A DNA stretch of 16,659 nucleotides from Oscillatoria sp. SIO1A7 (GTDB taxonomy: Bacteria; Cyanobacteriota; Cyanobacteriia; Cyanobacteriales; Laspinemataceae), in the NCBI GenBank assembly GCA_010672965.1, contig JAAHFN010000034.1, positions 64,001-80,659 of the forward strand. The letters run 5' to 3'. Both the position numbers and the translations under genes were made by a program. The notes under the pieces were generated by a model, which saw nothing but the letters and a program-made list of their open reading frames with translations, searched no databases and was not told the origin of the DNA. The first letter of the stretch is position 1. The number at the start of each line of letters is the position of its first letter. This document shows positions 1 to 16,659 of the stretch, piece by piece.

Positions 1-2300
1 TCCGGGAGAGGATGACCGTATCCGACTCCGACTCCCTAACCCCGGCTTCTTTGGTGAATCCCAAACCATTGGTAGCGGCAATAAAAGAATTCTTTGGCTC
101 TTCTCAGCTATCGCAGTTCATGGACCAAACCAACCCCCTAGCAGAGCTAACCCACAAGCGGCGCTTGTCTGCATTGGGGCCAGGAGGATTGACGAGGGAA
201 CGAGCGGGGTTTGCAGTGCGAGACATACACCCCTCGCACTATGGCCGGATTTGCCCGATAGAAACGCCAGAAGGACCAAACGCAGGGTTGATTGGCTCTC
301 TGGCAACTCACGCTCGGGTGAACAACTACGGTTTTATAGAAACCCCCTATTACCCGGTGGAAAACGGGCGGGTAATGTTCGAGACCGAGCCCAAGTTTCT
401 CAGTGCCGACGAGGAGGACGACCTGCGGGTGGCTCCTGGGGACGTTTCTTATGACGAAAACGGTTACATTTTGGGGGAAACGGTGCCGGTGCGCTATCGC
501 CAGGATTTCACGACCACGACCCCAAATCAGGTGGACTATGTGGCGGTCTCCCCGGTGCAAATCATTTCTGTGGCCACTTCGCTGATTCCGTTTTTGGAAC
601 ACGACGATGCGAACCGGGCGCTGATGGGCAGTAACATGCAGCGGCAGGCGGTGCCCCTATTGAAGCCGGAGCGTCCTTTGGTGGGGACGGGTCTGGAGGC
701 CCAAGCGGCGCGGGATTCCGGGATGACTGTTGTTTCGCGGGTGGATGGGGAGGTTACTTTTGTAGATGCGACCAGAATCCGGGTGAAGAGTACCGGCGGG
801 GAGGAAATCGAGTATAAGTTGCAGAAGTATCACCGCTCGAACCAGGATACTTGTCTGAACCAGCGGCCGATTGTGTTTGAGGGGGACGAGATAGTAGTAG
901 GTCAAGTGCTGGCGGATGGTTCTGCGACGGAAGGGGGCGAGCTGGCGTTGGGGCAAAACGTGCTGGTGGCCTATATGCCTTGGGAGGGCTACAACTACGA
1001 GGACGCGATTTTGATTAGCGAGCGTCTGGTGATAGATGACGTTTATACCTCCATCCATATAGAAAAGTTTGAAATCGAAGCTCGCCAAACCAAGCTCGGC
1101 CCGGAGGAGATTACGCGAGAAATTCCTAATGTAGGGGAAGATGCCCTGCGCCAGTTGGACGAGACGGGGATTATTCGCATTGGAGCTTGGGTGGAGTCGG
1201 GAGACATTTTGGTGGGCAAGGTGACGCCGAAAGGGGAGTCGGACCAACCTCCCGAGGAGAAGCTGCTGCGGGCGATTTTCGGGGAGAAGGCTCGGGACGT
1301 GCGCGATAATTCCCTGCGGGTGCCCAATGGGGAGAAGGGTCGGGTGGTTGACGTGCGCGTGTTTACCCGAGAGAAGGGAGACGAGCTGCCCCCGGGAGCG
1401 AATATGGTGGTGCGGGTCTATGTGGCGCAGAAGCGGAAGGTCCAGGTGGGGGATAAGGTGGCCGGCCGTCATGGGAATAAGGGGATTATTTCCCGGATTT
1501 TGGCTCGGGAAGATATGCCCTATTTGCCCGATGGAACTCCGGTGGATATCGTGCTGAATCCTTTGGGGGTGCCTTCCCGGATGAATGTGGGGCAAATTTT
1601 TGAGTGCTTGCTCGGCTGGGCTGGGGAGCAACTCAATACGCGGTTTAAGGTGGTGCCTTTTGACGAGATGCATTCTCCGGAGATGTCTCGGCAGACGGTT
1701 CACGGGAAGTTGATTGAGGCGGGGCATAAGAAGAATAAGCCCTGGCTGTTCGACCCCTCCTATGCTGGCAAGACTTATGTCTATGACGGCCGTACTGGGG
1801 AGCCTTTCGATCGCCCGGTTACGGTGGGCAAGGCTTATATGCTGAAGCTGGTTCACCTGGTGGATGATAAAATCCACGCCCGCTCTACCGGCCCTTATTC
1901 TTTGGTTACGCAGCAGCCTTTGGGTGGCAAGGCACAACAGGGGGGGCAGCGCTTTGGAGAGATGGAGGTTTGGGCGCTGGAAGCTTTTGGTGCCTCCTAC
2001 ACCCTGCAAGAGTTGCTTACGGTTAAGTCGGACGATATGCAGGGTCGCAACGAAGCTTTGAATGCGATCGTTAAAGGCAAAGCGATTCCCCGTCCGGGAA
2101 CTCCAGAATCGTTCAAGGTGCTGGTGCGGGAGCTGCAGTCCCTGTGTTTGGATGTATCCGTCTATAAACTGCAGGAAACGGAGGACGGCTCTATCGGCGT
2201 TGAAGTGGATTTAATGTCAGAACGGGCAAACGCTCGCACCCCCTCTCGCCCAACTTATCAGTCCATTTCCTCCAGAAACGAGTCTTTTGAAGAGGAATAA
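1..2300 (+). CDS. rpoB: DNA-directed RNA polymerase beta subunit, C-terminal ~760 aa. The gene starts upstream of the window; the frame is open from base 3
   Basis: Translation contains RpoB hallmark blocks: [34 protein letters not shown], the rif-cluster region [19 protein letters not shown], and NMQRQAVPL...[12 protein letters not shown]. The ORF is 2.3 kb and uninterrupted. Stop at 2298-2300. Confidence 0.95.
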
Positions 2301-2304
2301 GTGT

Positions 2305-2432
2305 AAGTTAAAAGTCAAAAGTTAAAAGTTAAAAGTTAAAAGGGAGTTGGTATTTTTAAGTTTTCGCTTTTAACTCACTGTTAGCTATCGCTCTTAACTT
2401 TTGACTTTTAACTTTTAACTTTTGACTTTTTT
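2305..2432. repeat. Large imperfect palindrome in the rpoB-rpoC1 spacer, built from AAAAGTT/AAAAGTC heptamer tandem repeats. Left arm ~2305-2342, right arm ~2393-2432
   Basis: Left arm aagttaaaagtcaaaagttaaaagttaaaagttaaaag is near-perfectly complementary to right arm cttaacttttgacttttaacttttaacttttgactttt. The same heptamer recurs at 7935-7959 and 11547-11680. Confidence 0.8.
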
Positions 2433-2462
2433 GGTCGCAATTATCATTTAAGAAAAAACATA

Positions 2463-4502
2463 ATGGCAAAAGTCGAGCAGCGCTTTGATTATGTAAAGAT
2501 TGGGATTGCCTCCCCGGAGCGAATTCGCAAGTGGGGGGAGAGAATACTTCCCAACGGACAGATGGTGGGGGAGGTTCTCAAGCCCGAGACGATAAACTAT
2601 CGCACCCTCAAGCCAGAGATGGACGGTTTGTTTTGCGAGCGCATTTTCGGTCCGGCGAAGGATTGGGAATGCCATTGCGGCAAGTACAAGAGGGTTCGCC
2701 ATCGCGGTATTGTCTGCGAAAGGTGCGGGGTGGAGGTGACCGAATCTCGGGTGCGCCGCCATCGCATGGGATACATTAAATTGGCGGCTCCGGTTGCCCA
2801 CGTCTGGTATCTGAAGGGGATTCCCAGTTATATTTCGATATTGCTGGATATGCCCCTGCGCGATGTGGAGCAAGTGGTTTATTTTAATGCTTACGTCGTT
2901 CTCAGCCAAGAAAATCCGAAGGGTCTTTCCTATAAGCAGCTTTTGACGGAGGATGCTTGGATGGAGATTGAGGATAAGATTTACGGAGACGACCCGGAGT
3001 ATGAGAAGGTGGAGGTGGGTATTGGCGCGGAAGCCCTGCAACGGTTGCTGCAAGACCTTCAGTTACCAGAGATTGCGGAGGAAATCCGGGAGGATATTGC
3101 TAATTCTAAGGGGCAAAAGCGCGCTAAGCTGATTAAGCGGCTGCGGGTTATCGATAATTTCATTGGCACGGAGAGTCTGCCGGAATGGATGGTGCTGTCG
3201 GTGGTTCCGGTGATTCCTCCAGACCTGCGCCCTATGGTGCAGTTGGATGGCGGTCGCTTTGCTACTTCGGATTTAAACGACCTCTATCGCCGGGTGATTA
3301 ATCGCAATAATCGCTTGGCTCGCTTGCAGGAGATTTTGGCACCGGAGATTATTATTCGCAATGAGAAGCGGATGTTGCAAGAGGCGGTGGATGCTCTGAT
3401 TGATAACGGACGGCGGGGGCGGACTGTGGTGGGGGCTAATAACCGACCTCTTAAGTCTTTGTCGGATATTATTGAGGGCAAGCAAGGTCGCTTTCGCCAG
3501 AATTTGTTGGGCAAGCGGGTGGATTATTCGGGGCGATCGGTTATTGTGGTCGGCCCTTCTTTGGAGATGCACCAGTGCGGTTTGCCCAGGGAGATGGCGA
3601 TCGAGCTATTCCAGCCTTTTGTGATTCACAAGTTAATCCGCCAGAATTTGGTGAACAATATTAAGGCCGCCAAAAAACTGATTCAGCGCAACGACCCCAA
3701 TGTTTGGGACGTATTGGAGGAGGTGATTGAGGGGCACCCGGTGATGCTGAACCGCGCTCCCACTTTGCACCGTTTGGGGATTCAAGCTTTTGAGCCGATT
3801 TTGGTGGACGGTAGGGCTATTCAGCTCCATCCTTTGGTTTGTCCCGCTTTTAATGCGGACTTTGATGGAGACCAAATGGCGGTACACGTTCCCCTTTCTT
3901 TGGAGTCTCAAGCGGAGGCGAGGATGCTGATGTTGGCCTCCAATAATGTGATGTCTCCTGCCACGGGCACTCCGATTATTACTCCTTCTCAGGATATGGT
4001 TTTGGGTTGCTATTATTTGACGGCGGAAAATCCTCTGGAACAGGAGGGAGCCGGTCGCTATTTTGCTGGCTTTGACGATGCGGTTGTTGCTTACCAGCAA
4101 AAGGAAATTGGCTTGCACTCTTATGTTTGGGTGCGCTTGGATGTTAATAGTAAGGTGGAGACGGACAATCCCGAGGAGCCCCCAGAGGAGACGGTGCTTT
4201 CTGATGGCAGCCGGATGTTGGTTTATTGGGCGAGAAGCTCTAGCGCCGTTCGTCCCGATGCTTTTTTTCAAGATGAGAAAGATAAGCCGGAGATTGTGTC
4301 CGCTCCCGATGGTTCTAGAGTTAAGCGCTATAGCCTTTATCGGATTCACGAAGATGCTGAAGGACAGATGAGCGCGCTGTTTATGAAGTCGCGCCAAACC
4401 CGCTGCCTTCCTAGTGGCGAGGTTGTTTCTCAGTACGTTCTGACTACTGTCGGTCGGATTATTTTTAATATGGCGATCGATGAGGCTTTGGAGTTGGCGT
4501 AA
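2463..4502 (+). CDS. rpoC1: DNA-directed RNA polymerase gamma subunit, the N-terminal half of the split beta-prime
   Basis: Zn-finger [20 protein letters not shown] and the catalytic [16 protein letters not shown] motif are present. The gene ends at ~680 aa instead of continuing to a full-length ~1400-aa beta-prime, which is the cyanobacterial/plastid split arrangement. ATG at 2463, preceded by an A-rich leader. Confidence 0.95.
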
Positions 4503-4517
4503 TCTAGTTAAAACATT

Positions 4518-4543
4518 GGGTTCTGCTGAAACCCGGTTTTTTT
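4518..4543 (+). terminator. Putative intrinsic terminator 16 nt after the rpoC1 stop
   Basis: gggtt-ctgctga-aaccc is a 5-bp stem with a 7-nt loop. It is followed by gg ttttttt (T7). Confidence 0.4.
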
Positions 4544-4564
4544 GACAATACCTTCGCCATTTTA

Positions 4565-4671
4565 TCGTAGGGAGCGGTTGAACGAAGTGTTGGCATAGCC
4601 AACTCGTGCGAGTAACCCAACGTCAAACCAACGTATTTGCGTTTGTTTCGTGCCTCAACCGCTCCCTACGA
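4565..4671. repeat. 17-bp perfect inverted repeat (tcgtagggagcggttga / tcaaccgctccctacga) enclosing ~73 bp
   Basis: Arms at 4565-4581 and 4655-4671 are exact reverse complements. The interior is non-coding. Confidence 0.7.
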
Positions 4672-4844
4672 GATCGCTCCAGAAACCCAGAAAACCAGAA
4701 ACCCGGTTCTTTGTAACGAGCGTTTCTCACCAACAAGTTAGTTTCTTCTACAAAACCTGCAAGATGGGTATTACAAAGGAGTTTGCGATTCTGGCTCCAG
4801 TTCCCTCAGTCCACCTTGCTTCTGCAATGGAAACTTGCGATCGG

Positions 4845-4940
4845 CGAAGCGCACCTATCCGCGAAGCGCACCTATCCGCGAAGCGCACCTATCCGCGAAG
4901 CGCACCTATCCGCGAAGCGCACCTATCCGCGAAGCGCACC
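4845..4940 (+). repeat. Tandem array of a 17-bp unit (cgaagcgcacctatccg), ~5.7 copies
   Basis: Exact repeats at 4845-4861, 4862-4878, 4879-4895, 4896-4912 and 4913-4929, plus a partial sixth. The array is absent from the paralogous copy at 7339-7706. There are no spacers, so it is not CRISPR. Confidence 0.9.
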
Positions 4941-5052
4941 TATCGCAAGGGTCAGGTAGCTTTTGGCAGCAGTGCTTGGGAGTTATTTCGTCAAGTGGAG
5001 CAGATGAAAAAGAGCGATTTAGTTGAGGTTTTCATCTACCCTTCCCTGGTCG

Positions 5053-5167
5053 GTTATGGCGGGAGCATTTCAATTTCGTATCTAGCCGCCTAACGCCTAA
5101 AGGCGCGGCTACACAAACAAAGCCCTCCGGGCTGTCCCGTTACAAAAGTGAAATGCTCCCGTTATGG
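5053..5167. mobile_element. MITE-like insertion: 101-bp element (5060-5160) with 12-bp perfect TIRs gggagcatttca / tgaaatgctccc, flanked by the 7-bp direct repeat gttatgg (5053-5059 and 5161-5167)
   Basis: The paralogous copy at 7548-7560 reads ggtcg-attctgg-caaacc with no insertion, an empty-site comparison. The interior has short palindromes (agccgc..gcggct, agccc-tcc-gggct) and no ORF. Confidence 0.8.
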
Positions 5168-5402
5168 CAAACCTATAGAGATGAAAGCTAGCTGGCACGG
5201 GTAGGTATGCCGGAGACAAGGGATTTCGTCCCCAATCCGCACAAGAGCGAGAAACCTTGGGCTATATTTTGGGATGCGAACTAACAGTTTGTCAAAGACG
5301 ATAAAGGAAAGACAAGCCACGCATTGGGAGAGGCTTAGCGCATAGCGGGCAACGATCGCGATCGTAACGAACAATATAACAATTGAACGGCGATGCCACC
5401 CT

Positions 5403-5603
5403 TTACAATTCATAGTCAGACTGGGCGATCGCATTAACAATTGCTTGGCGGCACCAGGCAGACTGGCTTATCCCTTGCTGTTGGGATAGAAAGATAACCG
5501 CTTCTTTTTCCTTTGGAAGCAGTTTAACGCTTTGGTGTTGTTTTTTCTCTCCGTCATCGGGTACAAACCATGTTTTTTTTCCGTTGGCTCCTCTTGGATC
5601 CAT
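5403..5603 (-). CDS. Ribbon-helix-helix (CopG/ParD-like) DNA-binding protein, 66 aa
   Basis: The segment SVKLLPKEKEAVIFLSQQQGISQSAWCRQAIVNAI fits the RHH beta-strand/helix/helix pattern: polar residues alternating in the strand, G-x-S/T at the helix-helix turn, and a basic residue at the N-cap. ATG at 5603. No partner toxin ORF lies downstream. Confidence 0.55.
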   Translation of the reverse strand: MDPRGANGKKTWFVPDDGEKKQHQSVKLLPKEKEAVIFLSQQQGISQSAWCRQAIVNAIAQSDYEL

Positions 5604-5649
5604 CGTCTAAGCTCCAAATCGATTAACGCTTCATCAATTTTACATTAAT

Positions 5650-5669
5650 TTGCCGGGTGTTTGCGGCAA
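5650..5669. promoter_or_regulatory. Palindrome ttgccg-N8-cggcaa, ~50 nt upstream of the RHH gene start; a candidate operator
   Basis: 6-bp perfect inverted repeat at 5650-5655 and 5664-5669 in the spacer between the phosphoesterase stop and the RHH start. Confidence 0.25.
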
Positions 5670-5809
5670 ACTCATGTATAAATTTAAAACTTATGTCACA
5701 AATAAAACTGGTCAATTTATACCAGATTTGGTATCAGACATAGAAAAGCGATGGGAGCAAGCCATTGCCAGCCTGTGTCCGGCATAAAGCCTGTGCTTCC
5801 AGTTCCCGA

Positions 5810-6709
5810 CTAATTCGCACCACCAAAAGGAGCGCGATCGGCCAAAAACCACCAAGGTATCGCCGTTACGTCATTACGCCCCAGGTTCCCCAGACCGAAA
5901 TTGACTTCGATTGAGCGTAGCATGCTGTAATGGTTATAGGGTATGGTCACGGTCGTGCCGGCCTGCAGCATATCCCCGATCAGCAGGGTGTAAATGCCGT
6001 AGGGTTCTTCGTAGGGTAGGACCTCATCAAAGGTAATCACGATCGGGGTTTCCGGCGGAAATTTCGACACGGGGTCGTCGCCTAAGAACGCGCTCAGAAA
6101 CGCTGCGATGTTCTCGATTTTGAGGCGGTTGCGATCGTCGGGGTGTCCCGCTAGCTGTTTGGGCGTCAGGCTGTGCCCGTCGTCGATCAGGTTGGGCGTA
6201 TACCAACTGTAATTGGGTAGCTTGCCGTTGGCGAGATCCTGCTCGAACTCGGTGGCGTTGACGATGTTTGCCAGTCGTTCCGGGTTGGTAACAATATTGG
6301 GATACGAAAGAAAGGGAACGTGCTTGCGTGCGAAGTAGCCCTCGTCCGGCGGTATGGTACCGGGATACCCCTGCGCAGTTTCAGTCGTGTACCCGGCAGG
6401 CAGGTCTTGGGCGTAGCACCGCCAGGTAAGATTTTGGGCATCCAGCAGATCCACGATATTGGAGATCGGCACTGATGACTGCGGGTTATCGATCCATTGT
6501 ACATAACCCGGTTCATCGTTACATATACCAAAGGTGTCGCCGCCGATCGAGAGGACGTAGTTGGGCTGCGATGGATGGGTCACACCCATACTGCCGCTTA
6601 AAAAGACCCCCTTTGTGCGTAGTGCATTCATATAAGGATTGGCAAGCACGTTTGCGCGTGTCGCATTTTCCAGCATCACGATCGCGATGCGTTCAAAGGC
6701 AATACTCAT
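5810..6709 (-). CDS. Phosphoesterase family protein (PF04185-type, acid phosphatase / phospholipase C-like), 299 aa
   Basis: The N-terminal block IAIVMLEN...NPYMNALRTKGVFLSGSMGVTHPSQPNYVLSIGGDTFG matches the conserved VVVMEN....APY.N.LA..GA......THPSQPNY signature of this family. ATG at 6709, with GGAG 7 nt upstream on the minus strand. Confidence 0.75.
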   Translation of the reverse strand: MSIAFERIAIVMLENATRANVLANPYMNALRTKGVFLSGSMGVTHPSQPNYVLSIGGDTFGICNDEPGYVQWIDNPQSSVPISNIVDLLDAQNLTWRCYAQDLPAGYTTETAQGYPGTIPPDEGYFARKHVPFLSYPNIVTNPERLANIVNATEFEQDLANGKLPNYSWYTPNLIDDGHSLTPKQLAGHPDDRNRLKIENIAAFLSAFLGDDPVSKFPPETPIVITFDEVLPYEEPYGIYTLLIGDMLQAGTTVTIPYNHYSMLRSIEVNFGLGNLGRNDVTAIPWWFLADRAPFGGAN

Positions 6710-7141
6710 GAGTAGCTCCTGTTAAGTGGGTAGGCAAAATATATAAATTGGGTGCGGCTCTTTGAAAAGACGCTTATCCCAATATAATAAGGAGAAGCTC
6801 AATTTTGCCAAAATACAGCAATCATTTTTCATTTAATTGAAATCAAACACAATTCGGGTGTTAACTAAACTAATTAGGGCTTGCTGTATTAATCTAAAAC
6901 CCAAGCGTAGTAAGGATTTTGGGCTTTTTAACAGCCGTAAAAATGCAAGGATTTTGGGCGATCGCGTGGCCTTAATCCTTGCAATATCTCAATTAAAGGA
7001 CCCTTTGAGGCGATTCCGGGGACTTTCGCCACTATTTTCCAGGCTTATGGCCTCAGAACTGCCTCAATGCGAATTATTCAGTAAGCCCTAATTATTTTAC
7101 AAAAAATAAAGTTAGATTTCCGCTCTCTGCGTAAGTTCTAT

Positions 7142-7203
7142 ATTCAAAACAACTACCTTGACAGGCTACCAGCTAGTAGCCTGTCAAGGTAGTTGTTTTG
7201 AAT
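7142..7203. repeat. Perfect 28-bp inverted repeat with a 6-nt loop (attcaaaacaactaccttgacaggctac / cagcta / gtagcctgtcaaggtagttgttttgaat)
   Basis: Arms at 7142-7169 and 7176-7203 are exact reverse complements. It lies in AT-rich non-coding DNA between the phosphoesterase promoter region and element copy B. Confidence 0.85.
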
Positions 7204-7338
7204 AATTTTGCGATTTCCCCCAAGCTGCTTAATCCCCGATGCCCTTCGGCTCTTCGGCTCTTCGGCCCATTTTGGTAAAAAGCGATTGATTTTGCCACCC
7301 AGCTTGTAACATGGTGGCAGTAGTTTTTAGTTAATTTA

Positions 7339-7706
7339 TTCTACAAAACCTGCAAGATGAGTATTACAAAGGAGTTTGCGATTCTGGCTCCAGTTCCCTC
7401 AGTCCACCTTGCTTCTGCAATGGAAACTTGCGATCGCGAGGGCCAAGTAGCTTTTGGCAGCAATGCTTGGGAGTTATTTCGTCAAGTGGAGCAGATGAAA
7501 AAGAGCTATTTAGTTGAAGTTTTCATCTACCCTTCCCTGGTCGATTCTGGCAAACCTATAGATATGAAAGCCAGTTGGCACGGTCTCTATCTCGATCATG
7601 TCCCCTCTCGCCGGGGTAGGTATCCCGGAGACAAGCGATTTCGTCCCGAATCCACTCTCAGCGAGAAACCAACTTGGGCTATATTTTGGGATGTCTGCGA
7701 ACTAAC
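7339..7706 (+). repeat. Copy B (intact) of the ~360-bp dispersed element
   Basis: See copy A. Direct orientation, 2.6 kb apart. The pair brackets the RHH and phosphoesterase genes. Confidence 0.85.
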
Positions 7707-7824
7707 GGAACTTTCCGAGGAGGAGCATATACCCCTATCAAAATTTCGGGGGACGGATAAAAAATCCGATTATGCCCTGCGCACTGCTCCCAATAGCCCA
7801 ATTATAGTCCAGTATCCCTTCTAA
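7357..7824 (+). CDS. Hypothetical 155-aa ORF carried by element copy B; unknown function, may not be a real gene
   Basis: Intact ORF MSITKEFAILAPVPSVHLASAMETCDREGQVAFGSNAWELFRQ... The matching frame in copy A is broken. Of the four nucleotide differences between copies in the shared 5' part, three are non-synonymous, so purifying selection is not evident. Confidence 0.3.
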   Translation: MSITKEFAILAPVPSVHLASAMETCDREGQVAFGSNAWELFRQVEQMKKSYLVEVFIYPSLVDSGKPIDMKASWHGLYLDHVPSRRGRYPGDKRFRPESTLSEKPTWAIFWDVCELTELSEEEHIPLSKFRGTDKKSDYALRTAPNSPIIVQYPF

Positions 7825-7934
7825 TAAAGTAAGCTATTAGCTGTCACTGCTCGGCGGTCAGCTAAAGTCCTGCCATACGCACGCACGAGCGTTTTGAAAC
7901 AGTCCGTTCTTTTAATCGGTAGTGCTATATTTCA

Positions 7935-7959
7935 AAACTTAAAACTTAAAACTTAAAAT
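7935..7959. repeat. AAAACTT heptamer tandem repeat (~3.5 units), same family as the rpoB-rpoC1 palindrome
   Basis: aaaacttaaaacttaaaacttaaaa, overlapping the stop of the 296-aa minus-strand gene. Confidence 0.8.
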
Positions 7960-8836
7960 TCTCCTGTGCCAGGTCTGAGTCTATAAGGCTGCTGGTTTGC
8001 AATAGGAGAGCGATGGTGGTTCTGAGTTCGTTTTTTATCCACCAAGAGGCCGCAGTTGTTTGGCGAATTGCTGCTTGCAGGTATTTTTGTAGTCTTGGGG
8101 AAAAAGAGGCTATGGCTTCGGACTGGTTTAAAAGAGCGATCCGCGACAGCGCACCTATCGCCTCTTTTCTAAGAAGCTCGGCTCTTTCGCTCTCTTCTGG
8201 CGTTCCCTCCAATTTTGGCAGATTCTCCAAGTCGAAAAGAGTCGCTTCGCCAGCAACGGCATCCCCAGAGATGGCGGAGGAGGTTGCCGATAGTTTCCCT
8301 TCTTTCCACTGGATAAGAAAGCACAAGGATTCCACTATCGAGTTTTCTATAAATTCTAGACTATCGGACAGCCAAGCCAAAGCAGCCAGGGCGTCTTCCA
8401 GTTCGATATAGTCTTCCTCAACAAACAGAGTCGCCCCTCGATTGTATTGATGAAATGGATCTACCTTTATTTTTTTGCTGGGTAGGTTGCGCAACTGAAG
8501 TTCTACTTGCTGCCAGAGATGCTCGGGCAATTGAGTGAGCCCTTGCACTTCTGGGGCGAGAATAATGCTTTTTAGCAATTGGATGGTTTCTTCTAGTTTG
8601 ACCATTTCAAGGGAGCTATCTACATAACTCCCTAGCGGGGTGGTGGCTTCGAGGTGGAATTTTTTGCTCTTGAGCGTCCTGATTTTGGCGGCGATCGCTT
8701 CGATGCGGAAGGTAGGGTCTATTGCCATAGAGGGATTGGTAGTGGCGGGTTTCTGGCTCCAGTTCATATCATAACCTACGCTCGCATTGCTACTCGAATT
8801 ACTCCGGTAACGACGACATTTGTTGAAAGGCAGCAA
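7946..8836 (-). CDS. Hypothetical protein (296 aa as drawn; shorter if an internal ATG is the true start), translationally coupled to the upstream ABC-2 permease
   Basis: Uninterrupted 891-nt ORF. The track start at 8836 is a TTG directly abutting the permease stop codon (8837-8839). In-frame ATGs occur at 8767 and 8728. No Walker motifs or recognisable domain. Confidence 0.5.
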   Translation of the reverse strand: MLPFNKCRRYRSNSSSNASVGYDMNWSQKPATTNPSMAIDPTFRIEAIAAKIRTLKSKKFHLEATTPLGSYVDSSLEMVKLEETIQLLKSIILAPEVQGLTQLPEHLWQQVELQLRNLPSKKIKVDPFHQYNRGATLFVEEDYIELEDALAALAWLSDSLEFIENSIVESLCFLIQWKEGKLSATSSAISGDAVAGEATLFDLENLPKLEGTPEESERAELLRKEAIGALSRIALLNQSEAIASFSPRLQKYLQAAIRQTTAASWWIKNELRTTIALLLQTSSLIDSDLAQENFKF

Positions 8837-8839
8837 GCC

Positions 8840-9628
8840 CTAGCTCGATGCACTGGTGTAAAAACGCAAGGCAAAGCGCCAGAATGCACTCGAAGTCCAA
8901 GCTAGGGCGATCGCCAGCAACCCAGCACCAGTTATCCAGGTTATCTCGACTCGTCCCAACATTGTCTGAGCTGGCACTGTAGTTAAGAATGCCACGGGCA
9001 CGACAAAGGTAAAGAAAAATCGATAAGCTGCGGGATAGGCGACTATGGGATATCGTCCGGCTTCGAGCAAACCTCGCAGAACTTCGGTTACGTTATAAAC
9101 TTTGACGAACCAGATACTGGTAGAGCCCAGCATAAACCAGAGGCTGTAGAGGCTAGCAATGCCAAATAGCAAGGGTACGGCACTAATAAGATAGTTGGCT
9201 ATTGTCAGTCCCAGCTTGCTCCCTGCATAACCCAGAATTGCCATTCCAAAAACCAAGTCTGGCATTCCCCAGAGGGAAACGGCACGGGTTGACAGCCAGA
9301 ACTGCGAGCTAATCGGCTTTAGCAGCACAAAGTCCAGAGTCCCTTGCTCTACATGGGTTACGATGCGATTTAGATTGGGAACTAAGAACGTGGCAGAAAA
9401 CCCCTGAAGTAGAGTAAAGACTCCTAGTACAATTAAGGCTTCTTCCCATTGCCAACCCGAGAAGGTGTAGCCCGTCCGATAAAATAGAAATAATCCAAAT
9501 AAACTGCCTGCCAGGTTTCCCAAGCTGGTAATGCTGGCGATCGCGAAGTTGATTCGGTATTCCATCTCAGCAGCGATCGCCGCCCCCCAAAACAACCTCA
9601 GCACGCGCAGGTATCGTTTGACGCTCAT
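8840..9628 (-). CDS. ABC-2 family transporter permease (PF06182/DUF990-like), ~262 aa from the ATG at 9628. The track ORF extends to a TTG at 9703
   Basis: Multi-pass hydrophobic protein MSVKRYLRVLRLFWG..EMEYRINF...RFALRFY. It shares the N-terminal R-R-Y/F-x-R-V ... EYR motif and the C-terminal W-R-x-x-L..Y motif with the paralogue at 15461-16258. Confidence 0.65.
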   Translation of the reverse strand: MSVKRYLRVLRLFWGAAIAAEMEYRINFAIASITSLGNLAGSLFGLFLFYRTGYTFSGWQWEEALIVLGVFTLLQGFSATFLVPNLNRIVTHVEQGTLDFVLLKPISSQFWLSTRAVSLWGMPDLVFGMAILGYAGSKLGLTIANYLISAVPLLFGIASLYSLWFMLGSTSIWFVKVYNVTEVLRGLLEAGRYPIVAYPAAYRFFFTFVVPVAFLTTVPAQTMLGRVEITWITGAGLLAIALAWTSSAFWRFALRFYTSASS

Positions 9629-9971
9629 CTGCCCTTTTTCGCAATTGCTTTTCGAGCATAACAGATAAAAGGTCTTGCTCCCCAGCAGGAAGGGCAACGC
9701 CAAAATGTCAATATAGCGCTACGCGCAATTCAAAAGTCATGCATTCAAAAGTCAAAGGTATAATCTGACTAAGGAACGAGCATTTATAAATGTCTTAACT
9801 CATTTGCGTAGTGATATATATAAGCTCTTCTAAAAAATCACTATTTTTACAGGTGTCAATATTTCACAAATAAAAAATTAAACATTAATTATATCAGTTA
9901 GTAAAAAAGAAACCTATTTATTGAATAAAGATATATTTTTTAGTGAATGGGTTGCGGTGAAGATTAGCCCT

Positions 9972-10000
9972 TTGACAATTGACTCTTTTGGATTTAAAGT
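9972..10000 (+). promoter_or_regulatory. Candidate sigma70-type promoter for the methyltransferase gene: TTGACA, 17 nt spacer, TAAAGT
   Basis: ttgaca at 9972-9977 and taaagt at 9995-10000 in a very AT-rich spacer. It would give a ~245-nt leader before the GTG at 10246. Confidence 0.3.
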
Positions 10001-10245
10001 ATAAAAGTCAATTTAGATGCAATAGCAAATAATTGCCTGACAAAGCCGGAAACCTTCGACTTGGCCTGAAATTGGGTTGCCGTGCAACCAGAAATCCAAG
10101 AGAGCCTTAAAAATTGGTATGGGTCTCGGCTCGAACCGGATCCCATACTAATCGAAATCAGCTCGATGATGGCTGCAACAAAATAAAAGAGATCGGCTAC
10201 TTTGAGAATGTTAGATCCCCTTTGTGAACCTTTAGGAGAAAAATT

Positions 10246-11223
10246 GTGAAAAACGAAACCGGAGACCAAAAATTTATCGACCAATTCGAGAAAGATGTCT
10301 TAGAATTTTTTTTCGATAAAGTCCGTGGCAATTTGTGGCCGTATATCTACGGAACTCCTCAAGATGCTGACGACCCAGTTCGAGGGGGCATATTATATAA
10401 CGAAATGCTTGAAGGGGAGAAGGACTATTACCTGTACAAATATGAAGCACAACTTTTCCAAAGTAAAGGAAAGGATATAGCTTCCCTTATAGGTTCTAAT
10501 GCTACTTTTATAGAATTGGGTCCAGGCAGCGAGCAAAGCCTTCGTCTCAAAACGTTACCGTTGCTTCGAGCTTGTACTGACTTACAGGGTTATGTAGGAA
10601 TCGATATTTCCCAATCATTTTTGGATAAAGGGCTTGAGGTGGTTCGGAACGAACTACCCAATATTGAGATTAGTGGTATGCAGCAAGACTTTACCAAATT
10701 AAAAGAGCTACCAGAATTTGACAACCAAGTCATTTTCTTTAAAGGCAGTACGATTGCCAATCTGAGGAGGGATGAGCTGCCAGATTTTATCTCCCAGATT
10801 AAGGAACTAGCGGCTGAAAATCATTATTTGCTTTTAGTTCACGATTGCAACCAAGATGAAGAGTCCTTAATGAAAGCCTACCATAATGAAGGTATGGGAG
10901 TTTTCATGGCAAACATCATGTACCGCATCCATCGCGACATGAATGCAGTGGGAATGGAACCCCAAGCGTTTCGCTACAGCCCGGAATGGGATCCTGAAGG
11001 TCACGATTTAAAACATATTCTCGTTGCAAACAAAGCGCAAAAGTTTGAAATCAAAGGAAAAACTGTAGAAATTGCAGAAGGAGAAAAGTTTCATACTTTG
11101 AGTTCTTTTAAGTATCCAGTTAAAGTGTTTGAGGAAATGCTTGCTCCGTCAGGATATAAACCGATTGATGTTTTTCTAGATGATTCCCAGAGGCTAACTG
11201 CTCATCTTTTTACAGCTTCATAA
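10246..11223 (+). CDS. EgtD-family SAM-dependent amino-acid N-methyltransferase (Methyltransf_33 fold; L-histidine N-alpha-methyltransferase-like), 325 aa
   Basis: Colinear matches to EgtD blocks: YYLYKYEAQL..ASLIGSNATFIELGPGSEQSLR (EgtD YYPTRTEAQIL...TLVELGSGTSEKTR), FFKGSTIANL (EgtD FLGSTIGNL), LLLVHDCNQD, AYHNEGMGVFMANIM, FRYSPEWDPEGHDLKHILVA, GEKFHTLSSFKY. GTG start with aggag 8 nt upstream. GC is ~40% against ~52% for the rpo genes. Confidence 0.75.
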   Translation: MKNETGDQKFIDQFEKDVLEFFFDKVRGNLWPYIYGTPQDADDPVRGGILYNEMLEGEKDYYLYKYEAQLFQSKGKDIASLIGSNATFIELGPGSEQSLRLKTLPLLRACTDLQGYVGIDISQSFLDKGLEVVRNELPNIEISGMQQDFTKLKELPEFDNQVIFFKGSTIANLRRDELPDFISQIKELAAENHYLLLVHDCNQDEESLMKAYHNEGMGVFMANIMYRIHRDMNAVGMEPQAFRYSPEWDPEGHDLKHILVANKAQKFEIKGKTVEIAEGEKFHTLSSFKYPVKVFEEMLAPSGYKPIDVFLDDSQRLTAHLFTAS

Positions 11224-11242
11224 GTCCTGCATAATCTTAAAA

Positions 11243-11290
11243 CAAGACTGAGGCTAGATTGTTCGGCATGACAATCTAGCCTCAGTCTTG
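11243..11290 (+). terminator. Perfect 20-bp stem / 8-nt loop hairpin 20 nt after the methyltransferase stop; no U-tract
   Basis: caagactgaggctagattgt - tcggcatg - acaatctagcctcagtcttg. Confidence 0.4.
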
Positions 11291-11351
11291 CGATACGCTC
11301 TTAGTACAAGAGCGCTTATCTACAGGTATGCTGTCGCTCCTACATTTGTTT

Positions 11352-11510
11352 GAAGCTTGCGAACTATAGCAGTTCTCAAATTGATGTAAGGTGTCTGGGG
11401 CGAAGCATCCCAATATGATAATCCCCGTTCTGTAGCAGAGACAGTCTTGGGGATGCTGTCGCCCCTACCAGATCGTTTATTACACTTATTTGAGAAACGC
11501 TATATCGATC
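11352..11510 (+). repeat. Copy 1 of a ~140-bp nested-stem repeat; candidate structured RNA or MITE core
   Basis: Aligns to 15241-15410. Conserved 5' block gttctcaaattgatgtaaggtgtctggggcgaagcatcYcaatatga, a variable 30-34-nt centre, then ggggatgctgtcgcccctac ... gatcgtttattacacttatttgagaaacgctatat. The outer arm ttctcaaat pairs with atttgagaa; the inner arm ggggcgaagcatc pairs with gatgctgtcgcccc. Confidence 0.6.
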
Positions 11511-11631
11511 TGAAAATTCTCAAGCTTGCGAACGATAGAGCGGGAAACTCAAAACTTAAAATTGAAAAGGCTCAGCTTTCAGCCAATTTGCTTATGCGCT
11601 CAATGCGCAGGCTGCGCCAACAGCCAGTTTG

Positions 11632-11652
11632 CTGACCGCTGACCGCTGACCG
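11632..11652. repeat. CTGACCG heptamer x3 (STRR-like)
   Basis: ctgaccgctgaccgctgaccg, followed by more AAAACTY heptamers (11660-11680). Confidence 0.7.
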
Positions 11653-11681
11653 CTTCCTCAAAACTCAAAACTTAAAACTAT

Positions 11682-11770
11682 AGGACTTACGCAACGACAC
11701 TGTGGATAGGGGCAACCACGGGGGGATTGCCCCTACAAACGACCAAATATGGATGTTTTGCGTAAGTCCT
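11682..11770. repeat. Short element bounded by the 13-bp inverted repeats aggacttacgcaa / ttgcgtaagtcct, with an inner ggggcaa-ccacgggggga-ttgcccc hairpin
   Basis: The TIR sequence equals the TIRs of the 247-bp element at 15207-15453. The inner hairpin is the reverse complement of a motif at 15115-15152. It ends 3 nt before the nirD stop codon. Confidence 0.6.
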
Positions 11771-11773
11771 GAA

Positions 11774-12133
11774 CTAATTAATGCCGACCTCAACCCGATC
11801 GCCCGTTACCCGAACTGAGTAAGTGGCAATTTTTACTGTTTCGTCGTCTAAGCATTCGCCGGTGGCCAGATTAAAATTTTGCTTGTAAATCGGTGCGGCG
11901 ACTTTCTTGATGCCATTGCGATCGCCAACAATACCTCGGGACATTACAAATGCTTTGCTAAAGGGATCGTAATTGCTAATGGCATACAGTTCGGCTTCGT
12001 TGCCCACTCGGAAAATCGCCACTTGTTCTTCTTTGACCATAGCGCAGACCCCCGTATTGGGGACGATATCCGACAGCGCGCAAACATCCACCCATTGAGT
12101 AACGCTGTCGCGAACTGGTGATGCTTGAACCAT
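11774..12133 (-). CDS. nirD: Nitrite reductase [NAD(P)H] small subunit (Rieske-like), 119 aa
   Basis: WVDVCALSDIVPNTGVCAMVKEEQVAIFRV...YAISNYDPFSKAFVMSRGIVGD is colinear with E. coli NirD (WKDICKIDDILPETGVCALLGDEQVAIFRP...FAISNIDPF..SVLSRGLI). ATG at 12133 with aGGAG upstream. Confidence 0.85.
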   Translation of the reverse strand: MVQASPVRDSVTQWVDVCALSDIVPNTGVCAMVKEEQVAIFRVGNEAELYAISNYDPFSKAFVMSRGIVGDRNGIKKVAAPIYKQNFNLATGECLDDETVKIATYSVRVTGDRVEVGIN

Positions 12134-12170
12134 TTTTTTCTCCTAAAATTTTTTAATTAGGGCCGCCTAC

Positions 12171-12310
12171 GGGGTGTGGGGTGTGGGGTGTGGGGTGTGA
12201 ATAATTGCTTTTCTTAACTTTTCACCCTTCACTTTTCACTTTTCACTCCTCCGCTCTTCCCAATTTCCCAATTCGCCCATTCCCACACCCTACACCCTAC
12301 ACCCTACACC
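12171..12310. repeat. G-quadruplex-competent (GGGGTGT)x4 array at 12171-12199, with a partially complementary (CACCCTA)x3-4 array at 12282-12310. The arms are separated by TTTTCAC and CCCAATT heptamer repeats. The whole forms a large imperfect palindrome in the nirB-nirD spacer
   Basis: ggggtgtggggtgtggggtgtggggtgtg opposite cccacaccctacaccctacaccctacacc. Each unit pairs with one G-T mismatch, which would be a G-U wobble only in plus-strand RNA. ttttcac x3 and tcccaatt x2 lie between the arms. Confidence 0.8.
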
Positions 12311-12315
12311 TGGGG

Positions 12316-14853
12316 CTACCCCGAAACGCCAGCTAAAACTTTTTCTTCTTCTGTTGCCGGACGCTTTTGGCCTCGTTCTTCAACATAGCTTAGAGTTTCA
12401 TCCGGGCGATCGCTATTGACAAAATGCCGGAAGCGCTTGAGTTTCTCTGGATTTTCTATCGCCGCCTTCCATTCGCAATTATAGGTATCTACTAGGTGCT
12501 GCATCTGAGCTTCCAACTCGTCGCAAATACCTAGGGAATCTTCTATAATTACCTGTTTCAGGTATTCTATTCCCCCTTCGAGTTTATTGAACCAAGTAGC
12601 AGTTCGCTCTAGGCGATCGGCGGTGCGGATATAGAAAATTAAGAAGCGATCCAAATACTTAATCAGAGTTTCTTTATCCAAATCTGTTGCTAGCAGCACG
12701 CCATGTTGGGGCTTCATGCCGCCGTTACCGCACAGAAATAGATTCCAACCTTTTTCAGAAGCAATTATGCCAAAGTCCTTGCCTTGAGCTTCGGCGCACT
12801 CGCGAGAGCAACCAGACACGGCGGACTTCAGTTTGTGGGGCGATCGTATTCCTCGATAGCGCAGTTCTAGCTCTATAGCCAGACCAACGGAATCCTGCAC
12901 GCCATAGCGGCACCAAGTGCTTCCCACGCAAGACTTGACCGTGCGCAGAGCCTTGCCATAAGCATGACCGGATTCAAAACCAGCATCTACCAGTCGCTGC
13001 CAAATCAGTGGCAATTGATCGACCCGGGCTCCAAACATATCGATACGCTGGGCTCCAGTAATTTTCGTATAAAGCCCAAAGTCTTTGGCAATTTCCCCTA
13101 AAACAATGAGTTTATCTGGGGTAATCTCGCCGCCGGGAACGCGGGGGATGACGGAATAGGTGCCGTCTTTCTGAATGTTAGCGAGGAAGTAATCGTTCGT
13201 ATCTTGCAGGCCGGCATGGGGCACATCCATAATATGCTCGTTCCAAGTCGAGGCAAACATGGATGCTACGGCAGGCTTGCAAATTTCGCAGCCCATGCCC
13301 TGGCCGAAACGCTCTATTAGCTCGTCGAAGGTCTTAATCTTATGAAATCGTACCAGATGGTAGAGTTCTTGACGGCTATAGGAGAAATGCTCGCAGAGAT
13401 GATTGTTGACCTCTTTGCCAGCTTTCTTCATCTCTGACTTGAGGATTGTCGTCACTAGGGGCATACAGCCGCCGCAGCCCGTCCCTGCTGTGGTGCATTT
13501 TTTAACGCTAACTGGATCTGTTAGTTGGTTTTCGTGAATTGCGGCAATAATGTCGCCTTTGCTGACATTATTACAAGAACAAATTTGGGCGCTATCCGGC
13601 AGGCTTTCTACTCCTATTGCTGCTGGCTTGCCTTCCCGAGGTGGCATCAGCAAGTCTTCTGGATGGGGGGGCAAGGCAATGTCGTTTTGCACTAATTGGA
13701 GCAGAGTGCCGTAAGCAGAAGCATCGCCAACCAGCATCCCGCCTAAAAGACGGCTGCCATCTTGGTTGAGAACGAGTTTTTTGTAAGTTCCCTGGATTGA
13801 ATCGACGACGGAAATTGTTTTGGAATTTGAAGTGCGAGCAAAAGCATCGCCGAAACTGGCCACATCTACTCCCAAAAGCTTGAGTTTTGTGGACATGTCC
13901 GCACCGGCAAAGGTGCTGCTGGTAAGGCCGTTCAAGGCATCTGCCGCTACCCCAGCCATGTGATAGCCGGGAGCTACTAAGCCGTAGATGCGCTTTTGAT
14001 ACAGGGCGCATTCGCCGATCGCATATATATCTGGGTCGGAGGTTTGGCAATAGTCGTCTATAACTATACCGCCGCGATCGCCTATTTCTAATCCGCAGGC
14101 TCTAGCCAGTTCGTCTCTGGGTCGAATTCCAGCAGAAAAAACAATCTCGTCTGTTTCCAGTTCTTCTCCGTCGGCAAATACCATTTTGACTATTTTGCCA
14201 TTTTCGCTAACAATTTCGGTGGTATTTTTGCTGACATGCACCGAAACCCCTAGCTCTTCTATTTTCTCCCGGAGAATGTTGCCTCCGACGTCATCGACTT
14301 GCACGGGCATCAGTCGCGGCGCAAACTCGACCACATGGGTTTTCAAGCCCATATTTTGCAAAGCATTAGCTGCTTCCAAGCCTAACAGGCCGCCGCCGAT
14401 GACGGTGCCTACTTTGCAATTTTTTGCCCAGGCTCCAATATCCTCTAGGTCTTCAATTGTCCGGTAAACGAAGGCGCCCGGGGCTTCTCTTCCTTTGATG
14501 GGGGGCACAAATGGATAAGAGCCGGTTGCCAGGACAATTTTATCGTAGGGAATTTCTACGCCGTTTTCTGAAGTTACGGTCTTTTCTTCCCGATTAATAG
14601 CAACTGCTTTATCGCCTATATAGATTTTAATCCCGTTTTCTTGGTAAAAACCGGGCTCTACTAAAGACAGATCGCCAGCAGTTTTACCCGTGAAATAGCT
14701 GCTTAGATTTACGCGATCGTAGGCGACGCGAGGTTCCTCACAAAATGCAATCAAATTCCAATTATCGCTGCCATCTTTGCCGACCATCAGTTCTAGAAAC
14801 TTATGGCCCACCATACCATTGCCAATAACAACAAGGTTCTTTTTGGCTTTCAT
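12316..14853 (-). CDS. nirB: Nitrite reductase [NAD(P)H] large subunit, 845 aa
   Basis: N-terminal FAD/NAD fold LVVIGNGMVGHKF. BFD-like [2Fe-2S] motif CSCNN...CTTAGTGCGGC. Sulfite/nitrite-reductase siroheme-[4Fe-4S] motifs SCVGSTWCRYG and SGCSRECAEA. The length matches E. coli NirB (847 aa). ATG at 14853. Confidence 0.9.
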   Translation of the reverse strand: MKAKKNLVVIGNGMVGHKFLELMVGKDGSDNWNLIAFCEEPRVAYDRVNLSSYFTGKTAGDLSLVEPGFYQENGIKIYIGDKAVAINREEKTVTSENGVEIPYDKIVLATGSYPFVPPIKGREAPGAFVYRTIEDLEDIGAWAKNCKVGTVIGGGLLGLEAANALQNMGLKTHVVEFAPRLMPVQVDDVGGNILREKIEELGVSVHVSKNTTEIVSENGKIVKMVFADGEELETDEIVFSAGIRPRDELARACGLEIGDRGGIVIDDYCQTSDPDIYAIGECALYQKRIYGLVAPGYHMAGVAADALNGLTSSTFAGADMSTKLKLLGVDVASFGDAFARTSNSKTISVVDSIQGTYKKLVLNQDGSRLLGGMLVGDASAYGTLLQLVQNDIALPPHPEDLLMPPREGKPAAIGVESLPDSAQICSCNNVSKGDIIAAIHENQLTDPVSVKKCTTAGTGCGGCMPLVTTILKSEMKKAGKEVNNHLCEHFSYSRQELYHLVRFHKIKTFDELIERFGQGMGCEICKPAVASMFASTWNEHIMDVPHAGLQDTNDYFLANIQKDGTYSVIPRVPGGEITPDKLIVLGEIAKDFGLYTKITGAQRIDMFGARVDQLPLIWQRLVDAGFESGHAYGKALRTVKSCVGSTWCRYGVQDSVGLAIELELRYRGIRSPHKLKSAVSGCSRECAEAQGKDFGIIASEKGWNLFLCGNGGMKPQHGVLLATDLDKETLIKYLDRFLIFYIRTADRLERTATWFNKLEGGIEYLKQVIIEDSLGICDELEAQMQHLVDTYNCEWKAAIENPEKLKRFRHFVNSDRPDETLSYVEERGQKRPATEEEKVLAGVSG

Positions 14854-15143
14854 TAGATTATTTGCACTGCCTATTTTTCGGTTCTCACTTCGGGAGATTA
14901 GGGCTCTAGTCTCAAAAATCTTGTATATTTCGCTACATAATTATCCACTCGATGCATTTGTCGAATAACGACTATCTTTTTATTGCATTTATCTGGCTAA
15001 TGGCATTGCTAAAACGATCGGATTTAAATATGAAAATTATCTTAAATTTTTATGGAAACATTTAGTGTGCGGGATGTAATATCAAATCTGTCTAAACAAT
15101 TCCAGTATTTGTAGTGGCAGTCCCCCGTGGCTGCCCCCGAGCC

Positions 15144-15196
15144 GTAGGGGGCTTGGGTTGTAGGGTGTGGGGTGTGAGGTGTGGGGTGTGGGGAGG
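15144..15196. repeat. Second G-rich GGGTGTG-type array, upstream of nirB
   Basis: gtagggggcttgggttgtagggtgtggggtgtgaggtgtggggtgtggggagg. It is preceded by the hairpin gccccc-gagccgta-gggggc (15133-15152). Confidence 0.75.
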
Positions 15197-15206
15197 TTGC
15201 CAGACC

Positions 15207-15453
15207 CAGGACTTATGCAAATTGTCAGATCTAAAGCTGTATATAGCGGTTCTCAAGCGGTTCTCAAATTGATGTAAGGTGTCTGGGGCGAAGCATCTCA
15301 ATATGAGGGTTGCCGTTAGGAGCGCGCGAGATTGTCCAAGGGATGCTGTCGCCCCTACGTTTTCCAAAGCGATCGTTTATTACACTTATTTGAGAAACGC
15401 TATATATGGTGCGCCGCCTAGCACCCTACAAATAGGGTCTTTGCGTAAGTCCT
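15207..15453. mobile_element. 247-bp MITE-like element with 15-bp TIRs caggacttaYgcaaa / tttgcgtaagtcctg, carrying copy 2 of the ~140-bp nested-stem repeat (15241-15410)
   Basis: The left TIR at 15207-15221 and the right TIR at 15439-15453 are reverse complements with one mismatch. There is no ORF. The interior is homologous to 11352-11510. The element sits 7 nt before the permease stop codon at 15461-15463. Confidence 0.65.
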
Positions 15454-15460
15454 GAGACCG

Positions 15461-16258
15461 CTATGCTCCCATTCCCGAATAATGCTGCAATCCTCGACGC
15501 CAGAGAAAGCGATTGCAACCAAAAAATATTCCAATCCAAACCAGGGTTACTAAGAAAGAGCGACCCAAATCTTCTGGCCAACCAATTAACAGAGTTGCTG
15601 GAAAATGTAGAAGGTAGGGGAATGGAGTCCACTGTAGCACTTGTCGCACGGATTCTGGAAAGACCTCTAAGGGGGCAATGTAGCCAGATAAAAATATATA
15701 GAGAAAAAACGAAACCTGCTCGATTGCGGCTGCTCGCTCTATCCAAAAAGCGAACATAGCTAAGGTATATTGTATTAAAAAGCGGAGGATAAATGCCAGC
15801 AACAAGGCCAGACAAAATAGCAAAAACTGTCTGAGACTCGGGAGTACAAATGCTTTGGGATAGAGTCCGAAAAACAATACAATTAAGCCAATCAAGAAGG
15901 GCAAGCGAGCGAGCCTTTCGGAAAGATGGCCTATGAAATGGTGCCATACTGGATCTAGAGGCTGCAAGAGTTTAGGAGAAAGCTTTCCTTGTACTACTTC
16001 TTCTTCAAAGTCCCAGATTACCCAGACAATGGTTAGCTGTCTGACAAAGAAAATGGCGATAAAATAGCGCACGAAGTCAGTGGGAGTCAGTCCGCCGAAT
16101 TGTCCGCTCTCTGCCGCTTGAGTCCAGACGCCCATGAGGATGATGGGTAAGGAACCGGCAAGCATCCATAGGATTAGCTCGGCTCGGTATTCGAGCATGA
16201 AAGCATAGTAGGCGATCGCTAGGGTTTTGGCAACTCTGAAAAATCTGCGCATTTGCAT
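15461..16258 (-). CDS. ABC-2 family transporter permease (PF06182/DUF990-like), 265 aa; paralogue of 8840-9628
   Basis: MQMRRFFRVAKTL..YYAFMLEYRAE... with ~6 hydrophobic spans and the C-terminal WRRGLQHY motif, the same architecture as the other permease. ATG at 16258. Confidence 0.65.
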   Translation of the reverse strand: MQMRRFFRVAKTLAIAYYAFMLEYRAELILWMLAGSLPIILMGVWTQAAESGQFGGLTPTDFVRYFIAIFFVRQLTIVWVIWDFEEEVVQGKLSPKLLQPLDPVWHHFIGHLSERLARLPFLIGLIVLFFGLYPKAFVLPSLRQFLLFCLALLLAFILRFLIQYTLAMFAFWIERAAAIEQVSFFLYIFLSGYIAPLEVFPESVRQVLQWTPFPYLLHFPATLLIGWPEDLGRSFLVTLVWIGIFFGCNRFLWRRGLQHYSGMGA

Positions 16259-16338
16259 CGCTCGCTTTAGATATCGATCTTAATAATAGCTCTTATATCA
16301 TGTCAGTTTGAATGCCCAAAAAAAAATCTAGTTCTGCG

Positions 16339-16398
16339 TAGGACGGGCGTCCCGCCTGTCCGCTTGGTCTGGTATGGACTTTTCGCTGGTCCCGTCCT
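16339..16398. other. 10-bp perfect stem hairpin (gtaggacggg ... cccgtcctac) with a 40-nt loop. A second hairpin, cgcttcccg-gcctgt-cgggaagcg, lies at 16471-16494
   Basis: Seen directly in the sequence. On the minus strand the first hairpin is followed within 11 nt by T9 (gatttttttttggg), so it could terminate a minus-strand gene lying beyond the window end, upstream of the permease promoter. Confidence 0.35.
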
Positions 16399-16659
16399 AC
16401 AAGAGATTACAATTTTTTCTGTGGTTATTTAACCGGACTTGATATTAGGTGACTTCTGGGAAAGAAAGTACCGCTTCCCGGCCTGTCGGGAAGCGACGAG
16501 GAAACTCAAATTCCCCTCCTGGGAGGCAGGGACTAAGTAGTTGTACAAAATTAATTACACAAAATCCGCAAAACGTGGTATGCTAAGCATATCTGCTTAA
16601 AAGTTCGCGCATATGTCGAGCGCTCGTAACCGTATCTGCTCGGCATAGCTACCCATTTA

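Follow-up and report, generated by a model that had tools for sequence, protein, structure and literature searches.

The 16,659-bp window analysed here (the whole stretch of DNA, from Oscillatoria sp. SIO1A7) carries a single copy of a 100-bp non-coding MITE. We put at about 85% the reading in which this element belongs to a widespread cyanobacterial family, is mobilised in trans by the transposase of a short ISKra4-family IS, and has inserted into a damaged paralogue (copy A) of a conserved 155-aa gene, the intact version of which (copy B) is present in the same window (Table 1). The element is a MITE by its size, its lack of coding capacity, its TIRs and target-site duplication (TSD), the contrast between a filled and an empty site, and ends shared with an IS. 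The importance of the case is modest: it is a clean, internally controlled MITE insertion in a marine filamentous cyanobacterium. The element is of a known and ordinary type, no new mechanism is revealed, and what is new is the assignment of a transposase family.

Table 1. Positions in the window of the element, its duplicated target and the two copies of the 155-aa gene.
Feature	Position	Strand	Basis or remark
MITE, non-coding, termini GGG...CCC	5061-5160		repeat finder, 12-mer search, folding, family census
TSD, left copy, 8 bp, GTTATGGC	5053-5060		identical to 5161-5168; homologous to ATTCTGGC at 7544-7551
TSD, right copy, 8 bp, GTTATGGC	5161-5168		identical to 5053-5060
Left TIR, GGGAGCATTTCAATTTCGTATCTA	5061-5084	+	first 12 nt perfect; 11/13 and 15-16/20 identity with ends of short ISKra4-family IS
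Right TIR, reading inward GGGAGCATTTCACTTTTGTAACGG	5137-5160	-	12/13 and 17-18/20 identity with ends of ISNsp5, Microcystis FD4, Acaryochloris and other IS
Internal G+C-rich hairpins	5083-5133		folding; TAGCCGC...GCGGCTA at 5083-5111, AGCCC-TCC-GGGCT at 5121-5133
Copy A, partial damaged paralogue of the 155-aa gene	4736-5285	+	ORF ends at TAA 5091-5093 within the MITE
Copy B, intact 155-aa conserved hypothetical protein gene	7357-7824	+	ancestral state of the target; 28 homologues, synteny with L009/L010
Empty (uninterrupted) site in copy B, ATTCTGGC	7544-7551		same sequence in orthologue L007

The filled site reads, in order, GGTCG, GTTATGGC, GGGAGCATTTCA ... TGAAATGCTCCC, GTTATGGC, AAACC, and the homologous stretch of copy B (7540-7556) reads GGTCG ATTCTGGC AAACC without interruption, as does the orthologue in a genome that is ~92% identical (L007). 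That a MITE insertion is caught here as a filled/empty pair had been proposed in a preliminary description of this DNA, and the TIRs, the TSD and the uninterrupted site of both copy B and its orthologue bear this out. The strings quoted there lie where it places them, and its perfect 12-bp TIRs also stand: a search of the window for the 12-mer GGGAGCATTTCA gives two positions and no others, 5061-5072 on the plus and 5149-5160 on the minus strand. Aligned from their GGG termini the TIRs match at 12/12 positions and at 19/24 overall, and the repeat finder extends the imperfect inverted repeat to ~21 nt (arms 5060-5080 and 5141-5161, 90% complementary). The length of 101 bp and the 7-bp TSD (gttatgg) had to be corrected to 100 and 8 bp, respectively. 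The offset between copy A and copy B is 2491 nt up to position 5060 and 2383 nt from position 5162, and copy A, having thus 108 extra nt, contains the 100-bp element plus one additional 8-bp copy of the target. The boundaries were placed at 5061 and 5160 because family copies elsewhere all start with GGG and end with CCC, and are mostly flanked by 8-bp duplications.

A perfect 12-nt inverted repeat within ~100 nt is expected by chance ~0.1 times per 16.7 kb, and the abutting 8-bp direct repeat brings in a further factor of 4^-8, so that a chance origin of the combination in the window is excluded. The element has no ORF of its own and contains stop codons, including TAA at 5091-5093. Its strand folds with an energy of -50.7 kcal/mol (z = -6.6 versus shuffles), and the hairpin at 5121-5133 is terminator-like on the minus strand. 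Such a very stable hairpin with a terminator-like stem inside would also suit a palindromic repeat of another kind that is not a DDE element, be it a REP/REPIN doublet moved by a RAYT, an IS200/IS605-type palindrome or a structured small-RNA/terminator module. On the other hand, a stable fold is an expected by-product of inverted ends, while REPINs and IS200/IS605 derivatives produce neither a target duplication nor TIRs of this sort; the 8-bp TSD is present here and TSDs recur across the family (see below), on which ground the REP/REPIN assignment was rejected. An Rfam scan of the whole window gave no family at the gathering score, and a tRNA scan of it gave none either. Overall, we consider a palindrome of this kind very improbable.

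The target was previously taken for a dispersed element, i.e. for another repeat. Instead, copy A is a truncated paralogue of a conserved protein-coding gene. Filamentous cyanobacteria (Oscillatoriaceae, Coleofasciculus and others) have 28 homologues of copy B, ~150-170 aa long and with identities down to 35%, and the two genes on the 3' side of copy B are the same as in an Oscillatoriaceae MAG (L009/L010); a Pfam scan of the copy B product returned no family. Copy B is a real gene in its ancestral position. The 108-nt segment is absent from all 28 homologues, from copy B and from the L007 orthologue. These comparisons bear on the opposite polarity of the event, in which the 108 nt would be ancestral and copy B would have lost them through a deletion between the 8-bp direct repeats (by slippage or illegitimate recombination), an event that leaves one copy of the repeat and resembles an empty site. 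Against this, the segment is missing in 28/28 homologues as distant as 35% identity and ~150-170 aa long, the closely related genome has the same uninterrupted site, the segment contains a stop codon, and the same termini are found at dozens of unrelated loci next to different 8-9-bp repeats. Together, the homologues, the orthologous site and the family census refute such a deletion in practice, and we give it next to no weight.

Insertion of the element into copy A is thus retained, with one qualification of how the pair is to be read. The preliminary description regarded the filled and empty sites as direct demonstration of transposition; the site in copy B is indeed uninterrupted, but the comparison is paralogous, and two of the eight target positions differ between GTTATGGC and ATTCTGGC. 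In five related contigs (L007, L008 and L092-L094, ~89-93% nucleotide identity) rpoC1 is joined directly to the 155-aa gene, and positions 4513-7270 of the window are wholly absent from all five. As these relatives have no orthologue of copy A, the empty site is that of a paralogue, backed by the orthologues of that paralogue, and is not allelic. Both copies of the TSD carry the two substitutions of the copy-A type, which places the insertion after the onset of copy A divergence, and the perfect TIR cores together with the perfect TSD suggest that it is fairly recent.

Copy A resembles copy B over only ~28 nt upstream and the first ~115 codons, and bears three lesions: a 17-nt tandem repeat present six times, the 100-bp element and a 32-nt deletion. 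The element lies at codon 63 (copy-B numbering) and supplies the stop codon of the copy-A ORF, which is deposited in GenBank as a 109-aa hypothetical protein of Oscillatoria sp. SIO1A7 (F6J93_26325). RpoC1 of the window, too, has 100% identity to its counterpart in the SIO1A7 MAG, and the two proteins together assign the window to that organism. The tandem repeat (4840-4944; unit ATCCGCGAAGCGCACCT, 6.2 copies, 98% identity) stands where copy B has GCGATCGC (7431-7438); its 102 nt keep the frame and add 34 residues to the ORF. Comparison of 5192-5238 with 7568-7653 shows that 32 nt of copy B and of the L007 orthologue are missing in copy A, and since this loss shifts the frame, it marks copy A as a pseudogene on independent evidence. 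F6J93_26325 is a pseudogene fragment, its last 11 residues being encoded by the MITE and 34 internal ones by the tandem repeat, and can be flagged as an annotation artefact. The 2.7-kb segment 4513-7270 comprises the copy A fragment, a phosphoesterase-family gene (5810-6709, minus strand) and small ORFs. Within it, a 64-nt near-perfect palindrome (7141-7204; 32-nt arms, 97% complementary, no spacer) sits where the related contigs regain similarity (at 7163 for L007 and L008, at 7271 for L092-L094), and a diverged version of it occupies the same place in L007.

Elements with the same termini are found well beyond this genome. In a scan of one genome per species, both exact 12-mers were found 60-90 nt apart at six loci, in Hormoscilla, Prochloron didemni, a Microcoleaceae MAG (two contigs), an unclassified cyanobacterium and a Saprospiraceae MAG. 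When metagenomes were scanned with the 20-nt degenerate end GGGAGCATTTCAHWTTYGYA, at least 80 loci came up; about half of the 80 listed are chance matches inside conserved genes and the remainder are small elements. By taking all end pairs 60-320 nt apart in other cyanobacterial genomes and metagenomes we arrived at a census set of 38 elements, free of redundancy and 73-198 bp long. A perfect 8-bp TSD flanks 13 of these, a perfect 9-bp TSD five more, and an 8- or 9-bp TSD with one mismatch another four; the duplicated sequences of these 22 copies are all different, and control 8-mers displaced 10 nt outward match at 5/8 positions at best. The remaining 16 show no recognisable TSD and are old copies or rearranged ones. 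The preliminary description had made its reading depend on there being other copies and a TIR/TSD pattern reproduced elsewhere, and both were found.

The census elements fall into sub-families with unrelated, strongly hairpinned cores, which have only the termini in common (GGG(A/T)GCAT(T/C)TCA followed by ..TTTG(C/T)AA, or 5'-GGGWGCATYTCA..TTTGYAA). A core like that of the window element occurs only in L004 (Hormoscilla) and, in part, in L045. Dispersed copies were seen on at least 15 contigs of metagenome Ga0209812 and on two contigs of one Microcoleaceae MAG. A BLAST search of 72,556 plasmids with the element and two other sub-family ends gave no copies, only A+T-rich noise; the 20-nt end had no match in viral contigs, and the 12-mer GGGAGCATTTCA retrieved only unrelated primers from full-text literature.

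Some copies have peculiarities of their own. An extra 25-30-nt insert, a small repeat of the GCGTAGCCTGTGCG... type, is present in the cores at L028 9425-9561, L038 2018-2152, L041 4494-4630, and twice in L085 (3666-3800 and 5653-5786), which suggests still smaller mobile repeats nested in MITEs. At L017 1161-1249 and L053 2964-3099 the 8-mers on either side of the element form inverted repeats instead of direct ones (GGAACAAC/GTTGTTCC and TTTAAACG/CGTTTAAA, respectively). The copy in the Saprospiraceae (Bacteroidota) MAG (L002 3747-3843) is 97 bp long, shares the 12-nt termini, has a 22/24 inverted repeat and lacks a TSD; horizontal transfer, a binning error or convergence could each account for it.

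The prokaryotic Mutator-like IS (IS256, ISKra4, ISMich2 and others) generate 8- or 9-bp duplications (PMC3942029), and in ISKra4-group entries of the supplementary table of that paper the ends start with GGGTGC. On the basis of these two features we searched for a partner in the ISKra4 family. ISCasp3 from a Calothrix plasmid has ends GGGTGCGGCTC and a 9-bp TSD, and its transposase, used as a TBLASTN query against plasmids, led to plasmid pA of Kovacikia minuta, which carries an IS whose ends read GGGAGCATGTCAC and whose TSD, GGAGGTGAA, is 9 bp long. In the unannotated record of this plasmid (L100, 660-3203) a 1389-bp ISKra4-family IS with an 8-bp TSD (GTTTCGGT) is nested in the transposase gene of the other IS. 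With the nested IS subtracted, the Kovacikia IS is 1147 bp long, and a -1 shift at a TTTTTTA slippery site links its two ORFs. The 355-aa protein obtained by fusing them reaches 286 bits against NF033572 ("ISKra4 family transposase", cut-off 205). At E<=1e-10 this protein has 2932 homologues (all those named among the 120 best listed are cyanobacterial), and homologues are present on 28 cyanobacterial plasmids.

The ends could be read for 19 copies of such short ISKra4-family IS, which represent 14 sequence types and are 1147-1305 bp long. The left end is GGGAGCATCTCACTTTTTTGCAAA in ISNsp5 of Nostoc sp. PCC 7120, GGGTGCATCTCACTTTTGCGAATG in ISOni1 and two further copies of Oscillatoria nigro-viridis PCC 7112 (both names being those of PGAP), GGGAGCATCTCACTTGTGCAATGA in the Microcystis FD4 IS, GGGAGCATGTCACCTTTGCAGATT in the Acaryochloris IS and GGGAGCATCCCATTTTTGCAAAAA in the N. 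flagelliforme IS. A TSD flanks 10 of the 19 copies (8 bp in four and 9 bp in six), i.e. the two lengths are the same as in the MITEs. The right end of the window element, read inward (GGGAGCATTTCACTTTTGTAAC), agrees with the ends of these IS at 12/13 and 17-18/20 positions, versus 5-7/13 for three other ISKra4-family subgroups. Other MITE ends (GGGAGCATCTCA... and GGGTGCATCTCA...) are identical to the 12-mers of ISNsp5 and ISOni1, and the N. flagelliforme IS end (L118) agrees with the MITE ends of L017 and L018 at ~22/24 positions in a count by eye, not a computed one. It is through this near-identity of ends that the cognate family can be named: with good confidence, the probable cognate transposase is of the ISKra4 family, short two-ORF group. 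In their small size, two ORFs and -1 frameshift, these IS agree with the ISMich2 group as it has been described (Guerillot et al. 2014, PMC3942029).

The preliminary description left the cognate transposase unidentified and proposed a check for an IS with matching termini. The first statement is now superseded at the family level, by the ends and by the TSD lengths; the check produced short ISKra4-family IS that match at 12/13 positions, and none with exactly GGGAGCATTTCA. This 12-mer has T at position 9, and in all 19 IS copies read this position is G or C. An ISKra4-family transposase was found neither in the window nor at the ~90 loci that carry MITE copies or relatives; the family copies have no transposase next to them, and an all-against-all ORF comparison revealed no repeated one. 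Beyond ~20 nt at each end, nothing in the MITE resembles an IS; the relation therefore runs through the ends only, as in many other MITEs, and an origin of the MITE from such an IS by internal deletion is unsupported.

Several candidates were set aside. In a search of the metagenome loci for an IS beside solitary ends, end pairs 1.1-2.3 kb apart turned out to be two MITEs flanking ordinary genes (for instance those for MsrA, a glycosyltransferase and a methyltransferase), and were rejected as IS. An IS6-family transposase near one match (L069/L071) belongs to an element with unrelated ends of its own (GGTATTGACAAG). For the ISKra4-family matches of Gloeothece (L101), Allocoleopsis (ISMic1, L103) and Moorea (L109) either the ends were absent or the element could not be delimited. 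Among the papers searched, none links MITEs to ISNsp5, ISOni1 or ISMich2.

Duplications of 8 bp are made by several of the IS families catalogued in ISfinder, and no IS that was read carries the very 12-mer of the window element, T at position 9 included. One could thus accept the element as a genuine MITE and yet attribute it to a transposase of another family (the IS1595/IS1016 group, IS256 proper, ISL3 or IS6), its likeness to ISKra4 ends being convergent. This we regard as unlikely, given the 17-18/20 match of the window end to short ISKra4-family IS, the drop to 5-7/13 for the other ISKra4 subgroups, the ~22/24 agreement (by eye) between L118 and the L017/L018 ends, and the unusual occurrence of both 8- and 9-bp TSDs among the IS as well as among the MITEs; for IS6 in particular, the element in L071 has unrelated ends.

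For the preferred assignment to the short ISKra4 group we infer mobilisation in trans, the presence of a partner IS in the host and the following steps. The transposase would be provided by an ISKra4-family IS of ~1.15-1.3 kb and of the ISNsp5/ISOni1 type, with its two ORFs read via a -1 frameshift. Acting in trans, this DDE (Mutator-like) enzyme would bind the ~20-bp terminal repeats, cut at the GGG/CCC ends and insert the element at a staggered break in the target, 8 bp (sometimes 9 bp) wide, the repair of which would leave the duplication GTTATGGC; landing at codon 63 of copy A, the element would have given the ORF its stop codon. IS256-type relatives transpose through a circular intermediate (PMC3942029), and a circular route, which keeps the donor copy in place, would explain amplification of the family.

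The short ISKra4-family IS are like the window element in their termini (5'-GGGWGCATNTCAC..TTTGC), their 8-/9-bp duplications and their cyanobacterial hosts. They differ in being 1147-1305 bp long and in encoding a frameshifted DDE transposase, whereas the window element is 100 bp long and non-coding and has only ~20 bp per end in common with them; at position 9 of the end the window element has T, and all of these IS that were read have G or C.

The Anabaena MITEs that, by the account of Fewer et al. in 2011, are said to inactivate mcy genes, and those of PCC 7120, reportedly treated by Wolk et al. in 2010, offer one comparison. Like MaeMITEa-h of Microcystis aeruginosa NIES-843 (PMC2779907), they resemble the window element in being abundant, short and TIR-bounded, in inserting into genes, and in their capability to inactivate ORFs or fuse with them; at 127-435 bp these other cyanobacterial MITEs are longer than the window copy, in a comparison made by description and not by sequence. 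Closer in kind is Nezha of Anabaena variabilis and Nostoc sp. PCC 7120 (Zhou, Tran & Xu 2008), a MITE of ~100-170 bp that is summarised in PMC3184786 as having, like the window element, TIRs, direct repeats and a stable fold, as recognised via filled and empty homologous sites, and as tied by shared TIRs to an ISNpu3-like partner IS. Its reference copy, however, has a 10-bp direct repeat, CATTATCTAC (PMC6042816), and the window element has an 8-bp TSD (8-9 bp in its family), for which reason it was not classified as Nezha. The two are set apart by duplication length and by partner (ISNpu3-like versus ISKra4-family). Outside the bacteria, the plant Mutator-derived MITEs (non-autonomous MULE derivatives) likewise have only terminal repeats in common with Mutator-superfamily transposons and make 8-9-bp duplications; they differ by their eukaryotic hosts and much longer TIRs and have no sequence relationship to the window element. 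The parallel between prokaryotic Mutator-like IS and eukaryotic MULEs has been drawn before (PMC3942029).

These comparisons permit a tentative generalisation, which we hold at somewhat short of even odds: the GGGWGCATYTCA-ended elements may constitute a large, undescribed and unnamed pan-cyanobacterial MITE superfamily with several sub-families of unrelated cores, ranging from Prochloron to the Oscillatoriales, the non-autonomous partner of the short ISKra4-family (prokaryotic Mutator-like) IS and a bacterial counterpart of the plant Mutator-derived MITEs. Cyanobacterial genomes are rich in MITEs (PMC11602168), and the probable assignment of a widespread set of them to the ISKra4 (prokaryotic Mutator-like) transposase family should aid repeat annotation and the assembly of such genomes.

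A few further features of the window deserve mention. The genes rpoB and rpoC1 are adjacent (12-4502), and in neither the window nor L007 and L092-L095 is rpoC1 followed by rpoC2; RpoC1 is 679 aa long, versus 622-625 aa in many of the cyanobacterial homologues listed. A second dispersed repeat of ~140-150 nt occurs in two copies (11368-11507 and 15256-15407) with inverted ends AGCRGTTCTCAAAT...ATTTGAGAAACGCT, and is probably another MITE family. Intergenic heptamer arrays (AAGTTAA, AAAACTT, GCTGACC, GGGGTGT and ACACCCT, some of them inverted) lie at 2305-2430, 7934-7958, 11631-11654, 12171-12310 and 15148-15193 and are typical cyanobacterial STRR-like repeats.

What the first reader, a model, noticed from the sequence alone, without database searches (positions are those of the whole stretch)
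9704..11290. Orphan EgtD-family N-methyltransferase in a low-GC, AT-rich islet, with no EgtB partner
The 325-aa protein has the full EgtD/Methyltransf_33 block structure, including the GSTI(A/G)NL substrate-loop motif. The window contains no sulfoxide synthase (EgtB/OvoA), which in ergothioneine loci is normally adjacent. The gene is ~40% GC, preceded by a ~540-bp very AT-rich spacer and a ~245-nt leader containing local hairpins (for example ggttgc-cgt-gcaacc at 10073-10087). It is on the opposite strand from all neighbours and closed by a 20-bp perfect hairpin. Stand-alone EgtD homologues are known to make other amino-acid betaines, such as hypaphorine-type products, so the substrate here is open. 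This looks like a horizontally acquired small-molecule methylation gene of unknown substrate.
Basis: partly seen in the sequence, partly recalled or inferred. Interest (0 to 1): 0.6.

Follow-up and report, generated by a model that had tools for sequence, protein, structure and literature searches.

The report
Stand-alone non-histidine EgtD-like methyltransferase
This cyanobacterial gene encodes an enzyme built like the histidine methyltransferase of ergothioneine synthesis, but its side-chain pocket is rebuilt, so it most likely turns some other free amino acid into a methylated "betaine" that has not yet been identified.

Summary
ORF 10246-11223 (+) is an intact 325-aa Methyltransf_33 protein with 40% GC. 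It stands alone between minus-strand genes and ends in a perfect 20-bp hairpin.

It is not an ordinary egtD:
- It scores 172 bits against the NCBIfam egtD model, whose cut-off is 290.9.
- The residues that hold the amino-acid backbone are kept (Y56, N166, Y206, S284 of M. smegmatis EgtD).
- The histidine side-chain determinants are replaced: T213 to Met in a loop 2 aa shorter, M252 to His, E282 to Leu.
- One genome carries a canonical egtD (411 bits) beside a sulfoxide synthase and two copies of this type in tandem. The two types are therefore paralogues, not orthologues.

The protein belongs to a clade of 54 sequences, mostly from marine filamentous cyanobacteria. The members I examined share this pocket. 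The gene has no conserved gene neighbour in about 25 loci. Its composition (about 0.40 GC in hosts of 0.35-0.55) and patchy distribution suggest horizontal spread.

The proposed 245-nt leader has no riboswitch match, and its folding is not exceptional.

Best reading: a single-gene, SAM-dependent alpha-N-methyltransferase for a non-histidine amino acid, perhaps making an osmolyte. The substrate remains unknown. A link to Trichodesmium homoserine betaine was tested and got no support.

The parts
10246..11223 (+). Coding sequence of the 325-aa Methyltransf_33 (EgtD-fold) methyltransferase. GTG start, TAA stop.
   Evidence: Found in the ORF list and translation. Pfam PF10017 scores 190.7 bits. TIGR03438 scores 172.1 bits against a 290.9 cut-off. 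The AlphaFold model has pLDDT 92.5, and its best PDB matches are EgtD at TM 0.84-0.88. dN/dS is 0.25 against the closest relative.
10234..10238 (+). Shine-Dalgarno sequence AGGAG, 7 nt before the GTG start.
   Evidence: Read directly from the sequence. It is conserved in L031.
9972..10000 (+). Best promoter-like site, TTGACA-17 nt-TAAAGT. It would give a leader of about 240 nt.
   Evidence: Consensus scan, 10 of 12 matches. In L031 the -35 hexamer is identical and the -10 reads TAGAGT, inside a conserved block, while the AT-rich DNA upstream cannot be aligned. Function has not been shown.
10115..10150 (+). Strongest local hairpin in the putative leader (GGUAUGGGUC...GAUCCCAUACU).
   Evidence: Predicted by folding. 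In L031 it is present with an even better stem. The leader as a whole folds no better than shuffled sequence, z = -1.09, and has no Rfam match.
9629..9971 (.). AT-rich divergent intergenic DNA between the ABC-2 permease gene (8840-9628, minus strand) and the methyltransferase promoter region.
   Evidence: GC is 0.28 over 9716-9960. Positions 9716-9817 are missing in L031, and 9818-9960 aligns poorly.
11243..11290 (.). Perfect 20-bp hairpin with an 8-nt loop, starting 20 nt after the stop codon. It is a probable transcript end or stabiliser shared by the converging methyltransferase and nirDB transcripts.
   Evidence: Inverted repeat I1. Folding energy is -36.3 kcal/mol (z = -7.0) on the + strand and -41.9 kcal/mol (z = -8.6) on the - strand, where it is followed by UUUU. 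The scan does not call it a canonical terminator, because there is no T run on the + strand. It is conserved in L031 and found in no other locus.

Best explanation
The gene encodes a working SAM-dependent alpha-N-methyltransferase with the two-domain EgtD fold. It belongs to a separate subfamily, not to the histidine-specific EgtD.

Shown:
- The fold is that of EgtD.
- The residues that hold the carboxylate and alpha-amino group of a free amino acid are conserved. In window numbering these are Y35, Y61, N172, Y212 and S287, matching EgtD Y39, Y56, N166, Y206 and S284.
- The histidine side-chain pocket is replaced: T213 to M217 in a loop 2 aa shorter, N217 to M221, M252 to H257, E282 to L285, and F47 to Y51. 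An 8-aa insertion (TPQDADDP, residues 37-44) is added.
- The gene is under purifying selection.
- It is solitary in nearly every genome that carries it.

Inferred:
- It is transcribed alone from its own promoter near 9972-10000, translated from GTG, and its transcript ends at the 20-bp hairpin.
- It methylates the alpha-amino group of a free L-amino acid other than histidine, probably up to the trimethyl betaine. No partner enzyme is needed, because the substrate is a common metabolite.
- Most carriers are marine or hypersaline mat-forming cyanobacteria, and one locus lies among MscS channel genes. The product may therefore serve as a compatible solute.
- The gene spreads horizontally among cyanobacteria.
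For: Family and fold: PF10017 scores 190.7 bits. The model has pLDDT 92.5 and pTM 0.88. EgtD structures are the only close matches (TM 0.84-0.88), and the next best are generic methyltransferases at about 0.45.

Not EgtD:
- TIGR03438 scores 172.1 against a 290.9 cut-off, and nine other clade members score 110-170.
- Three independent alignments (phmmer, MAFFT, hhalign) give the same residue mapping.
- The residue roles come from PMC8593015. The PDB entry 4pip, 'EgtD-M252V,E282A in complex with tryptophan', shows that positions 252 and 282 set specificity.
- L001 holds an OvoA-type sulfoxide synthase (563 bits), a canonical EgtD (411 bits) and two paralogues of this clade (151 and 170 bits) in tandem.
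- In a neighbour-joining tree the clade has 54 of 194 sequences and contains none of the 18 sequences with the canonical pocket signature.
- 33 of about 38 close members carry the identical pocket MMHHLSS.

Solitary gene: no conserved neighbour was found. No EgtB-like sequence occurs in the window or in any other locus.

Selection: dN/dS is 0.25, and none of the 20 amino-acid changes against L031 falls in the pocket.

Horizontal spread: GC3 is 0.377 against 0.46-0.65 for the other window genes. The gene has about 0.40 GC in hosts of 0.35-0.55. Its distribution is patchy, with 11 close loci among 185,579 species genomes.
Against: No substrate has been demonstrated. The pocket composition (Met, Met, His, His, Leu, Ser, plus Tyr) does not point to one amino acid.

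The osmolyte role rests only on habitat and on one MscS-flanked locus.

The one place where the gene has family neighbours (L001) is an ergothioneine locus, so a role connected to histidine-derived thiols cannot be excluded.

I could not inspect model coordinates, so pocket geometry is inferred from alignment alone.

Low GC3 could also reflect low expression rather than foreign origin.

The genome of the window organism is unavailable, so an egtB elsewhere cannot be ruled out.
Confidence: 0.55

Rival explanations
1. It is a divergent but genuine histidine N-alpha-methyltransferase (hercynine synthase). It would feed an EgtB, OvoA-type or EanB enzyme encoded elsewhere in the genome, or make hercynine as an end product.
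For: NCBI names several homologues 'L-histidine N(alpha)-methyltransferase'. The best solved-structure relative is EgtD. In L001 two clade members lie directly beside egtB-egtD. Cyanobacteria are known ergothioneine producers (PMC9516567).
Against: It falls well below the curated egtD cut-off, 172 against 290.9, whereas the true cyanobacterial EgtD scores 411. E282, T213 and M252 are all replaced, and residues that are invariant in 20 canonical EgtDs (T216, E285 and G214 in L001 numbering) are lost. It coexists with a canonical EgtD in one genome. EgtB is absent from about 25 other loci.
Confidence: 0.15
2. It is a tailoring enzyme of specialised metabolism, like EasF. It would add one or two methyl groups to a modified amino acid or natural-product intermediate, not make a bulk betaine.
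For: The family includes EasF, which methylates dimethylallyl-tryptophan; the TIGR03439 match is 115.6 bits. The hosts are natural-product-rich marine filamentous cyanobacteria. In Hormoscilla (L016) a related gene is followed by a sulfotransferase and an EamA exporter.
Against: No NRPS, PKS, prenyltransferase or other biosynthetic gene is a conserved neighbour in any of about 25 loci. The EasF score is below its 205.55 cut-off. The free-amino-acid backbone binders are all conserved.
Confidence: 0.2
3. It is a decaying or functionless horizontally acquired gene.
For: It has atypical GC, sits in an AT-rich, repeat-rich region, and has no partner genes.
Against: The reading frame is intact with a good Shine-Dalgarno sequence. 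dN/dS is 0.25 against a relative at 94.7% nucleotide identity. 83 columns are invariant across 30 homologues. The structure model is confident.
Confidence: 0.03

Closest known systems
EgtD, L-histidine N-alpha-methyltransferase of ergothioneine biosynthesis (M. smegmatis / M. tuberculosis; PDB 4pim, 4pio, 4uy7, 7scf; TIGR03438)
   Same: The two-domain fold is the same (TM 0.84-0.88). So are the SAM-binding Gly-rich motif, the GSTIxNL loop with N166, and the carboxylate binders Y56, Y206 and S284. By analogy, the chemistry is probably the same: stepwise methylation of the alpha-amino group of a free amino acid.
   Different: Sequence identity is 23-28%, and the score is below the equivalog cut-off. 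The imidazole-recognising residues E282, T213 and M252 are replaced by Leu, Met (in a shortened loop) and His. The N-terminal lid region carries an 8-aa insertion. There is no linked sulfoxide synthase. It occurs as an additional paralogue beside a true EgtD in one genome.
Engineered EgtD M252V/E282A (PDB 4pip) and natural aromatic amino-acid betaine synthases of the same family (Vit et al. 2015, ChemBioChem 16:119; cited in PMC9516567; details recalled from memory)
   Same: They show that changing positions 252 and 282 retargets the enzyme to another amino acid while the chemistry stays the same. The window protein differs from EgtD at exactly these positions.
   Different: The Trp- and Tyr-directed variants carry small residues (Val, Ala) that enlarge the pocket. 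Here the replacements are His and Leu, which are about as large as the originals. An indole-sized substrate is therefore not obviously favoured.
EasF, dimethylallyl-tryptophan N-methyltransferase of ergot alkaloid synthesis (TIGR03439)
   Same: Same Pfam family. It is an example of a family member that works outside ergothioneine synthesis.
   Different: The score is 115.6 bits against a 205.55 cut-off. EasF lies in a fungal biosynthetic gene cluster, whereas this gene is solitary.
Glycine sarcosine / dimethylglycine N-methyltransferases (GSMT/SDMT) that make glycine betaine in halophilic cyanobacteria
   Same: If the osmolyte reading is right, the logic is the same: SAM-dependent stepwise N-methylation of a common amino acid to a betaine, with no other pathway enzymes.
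   Different: The methyltransferase family is different and lacks the EgtD substrate domain (GSMT structure 5hii gives TM 0.45 only). GSMT and SDMT work as a pair, whereas this gene stands alone.

Membership tests
Methyltransf_33 (PF10017) superfamily / EgtD fold | Significant match to the family profile over the full domain, and the two-domain EgtD fold. | tested here: met
   The score is 190.7 bits against a cut-off of 23, covering profile positions 25-303 of 304. Foldseek gives TM 0.84-0.88 to EgtD structures.
Methyltransf_33 (PF10017) superfamily / EgtD fold | Residues that bind the alpha-carboxylate and alpha-amino group of a free amino acid (Y56, Y206, S284, N166, G161). | tested here: met
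   All are conserved in the window protein and in nearly all 194 aligned family members. Residue roles are taken from PMC8593015.
EgtD (histidine-specific; TIGR03438 equivalog) | Score above the curated equivalog cut-off. | tested here: not met
   The score is 172.1 bits against 290.9. A genuine cyanobacterial EgtD in L001 scores 411.3.
EgtD (histidine-specific; TIGR03438 equivalog) | Imidazole-recognising residues E282, T213 (water-mediated) and M252. | tested here: not met
   E282 is replaced by L285, T213 by M217 in a loop 2 aa shorter, and M252 by H257. phmmer, MAFFT and hhalign agree on this mapping.
EgtD (histidine-specific; TIGR03438 equivalog) | Genomic or genome-wide association with a sulfur-inserting enzyme (EgtB, OvoA-type, EanB or MES). 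| tested here: inconclusive
   None occurs in the window or within 8-10 kb in about 25 related loci. It is adjacent only in L001/L002/L008, where a canonical EgtD is also present. The rest of the window's genome is not available.
EgtD (histidine-specific; TIGR03438 equivalog) | Histidine trimethylation activity. | not testable with these tools
   This needs an enzyme assay.
EasF (TIGR03439) | Score above the curated cut-off, and location in an ergot-type cluster. | tested here: not met
   The score is 115.6 bits against 205.55. There are no cluster neighbours.
SAM/SAH or other riboswitch in the leader | Match to an Rfam covariance model, or an unusually stable conserved fold. | tested here: not met
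   No Rfam match falls in 9600-10245, even at E <= 10. The leader fold z-score is -1.09. The closest relative tolerates a 92-bp insertion in the leader.

The most novel reading that the evidence does not exclude
This clade is the missing single-gene synthase for an amino-acid betaine used by marine and hypersaline cyanobacteria as a compatible solute. One candidate is glutamate betaine, which Mackay et al. 1984 reported in halophilic cyanobacteria (cited in PMC6753628 and PMC4390839). No paper I could search names a biosynthetic gene for it. If true, the Met/His/Leu/Ser pocket would define a new substrate specificity in the EgtD fold.
Probability: 0.2. Interest if true: 0.7.

Novelty: new variant of a known kind. 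Interest (0 to 1): 0.42.

Why it matters
Automatic annotation calls these proteins 'L-histidine N(alpha)-methyltransferase'. That name would wrongly imply ergothioneine synthesis in the organisms that carry them.

The evidence here separates a coherent subfamily from true EgtD. It occurs mostly in marine filamentous cyanobacteria, and its pocket is rebuilt but strongly conserved.

If its product is a betaine osmolyte, it would assign a gene to a class of cyanobacterial nitrogen-rich solutes whose synthesis is unassigned. It would also give a one-gene route to a new betaine for biotechnology.

The wider alignment shows dozens of different pocket signatures in this family, so amino-acid betaine chemistry is probably much broader than the three or four characterised enzymes suggest.

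Tried and rejected
1. Homoserine betaine link. I suspected that the 34-38% identical sister group (Trichodesmium MAG, Okeania, Moorena) might be the unknown homoserine-betaine synthase of Trichodesmium. A homologue search seeded with the Trichodesmium-MAG protein returned no T. erythraeum IMS101 entry and no contig of chromosome size. The MAG contig itself is only 2.8 kb. No held paper names a gene, and Pade et al. 2016 is not held. The link is unsupported.

2. Riboswitch in the leader. Rfam gave no match at E <= 10, folding was unexceptional, and the relative carries a 92-bp insertion there.

3. NtcA control of the methyltransferase. There is no GTA-N8-TAC site in its spacer.

4. Insertion of the methyltransferase-nirDB block into an ABC-2 permease operon. 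Two permease genes, at 8840-9628 and 15461-16258, suggested this. However, they show no significant similarity to each other, and an 80% identical permease sits in an unrelated context in another genome. The idea is not supported.

5. Carriage on plasmids. Only canonical EgtDs at 30% identity or less were found on plasmids.

6. Finding the source genome. Exact-match look-ups of three window proteins found nothing. The best genome hit in the species collection is 73% identical.

7. Literature searches. 'Methyltransf_33', 'EgtD-like', 'EgtD + hypaphorine' and 'PF10017' gave nothing useful.

8. The afdb50 fold library was not available.
Full report
WHAT IS THERE

ORF 10246-11223 on the + strand encodes 325 aa from a GTG start, which lies 7 nt after an AGGAG Shine-Dalgarno sequence. 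The N-terminus (V/M-x-x-x-T-G-D-x-K) is shared by its homologues, and several of them also use GTG, so the start is right.

Pfam places the protein in Methyltransf_33 (PF10017, 190.7 bits, residues 46-323).

The window comes from a cyanobacterium:
- It carries rpoB and the cyanobacterial split rpoC1 (gamma subunit).
- The neighbouring ABC-2 permease is 77-80% identical to proteins of Microcoleus, Coleofasciculus, Nostoc and Chroococcidiopsis.

The immediate neighbours are on the minus strand. Upstream and divergent is the permease at 8840-9628; 262-aa homologues show it starts at ATG 9628, not at the TTG of the mechanical ORF. Downstream and convergent are nirD (11774-12133) and nirB (12316-14853). 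The gene therefore cannot be part of an operon with either neighbour.

The compositional claims hold:
- Gene GC is 0.403 and GC3 is 0.377, against 0.46-0.65 for all other genes in the window.
- The spacer has 0.34-0.36 GC, with a core of 0.28.

The 3' hairpin also holds. It has 20-nt arms that are 100% complementary and an 8-nt loop, with z = -7.0. No sulfoxide synthase occurs in the window.

IS IT EgtD?

No, by four independent lines.

(i) Model scores. The curated NCBIfam equivalog model for EgtD gives 172.1 bits against a cut-off of 290.9, and EasF gives 115.6 against 205.55. Nine other members of the clade score 110-170 bits.

(ii) Pocket residues. Residue mapping onto M. smegmatis EgtD is identical by phmmer, MAFFT and profile-profile hhalign against 20 canonical EgtDs (probability 100%, 23% identity).
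- According to PMC8593015, Y56, Y206 and S284 bind the substrate carboxylate, and N166 binds the alpha-amino group. A water held by T213 contacts the imidazole, and that paper also lists E282 among the important EgtD residues.
- The PDB entry 'EgtD-M252V,E282A in complex with tryptophan' shows that positions 252 and 282 set specificity.
- In the window protein the backbone binders are kept: Y61, Y212, S287 and N172, plus Y35, which matches Y39.
- The side-chain positions are changed: T213 to M217 in a loop two residues shorter, N217 to M221, M252 to H257, E282 to L285, V283 to S286, and F47 to Y51.
- An 8-residue insertion (TPQDADDP, residues 37-44) sits after the Y39-equivalent.

(iii) Paralogy. 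In 'Sphaerospermopsis' SIO1G1/SIO1G2 (L001, L002, L008) a single locus holds four relevant genes in a row:
- an OvoA-N-terminal-type sulfoxide synthase (563 bits), the type that a small group of cyanobacteria recruited for ergothioneine synthesis (PMC9516567);
- a canonical EgtD (411 bits);
- two tandem genes of the window's type (151 and 170 bits).
A genome that keeps a true EgtD and this type side by side is using them for different things.

(iv) Phylogeny. I aligned 194 family members, including the 150 best representatives from an exhaustive search of 1.84 billion proteins.
- The window protein falls in a clade of 54 sequences that contains none of the 18 sequences with the canonical T-N-M-x-E pocket.
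- 33 of about 38 close members (59-94% identity) carry the identical signature M-M-H-H-L-S-S.
- A sister group at 34-38% identity (Moorena, Okeania, Dapis, Lyngbya aestuarii, Hormoscilla, Rivularia, a Trichodesmium MAG, Ca. Albibeggiatoa) keeps x-x-H-H-(L/M/F)-S-S.

STRUCTURE

An AlphaFold2 model built on a 65-sequence alignment is confident (pLDDT 92.5, pTM 0.88). Foldseek against the PDB returns only EgtD structures as close matches (TM 0.84-0.88, rmsd 2.4-2.9 A over about 320 columns, 22-24% identity). Generic class-I methyltransferases follow at TM about 0.45.

The fold, the SAM site and the backbone-binding site are those of EgtD. Only the side-chain pocket and an N-terminal loop differ.

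GENOMIC CONTEXT ELSEWHERE

I examined about 30 loci with 8-10 kb flanks.
- All-against-all clustering of their ORFs found no gene family that accompanies the methyltransferase.
- EgtB-like sequence is absent from all loci except the SIO1G1/2 locus.
- Neighbours are housekeeping or unrelated genes: Wzy_C, aconitase, alpha-amylase-family, histidine kinase, Aminotran_3, MotA/ExbB, LrgAB.

The gene is therefore a one-gene unit wherever it occurs. This fits an enzyme that acts on a common primary metabolite with a common cofactor.

Two contexts are suggestive but anecdotal:
- The SIO1G1 locus is embedded among three MscS mechanosensitive-channel genes.
- In Hormoscilla a sister-group gene is followed by a sulfotransferase and an EamA exporter.

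HORIZONTAL ORIGIN

- The gene's GC3 is the lowest in the window by a clear margin.
- Across 14 host loci the gene stays near 0.35-0.43 GC (0.50 in one lineage), while the flanks range from 0.35 to 0.55. It is below its host in the window, L003, L004, L005, L007, L010 and L012.
- A scan of one genome for each of 185,579 species found only 11 close and 11 sister-group loci. These are scattered over Oscillatoriales-type genera and Nostocales-type genera (Calothrix rhizosoleniae, Rivularia), plus one gammaproteobacterium.
- A 50% identical copy lies in a Pseudomonadota MAG.

This pattern favours repeated lateral transfer, though low expression could contribute to the low GC3. No copy was found on sequenced plasmids.

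CLOSEST RELATIVE AND THE NON-CODING PARTS

A 3-kb metagenome contig (L031) has the same divergent permease-methyltransferase layout.
- The genes are 95.3% and 94.7% identical at nucleotide level. dN/dS for the methyltransferase is 0.25, with 20 amino-acid changes, none at a pocket position. The gene is therefore under purifying selection.
- In the spacer, the permease-proximal 90 bp are conserved, 9716-9817 is absent from L031, and the AT-rich 9818-9960 barely aligns.
- A block from about 9961 to 10165 and the last 65 nt before the start codon are again conserved. This block includes the best promoter-like site of the region: TTGACA-17-TAAAGT at 9972-10000, which reads TTGACA...TAGAGT in L031.
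- A leader of about 240 nt is therefore plausible but unproven.

The leader is not a known riboswitch, and several results speak against any tightly structured regulatory RNA there:
- No Rfam family matches 9600-10245, even at E <= 10.
- Its predicted folding energy is ordinary (z = -1.09; 25 of 200 shuffles fold as well).
- L031 carries a 92-bp repeat-element insertion within the leader.
- A stronger hairpin at 10115-10150 is conserved.

The 3' hairpin is conserved in L031 and occurs in no other locus. It lacks a U tract on the + strand but is followed by UUUU on the minus strand. It may therefore terminate the converging nirDB transcript at least as well as the methyltransferase transcript.

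MECHANISM AND FUNCTION

Shown: an intact, selected, EgtD-fold enzyme with a conserved SAM and amino-acid-backbone site and a rebuilt, clade-conserved side-chain pocket. It is solitary and is mostly found in marine or hypersaline filamentous cyanobacteria.

Inferred: it methylates the alpha-amino group of a free L-amino acid other than histidine. By analogy with EgtD (N166 retained), methylation probably proceeds to the trimethyl betaine.

The pocket has Tyr, His and Ser next to Met, Met and Leu, and is about the size of the EgtD pocket. That does not suit an indole-sized ring and could fit a mid-sized polar or amphipathic side chain. This is a guess, and I could not inspect coordinates.

Cyanobacteria are known to accumulate amino-acid betaines as compatible solutes:
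- glutamate betaine in halophilic strains (Mackay 1984);
- homoserine betaine in Trichodesmium (Pade 2016).
I found no paper naming genes for either.

I tested the homoserine-betaine idea through phyletic distribution and it got no support. T. erythraeum IMS101 did not appear among homologues of the sister group.

VERDICT

The regulatory-leader suggestion is not supported.

This is a new variant of a known kind of enzyme. It has moderate interest on present evidence, and higher interest if the product proves to be one of the unassigned cyanobacterial betaines.

Noticed in passing
window 2463-5800: rpoC1 (gamma subunit, complete, 679 aa) is not followed by rpoC2, which from memory normally completes the cyanobacterial rpoB-rpoC1-rpoC2 operon. 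Instead there is repeat-rich DNA holding a 147-aa ORF with no family match. This is either a genuine rearrangement or an assembly join.
   Followed up: partly
window 4823-4958; 4736-5060 and 7329-7551: A 17-bp unit (ATCCGCGAAGCGCACCT) is repeated six times in tandem. It lies inside a segment of about 330 bp that recurs 2.5 kb downstream at 93-97% identity. The two copies flank a phosphoesterase gene (5810-6709, minus strand) and give two paralogous small ORFs, 4650-5093 and 7357-7824.
   Followed up: partly
window 11365-11505 and 15253-15405: Two direct copies of a nested-palindrome element of about 140 bp (MITE-like; fold -54.9 kcal/mol, z = -5.2) flank the nirD-nirB operon. G-rich heptamer runs (GGGGTGT) lie at 12168-12200 and 15145-15191.
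   Followed up: partly
window 11682-11770 and 15424-15453; L031 leader: A small inverted-repeat element (AGGACTTACGCAA ... TTGCGTAAGTCCT) occurs downstream of nirD, and one arm recurs near 15424-15453. The same element makes up a 92-bp insertion in the methyltransferase leader of the close relative L031.
   Followed up: no
window 11774-14853, 14923-14936: The window carries an NADH-type assimilatory nitrite reductase, nirBD (NirB 1306 bits, NirD 129.5 bits). From memory, cyanobacteria usually use the ferredoxin enzyme NirA. A single NtcA-type GTA-N8-TAC site lies about 70 nt upstream of the nirB start, but 1.4 such sites per window are expected by chance.
   Followed up: partly
window 2305-2430: The rpoB-rpoC1 spacer (GC 0.27) is a 41-nt-arm inverted repeat built from AAAAGTT/AAAAGTC heptamers. 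The same heptamer appears twice in the methyltransferase spacer, at about 9733-9760.
   Followed up: no
window 7141-7204: A 64-bp palindrome: 32-nt arms, 97% complementary, with no spacer.
   Followed up: no
L001 7514-12384 (also L002, L008): The gene order is: OvoA-type sulfoxide synthase, canonical egtD, then two tandem paralogues of the window's type. A 43-aa relic that is 46% identical to canonical EgtD sits between the two paralogues (11062-11190). The whole block lies among three MscS channel genes.
   Followed up: partly
L016 5848-8834: In a Hormoscilla MAG the sister-group methyltransferase is followed on the same strand by a Sulfotransfer_1 gene and an EamA-family transporter. This hints at a sulfated, exported product with a hydroxyl group.
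   Followed up: no
L007 and L024 (MAG P01_G01_bin.54): One MAG carries both a close-clade copy (66% identical) and a sister-group copy (37% identical), on different contigs. The two groups may therefore not be functionally redundant.
   Followed up: no
family-wide alignment: Among the 150 nearest 50%-identity representatives of Methyltransf_33, the seven pocket positions show dozens of distinct signatures, for example QGHVNNS, HSHVDNS, LILPVNC and AMMHWNS. The backbone binders are almost invariant. This suggests many uncharacterised substrate specificities in the family.
   Followed up: no
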